Of a DNA stretch of 64,000 bases, positions 1-64,000 are shown in pieces. The notes under the pieces were generated by a model. The model was not told the DNA's origin. It saw nothing but the letters and a program-made list of their open reading frames with translations, and made no database searches. Position numbers and translations under genes: made by a program. This stretch comes from Candidatus Eremiobacteria bacterium (GTDB taxonomy: Bacteria; Vulcanimicrobiota; Vulcanimicrobiia; Vulcanimicrobiales; Vulcanimicrobiaceae): positions 256,001-320,000 of the forward strand of contig CAVTRC010000002.1 of the NCBI GenBank assembly GCA_963737065.1, read 5' to 3'. Each line of letters begins with the position of its first letter. Position 1 is the stretch's first letter.

Positions 1-2073
1 GATCTTCGCGCCGTCGCCGACGCGATTGCGGCAGCCGCAGCGGCGTACAACGCACTGCGCGAGGAGAAGTCGCCGGAGCTTGGCGCAATTCTCGCGCGGT
101 ACACCGTGCTTCGAGACGTACAGCGATCGTTGACCGAAGCGATCGACGAGCGCGGCACGATCCTCGACCGCGCTTCGCCTGCGCTCGGACGCATTCGTCG
201 CAACCTCGTCAATGCGCAGAACGATGCGCGCGATCGCGTCTCTTCCATCGTACGGTCCGGCAAGTACGCGCGCGTCATCCAAGACGCCGTCGTGACGATT
301 CGTGAAGGCCGGTTCGTCGTTCCGATCAAGGCCGAATTTTCCGGCGAATTTCCCGGTATCGTGCACGACTCCAGCTCGTCCGGACAAACGCTCTTCATCG
401 AGCCGCTCGCGGCCCTCGAGACGAATAACCGGCTGCGCACGCTGCGCATCGAAGAAGAGCGCGAGATCGAACGCATACTGCAAGAGCTTTCGCGTACCGT
501 CGGTGCGCATGCCGACGCGATCGCGTCGAACGTCGAAATGCTCGCACAAATCGACGTGCTCGTTGCCAAAGCGAACGTCGCACGATCGATGGACGCCCTT
601 GCGCCCGAACTCGTCGACGAGGCGGTGGTGCGCGTCGAACGCGGGCGTCACCCGCTGCTCGGCGAACGCGCAATTCCGCAAACGATTCCGCTCGACGGCG
701 AAACGCGTGTGCTCGTCGTCAGCGGCCCGAACATGGGCGGTAAAACGGTTGCGCTGAAGATGGTCGGCCTTTTCGTCGCGATGACGTATGCCGGCATGCA
801 CATTCCGGCATCCGTGGGAACGAAAGTCGGCCGCTTCTCGTGCGTCATCGCGGACATCGGCGACGAACAGTCGATCGTCGGTAACGCTTCGACGTTCTCG
901 GCTCATCTTTCGCGCATGCGCGAAATGTTCGAACGCGCCGACGAGCACACGCTCGTGCTCGTGGACGAAATCGGCGGCGGAACCGAGCCCGGTGCGGGCG
1001 CTGCGCTTGCGGTCGCGATGCTGGAGCGATTGCTGAGCGTCGGCGCGTGTGGCGTTGTGACGACACACGCAACCGAGTTGAAACTCTTCGCGAGCGCAGC
1101 GGCGGGCGTCGTGAACGCGAGCGTCCGCTTCGATCCGCAAACGTTCCGTCCGACGTACCACCTTGACGTTGGCGCGCCTGGACAGTCGCTGGCGTTTCCG
1201 CTCGCTACCGCGCTCGGCATCGATCGCGCGATCGTGGATCGCGCGCAGGCGTTGCTCGATACGCGTGAGCGCGACTATGAATCTGCGCTCGCGGAGCTTT
1301 CTCTGCGCTCTGCGGAATTGCAAACGGAGCGCGAAGCGCTCTTCAACGAACGCCGTGCAGCGGAGCGTGAGCGCGGAAGCCTCGCAAATGATCGCGAGCG
1401 GTTCGAGGCGGAACGGCGGGCGTTTGCCGAACGCGCGGAGGAACGCATGCAGCAAAGCCTCCGCGAGTTTACTCAGGAACTTCAACGTCGCGCCGCCACG
1501 GCGCAGGCCAAGCGCGCGCGCGTGACCGCATCGCAAAGCGCGCTGCTCTCCCGTACTGCAGAAGAGATGCGGCGCGCGCTCGGCATCACAAACGAGCTCG
1601 ACGGCGCACAACGGTCGGAAGACGGCATGTTGCAGCGCAATGAGCCGGTGCGCATCGTGTCGCTGCGGCAAGATGGGGCCGTCGTCGAAGATTACGGCGA
1701 TAACGTTCTCGTCGCAATCGGTCCGATGAAAACGGTAGTAAAGAAGAGCGACGTCCAGCGTCGCAAAGGCGGCGCGAACAAGCCACGTCACGAAACGGGA
1801 CGAACCGCAAAACTGGAAGCGGCGTCGCGCTCTATGCCGGAACTCGACGTGCGCGGCAAACGCTACATCGAAGCCGAGCCCGTCGTCGATCACTGGCTTG
1901 ACGAAGCGGCACTCGCGGGAAATTCGCCGCTGCGATTGATTCACGGTAAAGGTACCGGCATGCTGGGCCGCGGCCTGCAAGAGTTTCTACGTTCGCATCC
2001 GTCCGTCAAGAGTGTCCGCTACGGACGCGAGGACGAGGGCTCGGGCGGCGTAACGATAATTGAGTTGGCATGA
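1..2073 (+). CDS. mutS2: MutS2 endonuclease / ribosome collision factor (5'-truncated by window edge)
   Basis: Frame open from base 1; Walker A GPNMGGKT, DIGDEQSI, STFSAH, DEIGGGT; coiled coil; C-terminal Smr domain (LDVRG...IHGKGTG). Confidence 0.96.
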   Translation, partial: DLRAVADAIAAAAAAYNALREEKSPELGAILARYTVLRDVQRSLTEAIDERGTILDRASPALGRIRRNLVNAQNDARDRVSSIVRSGKYARVIQDAVVTIREGRFVVPIKAEFSGEFPGIVHDSSSSGQTLFIEPLAALETNNRLRTLRIEEEREIERILQELSRTVGAHADAIASNVEMLAQIDVLVAKANVARSMDALAPELVDEAVVRVERGRHPLLGERAIPQTIPLDGETRVLVVSGPNMGGKTVALKMVGLFVAMTYAGMHIPASVGTKVGRFSCVIADIGDEQSIVGNASTFSAHLSRMREMFERADEHTLVLVDEIGGGTEPGAGAALAVAMLERLLSVGACGVVTTHATELKLFASAAAGVVNASVRFDPQTFRPTYHLDVGAPGQSLAFPLATALGIDRAIVDRAQALLDTRERDYESALAELSLRSAELQTEREALFNERRAAERERGSLANDRERFEAERRAFAERAEERMQQSLREFTQELQRRAATAQAKRARVTASQSALLSRTAEEMRRALGITNELDGAQRSEDGMLQRNEPVRIVSLRQDGAVVEDYGDNVLVAIGPMKTVVKKSDVQRRKGGANKPRHETGRTAKLEAASRSMPELDVRGKRYIEAEPVVDHWLDEAALAGNSPLRLIHGKGTGMLGRGLQEFLRSHPSVKSVRYGREDEGSGGVTIIELA

Positions 2074-3272
2074 CGAGCGCGCGCTCATCGGACGTCGAGC
2101 ATTTGCTCGACGGGTTCGAAACGGTCGAAACGGTTGAGGACTTTCGCGACCGCCTCAAACTCGGCCGCCCGCTCAACGTCAAGCTCGGCATCGATCCGAC
2201 GAGTCCCGACCTCCATCTCGGATTCATGGTGGTGCTAGACAAATTGCAGCGGTTTGCGCAGACGGGCCACAACGTCACGCTGATCATCGGCGATTTCACG
2301 GCGAGCATCGGCGATCCGAGCGGCCGCAACGCGTTGCGCCCGCCGCTCACGCGCGAGCACATCGAAGCGAACATGCAAACGTACCGCGAGCAGGCTGGAA
2401 AAGTGCTCGATCTCGAGCGCGTGAAGATCCGATACAATTCCGAATGGCTCGGCAAGATGAATTTCTCCGACGTCGTACGCATGGTTTCGCACGTTACCGT
2501 CGCCCAGATGCTCGAACGAAATGACTTCAATAACCGCTATGAAAGCCGCACGCCGATTTCGCTGCATGAGTTTTTGTATCCGGTTGCCCAAGCTGCGGAC
2601 TCGATTGCGATAGAGTCGGACGTCGAGCTCGGAGGAACGGATCAGCTTTTCAATTTGCTCCTTGGACGCCAGTTTCAACGCGAATACGGACAGCTTCCGC
2701 AGATTTGCGCAACGGTTCCGCTGCTCGTTGGTCTCGACGGTGAGCGGAAAATGAGCAAGTCGCTCGACAACTACGTCGGCATCGCGGAAAGCGCGCGCTC
2801 GCAATTCGGGAAACTGATGAAGATGTCTGATGAGTTGATGCCGACCTATGCGCGCCTTGCTGCGTTTCGATCGCAATCGGAAGCGGATGTACTCGCACGT
2901 CAGATAGCAAGCGGCACGTCCAACGCCATCGAATTGAAGAAGCAGCTCGCGCAAGACATCGTCGGGCGATATCACGGAGCGGCGGAAGCGCTCGCCGCCC
3001 GCGACTACTTCGAGCGAACGGTGCAGCGTAAGGAGATCCCGCGCGATGACGTTCCGGAGATGGAACAAGGTGATGCGAAGACCGTTGCTCAGGTATTGGT
3101 AAAAGCCGGGTTTGCCGAAAGCAAGCGCGCCGCCGAGCGACTAATTTCGCAGAAAGGCGTGAAGGTGGATGGTATAGTCGTGAACGATCCCCGCGCTACC
3201 TGGAGCGCGACCGACCCGGCCGTGCTCTCCGTAGGCTCCCGCAACTTCAAACGCGTGCTTCCTCAGAGGTAA
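2070..3272 (+). CDS. tyrS: Tyrosine--tRNA ligase
   Basis: GIDPTSPDLHLG (HIGH-like), GGTDQ, KMSKS, C-terminal S4 domain; ATGA overlap with mutS2. Confidence 0.97.
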   Translation: MTSARSSDVEHLLDGFETVETVEDFRDRLKLGRPLNVKLGIDPTSPDLHLGFMVVLDKLQRFAQTGHNVTLIIGDFTASIGDPSGRNALRPPLTREHIEANMQTYREQAGKVLDLERVKIRYNSEWLGKMNFSDVVRMVSHVTVAQMLERNDFNNRYESRTPISLHEFLYPVAQAADSIAIESDVELGGTDQLFNLLLGRQFQREYGQLPQICATVPLLVGLDGERKMSKSLDNYVGIAESARSQFGKLMKMSDELMPTYARLAAFRSQSEADVLARQIASGTSNAIELKKQLAQDIVGRYHGAAEALAARDYFERTVQRKEIPRDDVPEMEQGDAKTVAQVLVKAGFAESKRAAERLISQKGVKVDGIVVNDPRATWSATDPAVLSVGSRNFKRVLPQR

Positions 3273-3281
3273 GATCGTCAA

Positions 3282-3524
3282 ATGGCGCAGTCCCCGGTCA
3301 CGTATACGTCGTCGATGCAGCCAATCGAAGGCAAGAAGCTCGTGTGCAAGCGCTGCAAACGCGTCTACAACTATCCGGAACCCGGCGCGCGCCCGATCCG
3401 CTGCGAGTGCGGGTGGTGGTACTACAACGACGGAGCGCGCGTGCGAGAAGCCTACTGGCAGCGCCTCGAGGGTTACAAAATGCCCGGCGACCTGCGACGC
3501 ATGTTCAAGACCGATATTTTCTAA
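3282..3524 (+). CDS. Small putative zinc-ribbon protein
   Basis: 80 aa with CKRC...CECG; fills the gap between tyrS and convergent hslO. Confidence 0.65.
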   Translation: MAQSPVTYTSSMQPIEGKKLVCKRCKRVYNYPEPGARPIRCECGWWYYNDGARVREAYWQRLEGYKMPGDLRRMFKTDIF

Positions 3525-4405
3525 GCGATGCGTTCGGCTAATTCGTTCACTTCGTCGGACGTAAACACGTAAATCTTTTTACAAAACTCGCACGTTGCTT
3601 CCGTCTCGGGACGCTCTGAGGCCAAGCGCCGCAATTCGTCTGCTCCCATGCCGATCAACGCGCCTTCCACGCGTTCGCGGTTGCAGAGACACGCAAAGTG
3701 GAGGTCGACACTGCGATGCGAACGCAGCTCGATCGGCCCCGCAAGCGCATGCAGCAGTGCATGCGCATCCGCCCCTTCATTGATCATCGTCGTAACCGCC
3801 GGCATCGCAAGCGCACGTTGCTCGAGCGTTGCGATCGCGTCTTCATCCGCCCCGGGTAACACTTGGGCCAGCACTCCACCGGCCGCGCGAACGCCGTCCG
3901 GATTTGCGAGTACGCCGAGTGCGACGACGCTCGGAATTTGCTCGGACTTCACGAGGTACGCCGCGAGATCTTCCGCGATTTCACCGGAGTAAAGCGGCAC
4001 GACGCCGACATACGGCTGACCGACTTCGTACGATTTGATCACTTGCAGCGAACCGTCGCCTATTGCACCCGCGACGTCGAACTTTCCGCGCGCATTGAGC
4101 GGGAGATCGACATGCGGATTCTTCACGTACGCGCGGGCACCCAGCAAATTCTCCTCGAGCAGCCATGCATCAGAACCGACCGATCCGATTGCGCCCTCGC
4201 CGGTGACCTGCAGCGTCAAACGTTCGCGTCCTTTCAGTCCGGACCCGAACAGCACGGTCCCGGTCATCAGACGGCCTGCAGCTGCGGTCGCGAGCGGAGA
4301 GAGATCGTGGCGCTCGCGCACGTCGGTGACGAGTTCGGTTGTGATGGCGGCGACGACCGCGATTCCCGCTTCCGGTGCGGCGGCACTGATCATGAGGTCG
4401 GGCAT
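3521..4405 (-). CDS. hslO: Hsp33 redox-regulated chaperone
   Basis: SGEIAEDLAAYLVKSEQIPS, CLC...CEFC zinc motif; start set at ATG 4405. Confidence 0.95.
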   Translation of the reverse strand: MPDLMISAAAPEAGIAVVAAITTELVTDVRERHDLSPLATAAAGRLMTGTVLFGSGLKGRERLTLQVTGEGAIGSVGSDAWLLEENLLGARAYVKNPHVDLPLNARGKFDVAGAIGDGSLQVIKSYEVGQPYVGVVPLYSGEIAEDLAAYLVKSEQIPSVVALGVLANPDGVRAAGGVLAQVLPGADEDAIATLEQRALAMPAVTTMINEGADAHALLHALAGPIELRSHRSVDLHFACLCNRERVEGALIGMGADELRRLASERPETEATCEFCKKIYVFTSDEVNELAERIA

Positions 4406-4464
4406 AGCAGAACTTGCTCTCGTGCGAAGGCGCGTGGTTTTCCTTCTCAGAAGCAAGGGGGCAG

Positions 4465-4899
4465 ATGCGCGTTCTCGTCATTCATGGACCCAACCTCAAT
4501 TTGCTCGGCGAGCGCCAGCCGCAAATTTACGGCTCACAAACGCTCGGTGAAATCAACGAACTGATCGTGACGTCCGCGGCGGAGTTCGGAGTTGACGTCG
4601 ATTGCGCGCAGTATAACGGTGAAGGCGAGATTATCGATGCGATTCACGCGGCTCGCGAATCGTTCGATGCAATCGTGATTAATCCGGGAGCGTACTCGCA
4701 TTATTCGCACGCGATCGCCGACGCCATTGCGGCGGTTCCGATTCCCGTCGTCGAAGCGCATCTCTCAAATATCTCCGCGCGCGAGCCGCATCGACGCGTT
4801 AGCGTCACGGCCGGCGCCTGCACGGGCAGCGTCTCGGGTTTCGGCGCGAATTCCTATATCCTCGCGTTGCGTGCCGCTTTGAGAATCCAGGGAAAATAA
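4465..4899 (+). CDS. aroQ: Type II 3-dehydroquinate dehydratase
   Basis: HGPNLNLLGERQPQIYG, INPGAYSHYS, EAHLSNISARE; ATG 4465. Confidence 0.96.
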   Translation: MRVLVIHGPNLNLLGERQPQIYGSQTLGEINELIVTSAAEFGVDVDCAQYNGEGEIIDAIHAARESFDAIVINPGAYSHYSHAIADAIAAVPIPVVEAHLSNISAREPHRRVSVTAGACTGSVSGFGANSYILALRAALRIQGK

Positions 4900-4949
4900 C
4901 GATCTTTTGCGTATACCCCTGCCTGGCGGCGGGTCCGCTTCATGGGAGA

Positions 4950-5288
4950 TTGCCGTTGACGAAAGCCGATTTGATTCACACGGTGGCCTCACAGATCAGC
5001 CTCCCCAAGCGACAGGCCGCGCAAATCGTCGATCTGATTCTCAACGAAATCAAATTCGCACTTCAACAAGGTGACCGCGTAGCACTCACGCCGTTCGGAA
5101 GTTTCGTCGTACGCAGCCGCAAAGCGCGCGAAGGACGTAATCCGAAAACCGGAGAGAAGATTAAGATTACGGCGCGCAAAGTTCCGGCCTTCGTCGCGGG
5201 CAAGTCGCTCAAAGACGCCGTCGGTGGACGCATGACCGGCGGCGCAAACAAATCCACGGCGAATAAGAAGGGCGCAAAGCGCAGCTGA
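4950..5288 (+). CDS. hup: HU family DNA-binding protein with short Lys-rich tail
   Basis: TKADLI, FGSF, REGRNPKTGEKIKI, VPAFVAGKSLKDAV; GGGAG RBS. Confidence 0.93.
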   Translation: MPLTKADLIHTVASQISLPKRQAAQIVDLILNEIKFALQQGDRVALTPFGSFVVRSRKAREGRNPKTGEKIKITARKVPAFVAGKSLKDAVGGRMTGGANKSTANKKGAKRS

Positions 5289-5376
5289 TTACGTCAACGG
5301 CACGCGGCAACGTTCCGATGTCGCGACTCAGTACGTTCGTGCGTTCAAACAAAGCCCGTCCCGAAGATATGTGCGA

Positions 5377-6078
5377 TCAGCGACGCTGGTACGAGTCGGC
5401 GAGGTTGTCATTTATGACAGTTGCTACACCATTGCTGTTCAGCTGTAACGTTGTCGACAGAGTTTGCGAGGAATAACTCCAGCCTGCAGGCAAGGTCAAT
5501 TTGCTGCCCAGTGTAGGCAGTTGTGCATACGTCAGCGCCGGATCAACGATTTGTGCGTACGATTGCATCACATACACATCGCCGTTCGGCGCGGTCAGTT
5601 CGAAGATTGGCTTCCCCGCTAAGTAGATCCACACGGTGTCACGCTGAACCTCGTTAGGAACATAGAACTGTTGCCCGACGGTAGGCTGTCCCACCGGCGT
5701 CTGAATTATGCCGCGCAGACCCATTTCGAGTCCGCCAAACGTGAACGTCGTTCCGGTTGCCGTCGAGCCCGTCGCCGATATCTCGTCCAACACCCAATGC
5801 CTCGGGCCATTGAGCTGCGCGCTCTGAGAGCCAAATTCTTGGTCCACCTGTGCGACGGTGAGCGCGTTCCACTGCGAGGCAGGGCAATCACTATATCCGA
5901 GCGTGTTATAGACGTAGGTGTTCACAGTCTGTCCGGACTGGACCGAGGGAATAACCTCGCAGTAGCGGGCGTCCCGTAGGCCCGTTGTAACGACTGGACC
6001 GGGCCCGATGAACGTGCCGTTGTTACCGCTGCACGCAGCAATCGTCAGCGAAAGCGTAAGTAGATACGATCGTTTCAT
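5377..6078 (-). CDS. Putative lipoprotein, unknown function
   Basis: Basic N-terminus, hydrophobic stretch and lipobox IAAC; protein-like 233 aa ORF. Confidence 0.8.
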   Translation of the reverse strand: MKRSYLLTLSLTIAACSGNNGTFIGPGPVVTTGLRDARYCEVIPSVQSGQTVNTYVYNTLGYSDCPASQWNALTVAQVDQEFGSQSAQLNGPRHWVLDEISATGSTATGTTFTFGGLEMGLRGIIQTPVGQPTVGQQFYVPNEVQRDTVWIYLAGKPIFELTAPNGDVYVMQSYAQIVDPALTYAQLPTLGSKLTLPAGWSYSSQTLSTTLQLNSNGVATVINDNLADSYQRR

Positions 6079-6609
6079 TTCGACACCTACGTAAGTAAAA
6101 TGGCGAGAGTTCGTTTAGTCTAGCAGGTTCGCACACCAGAGGCTATCCTACGTCGTACAAGCAATTCGCGGCGCGCGGGTAAATTCCAGCGGACGCCTGC
6201 TCACATGTGCGACGGCGTCGTTCGGCGCGAAGAGCAGTCGTCTCCGTCGCACCATGCACGGCTCCGTTGATAGTAATTGCGACGTCGCGTACGATGGCAG
6301 CGGAACGTCGCTGGCAGTATTCGACGTTCGCACTGTAGCCGCAGAGCCGGAGAACCAGTTGCACCAGTTGTTTGCGCCCGCCGCTCTTGTCTCGCGTTCG
6401 TCGACGCTGACTGCAGAACAAGGTCGGCATCGCACAGACGTACCGACGCGTCATTGTAGCGATGTCGTTTTAACGGCGCCCGCGTCAGGCCGTTGCGTGA
6501 TGTTGCTCGCTAACGTGCTCGCGACATCGCCGGGAAGCCGATTCTACAAGGAAAAACTCCACACCAGTAGCAAGTGTCAGAGCCGTAGAACTCGCTGTCT
6601 ACATGCGAG

Positions 6610-6687
6610 CGGGCTGTGGCGCAGCTTGGTTAGCGCGCTTGACTGGGGGTCAAGAGGTCGCAGGTTCGAATCCTGTCAGCCCGACCA
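6610..6687 (+). tRNA. tRNA-Pro(GGG)
   Basis: Acceptor stem CGGGCTG/CAGCCCG, anticodon arm CTTGA-CTGGGGG-TCAAG, GGTTCGAATCC T-arm, encoded CCA. Confidence 0.97.
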
Positions 6688-6690
6688 TTT

Positions 6691-6722
6691 GAGCCTCGAT
6701 TTTTATCGGGCTTTTTCTTTTT
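6691..6722 (+). terminator. Intrinsic terminator after tRNA-Pro
   Basis: AGCC(T)CGAT-TTTT-ATCGGGCT followed by TTTTCTTTTT. Confidence 0.75.
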
Positions 6723-6870
6723 CGGCACCAGACCGGAACGCCTCGCCACTTCCAATTCTTCCACGGCTTCCGGGTCGGCGTCTTTTATCACAGCGCGAAT
6801 CTGCGCGAGGGTCTTACCGCGCCAGCCGCCCAGCGCTTTGATCGGTTCGTCCATCATGCGAGAGGGAGAC
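6723..6870 (-). pseudogene. DUF1801 (YdhG-like) gene remnant, frameshifted and truncated
   Basis: IKALGGWRGKTLAQIRAVIKDADPEAVEE continues after one extra base as WKWRGVPVW, then runs into the tRNA terminator. Confidence 0.7.
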
Positions 6871-6899
6871 GTTGCTTCGAACGAAAGGACGGCGCTGTA

Positions 6900-7856
6900 A
6901 TGCTTCGTCACCTTTTTGCGTACGCGCTTAGCGTTGCGATGCTTGGCGCGGCGCCGTCCCTACCGTACCGTGAAGAACCGGTTTCCGTTACGATTCCAGG
7001 CGGACATCTCAGCGGAACGCTCATGTTACCAGCGTCCAGCGCACCGGTTCCCGTCGCATTGATCGTCGCGGGTTCCGGGCCGACGGACCGCAACGGAAAT
7101 GCAAGAGGCATGATGCAGACCGATGCATATAAGAAGCTCGCGGAAGCATTAGCTGCACACGGCATCGCGACACTTCGGTATGACAAGCGTGGGATTGGTG
7201 AGAGCACCGTTACTCAGACGGAAAGTGCCTTACGGTTCGACGACTACGTCACTGATGCGCTGGCCTTCACGGCGCAACTGGAACAAGACAAACGATTCAG
7301 CCGCGTCGCAATCATCGGCCATAGCGAAGGCTCGTTGATCGGTATGCTCGCCGCGGAGCGCGATCCGCACGTTGCTGCGCTCGTTTCACTCGAAGGCGCC
7401 GGCCGAAATCTCGGAGCGATCCTCGACGAACAGATAAAAAGCAATCCCGCAAACCCGCCCGCGCTCGTGAGCGAAGTTCAGCGCATCGATGCATCGCTCG
7501 AAGTCGGAAAGACCGTAGCGGTTCCCGATCCGCAACTGGCGCCGCTCTTCCGTCCAAGCGTTCAGCCGTACCTCATCTCAGAGTATCGATACGATCCGGC
7601 TTCAGAAATCGGCAAACTGAAGATTCCCGTGTTGATCGTCCACGGAACGCACGACATCCAAGTATCGGATGTCGACGCCTCTCGTCTTGCGTTCGCAGAT
7701 CCGAGTGCGCAAGCCGTGGCGATTCCCAACATGAATCACATCCTCGTCGATGCGCCTGCGAATCGCGAAGGCAACCTGGCGACGTACCAGGATCCGTCGC
7801 TGCCGCTGGACGCAACGCTGGTGAGCTCTATCGCTGCATTCCTGACGAAGCCGTAA
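6900..7856 (+). CDS. Secreted alpha/beta hydrolase
   Basis: Signal peptide; GSGPTDRNGN, RYDKRG, GHSEG nucleophile elbow, D and MNH catalytic positions. Confidence 0.9.
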   Translation: MLRHLFAYALSVAMLGAAPSLPYREEPVSVTIPGGHLSGTLMLPASSAPVPVALIVAGSGPTDRNGNARGMMQTDAYKKLAEALAAHGIATLRYDKRGIGESTVTQTESALRFDDYVTDALAFTAQLEQDKRFSRVAIIGHSEGSLIGMLAAERDPHVAALVSLEGAGRNLGAILDEQIKSNPANPPALVSEVQRIDASLEVGKTVAVPDPQLAPLFRPSVQPYLISEYRYDPASEIGKLKIPVLIVHGTHDIQVSDVDASRLAFADPSAQAVAIPNMNHILVDAPANREGNLATYQDPSLPLDATLVSSIAAFLTKP

Positions 7857-7883
7857 CGCCGCAATGCGCGGGGAGTAATCGTC

Positions 7884-8701
7884 ATGCATTTGAAGCGCGT
7901 TCTAGTCGCGTTGCTGTTTCTTATTCCTTGTCCGGCGAGCGCAATCATTATTCGGGATGATGTGAGTGATGCGAAGTATCGCGTTGCCGCTTCGGAATTT
8001 CCGCCGCTTGCCGATCTGCCGGGGGAAGGACACGGTATACTGATTGCTCCGCGATGGGTATTGACCGCGGCGCATGCGGTCTCGTGGCAGATGGCGATCA
8101 ATGAGGTGACGATCAACGGCACGCCACGCGCGGTTTTGCGTGTAGTAAAGTATCCCGGGTTTGAGACGCTTCCGCAGCGTCTCATCGATCAAGAGATGGC
8201 CGACGGCGATCCGACAACGGCGATACGCTTTCTCGAATCGCAGAACGACGTTGCGCTCATCCAACTGAAGGATTCGGTCGAGGACGTCCAGCCCGCGACG
8301 CTTTACGCGGGAGCGAGCGAACGTGGGCAAATCGCCGAGATAATCGGGAAAGGTGCAACGGGAACGGGTCTTACGGGAATGGCGCCAGATGCTCCGCACC
8401 GGACCGTATTGCGTCGCGCCTTTACGACGATCACCGACGTGCAAGACCGCTGGCTTTGCTACACGTTTGCAAGGCTCCGGCCGCGCTTCCACTGCAAGGA
8501 ACAACCGCGAGCGGCGACAGCGGTAGTCCTGTGTTAATCGACGTCAACGGAAAAAAGGAAGTAGCCGGTCTCGCGTCCTGGCAATGGGTTCAAGGCGATG
8601 TGCGAGCGTTTCGCGTCGGTAAATATGGTCAAATAGCGTACAGCGTGCGGGTAAGTCATTACATCAACTGGATTCAGGGGATCATTCACGGCGAGCATTG
8701 A
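7884..8701 (+). pseudogene. Secreted trypsin-like serine protease, split by frameshift near 8470
   Basis: LTAAH and NDVAL in ORF 7884-8537; GDSGSP in overlapping frame 8456-8701. Confidence 0.85.
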
Positions 8702-8901
8702 TAGCGGATATAAATTCATTTGGCGGACATGGGTGACGAGAGTCGAGGACATCCGATGTTAAACCGATGCCTTCGCTCGTCAGAGCCAACGCGGATCACC
8801 GCACGTGTGGATCGATGCGACGTATGCCAAGAGGCGCGCCTCCGAACGTCGTGTCAATCGGTGACCTCCACGGCCACCTCTGCTGAGAACTGCGTTGCAA
8901 T

Positions 8902-9441
8902 CTAAAGTAATCGCACTTCACCCGAGTCGTACTGAAGCAGACCGGATTCGGTAACCCGCACGCCTTCGGTCAGCTTGTGCGGCGTTGCCTTTCCGGTGTG
9001 CATGATGTGCTGCACGTCGGCATCGTGAAGCAGCGTCGCGGCGTCAGACATCAGACGCCGATGGCAGCGCCACCACACCGACTCCGAGCACATGATCGCG
9101 ATACGGCCGGCGTCGGCGCGTTTCATCAAGAGATCTAACGCTTCGAGAAACTCCGGCGTCTGCATGTAATCGGCGTACGCGCGAAACGCGTCGTTGCGTA
9201 ACGCAACGTTCGGGCTGCGCGGATCGGCTTTCCGAAAGCCGCCGAACTCGGGATGCCATTCATATGCAGCACCCGAGAGGTCGGGCACCCACTGCGCCAT
9301 ACGCTCCGCCCAAACGTGTGGATGCGCGCGACTCTTGGGAATCTTGCGTACGTCGATTACGGTTTCGATGTGGTGCGTTCGCAGCAACGCGGCGAGTTCC
9401 GATTCACTCGCAGTGCCGTGTCCGAACGTCCACAGGCGCAT
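8902..9441 (-). CDS. DUF488 family protein
   Basis: TFGHG, DVRKIPKSR, YADYM, MCSESVWWRCHRRL. Confidence 0.9.
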   Translation of the reverse strand: MRLWTFGHGTASESELAALLRTHHIETVIDVRKIPKSRAHPHVWAERMAQWVPDLSGAAYEWHPEFGGFRKADPRSPNVALRNDAFRAYADYMQTPEFLEALDLLMKRADAGRIAIMCSESVWWRCHRRLMSDAATLLHDADVQHIMHTGKATPHKLTEGVRVTESGLLQYDSGEVRLL

Positions 9442-9448
9442 GGCGTCG

Positions 9449-10219
9449 CTACAGCGACGCGCAGGCTTTGCGAATGAACGCCTCCGCCTCGTCGCTGTAC
9501 GGCTTCTTGAAGTCCTTCGGCCAGTACGTTTGATCGCTCCACAGCTTGTTTAGGCCTTCGCTGACATCCGGATCGCCGTTGGTGAATTGAGAGACGAGAT
9601 CGCGCCACCGCTGCGCTAAAGCGCGTGCACGTTCGCTCTTCGGATCCTCGGTTTTCGCCGCGTCCTCAACGTCCGCGATGAGTTGCGCCCATGCGCGCTC
9701 GCCCTCTTCGATGACGTGCGGCGGCGTCGTTGCGCGCTTCTCGGCGAGCTTCTTCAGTGCTTCCGCAGAGTAGTAGTTCTCGGTCCAGCCAAAATCGTTT
9801 TTCACTTTAAATGCCTCGATCACGGTGCGGACGGCGCGCCAACGTTCGTCTTGGTCACGTTCCTCCAGCGCGCCTTCGGCTTCGCGGAGGGCAGCGAGCA
9901 CGAGGTCGAGCCTGCGCTGCTCCTCGAGAATGATTTTGCGTTGGAGGCGCAGCGCATCGGTAAGCGGCTGCGGCGGTCCGTCGAGAAGTTTTTTAATTCG
10001 ATCGAGCTGGAGACCGACATAGCGCAGCGCTAGGATCTGCTCCAACCGCTCCAGATCAGCCTCGCCGTAGAGACGATAGCCCGATTCGCTGCGCGCCGTA
10101 GGCGGCAACAACCCGAGACGATCGTAAAAGTGCAACGTGCGAACGGTCACCCCGCACCGCGCCGCAAACTCCTTCGCCCGAAGCAATGCGCGCTTCGGCG
10201 TCTCCATCGATGCTCTCAC
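9449..10219 (-). CDS. MerR family regulator, TipA/Mta-like
   Basis: GVTVRTLHFYDRLGLL...GYRLY HTH; C-terminal TipAS-like domain (DPKSERARALAQRW); GGAGG RBS before GTG. Confidence 0.92.
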   Translation of the reverse strand: MRASMETPKRALLRAKEFAARCGVTVRTLHFYDRLGLLPPTARSESGYRLYGEADLERLEQILALRYVGLQLDRIKKLLDGPPQPLTDALRLQRKIILEEQRRLDLVLAALREAEGALEERDQDERWRAVRTVIEAFKVKNDFGWTENYYSAEALKKLAEKRATTPPHVIEEGERAWAQLIADVEDAAKTEDPKSERARALAQRWRDLVSQFTNGDPDVSEGLNKLWSDQTYWPKDFKKPYSDEAEAFIRKACASL

Positions 10220-10226
10220 CCTCCGA

Positions 10227-10257
10227 ACGCTACGCTATGACGTAACGTTAGGGTCAA
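10227..10257 (-). promoter_or_regulatory. MerR-type promoter with 19-bp spacer and operator dyad
   Basis: Minus strand TTGACC-ctaacgttacgtcatagcg(19)-TAGCGT; ACGT-T-ACGT dyad inside the spacer. Confidence 0.85.
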
Positions 10258-10262
10258 GCGAG

Positions 10263-10284
10263 AGCGGCGCCTTTCGGCGCCGCT
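10263..10284 (-). terminator. Hairpin after small secreted protein gene
   Basis: Perfect 9-bp stem AGCGGCGCC/GGCGCCGCT, GAAA loop on minus strand; weak U tract. Confidence 0.6.
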
Positions 10285-10289
10285 AGCTG

Positions 10290-10637
10290 TTATTGTTTGC
10301 CGATTCGCTCGTTGGCGTTATTGAGAAGATAGATCTTATCGGCATGCCGGATGCCGAGCGCTTTTTGATCGTAGATCACGCCGACATACTGCCCGGCTTT
10401 GATCGCCTTCATCTGATACGTCGTCTTGCCGTTAGCAGAAAAGATCTTATCGAATTTGGGTACGAGCGCGAAGCTGAGCGTCTGCTTCGTCTTCGGATCC
10501 TGGACCTTGATGTTCGACGTCGAGATGTGAACGGTTATCCCGTAAAAGGTGTTCGCCGCGAGGGCCGTCAGTGGGGCGAACAGCGTGACGATGAGGAGCA
10601 GCGCGGTGGCGGCGCCGCGCACGATGACGTTTCGCAT
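10290..10637 (-). CDS. Small secreted hypothetical protein
   Basis: Signal peptide ending ALA-A; start set at ATG 10637. Confidence 0.75.
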   Translation of the reverse strand: MRNVIVRGAATALLLIVTLFAPLTALAANTFYGITVHISTSNIKVQDPKTKQTLSFALVPKFDKIFSANGKTTYQMKAIKAGQYVGVIYDQKALGIRHADKIYLLNNANERIGKQ

Positions 10638-10659
10638 ATGAGATAGTATACCCCGTAGC

Positions 10660-11103
10660 ATGCCCACGTTCTTCGATGACCTGCCCACCGAGGCAACCCT
10701 GTTCGCCGACGGTGGCTCACGCGGCAACCCCGGCCCCGCCGCCAGCGGCGCTGTCCTGATCGATCCCGGCGGGCAGCTCCTCGATGAGGTCGGCCGCTAT
10801 CTCGGGATCGCGACGAACAACGTTGCGGAATGGACGGCGCTGTGCATTGGGCTCGAGCGGGCCAAAGAGCGCGGTATTCGGCGGCTTGCCATTCGCCTCG
10901 ATTCAGAGCTCGTCGTAAAGCAAATGCGCGGCGAATACCGCGTAAAGCACGCAGATCTGCAGCCGCTCCACCGTCGCGCGCAAGCGCTGCTTCGCTCCTT
11001 CGAGCACGTCGACATGAAGCATGTACCTCGTAAAGAGAACGCGGTTGCGGATCGCCTGGTCAACGACATCCTCGACCAGGAAGCATCTGCGTCAGCTTCG
11101 TAG
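10660..11103 (+). CDS. rnhA: Ribonuclease HI family protein
   Basis: DGGSRGNPGPA, TNNVAE, DSELVVKQM, RKENAVADRL. Confidence 0.93.
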   Translation: MPTFFDDLPTEATLFADGGSRGNPGPAASGAVLIDPGGQLLDEVGRYLGIATNNVAEWTALCIGLERAKERGIRRLAIRLDSELVVKQMRGEYRVKHADLQPLHRRAQALLRSFEHVDMKHVPRKENAVADRLVNDILDQEASASAS

Positions 11104-11112
11104 CCACGCCGG

Positions 11113-11763
11113 ATGCGCCATCGCTCGATCGTCCCGTTAGCGATTCTCATCTTCGCGATTTTCATGGCGGTCACCGGATACTTTATTTACTGGCGAGCAG
11201 AGACCGGCCGGGTCGCGCAAGTCGCGAGAATTCATAAAGCGAAGAGTGAAATTTATGCGCATCTACTGATTGCCTACGATAAGCCGCCCGTGTACGAAGA
11301 AGAATACCGGATGCAAGATATCGAAGGTAAGTCGGCGTTTACGTACAGAATTCGATCGTATGCGGGCAAAGAAATCAAGATTATTGCGCCGCCCGCGGCG
11401 ATGTACGACGTCAGTTTCTTTTTCGGGAAACTCGATCAGGACGGTGTCTGGCAGATCGTGAATCAGCCGGCGCGCGGCGACACGTCCGTGCATTACACGG
11501 TCTACGTCAAACAGGTCGTCGATTTTAAGCAGGGCGAACGAACCGTGACGTTTACCGATCCGCATTGGTGGGCGGCGAGCGCGGGCCGTCAGTACAACAT
11601 CGATCTTTCGAAGAACAGTCCGAAAGATCTCCTGAAGATGCAAAGCACGTCGCTCGCCGATCCCCGCTATCAAACGATCGTTCGGGATTTTCGCAATTTT
11701 GGGCCTGACGAATTCCGGCAACATATCGCGCAAGCACGCGCGACGCTGGGCATAAAGTCGTGA
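11113..11763 (+). CDS. Membrane-anchored hypothetical protein
   Basis: N-terminal TM helix; operonic spacing with both neighbours. Confidence 0.75.
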   Translation: MRHRSIVPLAILIFAIFMAVTGYFIYWRAETGRVAQVARIHKAKSEIYAHLLIAYDKPPVYEEEYRMQDIEGKSAFTYRIRSYAGKEIKIIAPPAAMYDVSFFFGKLDQDGVWQIVNQPARGDTSVHYTVYVKQVVDFKQGERTVTFTDPHWWAASAGRQYNIDLSKNSPKDLLKMQSTSLADPRYQTIVRDFRNFGPDEFRQHIAQARATLGIKS

Positions 11764-12581
11764 TTCGATCGGCCGCGCGCCGGTTCGCAGTGCGCAGTGT
11801 GGTTGCGGCGGCGGCAGTCGTCATCATCGGTTTCTCCGCGTACGAGATCGCCGAAAATCCGGCGAATCAACTGTTCGGAAAAACGATCGTGAGCGGGCCG
11901 CCCAATGAGAGAGTCGTTGCGTTGACGTACGACGACGGGCCGAATCCCCCGTACACAAACCGGATTCTCGACGTGCTCGGTAGCGAGCACGTGCACGCAA
12001 CGTTCTTCGTCGTCGGCCGAGCGGCTGCCGCGTATCCGTCGATCGTACGCCGTGAAGTACGCGACGGGGATGCAATCGGTAACCATACATGGAGTCACGA
12101 CCATTTGATCGTGATGGACGCTGCCCAGGTCCGTGAGAGCCTATTGAGGACCGACGGCGCAATCTACAGGGCGGCGAGCATTCACACGCGCATCATGCGG
12201 CCGCCGTTCGGAATGCGCGATTGGCTTGTGCTCGATCAGGCGCGCCGCATGGGGTATACACCCGTCATGTGGTCGGTGCCGCTCGCTCATGACTGGGACA
12301 ATCCCTCGCCGCAGGTAATCGCAAATCGCATCGTGCCGTACGTGCGCGACGGCTCCATCATCGTGCTGCATGACGGAAATCGCGGCCAACTCTGTGCTCA
12401 GCAACACCTCTTGGCGCATGTGTGCGACCGGAAGAACGATATCGAAGCGACGCGCTTGATCGTGCGCGAACTCAAGCGCGAAGGCTATCGTTTTGTCACG
12501 GTCCCGCAATTGATGGCGATGCGCGGCGGCCTAACGCGTGGTGTGAGCGTTATGCATACAGCTTCCCCTGAAAGCGAATGA
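11760..12581 (+). CDS. Polysaccharide deacetylase (NodB/CE4)
   Basis: TYDDGP, GNHTWSH, RPPFG, IIVLHDG. Confidence 0.93.
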   Translation: MIRSAARRFAVRSVVAAAAVVIIGFSAYEIAENPANQLFGKTIVSGPPNERVVALTYDDGPNPPYTNRILDVLGSEHVHATFFVVGRAAAAYPSIVRREVRDGDAIGNHTWSHDHLIVMDAAQVRESLLRTDGAIYRAASIHTRIMRPPFGMRDWLVLDQARRMGYTPVMWSVPLAHDWDNPSPQVIANRIVPYVRDGSIIVLHDGNRGQLCAQQHLLAHVCDRKNDIEATRLIVRELKREGYRFVTVPQLMAMRGGLTRGVSVMHTASPESE

Positions 12582-12840
12582 ACCCATCGGGATGCTTGTG
12601 CGCGGGATCGTGATGCGTCCAATGCAGTATCGGCGGCTTGCCGGCATCGTGCACCATGTCTCCACGCGCTTCGACGCGGTCACCCGGACGTACGGGCACC
12701 CGCGGAGCGATGTCGACGTTGTCGATGACCTCGACGGGCCCTCGGGCCGTGTTCATCGTGAATTGTTCGTGTTCGCACCGCGTGTGCGTTCCGAAGAAGA
12801 AGCTCGGTTGAGTCGTCACGGTGCCCGTCACGTCGGTCAT
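12550..12840 (-). CDS. DUF3465-like protein (start uncertain)
   Basis: NVDIAPRVP..GD.VEARG...HWTHHDP..H..G motif. Confidence 0.7.
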   Translation of the reverse strand: MTDVTGTVTTQPSFFFGTHTRCEHEQFTMNTARGPVEVIDNVDIAPRVPVRPGDRVEARGDMVHDAGKPPILHWTHHDPAHKHPDGFIRFQGKLYA

Positions 12841-12893
12841 GCGCGTTACCTCCGCTTGCCGATCACGCGTGCGACCGGGGATAACAAGCGCTA

Positions 12894-13445
12894 ATGCGAA
12901 CGATCGTAACCGCACGCATGCGGCTCGCGCCGGTTACGCCGGAGAATTCAGATTTGCTATGGAGCGTGCTGCAACAGCCTGACTTGCGCGAGTTTCAAGA
13001 CTTGCCCGACGTCGACCGCACGCAGTTTCGGCGTATGGTGTCCGCGCGTCCGCGCACTCTGCTGCCCGGAAGCTGGGGCCGTTTCGAGTGGCTGCTCCAT
13101 CTCACCGATACGAATGAACCGATCGGCTGGGCGTCGTTGCGCATCGCCGAGCGGTCGACGACGACGGGCGAAGTGGGGTACAGCATCGTACGCGAGTATC
13201 GCAGTCGCGGTCTTGCAAGCGAAGCGCTGCGCGCGCTCATCGAAGAGGCGTTCGTAAGGCTCGAGATGCGCAAGGTTCGCGCGTACTGCGTGCCCCGCAA
13301 CGCCGCCTCGCGGCGCGTTCTCGCAAACGCAGGGTTCACCGAAGACGGCGTGCTGCCGCACGGAGCGACGGTGCACGGCAGTCCCGTGGACGTTCTCGGG
13401 TTCGTTCTCGAACGCGTCCGCTGGCTGCAGCGCGAAGCGGTTTAA
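12894..13445 (+). CDS. GNAT acetyltransferase, RimJ/RimL-like
   Basis: EVGYSI..YRSRGLASEA, NAASRRVL..GF..DG. Confidence 0.9.
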   Translation: MRTIVTARMRLAPVTPENSDLLWSVLQQPDLREFQDLPDVDRTQFRRMVSARPRTLLPGSWGRFEWLLHLTDTNEPIGWASLRIAERSTTTGEVGYSIVREYRSRGLASEALRALIEEAFVRLEMRKVRAYCVPRNAASRRVLANAGFTEDGVLPHGATVHGSPVDVLGFVLERVRWLQREAV

Positions 13446-13891
13446 TCGAACCAGCGAACCGTGATACCAGCGTCGTGCGTGCCGAAGTATCGCGTACGCG
13501 TCGCCAAGTACGCGAGCAGCGGTTCGCGCACCACCGCAACGTCGAGCCGCGATCCGAGTTCTTCGAGCGGACACCATGCGGCATCGATGACGTGATCGCC
13601 GGCCGACGGCACACGCAACGTGCCGTTCGTCTCTATTTCGAATACGGCGCTCAGAAAATGCGTCTCGCCGTCGTAGCTTTCACTGACATACGCAAGGTTC
13701 AGAATCGACGCGACCAAACCGGTTTCTTCCCGCACTTCGCGCACGGCGGTTTCGGGCAGGAGCTCGCCGTGCTGCTGACGCCCGCCCGGCAGATTCCACA
13801 ACGGCGCATCGTGGGATGCATACGACGATGCGACGAGCAGCACGGCACCGTTCTGAAGAGCGAGTCCGCTTGCAAGATGAATGCGCGTCAT
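13442..13891 (-). CDS. NUDIX hydrolase
   Basis: PGG..QHGE...TAVREVREETG Nudix box; ATGA overlap with upstream glycosyltransferase. Confidence 0.9.
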   Translation of the reverse strand: MTRIHLASGLALQNGAVLLVASSYASHDAPLWNLPGGRQQHGELLPETAVREVREETGLVASILNLAYVSESYDGETHFLSAVFEIETNGTLRVPSAGDHVIDAAWCPLEELGSRLDVAVVREPLLAYLATRTRYFGTHDAGITVRWFD

Positions 13892-14928
13892 TCGCGCGCG
13901 GCCTTTTGCAAGACGTCGAGCGTTGCGAGCGCGGTCTTTCTCCATGTCATCTCTGCGGCACGACGCAATCCTCGTTCGCGCAGTTGCGCGGCGAATTGCG
14001 CATCGTGCAGAATGCGAAGAATCGCGTCGGCTATCGCGCGATCGTCGTCGACCGGAACATAGAGTGCGGCGTCGCCCGCGGCTTCGGGGATCGCCGTGTT
14101 CGCCGTCGTGACGACCGGCGTACCGTGCGCCATCGCCTCGAGCGCGGGGAGTCCGAAGCCTTCATACCGCGACGGGAAAACGAAGACCGCTGCATCGCGA
14201 TAGAGCGACGCGAGCGTCGGGTCGTCGGTCCAACCAAGCTCGCGGAAGCGGGTTTTCTGCGCTGCATCGATTCCGTCGCCACGCATGCCGGCGAGCACCA
14301 GCCCGACGTCGGCGCGCTGCGACTGCACCCGTTGCATTGCGCGAAGCAGCGCTTCGACCCCCTTCCGCTTCTCCGTCATGCCGACGAAGAGCACGTACGG
14401 TTTCAACGCCCGCGTGTCGACGCTGCCGGGTGCGTTGCCGTTATCGAAGCGCACGCCGCTCGGAATCGCGGTGATGCGGTCGGGCGCAATGTCCAGCACG
14501 CCAATCAATTCTTGGCGAGAGAACTCAGACACCGTGATGAGACTAGAACAATGCTCGGCCGCCGCGCGGAAAATCGTTTGTATTTCGGGCGCGTAGCCGG
14601 GTATCACGAAGTTCGTCGCGTCGTGAAGCGTCGCGACCGCAGGAAGCGAGAAATTCGTCCAGCTGCACCCGTTCCACGGAAACCACAGCACGTCGAGGCC
14701 AGCGAAGCGGTGCAGCGCGCGCGACACGACGCGGTACGGAGCATTGTCGACTTCACGAGCATATAGTTTGCGCACCGTCCAGGTATGCCACTCGGGGACG
14801 ATCAGCGTTACCGCGACGCGATCCGGAAGCGAGCGCCACTCACGCAGAATTTCGCGAACGTATCGTCCGATACCACGATGATCGCCGGGCAAATTCCAAG
14901 CGTCGACGCCGACCGAAAGCACCAGCAA
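13888..14928 (-). CDS. Glycosyltransferase family 4
   Basis: TVSEFS, KRKG, FPSRYEGFGLPALEAMAHG. Confidence 0.93.
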   Translation of the reverse strand: MLVLSVGVDAWNLPGDHRGIGRYVREILREWRSLPDRVAVTLIVPEWHTWTVRKLYAREVDNAPYRVVSRALHRFAGLDVLWFPWNGCSWTNFSLPAVATLHDATNFVIPGYAPEIQTIFRAAAEHCSSLITVSEFSRQELIGVLDIAPDRITAIPSGVRFDNGNAPGSVDTRALKPYVLFVGMTEKRKGVEALLRAMQRVQSQRADVGLVLAGMRGDGIDAAQKTRFRELGWTDDPTLASLYRDAAVFVFPSRYEGFGLPALEAMAHGTPVVTTANTAIPEAAGDAALYVPVDDDRAIADAILRILHDAQFAAQLRERGLRRAAEMTWRKTALATLDVLQKAARE

Positions 14929-14961
14929 GAACTACGAGGCGCGCATCAAAAATTCCCCACC

Positions 14962-16112
14962 GTGCGATTCTTCCGGCGTCCCACGCCGCCGCCGCTGCCC
15001 TGGAATACGGAAATGCTCGTTCTCGGTGAAAAGGACGGCGCGTTTGCAGCGGTGCGCAACAGCCGAGTGTTGATTTATTGGCCGCACGGCTTCGGGGACT
15101 TCGTCCACCTCTCGTATGTCATTCCGCTACTCGAGCCATCGAACGAGTACTTCATCACGCGCTTCGGCGACGATTTCGTCCATCTCTACGATGAAGGCCG
15201 GCGTGCCGCACCGATCTACTCCGGTGAGATGTCCGTCGGCAATGGGAGCGCCTTCGGCGTTGCGCCGCACTTCGGACTCGACATGGACGCGATCGCAAAC
15301 CGGGTGGAGCGCATTGAGATTCCCGAACCGCTCCGATCGCGTATCCATGATGCGAAGGTCGAGCTGATGCTCTTCAGCCGGTATCCCGAGATGACGGGAC
15401 GCACGCCGTATCCGTACCAGACCAAGGCACGTTTTCTCGCGTCGAAGCTCGTCGGTGCGAAGAGGCTCGCACAGTTCGATCTGTCCAAGCCGCTCCGATC
15501 GTCGCTCGCCTTTCGCGCGCCGGCGGATGCGGTGCGCCGAGTCGAGCAGCGCTTGCGCGATGCTGTTGCTCCCGGTGAGCGCTTGTATCTCCTTTCGCCC
15601 GGCGGTCACACGCAACTGCGCAAAGTTTTCCCCGAAAAGAGGTTGTCGCGTTCGCGCGCGAGATCCGCCGGCGTGATCCTCGCGCCCGCGTGATCACGGT
15701 CGATGAACGGACGTCGGATGCAATAGGACGCGAACGTAATGTCGCACCAACGACGACCGATCTCTTCGCAGATCTCGGCGTGCCGTTCGCGCACGTCCTC
15801 GTGACGCTGATCCGCGCATCCCACGCGTACGCCGGCGTCGCATCGGGCCCGTTGCACGCGGCGCTTTCGATTGGCGAACGGCCGATCGTCGGCATTTGGC
15901 TCGGTCATTGGCCCGAGTACTACGATGAGCCGTCACCCGATGCAGTCCATCTCGTGGGCCCGCTCGTGTATCGGGAAAAGCTCGATCGTCGCGCCGGCGC
16001 GCAAACAAAAGCGGCCGCCGGCGTGCTGCAATATACGATCGTGCCGTTTCGCAAACGCGCTCCACGCGCGCAGGATGTGATCGCCGCGTTCGACGCTATT
16101 CAGCGGCCATAG
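14962..16112 (+). pseudogene. Putative GT9 (heptosyltransferase-like) glycosyltransferase, split by frameshift near 15637
   Basis: HGFGDFVH in the first frame, GVASGPLHAA in the second; adding one base in the A run at 15635-15638 restores ..PE(K)EVVAFAREIRRRDPRARVITVD. Confidence 0.65.
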
Positions 16113-17595
16113 CGACCGACGCGGAGGCGGCCTTGCGTTTCTTTACCGTCAGGAAGAGCACGAGCGGCGTCGCGATGACAAAGACGATCGCGGTTATGCG
16201 GAAGAGATAGTCGTACGCGATCATCGTCGATTGTTGCGAGACCATGTTGGTGAGCGTGCTCACCGAGTAGCCGTGGGTCTGGGTAACGCCCGATGCGAGA
16301 ACGTTCCACGCAATCGCCGTTTCATGCGTGAGGAGCGTCGTCAGGATCGCGATACCGAAGCTTCCTCCGAGCTGACGGATCAGCGTATTGACACCGGTTG
16401 CGCCCGCCAGTTCACCGACCGGCACGTCGTTGAGCGTAACTGTCGAAAGCGGCACGAACAGGAATCCGAGTCCGAACCCCTGGATGAGCCGCGGCCAAAA
16501 GACGTCCCAGTATCCCGCTTGCGTATTCAAACTCCCGAGCCACCAGCAGGAATAGGCAAAGAGCAGCATGCCGAACGCAATCGAGACGCGCGCATCGATG
16601 TAGTTGAGAATGCGCCCGATGATGACCATGCTCAGCGCCGTAGAGAGCGCGCCCGGCAAAAGCGCAAGCCCCGTATCGAACGCCGTGAAATTTAAAATGG
16701 TTTGAAAGAACAGCGGCAAGATCAGCGCGGTGCCGAAGAGTCCGAAGCCGGTAATGACGCCGATAATCTGTCCGATGGTAAACGACTTTAGCCGAAAGAC
16801 ATGCAGGTCCACGAGCGGGTGTTTGTCGCGCAGCATCTTGATGATGAAGAACGTTAGCGTCACCGCCGCAACCACCGTCAGAATCGTAATTGCACTCGAC
16901 GAATACCACTCGTCGTGTTCACCGCGCTCCAAGACGTACTGCAGCGACGCGAGTCCCGCGCACAGCAAACTCAATCCGATCCAATCCACGCCGGCCTTCG
17001 GCTTCTCGATGTACTTCGGGTTTGGGATAAACATCAGCGTCATCATGAACGCAACGATGCCGATCGGGATGTTGATGTAGAAGATCAAGGGCCACGTCGC
17101 ATTATCCACGATGTAGCCTCCGAGCGTCGGACCAACTGCCGGGCCCACCATCGCGCCTAAACCAAAAATCGCCATGGCGGCGCCGCGCTTCTGCGGCGGA
17201 TATGTCTCAAAGAGCAGCGCCTGCGCCGTGGGTTGCAATGCGCCGCCGCCGATGCCTTGCAGCACGCGGTAAATAATCAGCTGCGTGATGCTCGTCGCCG
17301 TTCCGCACAAAAATGATGCGACGGTAAAGACCGCAAGCGACGCCGCGTAAAAGCGTTTGCGTCCCAAGAACGCCGTGAGCCAGCCGTTCAACGGCATGAT
17401 GCAAACGTTAGAAAGAATGTAGCCGGTCGCGACCCACGACACTTCATCAACGGACGCCCCGAGGTTGCCGCCGATGGTGTTGAGGGCAACGTTGACGATC
17501 GTCGTGTCGATGATGGCCATGATCATGCCGAGCATGACCGTGACCGTAATCAGTGCAACCGGTGGATTCTCTTGGTGAGCAAACGGGTTACGCAT
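16096..17595 (-). CDS. DHA2 family MFS efflux permease (EmrB/QacA)
   Basis: DTTIVNVAL, WVATGY, GRKR, GPAVGPTLGG, FYINIPIG; about 14 hydrophobic segments. Confidence 0.94.
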   Translation of the reverse strand: MRNPFAHQENPPVALITVTVMLGMIMAIIDTTIVNVALNTIGGNLGASVDEVSWVATGYILSNVCIMPLNGWLTAFLGRKRFYAASLAVFTVASFLCGTATSITQLIIYRVLQGIGGGALQPTAQALLFETYPPQKRGAAMAIFGLGAMVGPAVGPTLGGYIVDNATWPLIFYINIPIGIVAFMMTLMFIPNPKYIEKPKAGVDWIGLSLLCAGLASLQYVLERGEHDEWYSSSAITILTVVAAVTLTFFIIKMLRDKHPLVDLHVFRLKSFTIGQIIGVITGFGLFGTALILPLFFQTILNFTAFDTGLALLPGALSTALSMVIIGRILNYIDARVSIAFGMLLFAYSCWWLGSLNTQAGYWDVFWPRLIQGFGLGFLFVPLSTVTLNDVPVGELAGATGVNTLIRQLGGSFGIAILTTLLTHETAIAWNVLASGVTQTHGYSVSTLTNMVSQQSTMIAYDYLFRITAIVFVIATPLVLFLTVKKRKAASASVAMAAE

Positions 17596-17605
17596 CGCGA
17601 TTATT

Positions 17606-17629
17606 AACCTGCTAAATATTTACACGGTT
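17606..17629. promoter_or_regulatory. Palindromic operator upstream of efflux pump
   Basis: AACC-N3-TAAATATTTA-N3-GGTT, 10 bp from the start codon. Confidence 0.6.
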
Positions 17630-17676
17630 GCAGCCGTTAAAGCCTGTTTCGCCGCCGGGCTGCACGGATGCGGTTC

Positions 17677-19014
17677 CTAACGCGGGACCAACAACAGAAG
17701 GCTTGCGCCGAAGACAACGAGTGCAACGAAGAATGCCATCGCAGTGAACGCCATGACGCGTCGTAATCCGATCCCCGCGATCGCCAGGACCGGCAAACAC
17801 CAAAACGGCTGAATCATATTCGCCACCTCTTCCCCGATTGCAACCGCCATCGCGCTCGCGCCTTGCGACGCGCCGAGCTTCGTCGCGGCCGGTACGACAA
17901 ACGGTCCTTGCACGGCCCAGTGCCCGCCGCCGCTCGGCACGAAGAGCGAAATAATAATACTCGAGACATAGCTCCAGAATGGAAGCGTTGCGGCAGTCGA
18001 AAACGCAACGAACCACTGCGCGATCACGCCCGCAAGCCCAGTGCCCGTCATGATCCCCATAATGCCGCCGTAGAGCGGGTACTGCACGAGCAGCGGCCCC
18101 GTTATGCGCGCAGCGTCATTGATCGCGCGAACGTACGCCACCGGCGTCCAGTGCAAGAGTAGCCCGAGCAGAAAGAAGATGAAGATTACGCTCTGAATCG
18201 GAAGCGAAAATCCCGTGGTAAGCCAATTCGACACGAGGTAATACGCGCCGCCGATGACGATCGCAAGATTGAGAATCCATGCGCGATCCAACGCGGAGCC
18301 GAGCGTCGGACGCGCTTGCGGTTCCGCCGTTGGAGGTTCCGTATTGTCGGGCGGAAGTTGCGCTGCAACGACATCGTTGCCGCGCGGCTCGAACGCAAGG
18401 AAGACGAACGGAATCACGATGAGCAGCACGATGACCGGCACGAGGTTGAACGGCGTGAAGATCGTCTTTGAAAGCCGCAGCACGACGCCCGTTAGCGATT
18501 GAACGATATTGAGCTTGCTGCCCGGCGTGGCTTGCGCGAGTGCGATGGAGCTCGAAAGTCCACTTGCCCAAATCAAAAAGCCGCAGTACGCGGCCGCGAC
18601 GAGCCAGCCGAAATCGATCCGCATGCGTTGCGCGATCGTGCGCGCAAGAATTCCGGCCACGACGAGTCCGAATCCCCAATTCAACCAACATGCGATTGCC
18701 GAGACAAGAAACGTTGTCGTCACCGCAGCGCGCGTCGTCGTTGGGAGCGCCGCCAACCCGAGAAGTCCCCGCCGCACCGGCGCGCTGTTTGCGAGCGCAT
18801 AGCCGGTCACGAGGATAAGGATCATCTGCAAGGCAAATTCGAAAATATCGAAGATGCCTTTGTACCAGGACGACGCGACGGCGATCGGCGTATGATGCGG
18901 CGCTAAAATGACGGCCAGCAGCGCGGTTACGAGGGTCAGCAGAACCGCAAAGACATACGGATCGGGAATCGCGAATTCGAAGACGCGGACGAAAAATTCA
19001 GAGATCGCTCGCAT
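17677..19014 (-). CDS. atoE: Short-chain fatty acid transporter, AtoE family
   Basis: PDPYVFAVLLT, FALQMILILVTG, QYPLYGGIMG, PSGGGHWAVQGP, NMIQPFW. Confidence 0.9.
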   Translation of the reverse strand: MRAISEFFVRVFEFAIPDPYVFAVLLTLVTALLAVILAPHHTPIAVASSWYKGIFDIFEFALQMILILVTGYALANSAPVRRGLLGLAALPTTTRAAVTTTFLVSAIACWLNWGFGLVVAGILARTIAQRMRIDFGWLVAAAYCGFLIWASGLSSSIALAQATPGSKLNIVQSLTGVVLRLSKTIFTPFNLVPVIVLLIVIPFVFLAFEPRGNDVVAAQLPPDNTEPPTAEPQARPTLGSALDRAWILNLAIVIGGAYYLVSNWLTTGFSLPIQSVIFIFFLLGLLLHWTPVAYVRAINDAARITGPLLVQYPLYGGIMGIMTGTGLAGVIAQWFVAFSTAATLPFWSYVSSIIISLFVPSGGGHWAVQGPFVVPAATKLGASQGASAMAVAIGEEVANMIQPFWCLPVLAIAGIGLRRVMAFTAMAFFVALVVFGASLLLLVPR

Positions 19015-19181
19015 GGCGTTGCGTTCGCGAAAAGCGTGGTTGCGCGCCTGTCGAATAACCGCGGCATGCCGGCCGTCCGCCTATCACGCTTTCCGCGATC
19101 CGGTCGACGTTGTCCACGTCGCCCGGATTGTGCCCCCTTGAGGTCGGCGCGACGTGTGACGTTTTTGTTCCGGAGGTTGGC

Positions 19182-21167
19182 ATGAGGCGACGCGCCTTTT
19201 TGGCGCACACGGTGGGTGCGTTGGGTGCCGCGACGTTCCCCGCGCGCGTACTCGCTACTGGACGTGACCTCACGCTTGCAAACGATGCGATTGCAGCTAC
19301 CTTCACGATCGACGACGGTACGTTGCGTCTCGCGTCCCTCGCCGATCGCCTAAATCGATCCTCCATCCCGCCCCCGCGTGAACTCTTCGCAATAGTTCTG
19401 CATGACGGCACGCAACTTCGCTCGAGCGAATTCACGGTTGTGGGAGACGCGCGCGTCGAAACCCTTGTTCCAGATTCCCAAGCATCGCGCTTCGCCGACC
19501 GGCTTTCGGGCAACGCGGTCGCGGTGGAACTGCTGCATCGAAGCGGTCGCGCGCGGGTGCAGTGGCGCGCGCTGTTGCGTGACGGTGCTCATTACGTTCG
19601 GCAGACCATAAGCGTCGATGCCGTCGGCGCCGAACTCGTGATCGACGGCGTACGCATGATCGACTTCGTCAATCTTCCCGATGCATTGGTCGTTGGCAGT
19701 GTTGACGGTTCGCCGATCGTGTCAGGCAACTGGTTCTTGGGCATCGAGCATCCGTTCGCGCAAGCCGAGGGTGTGTACGACCGAGCATCCGCGACGTTGC
19801 CATACCACCTGCCGCTGCGTCCCGGCGTGCCTGTCGTCGTTTCCAACGTGATCGGTGTAACGCGACCGGGACAACGCCGTCGCGATTTCTTGCGCTACGT
19901 CGAACGCGAGCGAGCGCATCCGTACCGGACGTTTCTGCACTATAACTCGTGGTATGACATCGGCTATTTCACGCCGTACACCGCGGATGAAGCCGTTTCA
20001 CGCATCGAGGCGTTCGGCCAAGCGTTACACGTTCAACGCGGCGTGCGTTTGGAGTCATTCTTATTCGACGATGGCTGGGACGACCCAGACCGTTTGTGGC
20101 AATTCAATTCCGGTTTTCGCGATGGATTCGCGTCGCTGCACGCTGCGGCCGAGCAGTACGGCGCGGCGCCGGGTGCATGGCTCTCGCCATGGGGCGGTTA
20201 TGGAAAACCGCACGAGCGCCGGATTGCAAGTGCCATACGTGAAGGCTATGAGACCGACTCAAATGGTCTTGCGCTCTCCGGCCCGCGATACTATGAATAT
20301 TTCACCGACGTGGTCACGCGGTTCATTCAGCGCGGCGGCGTCAATCAGTTCAAAATCGACGGCACCGGCGACAACAGCACAGTCTATCCCGGCAGCCGCT
20401 TCGGCAGCAACTTCGATGCGGCGATTCATCTCATCGAGACGATGCGCCGGCTGGAGCCGAACATCTACGTCAACTTGACGACCGGCACGTATCCCTCACC
20501 GTTTTGGCTGCGGTACTGCGATTCTATCTGGCGCGGTGGTTACGATCATAACTTCGAGGGCGTTGGCACGCACCGTCAAAAGTGGATCACGTACCGCGAT
20601 GCCGACACGTACGCCGGCATCGTGACGCAAGGGCCGCTCTATCCGCTGAACTCACTCATGCTGCACGGGTTGATCTACGCGCAGCACGCCAAGCATCTCG
20701 ACTCCGATCCACACGGTGATTTTCGCGACGAAATTCGATCGTATTTCTCCACCGGTACGCAGCTGCAGGAGATGTACGTTACGCCGACGCTGCTTTCGCC
20801 GCAAAACTGGAACGATCTCGCGCAAGCGGCAAAGTGGTCGGCCGTGAATGCCGACGTATTGTGCGATACGCACTGGGTCGGCGGCAATCCAGCGCGGCTC
20901 GATGTGTACGGCTGGGCGTCCTGGTCAGCGCGCAAAGGGATTCTTGCATTGCGCAATCCGAGCGATCGAGCACAAGAGATTGCGCTCGACATCGGCTCGG
21001 TGTTGGAGGTCCCTGATGAGTCGCCACGTGAGTATGTCGCTCGCAGCCCCTGGCATGGCGAAGCAGGTTCGCCGTTACGGCTGCGCGCCGACTCAACGCA
21101 CCTTTTCCGCTTGCAGCCCTTCGAGGTCATGACGCTCGAGCTCATCCCGGCCGTCGCACGTAGATGA
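19182..21167 (+). CDS. Tat-exported glycoside-hydrolase-like TIM-barrel protein
   Basis: GGAGG RBS; MRRRAFL twin-arginine signal; YNSW, FDDGW, WLSPW, FKIDG motifs reminiscent of clan GH-D alpha-galactosidases. Confidence 0.75.
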   Translation: MRRRAFLAHTVGALGAATFPARVLATGRDLTLANDAIAATFTIDDGTLRLASLADRLNRSSIPPPRELFAIVLHDGTQLRSSEFTVVGDARVETLVPDSQASRFADRLSGNAVAVELLHRSGRARVQWRALLRDGAHYVRQTISVDAVGAELVIDGVRMIDFVNLPDALVVGSVDGSPIVSGNWFLGIEHPFAQAEGVYDRASATLPYHLPLRPGVPVVVSNVIGVTRPGQRRRDFLRYVERERAHPYRTFLHYNSWYDIGYFTPYTADEAVSRIEAFGQALHVQRGVRLESFLFDDGWDDPDRLWQFNSGFRDGFASLHAAAEQYGAAPGAWLSPWGGYGKPHERRIASAIREGYETDSNGLALSGPRYYEYFTDVVTRFIQRGGVNQFKIDGTGDNSTVYPGSRFGSNFDAAIHLIETMRRLEPNIYVNLTTGTYPSPFWLRYCDSIWRGGYDHNFEGVGTHRQKWITYRDADTYAGIVTQGPLYPLNSLMLHGLIYAQHAKHLDSDPHGDFRDEIRSYFSTGTQLQEMYVTPTLLSPQNWNDLAQAAKWSAVNADVLCDTHWVGGNPARLDVYGWASWSARKGILALRNPSDRAQEIALDIGSVLEVPDESPREYVARSPWHGEAGSPLRLRADSTHLFRLQPFEVMTLELIPAVARR

Positions 21168-21256
21168 CGCGGATTGAGTAGTGCTGAAATGCGTGCCTCA
21201 TGCTATTCTAAAGGCGCGAGTTCGGGCGGAACGCTTCGATTGGTGCGTGTTGTATT

Positions 21257-21517
21257 TTGGATGATTCGAGCCCGGGCATTAGCGCACAAGGGTTGCTGCC
21301 TCTGAAAGACACGTCCGGCAACACGCCCTTCGAGGTCTCGATTCGCGGACCGCGCCGTCGCGAAGTGGGCGACTACGCTTTCGAACTTCCCGTAGACGGT
21401 TTCGCTGAGTCAATCCGGCAGAGCTTCTTTGGGATCGATGCATTGCAAGCGTTGCGCGATTCCGGAAGAGCGGATATTGCTGAGAGATTCGATCGATGGA
21501 AATTCGACTCGCAATAG
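21257..21517 (+). CDS. Small hypothetical protein
   Basis: 86 aa TTG-start ORF in an otherwise empty gap; no recognised motif. Confidence 0.4.
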   Translation: MDDSSPGISAQGLLPLKDTSGNTPFEVSIRGPRRREVGDYAFELPVDGFAESIRQSFFGIDALQALRDSGRADIAERFDRWKFDSQ

Positions 21518-21559
21518 GAAACGAGCTCGGCAGTGCGTTCGCGAAAAGTATGGCTGCAA

Positions 21560-22045
21560 ATGGATTGCACTGAAGGATTGGACCAGCGAGACGGTCGCGC
21601 AACTGAACTTATTGGACGCGCGTTTCTTACCGCGCAGCTGTTTCAGGCTGGCATTGAAGTAGCGGCGCCGATTCGGGATAGAGGTGTGGATCTGATCGCA
21701 TATATCGACCTCCGAGCGGACAGCTTCCGCGCTCGCCCGATCCAAGTAAAAGCGTCCTTGCACTTTCGATTCGTCCACGACAGTAAATACGAGAAGTTCC
21801 CGGATCTCCTCATTGCACATGTCGTATTTCTATCGGATTTCGCCGAGACGAAAGTTTATGCGATGGATTACGAGAGCGAGCATAGCATTTGTAGAAGCCT
21901 CGGCTATCTAAACTCGAAGTTATGGATGAACCCGGGGAGGGGGTCGCCGCGCTATTTCATGACGAAAAAGCCGCCCGAGCTGACGGAGGCATTGAAGCCG
22001 TACCTAATGACGCCGGAGCGATGGCTGCAGTACCTGCGACGATGA
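21560..22045 (+). CDS. PD-(D/E)XK nuclease-like protein
   Basis: E-helix (TELIG), DRGVDLIAY, IQVKAS; start uncertain. Confidence 0.65.
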   Translation: MDCTEGLDQRDGRATELIGRAFLTAQLFQAGIEVAAPIRDRGVDLIAYIDLRADSFRARPIQVKASLHFRFVHDSKYEKFPDLLIAHVVFLSDFAETKVYAMDYESEHSICRSLGYLNSKLWMNPGRGSPRYFMTKKPPELTEALKPYLMTPERWLQYLRR

Positions 22046-22094
22046 AGGATCGTCGGCCGGTTCTTCACTCTCCGTGTCGTTGGCATTGACGCTA

Positions 22095-24194
22095 CTATTC
22101 ACCAGGGTGATACGTGCGTTCGATATGGCCCGCAAGTTCGTCGGGATAAAAGTAGACGGGACGAAGGTTTCCCGTTACGTACCGTTCGGCTTGGTCGTCG
22201 AAATGCGGCGAATGCGGATCGCCGCTTTCGCCTCCGGCGGTCACTGCGACGGCTCGCACGCGCGTACCGAACTGAACGACCGCAACAAAACTGTTGCCTG
22301 AACGGCAGTAGCGTTTCTTGGTGTTCGGTCCGGGTGCTGAGTAGCACGCGGCGAGCGATCCCCATGTGCCGGCAACAAAACCAACCGGAATGCTCGCGGC
22401 TGCGTCGTCGAACTGCGGCTCGATGCTATCGTTCAAGCGCTGAAAGCGGTTGATTTGTCCCCACGGCGTTTTCCATGTTCCAAAGTCGGCGTTCAGTTTA
22501 TCGACCGCATCGGCGAAACTCGTGAGTTTCTGCTGCGCCGTCGTCGCGAGCAGATCTGGTTGACGCGCGCTCCCCGCAGCATGCGCGAGCGCTTCCGCCC
22601 AGTACACCGCGAGCGAGGTCGGAATCGAGTCGGCCGCCCAACGATCGTTCCAGGCGCGCAGCGTCGCGAGTGGTTCGGAGAGTTTCGCTTTGAGCGGATC
22701 GCTCATCGAAGCGGCATCGTATGCGGTCACCAGCGACGGAACGAGCGCCGCGAACAACGGCAAATTGCGATCGAACGCCGCCGCAAGCAGCGAGTCGAGC
22801 GTGAAGCCGTGCTGGTTTGCCAGGAGCGTGGCCGCATGCATACCGCGCGCGTTCTCTCCGGCGGTGTCCATGTAACGCGGGAAGTCTTGCGGTTTTGGAC
22901 TGTCGTGACCGGCCGCTGAGTACGGCCAGTCGTTCGTGTTGAAGACGTAGCCGACGCTCGGATCGACGACGTGGGGCTCTTGGTCGAGTGAATCGACGCC
23001 TTGCCAATCGGTCGCCGGATCCGATCCGTCGACGGGCTTCGTAAAGTCGAAGCGGTTGTCGCGGCGCGGAATGAACTGCGGATGCATGTAGGCGATCTCG
23101 CCTTTATCATCCGCGAAGATCGTGTTGTTCGAGGAATTAGCCTTCAATTCGGCGACGTGCCGGAAAGTCGCAAAATCGGTCGCTTTGGTGCGCAGAAACG
23201 ACTGCATCAACGCGCGCCGAGGCCGGTTCATCAACGCTTCGGCGATCCACTTGCCGTTCTCATCGGCAACGATCGGCCCGTGGTGCGTGCGGTAGACCGT
23301 AAACGTCTTGCTGCCGAACGAGCCGCCCGGCAAGCGGAACCGAATGACGACCGACGATACGGTAACCGGTCGCAGCGCGTTTCCGTACCGGTAGTACAAC
23401 CGCCCGTTGCGCCGAACGATCGTTTCCGCAAACTGGTCGACGTTGTCTGCGCCCGTCGACGTATGCATCCAGCCGATGTGCGGATTGAACCCTTGATAGA
23501 CGAAGAACTGCCCCCAGGTGACCGCGCCGTATGCATTCAGGCCTTCATCGCTCGTCATCTGCAGTTCCGAACGAAAATAATACGACGTGTGCGGGTTGAT
23601 CAGCAGCAACGCCTGATGATCGGCCGTGTTAGACGGAGCGATCGCGATGCCGTTCGATCCCGACGGATCGGGGACCGGCGTTGCCGTCGGCGCTGCGTGT
23701 GCAGCGACCGGCGTACCGCCGTAAAACGCCCGGAGTTCCGGGATCGACACGCGCTCGGAATCGCCGCCGATGCTCCCTTCAGTAAAGCTCAGCGCCATCC
23801 AGGGCTCGAAGTGATGAATCGCGCGCGGATGCACGTTCGGATGCGTGGCGAGATAGTAGTTAAGCCCGTCGGCCCATGCGCTCATGAGCGTACGAAGCCA
23901 CAAAGGGCTTTCACGGTATCGCCGCTGCAGATCCACGGGATCGACGAAGAGCCGCGCGCGCAGATCCTCGTACATCGCGCGTTCACCCTGTGCTTCGGAA
24001 AGGCGTCCGAGCGCGGTGAGGTAGTTCGTTTCGACGCGGTTGAAATCGTCTTCGGCCTGCGCGTAGATCATACCGAAGACGGCATCGGCGTCCGTTTTAC
24101 CATGAATGTGCGCGATACCCCAAGTATCGCGCACGATCGTGACGCGCTGCGCTTGCGCATGGAGTGCCGCGCTCAGTGCGAGTGCAAGGATCAT
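22095..24194 (-). CDS. Penicillin acylase family Ntn-hydrolase
   Basis: RDTWGIAHI, YAQAED, GSNG autocleavage site, LLINPH, HHGP; start overlaps upstream stop (TGATG). Confidence 0.92.
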   Translation of the reverse strand: MILALALSAALHAQAQRVTIVRDTWGIAHIHGKTDADAVFGMIYAQAEDDFNRVETNYLTALGRLSEAQGERAMYEDLRARLFVDPVDLQRRYRESPLWLRTLMSAWADGLNYYLATHPNVHPRAIHHFEPWMALSFTEGSIGGDSERVSIPELRAFYGGTPVAAHAAPTATPVPDPSGSNGIAIAPSNTADHQALLLINPHTSYYFRSELQMTSDEGLNAYGAVTWGQFFVYQGFNPHIGWMHTSTGADNVDQFAETIVRRNGRLYYRYGNALRPVTVSSVVIRFRLPGGSFGSKTFTVYRTHHGPIVADENGKWIAEALMNRPRRALMQSFLRTKATDFATFRHVAELKANSSNNTIFADDKGEIAYMHPQFIPRRDNRFDFTKPVDGSDPATDWQGVDSLDQEPHVVDPSVGYVFNTNDWPYSAAGHDSPKPQDFPRYMDTAGENARGMHAATLLANQHGFTLDSLLAAAFDRNLPLFAALVPSLVTAYDAASMSDPLKAKLSEPLATLRAWNDRWAADSIPTSLAVYWAEALAHAAGSARQPDLLATTAQQKLTSFADAVDKLNADFGTWKTPWGQINRFQRLNDSIEPQFDDAAASIPVGFVAGTWGSLAACYSAPGPNTKKRYCRSGNSFVAVVQFGTRVRAVAVTAGGESGDPHSPHFDDQAERYVTGNLRPVYFYPDELAGHIERTYHPGE

Positions 24195-27100
24195 CAATGG
24201 GCGATTCGCTCCGGAACGCCGCTTCTCTCCACATACGAGCACAGAACGTTGATCATCATCATTTGTTCGGGCGAGCTACACGCTACATCGAGCAATCGTG
24301 GACTACACACCAAGACTGACATAGCGCGCGCTCGCGAGACCGCGACATTGAAGCGGTTCTGTTCGAAGAGGAAGCCGACGTCGCGTGGCACGTCCTCGCC
24401 GCTCGATGTCGCCATCGAGTACAAGACGACCGCTGCTTCTTGCCCCTGAAACTTATCGACCGTTCCGACGGCAATGTACAGACCGGCATCGCGCAGTTTG
24501 CGCTCGATGAGCCGGCGCTGCGCGTTGTATGGGGTTACAACGATGATGTCGTCGTCGCGCATCGAGCGCTCGAGGCCATCATCATCAATGACGAAACCTT
24601 CGCGAAGCAAGGCGATCTCACGAACGATACGATCGGCCTCTTCGACGGAGCTTGCGCTATTCGCCACGTGCTCGACGGGAATGTATCGTAGTCCGCCGCC
24701 GGTGAGGCCGGCGCTGCGAACCGCATGCTGCGCCGTGTGCGGTCCAGCCACGAGACGCTCGTCGTACATCGCGAGCGAGATGAAATTGCAGATTTCCGGG
24801 TGCATGCGGTGACTCACGTCGAGAAAGATGCCGCGATCCGGCGGTATCGTCGGTTCGCTTCCGAGCAGGTGCTCGAGTACGGACCAGCCCGCACGGTACG
24901 GATGGCTTCCTTGGCTGACCTGCGCGAGTTGCGCGGGATCACCGAGCAGCACGACGTTCTTCGCGCATGCCGCAACCGCAACCGCATCGGCCAGCGATAC
25001 CTGTCCCGCTTCGTCGATGAAGAGATAGTCGAACGCGCCGCACAATTCCGGTCGAGAAAAGAGCCACGCGGTTCCGCCGGCGAGGTCGAATTGCAGACTT
25101 TCGAACGCGCCATTGCCGTCGACTGATTCGATCATCGCACGCGGCAATTCCGAGCGGTATTCGGAATGCGCGCTCGTGGACGTGTGCTTGTAGAGGCCGC
25201 GGAAGCGCGCCCCGCGCTCGTACATGCGGGCTTCCACTTTGTGGAGCAGATGATGAATCGCTTTGTGACCCGTGCTCACGACACCGACGCGCGCACCGCG
25301 TTGCAGCAAATCCGCAATAACCGACGAACAAATTGTCGTTTTACCGCTCCCCGGCGGTCCTTGAATAAAAAGATAACTGTTATCGAGATTGCGCACGACG
25401 TGCGAAACAGCGTCCGCGTTCACCGTGTCGGGCTGTAAGACGTCGCCGCGTTGGAAGCCGTGGACGCGCGGAATGGAAGCGCCGACGAGGCCGGCGACGG
25501 CCGGATAGTCTACTGCAAGCTTTCCGTCGAGGGCGCTTTGCGCGACGCGAGTAATCGCACGCCGTTGCTCGGCGGTATTAAGCGGGCCGCCCGGAATGAG
25601 TGCCGAAATCGACCGCGCGTATTCTTCACTGCGCGTCGTCTTTAATTCCAGAATGCCGCGATCGTCGTCGATGCTCACGATGGAGCCAACGCTCTTTTTC
25701 AAGTGCGGGTCGTAGACCGCGTCACCCGCACCGAGCTTGTAGCGCTGTTCGGGCATTCGGTACGTGAAGATTTTGCTGCGCGCTTCGGCGCGTGGCGGAA
25801 CGGTCGCGTCGTATTCCAGGCCCGCAATCGCTTCGCGATCGAACTCGAGCAGATCATCAATGTTATCGCAGCGATCGAAGAACGCCCACCATACGGGCTT
25901 GTCCTCGCGTCGATGGTAACTCAACGCGTGTCCGAGGAGATAGCGTTGCCGCGCGTCTTCGGGAAGCGTCTCGAACGACCGTTCATCGATGATCGGCATG
26001 CCGGTGAGCAGGCTGCGCTGCAGTTCGGTGGCGCAGTGCTCGAGTGCCTCGTCGCGTCGCGGTGCTTCGGAGACGTCGGTTTCGTGAAACGCGTACTCGG
26101 TGTCGTGTAGTCGAGCTGCCTCGTCGCGCCGCGCGAGCAGCCACTCACGCAAAAGATAGGTCGAGTAGCAGTCGTCGCGATTGTACGCCTCGATATCGCG
26201 CAGGATCTCGCCGTCGCCGTCCTGCAGCCATCGTTCGAACATAACGATCGACTCGTCGCCCTTTTTTACGCTCGTCGACCGCTTCAATTCGTAATATTTC
26301 TCCAGCCGCTTGATGCTGTAGCTGTTTTCGGAAATCGCAATCGCTTGTCGAACGACGGCGAACAGATCGACGAGGACCTCGCCGCGCAGTAATTCATCGA
26401 CTTCAGCCTCGCGGGTCGTATGCTGCTGCGCCAAACGGCGCAATGCGGTCTTCTCGTAGTTCGCGTAGTGGTAGACGTGCAAACCCGGAAAGCGGCACCG
26501 GCGTTCGATGATGAAATCCACGAACGCCTCGAACGCGCGCTTTTCTTCTTCGCGATTCAGTCCCCAAAAGGCGTGGAAGTTCGGTTCTTCGAGCGTCCAG
26601 CATCCAAAGAGATATTCGAGCGAACGTCCCGGCTCGTAGAGCGGATCGCCTTCCATATCGAAGAACACGTCGCCGCCGTTCGGCGCGGGCAGAATGCCGA
26701 ACCCGGTTCGTGCGTCGTGACGAAGCAATTCGTAGTGCAAACTTCCATCGGCGCCCCGCGCTTGCAGCGCCGCTTGCCGCCGCAGCTTGACGAATGTCTC
26801 GGGATTCATGCCGTTCGGTCGCGCTTCATCGACGGCGCATGCCAGCTGCGCAACGGTCGTGATCCCCGCATCTTGCAGCTTCGTGACCTGATCGCGGCGC
26901 ATCCACGCGACGATGCTCAAGTGGTCGTCCGCAACGCGCGTGGCCTCGCATGTTCCATCCCACGGACAGTACTTGCAATGCTTGCGGTGCAACGGATATT
27001 CCGACGCGGCATCTTGCCCCGCTGCACGTTCCGTGAATTCGAGGAACTGCTTTTTTAGGTGCCGGTAGTACGCCTCAAAGTCGTGAATGCGAAACGCCCG

Positions 27101-27637
27101 CTGTTCGTTGTTGCCCAGGATGATGTAGCCGTGGCGCGGCGCGACACCTTGCAGCCGCTCCAGGTGCTCGCTGTAGTTGCAGAGCTGGATCAAGAAGTAC
27201 GGCTTCGACGAAAGTGCGAGCTTTGTGTCGAGCACCTCGTAACTCCACGGACCGAGGTCTGACGGTCGCTCGACACGTCGAAGAAAATCGGCGTGTCCGA
27301 GAAACTGCCCGTCAAAAAACGTCGCCTGATAGATGACCGGCGCGCCGGCGCGCATCGCCTCGAGCGTCTGCACCTCCGCGGCATGGTACGCTTCGACGCC
27401 GCGGCCGCTCCGCCCGATCGAAACGACGCCCGGCATGTCGCGTTCGAGGCGCGCGAGGTACGCGGCTTCGTGCTCCTCGCCTTTGCGGCGGATCAGTTTG
27501 TTCTGCTCGTCCTCATCGAGCGGCGCCTGGAGTCGACCGCGCGCGACGAGATCTTCGAGCTCGGTCAACCGCCGGCACTCGAGAAAATTGTTCAAGTCCG
27601 TTGCCGAGAAGATGACGCGGCCGTCAACGTACTGCAT
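24194..27637 (-). CDS. TM0106 family RecB-like nuclease fused to RNase H-like and SF1 helicase domains
   Basis: SATDL, HADFLRR..YEVLDTK, FFDMEGDP, YNRDDC, QGPPGSGKT, DEAGQ, GDPAQL, TVDKFQGQE, NVAVSRA. Confidence 0.93.
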   Translation of the reverse strand: MQYVDGRVIFSATDLNNFLECRRLTELEDLVARGRLQAPLDEDEQNKLIRRKGEEHEAAYLARLERDMPGVVSIGRSGRGVEAYHAAEVQTLEAMRAGAPVIYQATFFDGQFLGHADFLRRVERPSDLGPWSYEVLDTKLALSSKPYFLIQLCNYSEHLERLQGVAPRHGYIILGNNEQRAFRIHDFEAYYRHLKKQFLEFTERAAGQDAASEYPLHRKHCKYCPWDGTCEATRVADDHLSIVAWMRRDQVTKLQDAGITTVAQLACAVDEARPNGMNPETFVKLRRQAALQARGADGSLHYELLRHDARTGFGILPAPNGGDVFFDMEGDPLYEPGRSLEYLFGCWTLEEPNFHAFWGLNREEEKRAFEAFVDFIIERRCRFPGLHVYHYANYEKTALRRLAQQHTTREAEVDELLRGEVLVDLFAVVRQAIAISENSYSIKRLEKYYELKRSTSVKKGDESIVMFERWLQDGDGEILRDIEAYNRDDCYSTYLLREWLLARRDEAARLHDTEYAFHETDVSEAPRRDEALEHCATELQRSLLTGMPIIDERSFETLPEDARQRYLLGHALSYHRREDKPVWWAFFDRCDNIDDLLEFDREAIAGLEYDATVPPRAEARSKIFTYRMPEQRYKLGAGDAVYDPHLKKSVGSIVSIDDDRGILELKTTRSEEYARSISALIPGGPLNTAEQRRAITRVAQSALDGKLAVDYPAVAGLVGASIPRVHGFQRGDVLQPDTVNADAVSHVVRNLDNSYLFIQGPPGSGKTTICSSVIADLLQRGARVGVVSTGHKAIHHLLHKVEARMYERGARFRGLYKHTSTSAHSEYRSELPRAMIESVDGNGAFESLQFDLAGGTAWLFSRPELCGAFDYLFIDEAGQVSLADAVAVAACAKNVVLLGDPAQLAQVSQGSHPYRAGWSVLEHLLGSEPTIPPDRGIFLDVSHRMHPEICNFISLAMYDERLVAGPHTAQHAVRSAGLTGGGLRYIPVEHVANSASSVEEADRIVREIALLREGFVIDDDGLERSMRDDDIIVVTPYNAQRRLIERKLRDAGLYIAVGTVDKFQGQEAAVVLYSMATSSGEDVPRDVGFLFEQNRFNVAVSRARAMSVLVCSPRLLDVACSSPEQMMMINVLCSYVERSGVPERIAH

Positions 27638-27707
27638 GCGCCCAGATTACGCTATGGAGATGCCAACTGCATGGCATTACACAAAACGTCCGTTGCCGCC
27701 CCAGCGA

Positions 27708-30500
27708 TCATGAAAAGAGCGTTTCCAGATCTTCGGGGGTCAGCGCGAGCGGCGCATGCGCGCTCTCGTCGAAAAGCGTCGCGGCTAGATCCCCTTTCCG
27801 TTGCTGAAGTTCCACGATGCGATCTTCGACCGTTGCATCGGCGATCAGCTTGTAGACGAAGACATGTTGGTCCTGACCGATGCGGTGCGCACGATCCGTC
27901 GCTTGCTGCTCGACCGCCGGATTCCACCACGGATCGTAATGGATAATCGTATCCGCTGCGGTGAGATTCAGTCCGGTGCCGCCTGCCTTGAGACTGATGA
28001 GAAAGAGTGGAACGTCGCGTGCTTGGAATCGCTGCACGGGACTTTCGCGATCGCGAGTCGCGCCGCGCAACTCGACGTAGGGGATGCTGCGCTTGTGCAG
28101 CTCGGGCTTGATCAGATCGAGCATCGACGTGAACTGGGAGAAGAGAAGAATCCGCCGTCCGTCTTCGATGAGGCTGTCCAGCATCTCGAGGAGCGCTTCG
28201 AGCTTCGCGGACTCGGTGACGGTCGCTGCGGCGGGCAGCTTCAGCAGCCGCGGATCGCAACACACTTGCCGCAGTTTCAGCAGCGCATCGAGCACCACGA
28301 TGCGGCTTCGATTGAGGCCGCGGCGTTCGACTTCTTCCCGTACTCGAGCGTGCATGGCAAGGCGAATCGTTTCGTAGAGGTCGCGTTGCTCGCCGGAGAG
28401 TTCGACGCGCTGAATGATCTCCGTTTTCTCGGGCAGATCGCGCGCCACCGACGCCTTCGTCCGGCGCAGGAGAAACGGCCGCAGGCGCGATGCGAGCGCG
28501 CCGCGCCGAAGCGTATCGCCGTGTTTCTCGATCGGCGTGCGAAAGCGCCGGCGGAACGACGAGAGGTCTTCGAGCAAGGCGGGTTCTGCAAACGCGAAGA
28601 TCGACCACAGTTCCTCGAGGTGATTTTCGATCGGCGTCCCGGTCAGCGCGATGCGCTGCTCGGCGTGCAAACGCCGTGCCACCGTGGCCGCATTCGTTCG
28701 CGGATTCTTGATCGCTTGCGCCTCGTCGAGAACCGCGATCGACCATCGCTGCGGCGTAAGCGTGGCCGCGTCGCGAGGAAGCAACGCGTACGTGGTCAGC
28801 ACGATGTTCGCGTTCGCGATATCGTCGAAACGGTCGCGCCGGCCGGCGCCGGTGATCGAGACGACGCGCAGCGACGGTGCAAACCGCGCGATCTCCGCGC
28901 GCCAGTTCGGAACGACGCTCGTCGGCGCAACGATGAGCGCCGGCGCGTGCAAGCGGCCGGCATCGCGCTCGATCAACACGTGCGCGAGCAACTGCACGGT
29001 TTTGCCGAGGCCCATGTCATCGGCCAGTACGCCGCCGAATCCGCGTTCGCGTAACGCCTGCAGCCACGCGACGCCGTCACGTTGATACGGCCGCAGCTCG
29101 CCGACGAACGACGGCGGCACTCGCAGCGAAACGCCGTCGATTGTCGTCAGCGCATCGAAGAGTTCGCGTAAGCGCGCGGTGCCGATGCCGCGCGTGCCCG
29201 CAACCGTAAACACGTCATCCAGCGCGGCGGCGCGTACCGCGGGAACGCGCATGCGGCCGTCCTCGGTGAGCGGCGCATCGAAAAGATCGACGAGCGTCGC
29301 GAGCAATCGCGCGACGCGTTCGCGCGGCAGGGCGACATATGCTCCGCTCGGCAAGCGCGCATAGAATGGTTCGTTCGAATCGCCGGCGTTGAGGCCGTTG
29401 ACCAACAACGGAAGCAACGCGACCCGTTCACCTTCCACGTCGATACCGAGATCGATGTTGAACCACCGCGCTTGCGCGTCGGTGAGCTCGGCGTGCCATT
29501 CGTCGCTCGCCTCAACCACCGCATACGGGAAATCGTCGGGAATCTCGATCCGCCAGCCTTCACGCCGCAATTGCGGCGCAACGTGACCGACGAACGATAC
29601 CCACTCGCGTTCGCTCGTGTCGGGTCCAAGGCGCAACTCACGAAACCGCTCCGTTACTTGACTTTCAAACGTCGTGCGTCGCGGCCACACCGCGCTTCCG
29701 AGACGAAACTCGCGGCGCGGATCGTGTTCGTGTACTTCATCGTTGCCGTACGCGAACGTTAATTCCGGCATAATGCGTTCGTCCGCGACCGTAAAGCGCA
29801 TGACGGGCGCGGGATTGCGATCGACGACGTCGATCGTTTCATCGAGGTACGGCGGTTCGACGTTTGCGGATGCGAAAACGTGGCGAAGCGCGACGTTCAC
29901 GCGCCGCGCTTGATCGGCGGTGAGGGAAGGTGAAGCGGCCAGCACCGCGGCCATTGCCGGCGCGATATCGACATCGACCGCACCCGACGTATTCGTGCGC
30001 GCATCTACGTACCAGAGCGGCGCCGAAGGCAACAGCACGGTGGACGAGCGTCCACGCACGTGCAGCCGCTGCCGCCCGTCGTTCCCGCGTATCCATCCGA
30101 GCGACGCGTTCGCCAGCGCTCGTTCGACGAGCGGCGGCGCATCAACCGTCCGCCAATGCACACGATGCGTCGCGATCAGCGCTTGTACGAGCGTTGCGAG
30201 CACGACCGGCGAAAGATTTCGCAAACCGCCGAGCAAGCCGCTCGCCGCAACGAGTTTGCCGATCGTCCGATCCGATGCCATCGCATATTTTGCATTAGCC
30301 GTTGCAAGCGTCGCAAGATCGATGCGTCGTCCGCTGACGAATGCCGATAGCACGAAGCGCGGCACGTAATAGTGCTCTTGCACGTCGATTGCATACGAAA
30401 TATATTCGCGCGGCAGACGCGTGGAATCGACGGTCGATGCTGCTACGGCTTCAACCCAACTGTCAACGGCGCCATCGGCTGCGTCACGCATAAAGATCAA
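27708..30500 (-). CDS. SNF2-family DEAD/DEAH helicase
   Basis: LRPYQ, LADDMGLGKT, DEAQAIKN, TGTPIEN, SLKAGGTGLNL, QATDRAHRIGQ. Confidence 0.94.
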   Translation of the reverse strand: MIFMRDAADGAVDSWVEAVAASTVDSTRLPREYISYAIDVQEHYYVPRFVLSAFVSGRRIDLATLATANAKYAMASDRTIGKLVAASGLLGGLRNLSPVVLATLVQALIATHRVHWRTVDAPPLVERALANASLGWIRGNDGRQRLHVRGRSSTVLLPSAPLWYVDARTNTSGAVDVDIAPAMAAVLAASPSLTADQARRVNVALRHVFASANVEPPYLDETIDVVDRNPAPVMRFTVADERIMPELTFAYGNDEVHEHDPRREFRLGSAVWPRRTTFESQVTERFRELRLGPDTSEREWVSFVGHVAPQLRREGWRIEIPDDFPYAVVEASDEWHAELTDAQARWFNIDLGIDVEGERVALLPLLVNGLNAGDSNEPFYARLPSGAYVALPRERVARLLATLVDLFDAPLTEDGRMRVPAVRAAALDDVFTVAGTRGIGTARLRELFDALTTIDGVSLRVPPSFVGELRPYQRDGVAWLQALRERGFGGVLADDMGLGKTVQLLAHVLIERDAGRLHAPALIVAPTSVVPNWRAEIARFAPSLRVVSITGAGRRDRFDDIANANIVLTTYALLPRDAATLTPQRWSIAVLDEAQAIKNPRTNAATVARRLHAEQRIALTGTPIENHLEELWSIFAFAEPALLEDLSSFRRRFRTPIEKHGDTLRRGALASRLRPFLLRRTKASVARDLPEKTEIIQRVELSGEQRDLYETIRLAMHARVREEVERRGLNRSRIVVLDALLKLRQVCCDPRLLKLPAAATVTESAKLEALLEMLDSLIEDGRRILLFSQFTSMLDLIKPELHKRSIPYVELRGATRDRESPVQRFQARDVPLFLISLKAGGTGLNLTAADTIIHYDPWWNPAVEQQATDRAHRIGQDQHVFVYKLIADATVEDRIVELQQRKGDLAATLFDESAHAPLALTPEDLETLFS

Positions 30501-30566
30501 TGGTACCGCAGCGATCGCCGAGAAAATGCAGCGCTGCCGGGCTGTTTCAGCCGCGAAATAGTAGCC

Positions 30567-30595
30567 TTGACGCCCTCGCGGGGCGGTGGTAGAAT
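30567..30595 (+). promoter_or_regulatory. Sigma70-type promoter of rpoB
   Basis: TTGACG-17 bp-TAGAAT with extended -10 TG. Confidence 0.85.
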
Positions 30596-30714
30596 CTCAG
30601 CCTATGCCCTGCGGCTTTTAAGCCACAAATAGAAGAAGGGCGAGTCCGCCCGGCACCAAGCAGCCGGACGAGCTCGGCCTCTTTTGTGTGTCCAAACGCG
30701 AAGAGAGAGAACGA

Positions 30715-33700
30715 ATGGCGAAAACGACGGCTCCGAAGTCCCCTGCGAAGAGCTCCGCAGGCGCGAAGGGCAAGTCGAAGCGTACCGAGCGGCCCGCGCC
30801 CAACGCCGGCGTCACGACCACTGCGGTTCATACAACCTTCCCGGCAGCGGCCGGCGCATTCACGATCGAACAGCCGCCGGATCCCGGCCCCAAGCGCACC
30901 CGGCACTCGTTCGCAAAGATTCCGCACGTCCTCGAAATCCCGAACCTGATCGAACTTCAAAAAGCGAGTTTCGATTGGTTCAAGACCGAAGGATTGGCCG
31001 AGGCGTTCGCGTCGATTTCGCCGATCAAAGATTTCACCGGCAACCTTATCCTCGAGTTCGGCGACCACTCGCTCGGCGAGCCCAAGTATTCTATTGAAGA
31101 GTGTCGCGAGCGCGACATGACGTACAGTGCGCCGCTCCGCGTCCGCGTTCGTCTCATCACCGCCGAATCGGGCGAAATCAAAGGTATCCCGGACCAAGAA
31201 ATTTTCATGGGCGATTTTCCGCTCATGACCGACAAGGGCACGTTCATGATCAACGGCGCGGAGCGGGTGATCGTCAGCCAGCTGGTCCGTTCGCCCGGCG
31301 TGTACTACAGCCAAGACGTCGATACCAATTCACGCGCGACGTACAACGCCACGATTATTCCGAATCGTGGTGCGTGGATCGAATTCGAAACCGACAACGG
31401 CACCAAGAACGACGATACCGAGGGCACGATCGGCGTTCGCATCGACAAAAACCGCAAGATCTACGTCTCGACGTTCATCCGCGCGCTTTCGCGCCCGGAT
31501 CTCGGTTTCAATTGGGAGAGCGACGAAGCGATTCTTGCGCTCTTCAATGGTGCGCCGTTGATCCGGAACTCGATCGAAAAAGACAAAGACATCAAGACGC
31601 GCGAAGATGCGCTCAAAGAGATCTATAAGAAGCTGCGTCCCGGCGAACCCGAAAATGCGGAGAACGCCGAGAAACTGCTCGAATCGCTGTTCTTCGACGA
31701 GAAGCGTTATGATCTCGCCGGCGTTGGCCGCTACAAACTGCAGGGTAAATTCCATTACCAGATCGACAACCCGGACGTGGAAGAGCGTGCCGCCGCGCCC
31801 AGGATTCAGATCAACGAATACAACGGTCTCGAAGAGCCATCGATCGATGTGAAATGTCTCGCGCGTGCCGATATGATTTCGGTGATCCGACGCCTTATCA
31901 AAGTCGCGACAGGCGTTATCAAGAAGGACGACATCGACCATCTCGGTAACCGCCGCGTGCGCTCCGTCGGCGAACTGCTGCAAAATCAGTTCCGTGTCGG
32001 TTTGCTGCGCCTCGAGCGCGTGGTTCGCGAACGCATGACCGTTCAGGACATCGAAACCGTCACGCCGCAAGCGCTGATCAACATTCGTCCGGTCGTCGCC
32101 GCGATCAAGGAATTCTTCGGTTCATCGCAACTTTCGCAGTTCATGGACCAAACCAACTCGCTCGCCGAACTGACGCACAAGCGTCGTCTCTCGGCGCTCG
32201 GCCCGGGCGGACTTTCGCGCGAACGCGCCGGCTTCGAAGTTCGCGACGTTCACCACTCGCACTACGGCCGTATCTGCCCGATCGAAACGCCGGAAGGTCC
32301 GAACATCGGTCTGATCGGTTCGCTTGCGACGTATGCGCGCGTGAACAAGTTCGGGTTCATCGAGACGCCGTATCGCGTGGCCGAGAAGGGCCATGTGACG
32401 GACAATATTCAGTACCTCACCGCAGATCGCGAAGACGAATACATCATCGCGCAAGCCAACACGCCGGTCGACGAAGCGAGCGGCAAAATCACGAGTGAAA
32501 CCGTCGTTTGCCGTTACGCCGAAGAGTACATCGAAGAACCCGCCGCGCGCGTTCAGTTGATGGACGTGTCGCCGAAGCAGATCGTCTCGGTCGCGACGGC
32601 GCTCATCCCGTTCCTCGAGCACGACGACGCAAATCGCGCGCTGATGGGCGCCAATATGCAACGTCAAGCGGTACCGCTGCTTCGCCCCGACGCGCCCGTC
32701 GTCGGCACCGGCATGGAGTATCGCGCCGCGAAAGATTCCGGTTCGCTCATCGTCAGCGAAGCCAGCGGTCAGGTGACCGCGGTCGATGCGAAAGCCATCG
32801 CGCTGACGCTCGACGACGGCACGACGCAGGTCTACGATCTGCTGAAGTTCGTACGCAGTAACGCGGGCACGTGCATCAACCAGCGTCCGATCGTCTCGCT
32901 CGGTGAGCGCGTCGTTCCCGGTCAAGTGCTCGCGGACGGACCGTCGTCCGATGAGGCGGAGCTTGCGCTCGGCCAAAACGTCCTCGTCGCGTTCATGCCG
33001 TGGGAAGGTTACAACTACGAAGACGCGATTTTGATTTCCGAGCGAATGGTCAAAGAAGACCGCTTCACCTCCATTCACATCGAAGAGTACGAGTGCGAAG
33101 CGCGCGACACGAAGCTCGGACCCGAAGAGATCACCCGCGACATTCCCAACGTCGGCGAAGACGCGCTCAAGGATCTCGACGAGCGCGGCATCATCCGCAT
33201 CGGTGCGGAAGTGCGTCCGGAAGACATTCTCGTCGGTAAAGTCACGCCGAAGGGCGAAACCGAGCTCACCGCTGAGGAGCGCCTGTTGCGCGCTATCTTC
33301 GGCGAGAAGTCGCGCGAAGTGCGTGACACGAGCTTGAAAGTTCCGCACGGCGAAAAAGGCAAGATCATTGACGTCAAGGTCTTTTCGCGCGAAAACGGCG
33401 ACGAGCTTTCGCCGGGCGTCAACCACTTGGTGCGCGTCTACGTGGCGCAGAAACGCAAGATTCTGCAAGGCGACAAGATGGCCGGACGTCACGGTAACAA
33501 GGGCGTTATCGCGAAGGTGCTGCCGGAAGAAGACATGCCGTACTTGGAAGACGGTGCGCCGGTCGATATCGTGCTCAACCCGCTCGGTGTTCCGTCGCGC
33601 ATGAACCTCGGTCAGATTATGGAAACGCATCTCGGTTGGGCGGCGCGCATGCTCGGCATGAGCGTTGCGACACCGGTCTTCGACGGCGCGCACGCGGAGG

Positions 33701-34614
33701 ATATTTCCGAGTGGCTCCAAGACGCCGGCATGGCGCCCGACGGAAAGACATGGTTGCGCGACGGACGTTCCGGTGAACGCTTCTCCCGTCCCATTACGGT
33801 CGGCATGATTTACATGCTGAAGCTCGCGCATTTGGTGGACGACAAGATCCATGCGCGTTCGACGGGCCCGTACTCGATGATCACGCAACAGCCACTCGGC
33901 GGTAAAGCGCAGTTCGGTGGCCAGCGCTTCGGTGAAATGGAAGTCTGGGCACTCGAAGCCTACGGCGCTGCATACACGCTGCAAGAGCTCTTGACGGTGA
34001 AATCCGACGACGTCGTCGGCCGCGTGAAGACGTATGAAGCGATCGTCAAAGGCGAGAACGTAATGGAACCCGGCGTTCCGGAATCGTTCAAGGTTCTCAT
34101 CAAGGAACTGCAGTCGCTCGCGCTCGACGTGAAGGTACTGACCGAGAACCGTGAAGAGATCGATGTACGCATGCAAGACGACGATATGGGCGATCGCGAG
34201 CGTCAGGAGATCGGTCTTCTGATGGGCGACGATCAACCGGTCGTGTCGCAAACGCAAGTCGCGGCGCGTGAGGCCGTGGCGGAAGCTGCAGCGGAAGGCG
34301 CGCTCGGCGCGGACGGCGTGGCGCAAGCCGGCATTGCCGAGGTCGAGACGGAAGAGGAAGAGGAAGAAGAGGAGATCGACGACAGCAAACCGCTGGATGC
34401 GACTCCGCTTCCCGCTCCGCCGCCGGCCGCGGCTCGCGAAGCCGATGAGGATATCTTCGTCGAAGAGGAAGAACCTGATGACGCTGAGATCGAGGAAGGC
34501 GTGCAGGGCTACGAACTCGAGGAAGAAGACGAGGAAACCTACAGCGAGGACAAGGGCTTCGAAGAAGAAGACGAGGAGCCGTACAGCGAAAACCCCAACG
34601 AGGAAGAGTTCTAA
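30715..34614 (+). CDS. rpoB: RNA polymerase beta subunit
   Basis: [61 protein letters not shown]- and C-terminal extensions. Confidence 0.99.
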
Positions 34615-34632
34615 GGAAGCACCCATGCAAAG

Positions 34633-34669
34633 AAAAGCCCGGCGACGAATCGCCGGGCTTTTGTGTTTT
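34633..34669. terminator. Bidirectional intrinsic terminator after rpoB
   Basis: AAAAGCCCGGCGA-CGAA-TCGCCGGGCTTTT-GTGTTTT. Confidence 0.9.
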
Positions 34670-34680
34670 CGCAGTGTGCG

Positions 34681-35094
34681 TTACACGCGGTGCGCGGGAG
34701 AATTTCGCCCGGTGCGCTGTTGAGAAGCGCTATGCGAGCCTAGGACCGCGAGCTGCCGGCGTTGCGCTTCGACGACACTGTGCTGGTACGCGAGCTCTTT
34801 CTTGAGTTCTTGATTGACTTGCACTTCCTCGGCATACGCCTTTTGCTCTTGATGGTAGGCGGCCCATGCGTCGTTGTTCTCTTGCGAAAGCGCGGCCTGG
34901 CGGCGATCGTAGTGTGCGTATTTTTCATGAATTTGCCGATCGTGTTGGACGATCAAATATGCAGCGGCCGCACCGCCGAGCAGAATCAAATTTCGCGTGG
35001 TCGCCGCGCCGTCGGCGTGCACCGGCACGGCGGGAATCGCGAGTGCGAGCGTTCCCGTCAGCGCGAGCGACCCAAGTGCTTGCTTGATTTTCAT
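34681..35094 (-). CDS. Secreted coiled-coil hypothetical protein
   Basis: GGAGG RBS, signal peptide ending VHA-D, Gly/Ala-rich helix then Gln/Glu-rich coil. Confidence 0.75.
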   Translation of the reverse strand: MKIKQALGSLALTGTLALAIPAVPVHADGAATTRNLILLGGAAAAYLIVQHDRQIHEKYAHYDRRQAALSQENNDAWAAYHQEQKAYAEEVQVNQELKKELAYQHSVVEAQRRQLAVLGSHSASQQRTGRNSPAHRV

Positions 35095-35144
35095 GCGAGT
35101 CGTCTTCCCTCCATTACGAGAGAACGTAACGCGCGCACATTCCG

Positions 35145-37143
35145 TCACTCTGGGCAGCTGCGTGCTACCGGCTTGTTGATTGGAAGCGACACGCCGAGCG
35201 AGATGACGGAGGGCGGAGCGTAGCGATCGATGCTCGACAGATACCGTGCATCGGTCACGTTATCGCCGCGCAACACGAGCCGCACCCCGGTACCGATCGG
35301 AACGCTCGCGGATAAACCCGTGGTAATCGCGGTCCCGAGCGGTTCACGATTGAGATCATCAGCGTACGTTTGTCCGATGTACGAAACGTTCACGCCGACG
35401 CGCGTCGATCCGACGAGCGTGCTGTAGCCCGCGTATGCCGATCCTTCGGGAACGTACGGCAACTGCTTGCCGATTGCGGCCGACGACCCTGCCGTCACGC
35501 GCGAGCTTTGCTGCGTCCCCCACACGTTTACGCTGGAGCACGGTCCGACGCGTTGCGTGTAGCTCGCGGTAACGCCATTGGTTTGCGCGTGCGCGAAGTT
35601 GCTGCGCACCTCGTGCGTCGCATCAATCGTGCGAAAGGAAATCGCGTCCGAGATGAACGTTTGCACGTAGTCTACGGCAAATTCCGACCCGCGATTCGTC
35701 CAGTCGAACCCCGCCGTCTGCGAATAGCTGCGCTCCGGCACCAGATGTGGATTCGGAAGATACGTGATCGGCCCGATGACATAGCCGCGGACCAATTCGT
35801 TGAGATACGGCGCGCGAAGTCCCGATCCGCCCGCCGCGCGAAACGCGAGGTGCGACGTAACATCGTACCGGACGGCGGCCCGCGGCGAGAGCGCGCGATC
35901 GGTTCGCGGCGCAATCGTCGTCGTTGTGCCGCCGCTCGTCAGTTTCGCGTTCGGTAAAAAGATCGATGTTGCCGCGACGCCCGCGATCATTTCGCCGCGA
36001 GCGAATCGCCACGTGTTTTGAACGGCGATATCTGCAATCTGCTGCACGCCGCTACCGCTCGCCGTTTGAACGTTCGCCGCATTGAGTTGTTCGCTCACAC
36101 CGCCGGCGAACCGTGCGTCGCCCCGTATCTCGAACGTCGACTTCGAACTATCGACGATCCAGTTCAGCGATCGCTCCGCTTTCATGCGTTGGAACGTACT
36201 GCGTGTACAGCAGCGATGCCGGCGACGACGACTTGTCGGCTCGATTCGTGACGAACGTATTGCGCGCATACCCGGTCACGCTAACGGATGCGCGCGTCCA
36301 CCGGCGTGCAAACGAAAGAGCGTTCTGAACGAAGTCGCGCCAGAAATCGTAATTCGGACGGCCGTATTGCTGGTAGTCCCAGGCCCCGCGGTAGCCGTAG
36401 TCCAGCGTCGTGTTCGCGTCCGGCGCATAGCGGAAGCGCAACGAGATCATCTTCGAACGCGCGACGGCGTTCGTGTCGATCGGCGATTGATAGCCGGGCG
36501 CAAGCGCGTAATACGAGAGCTGTTGATCCGACGCGGAGAGCGATGTCGAAAGCCGCGTTGCCAGCGGTGCCGACGTTTGGAGATACTCATTGAGATACGC
36601 GTGCGTGCCGGGAAGAATTCGAACGTTTCCGCTCGCCGGACCATTCGATTGCGTCGTCGGCGCGTACGTTTGCAGCGAGAGCACGCCGCCGATCGCGCCC
36701 GACCCGTACAACGCGGAACCGGGCCCGCGCAACAACTCGGCACGCGTGATATCGTTTGCGGGATATGCGGCCCAATCGATCTGTCCGCCGAATGCGTCTT
36801 GCGCGAAGACGTTGTCAACGAGCACGAGTCCACGATCGTTGCCTGCTCCGGAAAACGAAGCGCGCAACTGGCCGTAATTCGTAAACCCGCTGTTGCTGCG
36901 CGTGTGGTCGTATCCCGGGAGCGCGTTCAACAGCTGATCGGCCGTCAGAGCGGGGTTCGCTCTAATCTGCTCCGTGGTGAGCAGCGATGCGGGTAGCGGC
37001 AGGCGGTGGAGGGTCTCGAGCGATCCCGTTGCGACGCTGACGCTTCCGATGACGGGTGGCGTCGACGGCGTCGGGCTCGGCGATGGCGTCGGAGACGTCA
37101 CGACCGCCTGCGCGAGAACGAAGACCACAGAAAGTGCGTGCAA
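35145..37143 (-). pseudogene. TonB-dependent receptor, split by frameshift near 36165
   Basis: Plug motif ELLRGPGSALYGSGAIGGV in 36148-37143; barrel motifs (SPRAAVRY, RAPYLNEL, NPHLVPERS) in 35145-36269. Confidence 0.85.
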
Positions 37144-37271
37144 AGCCTGTACGTCTTTCCCCGTCGCTCGCCGTCTACCGCTTGATTGTCGGTTCGTGTC
37201 TACGGGAGCTCCGCTCGCTCATGGCGATATACCGTCGTATCACCTCCGCTCGATTAAGCAGGTGCGCACGA

Positions 37272-38189
37272 ATGAGTAGTCTCCCGCGAATTGGAGTCGT
37301 TGGAACCGGCCGCATGGGCGGAAATATGGCGTTGCGACTGCACGACGTCGGCTACCCCATTACGGTCGTGTACGACACGCACCGCCCGGCCGCCGAAACG
37401 ATCGCGAACGAAACGGGAGCGACGGTGGCGTCTACGCTGAGCGAGGTCACGCGCGATGCGGACGTCATCATTACCGTCGTAAGCGACGATGACGCGATGG
37501 ACCGTATTTTTGCGCAAAGCGGCGACTCGCTCCTCAGCGGTGCCGCGGGAAAAACGTTCGTCAATTGCGCGACGGTTTCGCCGGCAGTTCATGTCGAGGT
37601 GCAAGCGCGCAGTGAGCGCGCCGGCGCACGTTCGCTGGAAGCCTGTATGGCGAGCTCGATCCCGCAGGCGCGTAACGGGACGCTTTACCTCATGGTCGCC
37701 GGCAGACCGGAAGTCTTCGCCGAACTCGAACCGATGCTCAAGAAGCTGAGTTCTTCGTTGCGTTACATCGGTGAAGCCGGGCGCGCCGCGCAAGTCAAAG
37801 CGCTCGTCAATATGGTGATGAACATCAACACAGCCGGGCTTGCCGAAGGCCTCGGGCTGGGTGATGCGCTCGGCCTCGACCTCGACATGCTGCGCGAAGT
37901 CTTTTCGCAAACCGGCGCAAATTCGCGCGTCCTCGAAACCGACGGCGCCGACATGCAGAATCGCGAGCACGACGTGTACTTTTCGGCAGAACATGCCGCG
38001 AAGGATTCAGGCATCGCGCTTTCACTCGCGCGGGAACGGCACCTGTCCCTGCCGCTCGCGCGGGCGACGTACGAGCAGTACGAATCGATGAAGTCGCTTG
38101 GGCTCGGCGGACTGGATAAATCGGGCGTCTCCGAGCTTACATTCGTTTCTCGTCACGGACAACAATTCGCAGAAAAAACTCACGCGTAA
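37272..38189 (+). CDS. NAD(P)-dependent oxidoreductase, 3-hydroxyisobutyrate dehydrogenase family
   Basis: GVVGTGRMG Rossmann motif, K..VN catalytic region, KDSGIAL. Confidence 0.9.
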   Translation: MSSLPRIGVVGTGRMGGNMALRLHDVGYPITVVYDTHRPAAETIANETGATVASTLSEVTRDADVIITVVSDDDAMDRIFAQSGDSLLSGAAGKTFVNCATVSPAVHVEVQARSERAGARSLEACMASSIPQARNGTLYLMVAGRPEVFAELEPMLKKLSSSLRYIGEAGRAAQVKALVNMVMNINTAGLAEGLGLGDALGLDLDMLREVFSQTGANSRVLETDGADMQNREHDVYFSAEHAAKDSGIALSLARERHLSLPLARATYEQYESMKSLGLGGLDKSGVSELTFVSRHGQQFAEKTHA

Positions 38190-38205
38190 TTGCTGGGAGG
38201 ATAAC

Positions 38206-38667
38206 ATGTCCACGTCGGCCACTTCAGGTCAAAAGGTCGTACCCGTGCTCAGCTCCGACACCGCCGGTCCGCTCGGAGCGATCCATCTTCCGCGTCTTTG
38301 GTTGAAGCTCTCGCTCGCGGCGGCCGGATTGCTGCCGCAGGACTACGACGAGTGCGGTTCAGGCTTCGATCAGATGACGCTGAACGCTCTCGGACTCGAT
38401 CGTCAGAAGACGATCGATTACATACGCACGCACCATCCGAGATACATGGAATTCGAAGAATGGGTGATGGAGCAAAACGGCGGATCGATTTCCGAAGACC
38501 GCATTCGCAAGCACAACGAAGCGGTGCGCGGATACAATCATGCGGACGATAAAGCCGCGAAGATGCGTGAGAAATCGGGAATCACGAAGTCGGACGTTCG
38601 CGACGCCGTCACGTTGAACACGATGGAAGATCTCGACGACGTCTACGAGCAAATCACACGGAAGTAG
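38206..38667 (+). CDS. DUF5069-like protein
   Basis: GGGAGG RBS; GAIHLPRLW.K...DY..CG.GFDQM.L..LG pattern. Confidence 0.75.
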   Translation: MSTSATSGQKVVPVLSSDTAGPLGAIHLPRLWLKLSLAAAGLLPQDYDECGSGFDQMTLNALGLDRQKTIDYIRTHHPRYMEFEEWVMEQNGGSISEDRIRKHNEAVRGYNHADDKAAKMREKSGITKSDVRDAVTLNTMEDLDDVYEQITRK

Positions 38668-38673
38668 GCAGCG

Positions 38674-41265
38674 TTAGATCGACGACCACTGCAGTTGCAG
38701 GGTGAACGCGCGCGCCTGCGGATACGAGGACGGAACGTAGCCGCCTGTGCCGTACGTCCACGGAAGCGCTTGATGCACGCCGTCGGCGGTTGGAACGCCG
38801 TTCCCTAAAGCATACCGTCCGCTTGCGATCGCGCTACCATACCACGACGAGTAGAGCGCGTTGCCGCCGACATACCCCGGCGGCCCGATGAGGTATGGAT
38901 TTCCCTGCAATTGCGTCGGAGCAGCGGTTCCGAACACGTTTGCGATGTCGAGCATGACGCGCAACCCCCGCTCGAATTGGGCTTCAACGTGAAGCGAAGC
39001 GACGAGTTGCGGCGCCGTGTGCAAGGTATTCGGATCGTCGCCTTCCGGCGTTCCTAGCGTCGCGATGTACGGATTCGTGAGGGCGTTATACGGCTGAGAC
39101 GGATCCCGCAGAAAATAATAGTTATATCCGGGATTGACATAATTGTCGTTCGGGACGCTTTGCGGTTTGCCGTTGCGTCCGAAGATCCAAACGCGTCGTC
39201 CGTTACCGTACGGATATCCGGATTCCCACGAGAGTCCGGGAGCGATCGTCACCATCCCGGCGCGGAGACGCACGTTCGCGAGTGCCGTGACGTCGGGAAC
39301 ATATCCGAGCGGAAAGAGATGTCCCGCCGCGATCGCTGCGGCATTGAGTTCGTTGATTGCGAATTGTTCTGCGCTCGATGATACGCCGCGCGCAGCGCTC
39401 GCCCCGAGCGTGAGCGCGCCGCGCGCATATGATAGCTCGAAACCGTGAACGTTAAGCGCGCCCGTATTCTGTGGAATCTCGATGGAGCCGCTGAGCGGAA
39501 GAAGGTCGATTCGGTTTCGCTCCTCTCTGTTGAAGTACGTCAACGCGATCAGCGACCTTCCCGCGTGTTCGTAGGAAAGCTCCGTCGAACTCGAATGTTC
39601 GGTGGAAAGCGGCGTCACCGCAAGCGCGAGTTCCAAGCCGTGTGGAGCGACGGAAACGGCATCGTAGAGCAATCGAAATGCGTCCTTCCCGGTGTCGTAT
39701 ACGAGCGAGGCATGCGGATCGATTGCGCCGGTATGAGCCTCTGCGGCGTTTCCGGCACGCGATGATTCCGAGAGTCCTCGTAGCGCTCCCATCGCGTCGA
39801 TGCGCGGCGTCACGTGCCAGGTATCTTGCGCGTAGCCGACATATGCATTCGACGACGGCGTCGCATTGATGTTGCCGTTGTGAAGTTGCGGAATCGCTTG
39901 ATCGAGTTTGAACTGCTCCGCGTGCACGTCGACGCCGTACGAGAGCTCGTTGCGTGAATTCGGCAGCACGTGGGTTTCAACGCGGAATCCTTGCAACGCA
40001 CCGGCTTGCGTTCCAAAATACGAAACGATGCCGTTGGGAAACGAAAGATCGTCAAAGAACGGAGCATCGGTCGTTGCATTATATGAGGATGCATACACGG
40101 AAGCGCTCGTTGCCGAACTGCGCGAACGCCACGTCATCGCGGCTTTGAATACGTCGAACGTTCCGCGAATCCGCGACGGCGTTTCGGAAGAGAACGGCGC
40201 GAACGCGGCGGATAGCGGCGTCCCGTATTGATCGGAGACGGAACTTCCCGTCAGTGCATCGACTTCGAGCTGCTGCGAGTGCGCGGTTTGAAACTCGGCA
40301 TTCAGCGATGCCGACCAGTCTGCACGATTCGCGAGTGCGAGGCCGTATGTCGCAGCCTCAGCCGGATAGAACGTGTGCCCGTCGCCATAGGAAAAGGCGG
40401 CCGTCGACGAGCGTACGTCGACGGCATAGCGTTGCCGCAGGTCGGTCGTCGCCCATCCGCGCGAGACGTCGACCGCGGCGGCGCTCGGTGTTCCGCCCGC
40501 AATGGTGATCTGCGCGTTTCCCGGCGATGCACCCCGTAACGGAATTTCATCGACAATACCGCCGAGCGCCGCGTCGGGGCCGCTGAAACCGCCTAAATAG
40601 ACGTTTGTAAAGGCGACCCCGGTCGTGGGCAGCTGTGCACCGACGACGTTGCCGCCCGGCTCCGCAATCAACGCTTGCACGACGGGGACGCCGTCATACA
40701 TGTAGAGCGTGTCATTGGTACGGCCGTCACGTACCAACGCATTCGCAAACTGATCTTCTTGTACGCCGGGCACGCGCGCTGCGGCGCCCTGCGCCGTACC
40801 CTGCACGTATTGCGCGAGCCCGGATGGGACCGAAACGAGCGGCGCGCGCGATTGCGACGCATCCAGCGTGTACACATCGTTCGACGCGCCGATGCGCACG
40901 CCGCGCTGCAGGACCGAGCGCACCGTGGTGATCGTCGTGAGCGCAAGCAGATGAACGGAAATCGACGACGTTCGACCGGGCAGCACGGAAATGGCAAAAT
41001 CCATCGGCTGCATTCCGGCGGCTGTTATATGGACGCCGTAGCGGTCCGGGGTTACGTCGACGGCAGCAAAGTGTCCGCGGGCGTCCGTTATAAAGCTCTG
41101 GTGTGACGCCGGTGATGAGAGCCGAACGGAGGCCGCTGCAAGCGCGTGCCCGTCGCCGTCCGTTACCGTGCCGATCAGCGTTCCCGTGGTTTGCGCGGGG
41201 AGCGCCGGTATCGGCACGGCAAGACAGAAAAACAGAGCAATGCCGGCGCGGGCGGAGACGATCAT
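38674..41265 (-). CDS. TonB-dependent receptor-like protein with N-terminal carboxypeptidase-regulatory-like domain
   Basis: Signal peptide, QTTGTLIGTVTD, TDARGHF, plug-like region, terminal beta strand (RAFTLQLQW). Confidence 0.8.
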   Translation of the reverse strand: MIVSARAGIALFFCLAVPIPALPAQTTGTLIGTVTDGDGHALAAASVRLSSPASHQSFITDARGHFAAVDVTPDRYGVHITAAGMQPMDFAISVLPGRTSSISVHLLALTTITTVRSVLQRGVRIGASNDVYTLDASQSRAPLVSVPSGLAQYVQGTAQGAAARVPGVQEDQFANALVRDGRTNDTLYMYDGVPVVQALIAEPGGNVVGAQLPTTGVAFTNVYLGGFSGPDAALGGIVDEIPLRGASPGNAQITIAGGTPSAAAVDVSRGWATTDLRQRYAVDVRSSTAAFSYGDGHTFYPAEAATYGLALANRADWSASLNAEFQTAHSQQLEVDALTGSSVSDQYGTPLSAAFAPFSSETPSRIRGTFDVFKAAMTWRSRSSATSASVYASSYNATTDAPFFDDLSFPNGIVSYFGTQAGALQGFRVETHVLPNSRNELSYGVDVHAEQFKLDQAIPQLHNGNINATPSSNAYVGYAQDTWHVTPRIDAMGALRGLSESSRAGNAAEAHTGAIDPHASLVYDTGKDAFRLLYDAVSVAPHGLELALAVTPLSTEHSSSTELSYEHAGRSLIALTYFNREERNRIDLLPLSGSIEIPQNTGALNVHGFELSYARGALTLGASAARGVSSSAEQFAINELNAAAIAAGHLFPLGYVPDVTALANVRLRAGMVTIAPGLSWESGYPYGNGRRVWIFGRNGKPQSVPNDNYVNPGYNYYFLRDPSQPYNALTNPYIATLGTPEGDDPNTLHTAPQLVASLHVEAQFERGLRVMLDIANVFGTAAPTQLQGNPYLIGPPGYVGGNALYSSWYGSAIASGRYALGNGVPTADGVHQALPWTYGTGGYVPSSYPQARAFTLQLQWSSI

Positions 41266-41295
41266 AGCAGCTTGTCGCCCGCGGCCGAGGGTCAT

Positions 41296-41826
41296 TTACC
41301 GCGACTGTTTGCCGGCGTAGTCTTGTTCGATCTTAGCGGCGTTCGTCAGTGGCCCGGCATCTTCGCAGCGTCGTCCGCATGCCGAGATCATCTCTTCGAC
41401 CGTGCCGCGCGCTAGCGGGTCGTCGCTTGCCACGCGGATCGGTTCGTGAGGGTCGACGACGTCGATGAACGCTTTGACGACGTGCCGGTTATCGAGTTTT
41501 TTCGCAAGAATCTCGGCCCCGCTCGTCCCCTCGAGTTCCGGCGGGCGCATGGCGTCGATGACGACGCCGTCCTTATAGTCGCCGAGCGCTCGGAGGCTGT
41601 CGTCGACCTCTTCCCAGCGAACCGCGAAAACCAGCGCTTCGCTTGACGTTGCTTGGTCATACGTCGTGCAGGCTTTTGCATCCCCGCCGAGTGCTTCGGC
41701 GGCCTGCTCCGCCGATTCCGGCCGGCACGGGTCGCTGAAGCTGATCTGATGTCCGCAATTCTGCAGCAGCCGGCCGATCGTCACCGCACGGTCGTCTGTT
41801 CCGATGATCCCTATCGTCATAGCCAT
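41296..41826 (-). CDS. F420-dependent NADP oxidoreductase-like protein with degenerate Rossmann motif
   Basis: IGIIGTDDRA, VIDA, SGAE, VVKAF, ASDD, DAGPL..A. Confidence 0.75.
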   Translation of the reverse strand: MAMTIGIIGTDDRAVTIGRLLQNCGHQISFSDPCRPESAEQAAEALGGDAKACTTYDQATSSEALVFAVRWEEVDDSLRALGDYKDGVVIDAMRPPELEGTSGAEILAKKLDNRHVVKAFIDVVDPHEPIRVASDDPLARGTVEEMISACGRRCEDAGPLTNAAKIEQDYAGKQSR

Positions 41827-41874
41827 GCGGGTGTTGTACCCGTCGACGTCGGTCCCGCAGCGGGAACGCTGAGA

Positions 41875-41903
41875 TTGAATCGTGTCGCTTCGCGTGATAC
41901 ACT
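41875..41903 (+). promoter_or_regulatory. Sigma70-type promoter of rpoC
   Basis: TTGAAT-17 bp-TACACT with extended -10 TG. Confidence 0.85.
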
Positions 41904-42057
41904 AAGCGTCTGTGCCCGAACGGACGCGTCTCTGACGAGGGACGTTGCCGCGTTCAACCGGCGGCGCGACGGTGGGTCCCCTTACGAGACAACGTGAGAC
42001 GCGGAAGCCCTGCGTAAGCAACGCCCGGCGGCATTAACCACCGGAGTTTCCTCCAAC

Positions 42058-45000
42058 TTGAATCTCATCGACGTCAATAACTTCGATGCCATGCGCATCG
42101 GATTAGCTTCGCCCGAGCAAATCCGCGCATGGTCGTTCGGCGAAGTCAAGAAGCCGGAGACGATCAACTACCGCACGCTGAAGCCCGAACGCGATGGGCT
42201 TTTCTGCGAAAAGATCTTCGGCCCCACCAAAGACTGGGAATGTCACTGCGGTAAGTACAAGCGCATCCGTTTCAAGGGCATGATCTGCGACCGCTGCGGC
42301 GTCGAGATCACGCGCGCGAAAGTGCGGCGCGAACGTATGGGCCATATCGAACTCGCGACGCCGGTTTCGCATATTTGGTATCTCAAGGGCGTGCCGTCGC
42401 GCATCGGCATTCTGCTCGACATGTCGCCGCGTCAACTCGAAAAAGTGATCTACTTTGCGGCGTACGTCGTCATCGATCCGGGCAACACTCCGCTCACGAA
42501 GCGTGAAGTGCTCTCCGAGCAGAAGTACCGCGAAGCGCGCGAAAAATACGGCGCGAATTTCAAAGCCGGTATGGGTGCCGAAGCGATCCGCGAACTGCTT
42601 CGCGATCTGAACCTGAAGAAGATTCAAGACGATCTTCGTAAGGAATTCAAAGAAACGTCCGGGCAAAAGCGCCTCAAGGCGATCAAGCGTCTCGAGGTCG
42701 TCGAAGCGTTTCTGGCGAGCGGAAATCGGCCGGAGTGGATGATCCTCTCCGCGGTTCCCGTCATTGCGCCCGAACTGCGCCCGATGGTCCAGCTCGACGG
42801 CGGGCGTTTTGCGACCTCAGACTTGAACGATCTCTATCGCCGCGTCATTAACCGCAACAATCGCTTAAAGCGTTTGTTGGAATTGAACGCGCCCGAGATC
42901 ATCATTAAAAACGAAAAGCGCATGCTCCAGGAAGCGGTCGACGCGCTGATCGACAACGGCCGTCGCGGCCGTCCGGTCACCGGTCCGAACAACCGTCCGC
43001 TGAAGTCGCTCTCCGACATCCTCAAAGGTAAGCAAGGCCGCTTCCGGCAGAACCTGCTCGGCAAGCGCGTCGACTACTCGGGACGTTCTGTTATCGTCGT
43101 CGGTCCTTCGCTGAAACTCCATCAGTGCGGTCTGCCGAAAGAGATGGCGCTCGAACTCTTCAAGCCCTTCGTGATGAAGAAGCTCGTTGACCGCGCACTC
43201 GCGCATAACATCAAGAGCGCAAAGCGAATGGTCGAACGCGTGCGTCCGGAAGTGTGGGACGTGCTCGAAGAGGTGATCAAAGAGCATCCGGTTCTACTGA
43301 ATCGCGCGCCGACGCTCCATCGTCTCGGCATTCAGGCGTTCGAGCCGGTCCTGGTCGAAGGTAAAGCGATTCACCTCCACCCGCTCGTCTGTACGCCGTA
43401 CAACGCCGACTTCGACGGCGATCAGATGGCGGTGCACTTGCCGCTCAGTGCGGGCGCGCAAGCCGAAGCGCGCATCCTCATGTTGTCCTCAAACAACATT
43501 CTGTTGCCCGCATACGGCAACCCGGTTTCGATTCCGACGCAAGACATGGTTTTGGGTCTGTACTATCTCACGTTCCAGCGCGACGAGTACAACGGGCCGG
43601 CAAAAGCTGAAGTCACCGAAGACTTCGACAACACCGTTCGCGCCGTGAAGCAAAATGCACCGGCCAAAGACGCGCCGGGTGCGATTCCGACGTTCTTCGA
43701 TTCCAAAGAAGCAGTCATGGCGTTTGAAACCGGAAACGCGAAACTGCAAGAGTGGATCTACGTTCGTTGGAAAGGCGAACTCATCAAGACGACGATCGGC
43801 CGCGTGATCTTCAATCTCGCGTTTCCGCTATCGTGGAAGAAAGAGTTCGTCAACCGCACGATGGACAAAGGCACGCTGAAGAAGACGATTACCGATTGCT
43901 ATCGCAAGTATGGTAACGCGGAAACGGCGCGCTTCCTCGACGCGATCAAGGAACTCGGATTCCACTATGCGACGCTTTCCGGTACGACCGTGTCGATTTC
44001 CGACATCATCGTGCCGCGAGCCAAGCACGACATTCTCGAAACGGCGCAAAACGAAGTCGATGAGTTGCACCGTCTCTTCGATCAGGGCTTCATCTCCGAC
44101 GACGAGCGCTACAACAAGACGATTGAAATTTGGTCGAAAGCCGGCGACGCCGTTACCGGCGCGATGCAAGCCGCGCAAAACCCGTTGAACCCCGTCTTCA
44201 TGATGGCAACGTCAGGTGCTCGTGGTTCGATCGCGCAGGTGAAACAGCTCGGCGGTATGCGCGGGCTCATGTCCGACCCGTCCGGCCGAATCCTGGAAAT
44301 TCCGGTAAAGGCGTCGCTCAAAGAAGGCCTCACCGTGCTCGAGTACTTCATCTCGACGCACGGCGCGCGTAAGGGTCTCGCCGACACGGCGCTCCGTACG
44401 GCAGACTCCGGTTACCTCACGCGTCGTCTCGTCGACGTTGCGCAAGACGTCATCATTCGCGAAGACGATTGCGGAACGGCAAGCGGCATCACCGTTTCCG
44501 ATATCCGCGTCGGCAAGGAAGTCATCGAACCGCTGATCGATCGCATTATCGGTCGCCGCTCGGTCGAAGACGTTCAAAGTGGTTCGAACGGTTCGGTACA
44601 GGCCGTCGTCGCGCGCGGTGAAGAGATCGACGAAGAGAAAGCAAAGGCTATAGTCGATGCGGGTATCGGGACGGTGAAGATCCGTTCGGTGCTCACGTGT
44701 CAATCGAAGTACGGCGTGTGCTCGACGTGTTACGGTCGCGATCTCGCAACCGGCAACCGCGCGGACATCGGTACGGCGGTCGGCATCATCGCGGCGCAAT
44801 CCATCGGTGAACCGGGCACGCAGCTCACGCTGCGTACGTTCCACACCGGCGGTGTCGCGACGGAAGACATCATCACGGGTCTGCCGCGCGTCGAAGAAAT
44901 CTTCGAAGCGCGTAAACCGAAGGGTCAAGCGATCATCACCAAGGTCGCCGGTACGATAAAGTTTGGCGAAGACAAGAGTCGCCGTCAAGTCTTCGTCGTC

Positions 45001-45852
45001 GATGAAACCGGCGAAGAGCACGAAGCCGATACGATTCCGAACAACACGCATCTCACCGTGCGTGAAGGCGATCACGTTTCGGTTGGCGATCAGCTCAACG
45101 AAGGCTCGCTCAATCCGCACGATATTCTTACGTTTAAGGGCGAGACTGCGCTCCAGAACTACATGGTCCAGGAAGTGCAGAAGGTCTATCGTTCGCAAGG
45201 CGTCGACATCAACGACAAGCACGTTGAAGTCATCGTTCGCGCGATGATGCGCAAGGTGAAGATCGTCGAGGGCGGCGACACGCTCATGCTTCCGGGGCAG
45301 GTCATCGAAGCGTCGGCGTTCCACGAAGCGAACGATCGTGCGAAGGCCGAGAACCACGAAGAGGCGACGGCGAGCCCGGTGCTGCTCGGCGTCACCAAGG
45401 CATCGCTGGCGACGGAGTCGTTCCTCTCGGCCGCATCATTCCAAGAGACGACGCGCGTCCTCACGGATGCCGCCATCAAGGGCAAGTACGACCCGTTGCT
45501 CGGTCTCAAGGAGAACGTCATCATCGGTAAGCTTATTCCGGCCGGCACCGGGATGTCGCGGTATCGCAACATCGAGATCCAGCCCGAAGGTCAAGATGTC
45601 GACGAAGAAGGCCGTCCGCGTCAGCAGTTCGAGATGGCATACGCCGGAATGACTGCGGACGAAGCGGCACTCGCGGAAGTGATGGGCGGCAACGGTGACG
45701 GCATGAGCCGTCTCGTGAGCGCGTACGAACGCAATCGCGAACCATTGACCGTGCAGTACGAAGGCGAATACGACGACACGCTCGCCGTGCATGCCGCACC
45801 GAAAAAGACGCAGTACGACCGGATCAAGGGTATCAACCCCGAAGATCTGTAG
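42058..45852 (+). CDS. rpoC: RNA polymerase beta' subunit
   Basis: KPETINYRT, Zn finger, NADFDGD catalytic motif, [24 protein letters not shown] start; not split into gamma and beta'. Confidence 0.99.
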
Positions 45853-45870
45853 CGCTACCCGCGTGATGAA

Positions 45871-45902
45871 GAGAGGCCCGGCGAAAATCTGCCGGGCCTC
45901 TC
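45871..45902. terminator. Hairpin between convergent rpoC and EAL gene
   Basis: Perfect 12-bp stem GAGAGGCCCGGC/GCCGGGCCTCTC; weak U tracts. Confidence 0.75.
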
Positions 45903-45927
45903 GCTCATTGAGATGTGTGTTCGCGGC

Positions 45928-46749
45928 TTAGCTGGCCGTTGACTGCGAGAGCGATGCGAGGTTGATGAGTTCGATGCGCGCCGGACGCGCGAAGAGAAAC
46001 CCTTGCATAACATTGCAGCCGAGTTCCTGAAGAACCGCAACCTGTTCCGCGCGCTCGACGCCTTCGGCGACGATCTCCATGTTGCAGCTCGACGCGACGG
46101 TCATAATCGCGGAGACAACCGCTTTATCGACCTTTCCACCGGGTAGATCTTTCACGAAGCAGCGGTCGATCTTTAGCACATCGGCGGGAAACGACTTTAT
46201 GCGCCCGAGCGTGCTGTAACCCGTACCGAAATCGTCGATGACGATCTTTACGCCTTCGCAACGCAACGCGGCCACCATTGCCGTGATCGCGTCGACATCG
46301 CGCATGATGCAGGTCTCGGTGATTTCGAGCCAGAGCGACGTGGGCGGGAGTCCGCTCAATGCAAGTGCGCGCTGGATGCTCTCGACAAATGAGCCGCTGT
46401 CAAACTGACGGACTGAGACGTTGATCGATACGGGAACGTTGTAACCGGCGTCATGCCATCGCCGCGCTTCACGGCAAGCTTCTTCGAGAATGAGCAACCC
46501 GATTGCATCGATCAATCCGGTCTCTTCCGCAACATCGATGAATGTTTCGGGCAGCATCAAGCCGCGATTCGGATCGCGCCATCGTACCAGCGCTTCCACC
46601 GCAAACGTTTCTCCTCGCGCCGTATCGACAATCGGTTGATAGTGCAGTTCGAATCGCCGCCGCGCGACCGCGCGTCGAAGCTCCGACTCGAGCGTAGCCG
46701 TCCCGGTACGCGGAAAATCGGTTCGCGCTAACATGGACCAGATGCTCAT
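45928..46749 (-). CDS. Stand-alone EAL-domain c-di-GMP phosphodiesterase
   Basis: YQP, EALVRW, INVS, LEITE, DDFGTGYS, KID, EGVE, QG all present; ATGA overlap with upstream gene. Confidence 0.94.
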   Translation of the reverse strand: MSIWSMLARTDFPRTGTATLESELRRAVARRRFELHYQPIVDTARGETFAVEALVRWRDPNRGLMLPETFIDVAEETGLIDAIGLLILEEACREARRWHDAGYNVPVSINVSVRQFDSGSFVESIQRALALSGLPPTSLWLEITETCIMRDVDAITAMVAALRCEGVKIVIDDFGTGYSTLGRIKSFPADVLKIDRCFVKDLPGGKVDKAVVSAIMTVASSCNMEIVAEGVERAEQVAVLQELGCNVMQGFLFARPARIELINLASLSQSTAS

Positions 46750-48098
46750 GCCGATCTACCGAGCCAGCTACGATGAAATGAGGTCGCGCGTCTGCCTGCG
46801 TCGGCTACATGCCGTTCGTCCTTGGTGATTGACGCGATCGCGCGTGCAGTCTTTGCCGCGCGCCACTGAAAGCCGAGGCGATCCCAGGTGGACAAGGCGC
46901 TGTTTAAGTAGTCGAGTCCGCGTTCGACGTCACCGTTGGCGGCCGCAACCGCGCCGAAAGCGTCATATTCATATGCCCGCCAGCGATGAAGCGTTCCGCT
47001 TGCAATGAGCATCGGGTCGATCGGCTTACGAATCGCCTTGTAGCGCGCTACCATCGCTTCCGCGCGCTTGGGATTGAACGATGCCGCAAGCTCCGCGCCC
47101 CAGAGTAACGCATACCGGTCTTCGCCTTGCGTCGCGTTCCAATCGACAAGCGCGCACAGTTGTTCGGCCTCATCGAAACGTTCGCGTGCCGACAGCACTT
47201 CACCGATCGCGCCGAAGAGAAACGAACGATCCAAAATCGCTTCGATGCGCCGCGGTATCGTGGGCGCGTGGACTTCAGCCTTACGCAAATCTCGGAACGC
47301 CGCGATTTCGTTTCCTTCGAGCGCTTCGTTCCATCCGAGAGCGCGATAGACGTTATACGCCCAGCCCGGCATTTCGCCGTTCCAGGGCAACGTAGACGCG
47401 CGCGTGCGAACGAAGTTCGCCACATCGGGCATGTGCATCTCGGGGATAAGCGAAGCAAGGTTGTTCAAGAGTGAGGCTTCTGCCCATATCTCAGGTTGCG
47501 TCGCAGCGGCAAGCGCAGCCAAACCTTGTCGCAGGTAAGCAATTTGCGCTTCGTGACGCTCGTTCAGTCCTTCGATGAGGGACAGCAGCTCATACGTGAA
47601 CGCAACGGATGCTGCGGCCGGATGGGCGCCCACACTGCTATATTCGCAACCTTCGACTTCCGCGAGCGATTCCCGCGCAATGCGTTGCGCTTCCGCGACG
47701 TCCTTGCTTCGCCACGCTGAAAGCGCGACGTAGTAGTTGAGTTCGACCCGCAGCGCGGGCGCTGCGATGCCGCAAAGCGATTCGCGAGCCTCGACCCACG
47801 CTGAATCGGCACCTGTCTCATCACCTTGGCGGTCGAGAATCGTGCCGAGCAACGTGCAATAGAGCGCGCGGTCAAGACCGTTGCGCACCGTTTGTCCGGC
47901 TTGCCGGATGGCGGCTTCGGCTTCTCGTAGACGGCGCAACCGAAGAAGCGCGCGCGCGCGCAGCACGTCCGCCTCAAAGCCGGAATGGAAACGAAGAGCA
48001 CTGATGCAGTCTGCGTTACGGGCAGACGCATAGTGATCGACCGCTATATGAAACGGCTGTTGCTTCGGGACGAACGTGACGACGCGTGCTGGTTGCAG
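46746..48098 (-). CDS. TPR-like all-helical protein with no recognisable HTH; probable CTG start
   Basis: Repeated Ala/Leu/Tyr helical pairs; frame open 44 codons upstream of GTG 47966 to a CTG 5 nt after GGGAGG. Confidence 0.75.
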   Translation of the reverse strand: MQPARVVTFVPKQQPFHIAVDHYASARNADCISALRFHSGFEADVLRARALLRLRRLREAEAAIRQAGQTVRNGLDRALYCTLLGTILDRQGDETGADSAWVEARESLCGIAAPALRVELNYYVALSAWRSKDVAEAQRIARESLAEVEGCEYSSVGAHPAAASVAFTYELLSLIEGLNERHEAQIAYLRQGLAALAAATQPEIWAEASLLNNLASLIPEMHMPDVANFVRTRASTLPWNGEMPGWAYNVYRALGWNEALEGNEIAAFRDLRKAEVHAPTIPRRIEAILDRSFLFGAIGEVLSARERFDEAEQLCALVDWNATQGEDRYALLWGAELAASFNPKRAEAMVARYKAIRKPIDPMLIASGTLHRWRAYEYDAFGAVAAANGDVERGLDYLNSALSTWDRLGFQWRAAKTARAIASITKDERHVADAGRRATSFHRSWLGRSA

Positions 48099-48196
48099 GA
48101 CGGCCTCCCGAAAAGCGAAGCTTGACGAAGACTATATAAATGCTCGCTTACTGGGTATCGGCAGACCGCACGTCAGTCTTGAGGGGTAGCGGCTAT

Positions 48197-48268
48197 TTAC
48201 TTGCCGCCCGGCCCCCCGCAGTTCGAAGCTGCAGCAACGACAGCGAGAAGAGCAATAAGCGTTAGCAT
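48197..48268 (-). CDS. 23-aa putative exported signalling peptide MLTLIALLAVVAAASNCGGPGGK
   Basis: AGGAG RBS 6 nt before ATG; hydrophobic core, AAA site, short Cys/Gly/Pro tail; below ORF-track cutoff. Confidence 0.75.
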   Translation of the reverse strand: MLTLIALLAVVAAASNCGGPGGK

Positions 48269-48376
48269 GGCCGTCTCCTAATGTTGGCTTGTAGAGAGTT
48301 GGACCACGCCGACGGCTTACGCGATCGGGTGGCACCCCGTACCCGCCTATTCCTCGGCCGCTTTACGATCCCTTTG

Positions 48377-49354
48377 CTATCCCGATACGAATCTTTGACA
48401 ATATGGAACGCGGGCCGCCGGTCGCCTCGCGGAGCGCATCAATCGGGCGCGGTTGCGCGGTGCGCGCAAGGCCTCTAGCTCTTCGAGCGTCCGCGGCCAA
48501 TCGGCGCCGAGCAATCTCGAGAGCGCGCGATCCGCGAGGAGTTTTCCGCCCGTTTGGCATCGCGCGCAATAGTTCGTTTCGTTGTCGGCGTAACGAATGC
48601 GTTGCACCGGGTCGCCGCAACGCGGGCATGGCTTGCCGTAGCGGCCGTGTACTGCCATGTCTTTGCGAAATGCCGTGACTTTTTCCGGAAAATGCTCGCG
48701 CGCTTCGGAAGCAAGACGATCGATCCAAAGCTCGAGAACCTCTCGCGTAGCATCGTAAAGTCGTTGCCATTCGTCATCCGTAAGTTTTTGCGTCATCGCA
48801 ATTGGCGAAAGCTTTGCATGGTGCAGGATTTCGTCCGAGTACGCGTTGCCGATGCCATCGATGATGCGCGGGTCCGTAAGCGTGCGTTTGAGCGTGTGGT
48901 TTTCGCGCGAAAGCGCGTGGCGAAACGTTGCCGGATCCGAAGAAAAGACGTCGATGCCTCCCGGGTCGATCGAGCGCAACGCATCTCGACTTTTGAAGAC
49001 GTACAACGCAGCGCGATGCTTCGAACCAGCTTCAGTCAAGACGAGCGAACCGCTCGGAAAGTCGAGTGCTGCAAGGGTATTGCGCCCGGTGAGCGCTGCG
49101 CCGCGCTCACGCCAATGCAGTCTTCCGGCGATCATGAGATGGAGCGCGAGCCAGAGGTCCTCGTCGAATCCAATCGCAATGCGTTTGCCGATGCGCCGAA
49201 GTTCGCGAACGCGGTGATCGTCGAGCGCAGAAACCGGCGGATCGGCGGTCCGTAGCAAAAACGGATTGCCGATGCGAACGCGTTCGAGCCGTTCGCCGAC
49301 GATGCGTCGATCGAGCGCTGTGATGTATGCCGTGATATCCGGGAGCTCGGGCAT
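48377..49354 (-). CDS. Fpg/Nei family DNA glycosylase
   Basis: MPELP N-terminus, RIGK, HLMIAG, GIGNAYSDEIL H2TH, CPRC...CARCQ zinc finger. Confidence 0.93.
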   Translation of the reverse strand: MPELPDITAYITALDRRIVGERLERVRIGNPFLLRTADPPVSALDDHRVRELRRIGKRIAIGFDEDLWLALHLMIAGRLHWRERGAALTGRNTLAALDFPSGSLVLTEAGSKHRAALYVFKSRDALRSIDPGGIDVFSSDPATFRHALSRENHTLKRTLTDPRIIDGIGNAYSDEILHHAKLSPIAMTQKLTDDEWQRLYDATREVLELWIDRLASEAREHFPEKVTAFRKDMAVHGRYGKPCPRCGDPVQRIRYADNETNYCARCQTGGKLLADRALSRLLGADWPRTLEELEALRAPRNRARLMRSARRPAARVPYCQRFVSG

Positions 49355-49357
49355 CGC

Positions 49358-49915
49358 TCACCGCTCGAGTTTGATATCGAGAATCGCCGCGGCTTCCGCA
49401 AGCGCCGGGTGATCGATCGTCAGCGGTTCGATTCCGCTCTCCCTCACGATCGTGACATCCCACAGACCGGCACTCTTCCAACGCGCATCGTTGAACGACC
49501 ACCATGCAATCCCGCTAAACTCGCCGCGGTCGAAAATTCGCAACGACCAATTTTGCGATTGCGAATAGTCGCGAGTGATGACGTTCGACGGCCGCAAGCC
49601 GAATTCGATCAGCCGATGCGGATCGTCTAGATCGACGATTGCCGCGTCATGGGCAACGTCATACCACGCGAGCGATCGCACGAGATCGGGATACCGGCGC
49701 AACGGAAGCATATCGGCCGTCCACTTCAACCGGTGCGCACCGCGATAGAAGACTTCGGCGCACGCACCTGCAGGCGAATCTCCGACGTAGAGGACGCGGT
49801 ACTGTTGCGGATTGTCGATGCGTCCGCCGCCTTGTTGCGCCGGAATGTAAAGAACGCCGCCCGGTTCGTCCGGTGCGGCGTTCGAATCGTGGAGAAGAAC
49901 GCGATAGAGCCTCAC
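49358..49915 (-). CDS. RES domain toxin
   Basis: LYRV, GRIDNP, LYVGDS, AEV, SQNWS, GIAWWS; GTGA overlap with antitoxin. Confidence 0.85.
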   Translation of the reverse strand: MRLYRVLLHDSNAAPDEPGGVLYIPAQQGGGRIDNPQQYRVLYVGDSPAGACAEVFYRGAHRLKWTADMLPLRRYPDLVRSLAWYDVAHDAAIVDLDDPHRLIEFGLRPSNVITRDYSQSQNWSLRIFDRGEFSGIAWWSFNDARWKSAGLWDVTIVRESGIEPLTIDHPALAEAAAILDIKLER

Positions 49916-50346
49916 GCGAACGCGCCGGCAGCAATCGCATCGATTGCGCCGATGACGCGAGCCGGCCCGGAGATCGTCAATACATTGATCGGGATGCTAT
50001 TGCCGAGCAGCGCCTCGGGCGACGCAAGCCAAGGCCCAACGTCTTCGGGATTCATCACGTGCAATGCGCGATCGATGATGTACTCAACGTCGCTGACGCG
50101 TCGGGCGAGCGCCGGGCTCACCCGCTCGTGGCCCTTGATGCAGCGATTGAGCTGCGACTTATCGACGTCGAGAATATCTGCTGCGGCGGAGAGCCCCAGC
50201 GCAGTAATCACGCGCTCGAGTTTCGGCTCGACCGGAAAAGCCTCGTCGGCATTCGGCTTGAGTTCGATCACCCGGTCGGAGCGCACGTTCCAGCGCATCA
50301 GCGCGGCGCGGCGACGCGAAGCCTTCTTGCTGCGGGTAATGGCCAT
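49912..50346 (-). CDS. Xre/MbcA/ParS-type antitoxin
   Basis: GGAGG RBS; HTH (AADILDVDKSQLNR); C-terminal WL..P...LG...PI..L...G..V..A pattern. Confidence 0.85.
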   Translation of the reverse strand: MAITRSKKASRRRAALMRWNVRSDRVIELKPNADEAFPVEPKLERVITALGLSAAADILDVDKSQLNRCIKGHERVSPALARRVSDVEYIIDRALHVMNPEDVGPWLASPEALLGNSIPINVLTISGPARVIGAIDAIAAGAFA

Positions 50347-50365
50347 TGGTTTACCTCCCGCCTGC

Positions 50366-50417
50366 ATTATACTCCACGGAAAGCGTGGAGCCAAGTCGCG
50401 TCCACGCAAACCGTGGA
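50366..50417 (-). promoter_or_regulatory. TA promoter with two palindromic operators
   Basis: Minus strand TTGGCT-17-TATAAT; TCCACG-N5-CGTGGA at 50373-50389 and 50401-50417. Confidence 0.85.
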
Positions 50418-50425
50418 GAAGGGCG

Positions 50426-50800
50426 TCAGAGGCCGCCGTAGGGACCCGTCGAGGAACTGTAGCTCCCGCTGCCGCGCGCATCTTTGACCTCTTGGTACCA
50501 TAGCGCGATGATCAGCAGCGTCGGAACCCACTGGCCCACAAGAAGTGACTCGTGTTTCCGGCCCATGAAGTTTAACGCGAGCGATATGCCGATCGAAAGT
50601 CCCGCCGCGCCGAGCAGTAAGCTGCGCTTGGTGGAATTCGTCGGTTCCTGGGCGTCATTGCGTTCGGTAGCTTCGCTGATCGCCGCGGCAGCGCGCCCGG
50701 CGCTCGTGTCCGTTGCATCGCGGATGCTGCCCGTAATTGATTCCGCTGCGGAACCCGCAGCGCGTTCCATCGATGAATCGGTGCTGTCGTATGTGCTCAT
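50426..50800 (-). CDS. Small membrane protein
   Basis: Low-complexity N-terminus, two hydrophobic segments, GQWVPTLL motif. Confidence 0.75.
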   Translation of the reverse strand: MSTYDSTDSSMERAAGSAAESITGSIRDATDTSAGRAAAAISEATERNDAQEPTNSTKRSLLLGAAGLSIGISLALNFMGRKHESLLVGQWVPTLLIIALWYQEVKDARGSGSYSSSTGPYGGL

Positions 50801-50840
50801 GAGGTCGCCTTACCCAAATGCGTTTACGCCGAACGCGCAA

Positions 50841-50868
50841 ACATGCGCGTTTCGCCGAACGCGCATGT
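50841..50868. repeat. Perfect 11-bp hairpin within a short tandem duplication
   Basis: ACATGCGCGTT-tcgccg-AACGCGCATGT; CGCCGAACGCGCA occurs at 50827 and 50853. Confidence 0.6.
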
Positions 50869-50895
50869 CCGCACGACGGGTAACGGAGTAGGCGC

Positions 50896-51795
50896 CTAGT
50901 CTGCCATCCAGCGGCGGAAGTAACGACGCTGAAGTTCTTTCTCGGCGTTCGCGAGACGTTCGCGCATTTCGCCGCTCGGCACCCGCACCTTATCGACCAG
51001 ATGCATTGCCTGCATCAGTTTGATCGTCCACCACGTGCAGTCGATCTCGAACCATTTCAAGCCGTGCCGCGCGGAGAACGGAAATGCATGATGATTGTTA
51101 TGCCAGCCTTCGCCCCACGATATGAGCGCGACCCACCACGAATTGACGGAACGGTCCGCGGTTCGATACGTGCGGTAACCGGCGAAGTGCGCAGCGCTGT
51201 TCACGAGCCACGTCGCGTGATATGTGAACACGAGGCGCGCGAAGACGCCCCACACGACCCACGACCATCCGCCGAGCAGAAATAACACGCCGGCAAGCGC
51301 GACTTGCAGCGGTACGTGAAGATACCGCAACGCTTGATAAAACGGATCGTCCCAAAGATCAGGCGTAAAACGCTTCTGTTGTTCGGGCGTGGGGAGGTTT
51401 TCGTTCGGGCGGAAAAGCCACGTCAAATGCGCCCAGCTCAATCCACGACGAGTGCTATGCGGATCGCCACGTCGATCCGAGTGCGCATGATGAACGCGAT
51501 GCGTCGCAACCCAATCGATCGGGCTTCCTTGAAATGCGAGCGTTCCTGCGATAGCCGTGGCATATTCCAGCGGCCGGACCATGCGTAGCGCACGATGCGT
51601 CAGCGCGCGGTGGTAGCACAACGTCACCCCAAATCCCCCGGTGACCCATGTGACGACGAACGCCGCGACGATCGCGGACCACGAAAAGAACATCGGAAAC
51701 AAGGCGAGGATCGCGCCTAAGTGAATCAAGAGCAGGCCGATGCCGGTGGCCCAGTTCGCACGGTGTTGCATGAAGGCGCGAAGTTCAAGAACCAT
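50896..51795 (-). CDS. Delta-9 acyl-CoA/acyl-lipid fatty acid desaturase
   Basis: His boxes HRALTH, HRVHH, GEGWHNNHH. Confidence 0.93.
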   Translation of the reverse strand: MVLELRAFMQHRANWATGIGLLLIHLGAILALFPMFFSWSAIVAAFVVTWVTGGFGVTLCYHRALTHRALRMVRPLEYATAIAGTLAFQGSPIDWVATHRVHHAHSDRRGDPHSTRRGLSWAHLTWLFRPNENLPTPEQQKRFTPDLWDDPFYQALRYLHVPLQVALAGVLFLLGGWSWVVWGVFARLVFTYHATWLVNSAAHFAGYRTYRTADRSVNSWWVALISWGEGWHNNHHAFPFSARHGLKWFEIDCTWWTIKLMQAMHLVDKVRVPSGEMRERLANAEKELQRRYFRRWMAD

Positions 51796-51838
51796 GATGC
51801 CATGCCCTTGGCATGTGCGTACGCTATATTAGCCAGGT

Positions 51839-52367
51839 ATGGATCCCTTGCTCGCCGTGGCGCATCTTCCGAAGCTTGCTGAACAAGCTATGCGCGCCTC
51901 GGTTATCGGTGCGCTCCAACGTGGACGTATGGCGCATCGCGCGGTGATCGATGATGCGCTCGTGCGCTTCGAACGCGACGTGCAAAGTTACGCGACCGAA
52001 GGGGTGCGGCCGGCGGTTTTGTTCGCCGAGCGCGATCGCATCGTACGCGAGCTGCGCGGCTTCATCGACGGCCGTCTCGCTGCGCGACTGGCGGAAGTGC
52101 GCCGGCGTGACCTGGTTGCGACAGCGGTAGGCTCGGCGCCGTTCGATGCAATTGTACGCAACCGTTTCGGCGATGCGTACGCGCGTCGTGCTCAGGCGCA
52201 TCCCTCCTGGCGCAAAACGGCTCGGAGTTATTCGACGCATCGCGCGGGCGGCCGAACGCTACAATTGCGTTCGGCTAAGCGGAGTGGTCCTCTACGACTT
52301 CACATCAGCGAGCACGCGTCTCTTGGCGGAAGCGCCGAGTCGCGCTTCCCGCCGCTCGGTGGCCTAG
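51839..52367 (+). CDS. Hypothetical protein, possibly frameshifted near 52145
   Basis: Protein-like helical N-terminus; as read the frame overlaps the opposite LuxR gene by about 190 bp, whereas frame 52146-52367 stops just before it. Confidence 0.4.
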
Positions 52368-52372
52368 CCGCC

Positions 52373-52864
52373 CTATACGATGCCGGCACGCAACGCGTGA
52401 ACTGCAACTTGCGTGCGCGCTGTGAGATGCAATTTCGCGAGGATGTGCGAGACGTGATTCTTCACCGTTTTGTCCGACAGCTGCAATCGCATGCTGATTT
52501 GTTTATTCGAAAGACCTTCGGCGACGAGGCGGACCACTTGGAGTTCTCGTTCGGATAAGAGAGACCGCCAATCCGTTCCGCTTGGAACGGGCTGAAGATG
52601 TCGTGACGGCGCGGACGGCATTGCAGCCAGCGACTTTACCGTCGCGATGAAGTCTGCGATCGGGACGTCGTGCAGCACATCGAGCAACGACTGATCGATA
52701 ACGACGTGGGCGGCCGGGTGATCGGAGTCATTCGTTGCGGACGTGCCGACGACCGCGATGCCGGGATCGAGCTGAAGCAGTCGCGCGATCGCGGTGCGAA
52801 CAGCAGAATCAGCACCCACTATAAACGCTGACGTGACGTCAGCTTGGGATGATGCAAGGGACAT
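52373..52864 (-). CDS. LuxR/NarL-type regulator with truncated, degenerate receiver domain
   Basis: LSERELQVVRLVAEGLSNKQI...TVKNHVSHILAKL; N-terminal REC remnant. Confidence 0.9.
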   Translation of the reverse strand: MSLASSQADVTSAFIVGADSAVRTAIARLLQLDPGIAVVGTSATNDSDHPAAHVVIDQSLLDVLHDVPIADFIATVKSLAAMPSAPSRHLQPVPSGTDWRSLLSERELQVVRLVAEGLSNKQISMRLQLSDKTVKNHVSHILAKLHLTARTQVAVHALRAGIV

Positions 52865-52923
52865 GGTTGCCTTTCCGTGGCTCGGCTGGCGCCAGCATAA
52901 TACGACGTCCGGCTTTCTCGGGA

Positions 52924-52962
52924 CTTACGGACTAATTACAGCGCCATTACAAACCGATTACA
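52924..52962. promoter_or_regulatory. Phased direct repeats with 11-bp period
   Basis: CTTACG 52924, ATTACA 52935, 52946, 52957. Confidence 0.7.
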
Positions 52963-52967
52963 CTGGT

Positions 52968-55743
52968 ATGGTGCCCGCTGCGACCGTCGACCGGGTGCGA
53001 CTGCGTAGCCGCTTGGAGCGGTTGCGGCCGGCTATTGTCGTGCTTGCAGCGCCCGCCGGCTACGGGAAAACTGCGCTGATTCGGTCGCTCTACGGGGCCG
53101 ATCCCGACGCGCGGATCTGCGATTGTGACGGATTACGCGACGAGCTCGACCTCGCGCGGCGGCTGATGCCGGAAATCGACGCTGAGCTGAGCGACGGCGG
53201 CCGAACGATCGCGGAACGCGTGTCGCTCGCGCTCGACTTCCTTTCGCTACACGCGCCCGGCCGAATGATCTTCGACCGCGCGCGCTTCATCGGGCGGCAT
53301 CCCGAGGCGCTGAAGTTTTTTACGCAGATATTGGAGCGCCGCTCGGCCGGAACGACGATCGTCATCTCGGCACGCGACGCCGTTCCGTTGCGGCTGACGC
53401 GCTACGCCGCCCCGCACGAGATCATCGTGCTCCGCGCCGCCGATCTCGCCTTCGATCGCGACGAGCAGCGCGCGCTCTTTGCCCCTTACGTGACGGAAAA
53501 CGCCGCGCTGGAACGCATCGCTGAAGTTTCCGAAGGGTGGCCGATCGCGGTGTTCTTGCTGCAGCGTTTCGCGCGTGAAGGAAGGCTCGACGAACTTCTA
53601 CATCGCTTGGATGACGTCGCGTTCGACGAACTGCGCGATTATCTCGTCGACGAAGTGTTTTCGCTCTACGATTCGCCGGCGTTGTTCGCTTTGTTTGCAT
53701 GCGCCGCGATGCCGCACGCTACCGACGCCGATGTTCGCGATGCGTTTCCCGAATGCGTTGAACGGAACCGCACTCGCCGAGTTTGCCAGGGAGTCGCCGT
53801 TCCTCCGGCGCGACGCGGAAGGGCGCTATCGCGTGCATCCGCTCGCCGCGGCCGCGGTCTTGGCGCATCAGCACGAGCGGCAACGTCTGCTCGTGGCGCA
53901 ACTCGCACGTGCGCGTGAAGGCGACGGCGATTATCTTCGAGCGGCCGAATTATACGTCGCGAATCGTGATTTCGACGCAGCGGCGAGAGCGCTTGCGCGC
54001 TACGACGTTTTGCCGATGGCGCGCCCGCCGCAGCGATATCTCGATCTGCTGAACGGGTTTACACCCTCACAGCTCATCCGCTATCCGCAGCTTTTTGGCG
54101 TTCACGCGCTGATGCGGCTCTTTCGCGATTCGCCGCAAGCACTTCTCGACGAAGCGGAGTCGCTCTGGCGAACGATACCGCGGGCGGCGTTGCCGCGCGA
54201 GCGTTATGCGCTCTTGGTGCTTCGCATGCAGTTGCTCGCATATCTCGGTGAACACGCGCGCGCTTGCGAGCAACTGCAAGAGGCAATCGGTGGCGCATCC
54301 GGTACGAGTCTAGAGACGTCACTTCTGCCGATGCGCGCCTTCGTTCGCGCGCGTTGCGGTGAGCTCAGCGCTGCGACCGGCGACATCGACCGTTCGTTGC
54401 CCGCGATCATGGAAGCCGATGGGATGGCAGCCTGCTTGTATGTGACGATGGCGGAAGTCGCGCGCATACGCGGCGATCGCACGGAAGTGCAATTTCTCCA
54501 AAGCGCGCTCGTACGTGCACGCGAATCGGGTTTCGCAAACCTGCCGGCATTGGTGCTCGCGCAGATCCTGGTTGGCGCGTGGCTCTGCGGAGACGACGAG
54601 CGAGCGCGCGGCGCAGCCGAAGAGCTCGGTCGATCAATCGCAGGCGGCGTTTGCGCTTTTACGTACGTCAGCGGGACGATGCTCCAACGCGACGTCGCTC
54701 CGTCGCCGCGCGATCTGCCGGAATTCGTAATTTACGGAAACCTCATCGAGCTCGTCGATACGCTCGACGAACGGCGGCGGCTGGAACTTGCGCGTGCAGC
54801 CTTCGAACGTGCCGAGCGCCTCGGTCATGCGTTTCTCTCCGTCCTTACTTGCGTGGCACTTGCGCTCGTGGATGAAGCGAATTTTGCGGAGCACGCCGCA
54901 TGCGCGGCGGAGTGTGCAGCATCAATCGACTCGGACGCATTACGAAGCGCCGTTTCGCGCCTCGTCGAGCGAAAACTGGATTGCGGCATGCTATCGGCGT
55001 TCGTCGCGCGCCTCACTCGGGGGGAAAGCGTCATTGCGCCGCTCGACGTCTCGCTCGCGAGCGGGCGCGTTCGCGTCGATGGTGTGCCGGTCGCAATTGC
55101 GCGCCGCGAGCTTGAACTTTTGCTCGCAATTGCGAGCAAACGAGAACCATCGTCGCGCGCCCGGATCGCATCGCTGCTCTGGCCTGATCTGGACGATACT
55201 GCGGCGCGCAACGTTTTTAGCGTCTGTCTTCATCGCTTGCGCGCGCGTCTGCCGCGGCGTGACGCGATCGAACGCGACGGCGACGGATATCGGCTGCATG
55301 CCCATGCGTTCGTCGATCTGTGGGAGGTCGACCGCGCGTTGCGCACTGCGCGAAAGAAAGCGCCGCTCGATGAGCGAGACCGCGCGCATCTCGAGCGCAT
55401 ATGGTCGGTCGTGAACGACGGCGGCTCGCTTTGCGGCGAGGAGTGGGAATGGTTTGAGCCGATCGCGCACCGTCTGCACGAGGCGCGCGTCGAGCTTGCG
55501 CAGATCCTTGGAGACGATGCGCTCGCGCGCGAAGATGCCGTGACGGCACTGCAGTATTCGAAAGCGGCACTCCACGCCGATCGTTGCGACGAACGCGCGG
55601 TCGAAATCGGCATTCGCGCGCACCTAATAGACGGCGATCGTGCGGCCGCGATGCGCCTCTTCCGGCAATACCGCAGCGCGCTCGCCGCTGAACTCGGCGC
55701 TGAGCCGTCGTCATTGCTTTCCGCGCTGGTAAAAAGCGCATGA
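52968..55743 (+). pseudogene. MalT-like ATPase-TPR-wHTH-BTAD (SARP-type) regulator, split by frameshift near 53750
   Basis: APAGYGKT, SEGWP, YRVHPL, RELELL..LWPD..RLRARL wHTH, VDL..DE.A..ELGAEPS BTAD; removing one C from TTTCCCG joins the frames. Confidence 0.85.
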
Positions 55744-56420
55744 TGTATGTGGTTCTCGCGCTCGCGCTTACGCAGGTCGACGTGCTGATCTCCGCCGGAC
55801 ACGAGGGCCGGCCCGCATCGTGCGCTCGCTATCCCAAGCGCGCCTGTAACTTAGGGGCGCACGGCGAACGCGAATGGACGCCCGTCGTCGCCGATGAAGC
55901 GGCGCGCGTCTTGCGCGAACACGGCGTTTCGGTTGCGCGAGAACCGGCAGACTTCGACGGCACGTACGATGTCGATGCCGCGGTGTTCATTCATTTCGAC
56001 GGTTCGACGTCACCGTGTTCGAGCGGCGCATCGATCGGCTATCACGAAGAGCGGTTCGCGCCGGTCGCGCGACAATGGCGTGCGCTGTACTCGCGCTACT
56101 TTCCGTACGGATTTGAACCCGACGACTTCACCGTCGGCCTTCGCGATTATTACGCGTTTCGTCAAGTCGATGCGCGCGACGCTTCGCTCGTTCTCGAACT
56201 CGGCGAATTGACGTGTCCGCCGCAGCGTGCGTGGCTAGCGCCGCGCCTTGCGTTCGAAGGACGCTTGATCGCGTACTTTCTGAGCGGGCTGATCGGCAAA
56301 GGGGACGTGCCGTTACCCTCGGCCAACATCGCAACCCATGCGTCAACTGCCGTTAGCACTGACCGCGCTCGTCGCGTCGCTCGCGCTCATTCCGTGCCGC
56401 GCTCACGCATCCGCCGCTGA
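55740..56420 (+). CDS. N-acetylmuramoyl-L-alanine amidase-like (Amidase_3) protein
   Basis: ISAGHEG, GERE, FIHFDG, LELG zinc/catalytic pattern. Confidence 0.7.
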   Translation: MMYVVLALALTQVDVLISAGHEGRPASCARYPKRACNLGAHGEREWTPVVADEAARVLREHGVSVAREPADFDGTYDVDAAVFIHFDGSTSPCSSGASIGYHEERFAPVARQWRALYSRYFPYGFEPDDFTVGLRDYYAFRQVDARDASLVLELGELTCPPQRAWLAPRLAFEGRLIAYFLSGLIGKGDVPLPSANIATHASTAVSTDRARRVARAHSVPRSRIRR

Positions 56421-59400
56421 TCCGTTCTCCGGCTTAACGTGGCGCAATGCCGGCCCGGCTGTTTCCGGCGGCCGTCTTGGCGCGGTCGCGGGAACCGATC
56501 GAGATGCGTCTTTGTATTACGCGGGCGCGGCCGGCGGGGGCGTATGGAAGTCGACCAATGCCGGCGCGACGTGGACGAGCGTCTTCGACGGTCAGGACGT
56601 GCAGTCGATCGGCGCGATTACAATCGATCCGGTCGAAAAAGAGACGGTCTGGGTCGGCACGGGAGAGTCCAATCCGCGCAACGATGTGACGCAAGGCGAC
56701 GGCATCTATAAAACAATCGATGGCGCAAAAACGTGGACGCGCGTATTGATGCTTCACAACTCGCTCGTGAGCCGCATCGTGGTCGACCCGCGTAACACCG
56801 CGCACGTGGTCGCCGCCGTACTCGGCGATCCGTTTGCGAACAGCGAGGACCGCGGTATCTACGTGACGACCGACGGCGGCGCGACCTGGAAGAAAACGTT
56901 ATACGCCGGTCCTTCAACGGGCGCGTCCGACCTCGTGGCGGATCCGAAAAACGCGAGCGTGCTTTTCGCCGGTATGTGGCAGTATCGCCGTACCGGCTGG
57001 AGCTCCGATAGCGGCGGTCCGCAGGACGGATTGTTCGAATCTACCGACGGCGGCGAAACGTGGACGAAGCTTCACGGCAACGGGTTGCCAAACGAAACGA
57101 TGGGCAAGATCGGTCTCGCGATCGCGCCGTCGAATCCGCAGCGTATCTACGCGCTGATCGAAACGAAGCACGGATTGCTCTGGCGTTCCGACGATGGCGG
57201 AGCAACGTGGCAAGCGACGACCGCGGACCCGCTCATCGACGAGCGTCCGTTCTATTACAGCAAAATTTTCGTCGATCCGGCCAACGCCGATCGCGTGTGG
57301 ACTGAGAACGTGCACATGACCGTCAGCGTCGACGCGGGCAAGCACTTTACGATTACGGGACGAGGCGTGCACGGCGATCACCACGGCATGTGGATCGCGA
57401 ACGACGGGCGGCGGATTATCGAAGCGAACGACGGCGGCGTAGCGTTCTCGCGCGATGGTGGCGCAACGTGGCAATGGGAAAAGAACTTACCGGTTTCGCA
57501 GCCGTATCACATCGGTTTTTCCCGCGAATCGCCATATCGCATTTGTCTCGGATTGCAAGATAACGGAATGTGGTGCGGTCCGTCCAATCCCCTCAATCCC
57601 GCCGGCATCAGTTCGAGTCAATGGATGCGAACCGGCGGCGGGGACGGCACGTGGACGCTCTTCGATCCTCGCGATCCGCGGTATGTATGGCAAACGGCGG
57701 GCGGCGGTAATTTTGCGGGGGCGCTTTCAATTCACGACTTCACGACCTCGGAAACGAGAGAGGTCGGCCCATACGTGCGCGACCAGAACGTGATCGATCC
57801 GAAAGCAATGCGTTATCGCTTCAATTGGGAAACACCGATCGCGTTCGATCCGTTCGACCGTAGCCGCGCGTACACCGCGGGCAATGTGCTCTTCACGAGC
57901 AGCGATCGCGGCATGACATGGTCGCGCATCAGCCCCGACCTCACGCGCAACGATCCGTCACATGAAGTCGTCACCGGCGGAATCACGCTCGACGGAACGG
58001 GCGCCGAAACGAGCGACACGATTCTCTTCATCGAGCCCTCGCGCGCCGCGCGCGGCGAACTCTGGATCGGAACCGACGACGGCCTCGTGCAACTGAGCCG
58101 AGACGGCGGCAAGCATTGGAAAAACGTCACGCCGGCGGGCATCGCGCCTTTCGGACGTTTCGCTTCGATCTCCGCGTCGTCGACCGACTCCGCGACCGCG
58201 TACGCCGTCTATGACTTGCACATGACGGGCGACCGCCGTCCGTACGTATTCGTCACGCATGACTACGGCGGACATTGGACCGGTATCGCAGACGGTCTGC
58301 CGAGCGATGACGAAGCGCGCGCGATTCTCGCCGACCCTCGCGTTGCGCACGTGTTGTATCTCGGCCTCGAGCGTTCGTTGTGGGCGTCGTGGGACGACGG
58401 CGCGAGCTGGCAACGGATCTCGAGCAATCTTCCCGCGCTCTCGATGCGCGACATCGAGCTGCAACCCGACCGTAACGATCTGCTTGTTGCGACACACGGT
58501 CGCGGCGCGTGGATCCTCGACGACGCCGCCGCGCTGCAACACTATGCACAAGCGCGTCGTGCTGACGTCTATCTCGTGGCGCCGCGCGACGCGATCGAGT
58601 GGAATCGCTTCTCGTATTGGGGAACGCGCACGGACGGAGCGGGTCCGGAATACGGAGCGATCATCACTTATTACATGAGATCAGCGGCATCCAACGCCCC
58701 GACGGCCGAGGTCATCGACGAGCATGGAGCAGTCGTACGGCGCTTCACGACGCACGAAGAAGCCGGCAAAGAAGTTGGGGATCTGAGCAATGACCCGGGG
58801 TTCAACCGCTTTGCGTGGGATTTAACGAGCGAAGACGTGCATCCGTGGACGTACGCGCCGCAATGGAACCGCACAACGTTCGCGGGCGGTGCACCCGTCG
58901 TACCCGGGCGCTATACCGTGCGGATTCACGTCGACGGACGAACGTACGCGCGCGCCTTCGTCGTGCGGCAAGATCCCCGCACGCACTACACGATCGCGCA
59001 ATTGAAGGAACGGCGTGCACGCGTACAGGGACTGCTCGGCGATCTTTCGCGTGTCGACGACGCGCTCAATACGCTTGGCGCCGTGGCGGCAAACGGACCG
59101 TCGCGTGTCGCAGCCTTGAACGCCTCGGGTAATACACGTCTCGCGCGCAGCATCGACGCACTTGTGCAGCAGACGCCCGCGCTGATCGCGTCGTTCACGT
59201 CCAATCCGAAAAACGATCAGGACAACGACTTTTTGCCCGACGTCCTGCGCGAACGGCTGCAAACGCAAATCGACACATACTTCGATTCGCTTGCGCCCGC
59301 GACCGCGGAACAACGCCGCGAAGACGCGATCCTGCACCGCCTGACGCAAACGCAGCTCGCCGCATTCGCGCCGTTTGCCGTGACCGTCCGAAATGCCGAT

Positions 59401-59445
59401 GCGCAGCTGCGCGCGGCGAAGATGCAGCCGTTGGATGGACGCTAA
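56338..59445 (+). CDS. Secreted BNR/Asp-box (VPS10-like) beta-propeller glycosyl hydrolase-like protein
   Basis: Signal peptide; many S/T-x-D-G-G-x-T-W repeats; WRNAGPAVSGGR, ATHGRG. Confidence 0.9.
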   Translation: MRQLPLALTALVASLALIPCRAHASAADPFSGLTWRNAGPAVSGGRLGAVAGTDRDASLYYAGAAGGGVWKSTNAGATWTSVFDGQDVQSIGAITIDPVEKETVWVGTGESNPRNDVTQGDGIYKTIDGAKTWTRVLMLHNSLVSRIVVDPRNTAHVVAAVLGDPFANSEDRGIYVTTDGGATWKKTLYAGPSTGASDLVADPKNASVLFAGMWQYRRTGWSSDSGGPQDGLFESTDGGETWTKLHGNGLPNETMGKIGLAIAPSNPQRIYALIETKHGLLWRSDDGGATWQATTADPLIDERPFYYSKIFVDPANADRVWTENVHMTVSVDAGKHFTITGRGVHGDHHGMWIANDGRRIIEANDGGVAFSRDGGATWQWEKNLPVSQPYHIGFSRESPYRICLGLQDNGMWCGPSNPLNPAGISSSQWMRTGGGDGTWTLFDPRDPRYVWQTAGGGNFAGALSIHDFTTSETREVGPYVRDQNVIDPKAMRYRFNWETPIAFDPFDRSRAYTAGNVLFTSSDRGMTWSRISPDLTRNDPSHEVVTGGITLDGTGAETSDTILFIEPSRAARGELWIGTDDGLVQLSRDGGKHWKNVTPAGIAPFGRFASISASSTDSATAYAVYDLHMTGDRRPYVFVTHDYGGHWTGIADGLPSDDEARAILADPRVAHVLYLGLERSLWASWDDGASWQRISSNLPALSMRDIELQPDRNDLLVATHGRGAWILDDAAALQHYAQARRADVYLVAPRDAIEWNRFSYWGTRTDGAGPEYGAIITYYMRSAASNAPTAEVIDEHGAVVRRFTTHEEAGKEVGDLSNDPGFNRFAWDLTSEDVHPWTYAPQWNRTTFAGGAPVVPGRYTVRIHVDGRTYARAFVVRQDPRTHYTIAQLKERRARVQGLLGDLSRVDDALNTLGAVAANGPSRVAALNASGNTRLARSIDALVQQTPALIASFTSNPKNDQDNDFLPDVLRERLQTQIDTYFDSLAPATAEQRREDAILHRLTQTQLAAFAPFAVTVRNADAQLRAAKMQPLDGR

Positions 59446-59456
59446 GCACGGTCGCG

Positions 59457-59624
59457 ATGGCAAGGCTGCTCGTCAAATATTCCGGCTACCGGCGAGCGGC
59501 TATTTTCGCGGCCGAGAACGCGCTGTTGGACGGGAAAGTGCGCTTGCTCTATCTAGAGGAGGACTGTATCGGTTACTATGAGGGCGAGGATGAGTATCCA
59601 GCGGCGTTCGAAGGGCTCACGTAG
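59457..59624 (+). CDS. Possible 55-aa protein upstream of MalT-like regulator
   Basis: ATG ORF filling the gap; its TAG overlaps the AGGAG RBS of the next gene; no RBS of its own. Confidence 0.3.
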   Translation: MARLLVKYSGYRRAAIFAAENALLDGKVRLLYLEEDCIGYYEGEDEYPAAFEGLT

Positions 59625-59630
59625 GAGCCA

Positions 59631-62291
59631 ATGATCCGACCGGTTCGCCCCGACGGTACGATCGAGACCGGCGGAGTGTTCGTACCGATCCAACGGCGGC
59701 GCGTGCTCGACCGTATTGCGTCTGCTGCAATGCAGCGCGTCGTCCTCATCGTCGCACCCGCGGGTTACGGCAAATCCGTCGCATTACGCCAGTTCTTAGA
59801 GCGAGTCGACGGCCCGTACGTTCGCTTCGACGTTCTCTCCGACAACGGTGGATTGCTCGGATTCCTGCGCGGCCTTTCCGATGCGCTTGTCGAGGTCGCG
59901 CCCGATGCGCGCGCGACGCTGGCCGGTGCATATGAAAAGAACGCGGCGTCCGCATCGCCGGGAGCCGATCTCGCGCTGTGGATGCATTCGCATTTGAAGT
60001 CGTATCGCGGCGTGATCGCGATCGACGATCTCCACGTCGCGCAGGACGATCGCGAAGTCACGCGATTCCTCGCATCGCTCATCGACCGGACGAAGGGACG
60101 GGTCCAGTGGGTCATTGCGTCGCGGTCGACGCTCGGACTTCCGATCGGCACGTGGCTTGCCTATGGTGACAGCGATCTGGCAATCGACGAGCATGATCTC
60201 AAGTTTTCGGTGGAAGAAGCCCGCGATGCCGCGCGCGCGTTTCGCCTCGCCGTTCGCGACGAAGAACTCTACGAACTGTTAAATCTTACCGACGGCTGGG
60301 CCACCGCGATGACGTTTGCATTGCGTTCAACCACGCGTTCGGTCGAGCTGCGTAACATCTCGTCGATGACGCGCGACATGGTCTACCGGTATCTCGCAGA
60401 GCAGGTCTACGAGACGCTTAACGACGAGGAATGCCGTTTCATCGAAACCGCGGCGCTGCTAGGCGAGATCGACGTGGACGCTATGGTCGGCGCCGGTTTC
60501 GATCGCGCGTCCGCGATGCTCGATAATTTGCGCCAACGTGTCGCGTTCATTCACGAAGGCGAGCCGGGCCACTACCGCCTCCACGACCTTTTCCGCGAAT
60601 TTGCGCTTCACCAACTGAACCTTCGCGGCAAAGACGTCGTCCTCGAGTATGCCGCGTCGATCGCGCAATCGCTCGAAAAGAAAGCTGACTGGGTCGGGGC
60701 GGTTCGGCTCTACACCGAAGCGCGCGATGCTTCCGCGCTAACGCATCACCTCGAAAAGCAGGGCCTCGACCTCGTTTCGCGCGGCCACGCGGATGACGTC
60801 GAGCGCGCACTCCACGTTATTGAAGAAGCCGGGCAGAGTTCAACGCCCGTGTTTGCGATGCTTCGCGGGACGATTGCCGTCGCGCGCGGGCGGTACGCCG
60901 AAGGCGAGTCGCTTTTACGTTCGTCGGTCGGACGTCTCGAAGATCCCGTCGTGCGCGCGGATGCGGCGACTCGGCTCGCGCTCTTAATGTTCAACCGGCA
61001 CGATGACGTCTCCGAGGTGCTCAACGGGATTTTGTCGGATTCGCGTCTCGATCACTGCCGGCAGCTCGAAGCTCGAGCGATCGTGGCGGCGTGGTATGCG
61101 CATGCTTCGCGCGAGGCGGAAGCGCGGAGCGAGATCAACATCATCGAACGCGAAATCGAGGGTTTGACCGACCAGTCGTCGCTCGCGCGAGTCACGCAAC
61201 GGCTTGGATTCGCCTACATGCGCGTCGGCGACATTACGAAAGCCACGCAACGCCTAAAAGTTGCAGTCGAAATTGCGACCGCACGCGGTATGTGGAGCTT
61301 GGCGGCACGTGCCTACCTATTGCTTTCGGCGATCGCATTTTTGAACGAGAACCAGTCGACGCTGAGTCTGTGGAACGCGCAACAAGCAGCCCTCGCTGCC
61401 GGGCGCGCCGGCGACTATCTTGACTTACAATCATCGCTGCTCACGATCCTTAGTATCGAAAATCGGCGCGGTAATGCGGAACGCGCGCAGCAGGTCGAAC
61501 GGCAATTGGCGGAACTTGGTTCGGCCGATTCGTCGCGCGTACATTACATCACATCGAGCCAGGCGCATCGGCACGCGTGGAACGGACGATACGCGGACGC
61601 GCACCGGCTCTTCGGCAGCGTTCTCGGACGACAAGCGTATGAGGCGGACCGCGTCCTGATTCATTCGCTGTACGCCCTCTCGCTCGCGCTCGACGGACAA
61701 GCGCGTGAAAGCGCCGATGCGGCCACGACTGCCATCGACGTCATTGACCGGACAAGCGACACCGCCGCGTACGGCGAGCTGGTCGTCGAGGTGTCGCGGT
61801 TGTTCGTTATCGCGGCCGAGGTCGCGAGCGGCCGGCTCACCGCGGCGACGCGCCTGCTGAAGAAGCCGCCGCGTTCCGATCACGACATTGCGCGCTGCAT
61901 GCACACGATCGTCGAGGACCTTCTGCGCATCGCCAGGAGCTCGTCGTACGAACCTGAAGAGTTCTCTGCCCGCCTCGAGACCGTACGGGACTTCGGCCTC
62001 GGCGGCTACGCGAAATACTTTGCCCTGGTGCGCGATCATGTTGAATTTCGGCACGACCACCGTGCCGAGATGGAGATCGCTCTCACACCGTCAGAGCTGC
62101 GCATTCTCCGTGCGTTAGCCGCCGGAATGTCTCCGAAGGAAATCGCGGCCGATATGGGGCGGTCGGTCTACACAATCCAGACACATATCCAGAACTTGAT
62201 TGAGAAACTAGGCTGCCACGGTAGAGCAGAAGCGATTGCGGCGGCCCGGAAGCGAGGGTTTCTAGTGGCCGGAGGTAACGGCTCTACTTAA
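59631..62291 (+). CDS. MalT-like STAND ATPase-TPR-LuxR transcriptional regulator
   Basis: APAGYGKS, IDDLH, TDGW, YRLHDLFREF, helical repeats, LTPSELRILRALAAGMSPKEIA HTH. Confidence 0.93.
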   Translation: MIRPVRPDGTIETGGVFVPIQRRRVLDRIASAAMQRVVLIVAPAGYGKSVALRQFLERVDGPYVRFDVLSDNGGLLGFLRGLSDALVEVAPDARATLAGAYEKNAASASPGADLALWMHSHLKSYRGVIAIDDLHVAQDDREVTRFLASLIDRTKGRVQWVIASRSTLGLPIGTWLAYGDSDLAIDEHDLKFSVEEARDAARAFRLAVRDEELYELLNLTDGWATAMTFALRSTTRSVELRNISSMTRDMVYRYLAEQVYETLNDEECRFIETAALLGEIDVDAMVGAGFDRASAMLDNLRQRVAFIHEGEPGHYRLHDLFREFALHQLNLRGKDVVLEYAASIAQSLEKKADWVGAVRLYTEARDASALTHHLEKQGLDLVSRGHADDVERALHVIEEAGQSSTPVFAMLRGTIAVARGRYAEGESLLRSSVGRLEDPVVRADAATRLALLMFNRHDDVSEVLNGILSDSRLDHCRQLEARAIVAAWYAHASREAEARSEINIIEREIEGLTDQSSLARVTQRLGFAYMRVGDITKATQRLKVAVEIATARGMWSLAARAYLLLSAIAFLNENQSTLSLWNAQQAALAAGRAGDYLDLQSSLLTILSIENRRGNAERAQQVERQLAELGSADSSRVHYITSSQAHRHAWNGRYADAHRLFGSVLGRQAYEADRVLIHSLYALSLALDGQARESADAATTAIDVIDRTSDTAAYGELVVEVSRLFVIAAEVASGRLTAATRLLKKPPRSDHDIARCMHTIVEDLLRIARSSSYEPEEFSARLETVRDFGLGGYAKYFALVRDHVEFRHDHRAEMEIALTPSELRILRALAAGMSPKEIAADMGRSVYTIQTHIQNLIEKLGCHGRAEAIAAARKRGFLVAGGNGST

Positions 62292-62304
62292 ATTTCAGTA
62301 GAGC
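62281..62304. promoter_or_regulatory. Palindrome, candidate LuxR-type activator box
   Basis: GCTCTACT-N8-AGTAGAGC; TATTGT -10-like hexamer at 62324-62329. Confidence 0.6.
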
Positions 62305-62361
62305 GTCCGCGCTCGTCACCCCGTATTGTGAAGATAGTCACTTGTCCTGAGGGGGTTTACT

Positions 62362-62451
62362 TTGATCACCGCTGCTGTTCTCGTTGTCGCGCTCGTCTCC
62401 GCCGCCGCCATCGCGCACTGTGAATTTCCTCCCGGCACCATCGGCCACTAG
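62362..62451 (+). CDS. 29-aa putative exported signalling peptide MITAAVLVVALVSAAAIAHCEFPPGTIGH
   Basis: GAGGGGG RBS 6 nt before TTG; hydrophobic core, AIA site, short Cys/Pro/Gly tail; below ORF-track cutoff. Confidence 0.75.
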   Translation: MITAAVLVVALVSAAAIAHCEFPPGTIGH

Positions 62452-62476
62452 TTCGAACCGCTAAGGCTTTCCAGAA

Positions 62477-63460
62477 ATGCCCGCCGCTCGCACGCTAACC
62501 TCCCTTGGGGCATCGCTTGGCCAAGAGGTCCCTGCGCTTGCCGCTAATGCGGTGAAGCAGCTGACCCTCGCCGCGACGACCAGCGAGCCGGACATTGAAA
62601 AGTCGCTCGAACTGTTGCTGGATCGTCTCTGTCTTTCGCTGACGCTCGCCAAACCGGTGGGGCTTGCCGCTTGGGCTGAGCGCGAGGCGCTCAAGTTCGG
62701 CCGAGCCGGCGTTATGGATCTTACCATTGCGGCCACCCATACGCTTTGCACCGCAGCGTTGGCCTACGAGGCCGACCAGCGGCGGGTGTTGGCGTTTCTC
62801 GATGTCCTCGCTCATGAAATCGAGCGGACCGCGCTCGGCGTCGACACGGCCGAATCGGAATTCTCCGGCCTCGACACGACCGATGCGCTCTTGGCCATGC
62901 TCGGCGAGCGCGACTACGGCACGTGCTGCCATTCGAAGGCGACGGCGGAGTGGGCGCGCCGGCTCGCAACCGCGATGGGGTGCGATGCGGAGACGACGGA
63001 GTTCGTCGAACTCTGTGCGCTGCTTCACGACATCGGAAAGATCTCGACGCCGGACGGCGTGCTTTTGAAAGAAGGACCCCTTACCGCAAGCGAGTGGGAC
63101 GTCATGCGCGATCATGCGGCGGCAGGCTCGCGGATTCTCCATCAGATCCCGTCGCTGCAGCGCTGTTCCGTCGTCGTACGCGCGCACCACGAGCGCTATG
63201 ACGGCGGCGGATACCCGGACGGGCTCACCGGCACGAGTATCCCGTTCGAAGCCCGCGTCGTCGCGGTGGCCGACGCGTTTCACGCCATGATCAGCGAGCG
63301 TCCGTACCGGCGCCCGATTCCCCCGCGACAGGCACTCCAGATTTTACAAGAAGGCCGCGGTTCTCAATGGGATCCCGAGGTAGTCGACGCGATGATCGGC
63401 ATGTTCAGCCGTCGCCCGTTGACCGCCGCCCAAGAACATGCGCACCTTTCCTCAGCGTAG
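62477..63460 (+). CDS. HD-GYP cyclic dinucleotide phosphodiesterase with N-terminal helical domain
   Basis: HS, LHDIGK, HHERYDGGGYPDGL, RVVAVADAFHAM, RPYR. Confidence 0.94.
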   Translation: MPAARTLTSLGASLGQEVPALAANAVKQLTLAATTSEPDIEKSLELLLDRLCLSLTLAKPVGLAAWAEREALKFGRAGVMDLTIAATHTLCTAALAYEADQRRVLAFLDVLAHEIERTALGVDTAESEFSGLDTTDALLAMLGERDYGTCCHSKATAEWARRLATAMGCDAETTEFVELCALLHDIGKISTPDGVLLKEGPLTASEWDVMRDHAAAGSRILHQIPSLQRCSVVVRAHHERYDGGGYPDGLTGTSIPFEARVVAVADAFHAMISERPYRRPIPPRQALQILQEGRGSQWDPEVVDAMIGMFSRRPLTAAQEHAHLSSA

Positions 63461-63499
63461 CGTCCACGCCGAGGAAAGCCCCGCTATCGGGTGGTGGGC

Positions 63500-63531
63500 A
63501 GAGGCGCCGTTTCACGGCGCCTCTTTAATTT
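63500..63531 (+). terminator. Intrinsic terminator after HD-GYP gene
   Basis: AGAGGCGCCGT-TTC-ACGGCGCCTCT then TTAATTT. Confidence 0.8.
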
Positions 63532-63571
63532 ATGCCATGCAGTTGGCACTGACGCGTGCGAGACTGGGGCC

Positions 63572-64000
63572 ATGAACGACTACGTCATAGGTGCCGGTGC
63601 GGTGCTTACCGCCGGTGCCTCCGCAACGATCGCTGGAGCGACGCTTCACATGCAGGTCGATGCGACGCTCGCGCGCACCGTGCAGGCCGCGCTCGTGGAC
63701 TTCGAATCGTCCGGCAAAGCTGAGCTGACCAAAGTCGTGGTCGTCGCCTGCGGATGGAACCCGCGCCGCGTCCAGCATGATCTCGTCGCGCCCCTGCTGG
63801 CACGCGGCGAATGTACGTTGACCGACGTGCTGATCGCGCTCGCACACGCGGCGGGAAGGAGCGAGGTGCATGTGTTTGCGCAGTGGCTCATCGACGACAT
63901 GATGAGTGCGTCAGCGGCGAAATCGGGCGTTACGCTGGTATCGCATCCGCTAGAGTCCGTTCGACAGGCCGCCCTGATCTCTGGTCAGACGTTTTCCCGA
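63572..64000 (+). CDS. Hypothetical protein (3'-truncated by window edge)
   Basis: ATG 63572 (MNDYVIGAGAV...) open to the end of the window with GC-rich third positions. Confidence 0.7.
   Translation, partial: MNDYVIGAGAVLTAGASATIAGATLHMQVDATLARTVQAALVDFESSGKAELTKVVVVACGWNPRRVQHDLVAPLLARGECTLTDVLIALAHAAGRSEVHVFAQWLIDDMMSASAAKSGVTLVSHPLESVRQAALISGQTFSR

Follow-up and report, generated by a model that had tools for sequence, protein, structure and literature searches.

On sequence comparison, a MalT-like transcriptional regulator of the LAL type and the small hydrophobic peptide gene directly downstream of it form a minimal conserved pair in Eremiobacterota, most often followed by a gene for an HD-GYP phosphodiesterase. 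We tentatively read the locus as a local regulatory cassette in which the regulator would activate a peptide and HD-GYP operon and the peptide would be the regulator's own cognate signal in a positive loop, a proposal to which we give somewhat less than an even chance. The DNA analysed is a 64,000-nucleotide stretch (the window) from a Candidatus Eremiobacteria bacterium (GCA_963737065.1, contig CAVTRC010000002.1), of which positions 59631–63531 were studied and compared with 53 unique related loci from Eremiobacterota (Vulcanimicrobiaceae-type MAGs). The region holds, in this order, the MalT-like LAL gene, a dyad, a -10-like hexamer, a Shine-Dalgarno sequence, a 29-aa ORF, the HD-GYP gene and a terminator, and the gene order, box, -10, Shine-Dalgarno sequence and small ORF were kept across more than 20 genera. 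These features and the two flanking genes are:

59457–59624, plus strand: remnant of an ABM-domain gene (55-aa ORF; similarity to the C-terminus of a conserved 110-aa protein is confined to residues 18–55)
59631–62291, plus strand: LAL regulator of 886 aa (MalT-like STAND ATPase, TPR-like sensor, C-terminal LuxR/GerE HTH; Pfam and PDB profile search)
62281–62304: palindrome of 24 bp, 11 of 12 pairs matched
62284–62301, no strand: 18-bp dyad CTACTTAAATTTCAGTAG, core of the 24-bp palindrome and presumed binding site of the regulator
62324–62329, plus strand: -10-like hexamer TATTGT, 22 nt 3' of the dyad
62349–62355, plus strand: Shine-Dalgarno sequence GAGGGGG, 6 nt before the TTG start
62362–62451, plus strand: micro-ORF of 29 aa with a TTG start, an apolar N-terminal run and a Pro-Pro tail (comparative evidence)
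62477–63460, plus strand: HD-GYP phosphodiesterase with a lineage-specific all-helical N-terminal domain (residues 1 to ~125), 25 nt after the micro-ORF stop
63500–63534, plus strand: intrinsic terminator at the putative operon end (stem 63500–63524, 11 bp with 8 GC pairs, T-rich tail)
63572–64000, plus strand: start of a conserved 151-aa protein that runs beyond the window end (190 homologues, all unnamed, no Pfam domain)

An earlier note on this DNA had described these elements between regulator and terminator, and inspection of the sequence, Pfam searches and comparison with relatives recovered all of them where it had placed them: the helical repeats of the regulator, matched as a TPR-like sensor in the PDB profile search; the -10-like hexamer, ribosome-binding site and 29-aa ORF, which relatives keep; the intact HD-GYP gene; and the terminator with its 11-bp stem. 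The palindrome, too, is present, but instead of following the regulator gene, as the note had it, it overlaps the regulator's stop codon (TAA, 62289–62291).

The regulator carries a NOD ATPase at its N-terminus (Pfam AAA_22/AAA_16) and a GerE-type HTH at its C-terminus (PF00196, E 4e-13, residues 818–870). In the profile search of the PDB, residues 19–415 matched MalT (8bob, E 7.6e-27) and the sensor matched the TPR sensor PH0952 (E 1.9e-16); TPR proteins matched residues ~410–630, with the LGN/Pins TPRs at 470–630 and RapF at 412–600 (E 3.4e-5), and the GerE, NarL and VraR chains matched 807–876. Across 37 orthologues the Walker A motif (APAGYGKS in the window) is invariant as A42-P-A-G-x-G-K48, and D132-D133 is nearly so. 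A NOD with Walker A and B motifs, a helical-repeat sensor and a LuxR/GerE HTH place the protein among LAL, or MalT-type, regulators. It is not MalT proper, scoring 141.5 bits against the NCBIfam MalT equivalog cut-off of 537 and aligning only over residues 20–444. Its fastest-evolving part is the sensor, whose p-distance is 0.66 (NOD, 0.36) and whose terminal branches are about three times longer.

The dyad occurs once in the window even when up to 3 mismatches are allowed (0 expected), and 38 of 46 loci carry its pattern CTA-N12-TAG, where chance would give 0.007 per 330 nt. The half-sites vary symmetrically between lineages; a connection of HTH residue 851 with box position 4 has only 1–2 independent contrasts behind it. 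In 37 of the 38 box-bearing loci a TAnnnT hexamer follows 22–23 nt after the box. Only a -10 is visible, since a generic sigma-70 scan of 59300–64000 returned no full -35/-10 promoter. With its centre ~43 nt before the likely start site and no -35 present, the box fits activation by the adjacent LuxR-type regulator. LuxR itself acts at the lux box, a 20-bp dyad centred near -42.5, by class II activation; the dyad here is of comparable size, likewise stands in place of a -35, and would be bound by a LuxR-type HTH, although the sensing part of our regulator is unrelated to the acyl-homoserine-lactone-binding domain. At RNA level the palindrome can form a hairpin where the regulator mRNA ends (-13 kcal/mol, z -2.2), a point against the proposed loop.

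A short hydrophobic ORF of the same kind (20–42 aa) was found at the same place in 39 of the 53 loci by the synteny and small-ORF search around orthologues that the earlier note had proposed. Four loci carry a lipoprotein-like version (44–59 aa), two have a frameshifted ORF, one is interrupted by a nonsense codon, with the LAL and HD-GYP genes of that module broken too, two lack the ORF and five were not assessable. Hydrophobic ORFs of 18–60 aa were present in 40 of 47 related loci vs 0.8% of random 230-nt genomic stretches, and the whole genome holds just one ORF of this sort. The peptides follow a common pattern, in which M-[LIV]-T leads into ~15 apolar residues and a Pro-Pro tail, ~7 residues long, closes with Gly; in the alignment Met1 is kept in 32/32, Thr3 in 28/32 and Pro at -5 in 21/32, and among 768 residues there are 19 Asp/Glu and 0 Lys/Arg. 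Codon position 2 is the least variable (0.36 vs 0.59 and 0.57), and an SD-like 4-mer at -18 to -4 precedes 34 of 37 ORFs, compared with 11% of random 15-mers. Together, these sequence features identify a conserved coding gene.

The micro-ORF belongs to no Pfam or NCBIfam family, and one member gave a weak NCBIfam match to entericidin B (E 0.029). The window peptide lacks the positive N-region and lipobox of bacterial lipoproteins: it is free of Lys/Arg, and a His stands before its Cys. Only 8 of the 33 short members carry a junction Cys. The four distant versions alone combine a classical signal peptide with a lipobox, and they end in a C-terminal Pro-Pro tail of the same kind. The apolar run and these lipoprotein-like versions suggest that the peptide may be secreted. 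Tail types track the regulator tree vertically, and tail distances correlated with no domain (r from -0.12 to 0.12; for tail and sensor r = 0.12, partial r = 0.32).

The HD-GYP protein matches Pfam HD_5 (E 2.8e-39), has both the HD and the HHExxDGxxGYP motifs (HHERYDGGGYP in the window) and the HD-GYP fold: its structure model (pLDDT 89.8) matched best in Foldseek to the HD-GYP structures 4mcw, 4r8z and 9rbz (E ~1e-9). Residues H152, H184-D185, H213, H237-H238 and D266 are invariant or nearly so, and the enzyme is predicted to degrade c-di-GMP; the genome has 11 GGDEF matches. Full-length relatives came from Eremiobacterota records only. Of 30 loci from relatives, 23 have the gene 3' of LAL and in the same orientation, and loci retrieved via HD-GYP showed LAL then HD-GYP on one strand in 25 of 25. 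Two loci, from the unpublished genomes G035 and G027, keep the regulator, a box variant, the -10, the Shine-Dalgarno sequence, the small ORF and a hairpin and lack HD-GYP, and an orthologous enzyme was not found elsewhere in these genomes with this query. Because both retain regulator, box and peptide gene without it, regulator and peptide appear to be the core pair; the two MAGs are related and incomplete (75% and 90% complete), and their state probably reflects a single evolutionary event.

In the autoinducing loop, which we regard as the leading reading at a little under an even chance, a regulator dimer would bind the dyad and, at a promoter with a -10 and no -35, switch on a short operon whose first cistron is a translated micro-peptide of 20–29 aa and whose second is the predicted cyclic-dinucleotide phosphodiesterase. 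The apolar part of the peptide would serve as a signal or anchor segment placing the acidic, Pro-rich tail outside the cytoplasmic membrane, where it would probably be released. The peptide would most likely be the cognate signal for the fast-evolving TPR sensor, giving a positive loop with HD-GYP as the output that lowers c-di-GMP. Box binding, activation, export and processing, and above all recognition by the regulator, are the steps we infer; the interpretation of the earlier note is partly supported. In its most specific form, with a ribosomal micro-peptide autoinducer in diderm Eremiobacterota whose tail binds the TPR sensor of a cytoplasmic STAND/MalT-type receptor, switches its ATPase and induces its own gene together with the c-di-GMP-lowering HD-GYP, the proposal is rather unlikely. 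Against the loop speak the lack of a positively charged N-region in the peptide, the missing correlation of tail distances with any domain, and the ABM-domain neighbour, whose product might instead produce or alter a ligand that is a small molecule. The peptide is also too short for co-translational targeting. Since the sole cultured member of the phylum is diderm (PMC9758169), re-import of the peptide would have to cross two membranes.

Among the alternatives, the strongest, which we nevertheless consider unlikely, is that the peptide, as a membrane micro-protein or in exported form, is controlled by the regulator but has another target (such as a sensor kinase, some periplasmic protein or a different cell), while the regulator responds to something else, perhaps a small molecule connected with the ABM-domain protein. 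The hydrophobic single-segment design suits this, as does the ABM-domain gene, which abuts the regulator gene in most relatives and is there full-length (Pfam ABM PF03992, E 1e-7 to 1e-10). So does an OmpR-type response regulator and HAMP histidine kinase pair, found downstream in all Vulcanimicrobiaceae-type loci tested, whose kinase is most variable in its periplasmic part (0.51 vs 0.21–0.30). The kinase, however, occurs in 61 of 61 relatives, cassette-free ones included; in G027 and G035 it lies on other contigs, with none within 5.4 kb further downstream, and in another unpublished genome, G025, the 151-aa gene, response regulator and kinase are present without the cassette. Moreover, the ABM-domain gene is truncated in the window with the remainder of the module intact, and the apolar run, at a median of 15 residues, falls on the short side for a transmembrane helix to be stable.

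That the peptide is a partner of HD-GYP, as membrane anchor or modulator of its N-terminal domain and hence made with it, is improbable. The two genes are tightly linked (intergenic gap 3–56 nt) and the enzyme's lineage-specific N-terminal domain evolves fast (p-distance 0.57), yet the small ORF keeps an intact Shine-Dalgarno sequence and frame in the two genomes without HD-GYP, and in a sister family the peptide gene stays while the HD-GYP homologue has lost its catalytic motifs. Moreover, the lipoprotein-like versions place their tail beyond the cytoplasm, while the enzyme carries neither a signal nor a membrane segment.

More doubtful still is a purely cis-acting leader, in which Pro-Pro-slowed translation would set read-through into, or translation of, HD-GYP and the peptide itself would be functionless. 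The conserved Pro-Pro stands 5–6 codons upstream of the stop, six loci have the stop only 3–10 nt from the HD-GYP start, and in one subclade a terminator-like hairpin and T-run lie between the two genes; but that hairpin is missing from many loci, the window included (-1.2 kcal/mol), conservation of M-[LIV]-T and of hydrophobicity extends along the entire peptide, and the ORF is also kept where no HD-GYP gene follows. Rfam returned no match at E up to 1 over 62200–62560, where known RNA families such as c-di-GMP riboswitches were looked for. Finally, an untranslated DNA or RNA element would agree with the absence of 8 of 10 of these ORFs from a collection of 15 billion proteins, but is very improbable given that ORF, frame, Shine-Dalgarno sequence and peptide properties persist despite nucleotide divergence and that two loci have a leaderless arrangement (-10, 6 nt, then the ATG).

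Compared with known systems, the regulator shares with MalT and other LALs the NOD ATPase with Walker A and B, the arm, the helical-repeat sensor and the C-terminal LuxR-type HTH, and MalT is its best PDB and NCBIfam match, although far under the equivalog cut-off (141 vs 537 bits). MalT boxes are asymmetric, whereas the box here is palindromic, and the presumed targets are a micro-peptide gene and an HD-GYP gene rather than sugar genes. In MalT, an inducer at the sensor switches the NOD and permits multimerisation (PMC4381067). In the literature searched we found no LAL with a peptide ligand.

A close parallel to the proposed loop is in RRNPP(A) systems, especially Rgg/SHP of Firmicutes, where a small hydrophobic pro-peptide gene likewise adjoins a cytoplasmic TPR-type transcription factor whose box lies in the peptide gene promoter; here, too, the adjacent small ORF is conserved and the arrangement would give a positive loop. 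SHP precursors are matured during export and re-imported via the oligopeptide permease (PMC10617681; PMC10075063; PMC9765709). Unlike these systems, Eremiobacterota are diderm, the peptide lacks positive N-terminal residues, peptide sensing is putative, and the locus has no linked exporter, protease or permease; nor does the cassette include a conserved gene for a transporter or peptidase, which speaks against the loop. The regulator also differs in build from RRNPP(A) receptors, which fuse TPRs to an XRE-type HTH (or a phosphatase part) at the N-terminus: it is a STAND ATPase with a C-terminal LuxR HTH.

Signalling by DSF through RpfC/RpfG in Xanthomonas similarly couples a cell-cell signal to a c-di-GMP-lowering HD-GYP; there, however, the signal is a fatty acid and the enzyme is activated by receiver-domain phosphorylation, whereas the enzyme here would be under transcriptional control and carries an unknown helical N-terminal domain. 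The small membrane proteins and lipoproteins MgrB, SafA and the entericidins resemble the micro-peptide in size, lone apolar segment and dedicated regulator, with a lipobox in the distant versions, and differ in that the family matches are not significant, most members lack Cys, the apolar run is short and it is the C-terminal Pro-Pro tail that is conserved here.

LAL regulators are very common, with ligands known for only a handful, and peptide signalling through cytoplasmic receptors is regarded as a speciality of Firmicutes. In more than 20 genera of a soil phylum with hardly any cultured members, a LAL is here tied to a micro-peptide gene that is conserved and diversifies fast, with HD-GYP as the usual cargo. 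Even on a cautious reading, an unannotated micro-protein family, a presumed, defined operator and a testable single-target regulon are new. If the peptide is the ligand, it would be the first peptide ligand of a LAL, and peptide quorum sensing would extend beyond Firmicutes to diderm bacteria and to STAND proteins as a new receptor class, in a compact three-part switch that could be rebuilt in a laboratory host.

Beyond the terminator, the 151-aa gene stands next to regulator and small ORF in two genomes and is probably a mere neighbour outside the module.

The cassette at 59631-63531 of the window has the composition that the earlier note had read from it, with a small open reading frame (sORF), an HD-GYP gene starting 25 nt further on, a -10-like hexamer, an SD and a terminator all at the expected places. 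The 24-bp palindrome next to the regulator gene was also recovered, with one correction: it had been placed after that gene, and it overlaps the TAA stop.

Features of the cassette (window coordinates)
59631-62291, + strand: regulator gene, 886 aa; AAA_22/AAA_16 ATPase at the N-terminus, GerE (LuxR-type) HTH at the C-terminus
62281-62304: palindrome, 24 bp, overlapping the regulator TAA stop
62284-62301: 18-bp palindrome core, CTACTTAAATTTCAGTAG, overlapping the regulator TAA stop
62324-62329, + strand: -10-like TATTGT
62349-62355, + strand: SD, GAGGGGG
62362-62451, + strand: sORF, 29 codons, TTG start
62477-63460, + strand: HD-GYP gene, 327 aa, HD_5 E 2.8e-39, motif HHERYDGGGYP
63500-63524, + strand: strong terminator

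We compared the cassette with 53 unique related loci (L001-L030 and L032-L055, without L031 and L044, duplicates of L003 and L005). Consistently with the expectation that orthologues would share the small ORF, 39 of the 53 carried in the corresponding position a short ORF of 20-42 aa that is hydrophobic. In four more (L024, L025, L029, L030) the ORF is 44-59 aa long and lipoprotein-like: its N-region is positive, it has a lipobox, and its C-terminus resembles the Pro-Pro end of the short forms. The same start and tail, split over two frames, were found in two loci (L019, L037), no such ORF in two others (L017, L028), and five could not be assessed (contig ends, truncated regulator, paralogues). 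In the remaining locus, L020 (genome G012), the whole cassette has decayed jointly, with five stops in the regulator, a nonsense codon at sORF position 3 and a truncated HD-GYP gene.

Comparison across loci shows the sORF to code for a peptide. When the ORF of highest hydropathy (18-60 aa) was picked automatically at each locus, its value was at least 2.0 in 40/47 loci, against 0.8% of random 230-nt genome stretches; codon position 2 was the least variable (0.36 vs 0.59 and 0.57), and an SD-like 4-mer lay at -18 to -4 in 34 of 37 sORFs (chance 11%). Of the three sORFs lacking one, L011 and L052 have a leaderless arrangement in which the -10 is followed after 6 nt by ATG. Among 32 aligned micro-peptides Met1 was invariant, residue 2 was L/I/V in 28 and residue 3 Thr in 28; 21 tails had Pro at -5, 18 had Pro at -6 and 20 ended in Gly. 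The short members (n = 33) had a median length of 22 aa, with an apolar run of 15 residues and a tail of 7, and their 768 residues included no Lys/Arg and 19 Asp/Glu. The micro-peptides matched no Pfam or NCBIfam family, exact look-ups in a 15-billion-protein collection missed eight of ten, and a whole-genome pattern scan returned one convincing member, in the cassette only. Between the sORF and the HD-GYP start, a terminator-like hairpin with a T-run was present in a subclade (L003, L032, L034, L035, L038, L039, L042), where it would yield more peptide than enzyme transcript; in the window this hairpin is weak or absent, and the idea of an attenuator was dropped because the element is confined to that subclade.

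Searched against PDB, a profile of 37 regulator orthologues matched MalT (8bob, E 7.6e-27) over residues 19-415, the archaeal TPR sensor PH0952 (E 1.9e-16), TPR proteins including RapF (E 3.4e-5) over about 410-630, and GerE/NarL-type HTHs over 807-876. The NCBIfam MalT model, whose cut-off is 537 bits, gave it 141, which makes the protein a MalT-like LAL rather than MalT proper. Orthologues show little or no variation in Walker A and in the DD of Walker B. The sensor is the fastest-evolving part (p-distance 0.66 vs 0.36 for the NOD). A paralogue with about 32% identity is encoded at G000:C1:458135-460687, in the window's own genome, and at L026 and L027; 3' of it lies a gene for a lipoprotein with lipobox (400-423 aa), separated by 8 nt in G000, and this pairing of regulator and lipoprotein may have come first.

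The palindrome core belongs to a conserved box: CTA-N12-TAG occurred upstream of HD-GYP in 38/46 loci (expected 0.007 per 330 nt), followed 22-23 nt 3' by TAnnnT in 37 of the 38. No full promoter turned up in the cassette region in a generic sigma-70 scan, which fits an activator-dependent promoter; Rfam gave no family match within 62200-62560. If transcription started about 7 nt past the hexamer, the dyad would be centred near -43 with its right arm over the -35 position, the geometry of a class II activator site such as the lux box. The palindrome could also fold in the regulator mRNA (-13 kcal/mol, z -2.2, no T-run), but the fixed spacing between box and -10 argues for a promoter element. 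Box half-sites vary symmetrically among lineages; Thr at HTH residue 851 accompanied C at box position 4 in both halves in 22/23 loci, against 0/6 for Ala/Gly, a link that is suggestive only since the tree allows one or two independent contrasts. The strict box occurs three times genome-wide, including the cassette, and one of the other two occurrences (G000:C2:472470) stands directly 5' of a gene for a BlaI/MecI-type repressor, with a 642-aa gene behind it, and is probably that repressor's own operator; the regulator thus appears limited to one local target.

The interpretation attached to these features, an autoinduction loop in which the regulator senses the mature peptide and activates a transcript for peptide and enzyme, is supported in part; what the comparison shows is the conserved anatomy, the coding nature of the sORF and the identity of the domains. 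Activation of the promoter by the regulator, bound at the dyad, is probable. The chances seem about even that the peptide sits in the membrane with a cytoplasmic N-terminus and with its acidic, Pro-rich tail on the far side, the short apolar run acting in a signal-like manner and release following a small-x-small junction; this topology is deduced from the signal-peptide and lipobox versions together with the lack of positive charges. We propose more tentatively that the TPR sensor might recognise the tail, closing a positive loop whose usual cargo would be an enzyme that lowers c-di-GMP. In a mirror-tree comparison, tail distances were saturated and showed no correlation with any of the domains; for the sensor the partial r reached 0.32-0.36, too low to build on. 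Tail types tracked the NOD and sensor trees alike, with no incongruence.

A classical loop is argued against by a diderm envelope and by the lack of any exporter, protease or permease gene linked with the cassette. The phylum's sole cultured member has a Gram-negative cell wall that includes an outer membrane (PMC9758169), and TonB-dependent receptors are encoded in the window's neighbourhood. The peptide may instead be sensed directly inside the cell without export, as is reported for XIP of Streptococcus mutans (PMC10617681). A further point against the classical loop is the hint of a small-molecule ligand for the regulator given by a 110-aa ABM-domain gene that lies 6-50 nt upstream of it in most relatives; in the window, 59457-59624 retains only a truncated remnant of this gene (PF03992), about the last 38 codons, so that the gene is dispensable here.

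Recognition of the tail by the regulator, our preferred reading, would tie the peptide to the regulator, and two alternatives would tie it to the enzyme, as a partner of HD-GYP or as a mere leader of its gene. Both are weakened by two loci of unpublished genomes, L014 (G035) and L016 (G027), where HD-GYP is absent from the cassette. What these loci keep is the regulator, at 39% and 37% identity, a variant of the box, TAnnnT 22/23 nt from it, a strong SD, an ORF of the micro-peptide family (21 or 24 aa) and a terminator-like hairpin. In both genomes the enzyme query hit nothing but a paralogue adjoining another STAND gene, and this in the catalytic domain alone, and in G027 neither response regulator nor histidine kinase occurred in a further 5.4 kb downstream. 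The two MAGs are related (completeness 75% and 90%), and the absence of HD-GYP probably reflects a single event. The minimal conserved unit is therefore regulator, box and peptide gene. In L029 and L030 (sister family) the HD motif is gone from the HD-GYP homologues, as is the GYP motif in L030, and regulator, box and a lipoprotein-like gene of 49-51 aa are retained.

Genes 3' of the terminator encode a 151-aa protein, an OmpR-type response regulator, a HAMP histidine kinase and a TonB-dependent receptor, a set conserved at every tested locus of the window's family. The 151-aa gene (window 63572-64000, on to G000:C2:320024) is of constant length, with a Gly/Ala-rich N-terminus; its product had no Pfam match, only sub-threshold leads in an atlas look-up, and 190 homologues, none of them a named protein, whose named records all belong to Aquilonibacter / Baltobacteraceae. 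The other three genes, including a 1144-aa receptor with CarboxypepD_reg, lie in the stretch downstream of the window (L111 690-6274; G000:C2:320090-325674). The response regulator is 79-95% identical across genera, far above the conservation of the cassette. Since the kinase is present in 61/61 relatives, with or without the cassette, and one unpublished genome (G025) has the 151-aa gene and the two-component pair and lacks the cassette, these genes are neighbours and not parts of it.

The HD-GYP model (predicted structure, pLDDT 89.8) best matched the HD-GYP enzymes 4mcw, 4r8z and 9rbz, and c-di-GMP signalling is present in the genome, as its 11 GGDEF matches indicate. Residues 1 to about 125 are predicted to form an all-helical domain, for which an atlas look-up gave sub-threshold leads only (best 0.86; RsbRD_N cluster 0.84); full-length matches were confined to records of this phylum, other phyla matching only about 133-312. 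In an alignment of orthologues (A1), nearly all terminate in Ser-Ser-Ala after a variable linker (window 63446-63457), which may be a C-terminal recognition or degradation tag. Beyond the window, at G000:C2:434330-437444, a weakly related STAND-like gene precedes an HD-GYP paralogue whose catalytic domain is 43% identical, a pairing also seen in G035 and G027; no hydrophobic small ORF was found there.

The closest loci come, by record title, from Eremiobacterota / Vulcanimicrobiota MAGs (Baltobacteraceae, Aquilonibacter, Tyrphobacter), apart from a few that are labelled otherwise. Regulator orthologues occurred in 35/61 related genomes (30/36 in the window's own family, 4/5 in its sister, 0/19 in the third family of the class; all tallies include unpublished genomes). 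Regulator and enzyme are both of known kinds, a LAL and an HD-GYP; what is new is the conserved micro-peptide family, its operator and the obligatory pairing with a STAND regulator. The cassette resembles Rgg/SHP-type RRNPP cassettes in working principle and DSF-RpfG signalling in output, but its regulator lacks the receptor architecture that defines RRNPP. Searches of open-access papers and preprints brought up neither a LAL that responds to a peptide nor a cassette like this one. That the regulator represents a new class of peptide signalling receptor seems rather unlikely. Elsewhere in the window, at 52794-55743, two overlapping ORFs in different frames encode AAA_22/AAA_16 and then 722 aa ending in a BTAD domain; a SARP/STAND-type regulator with a frameshift or a wrongly called start may account for them, and they may correspond to the other peptide module of the earlier note.
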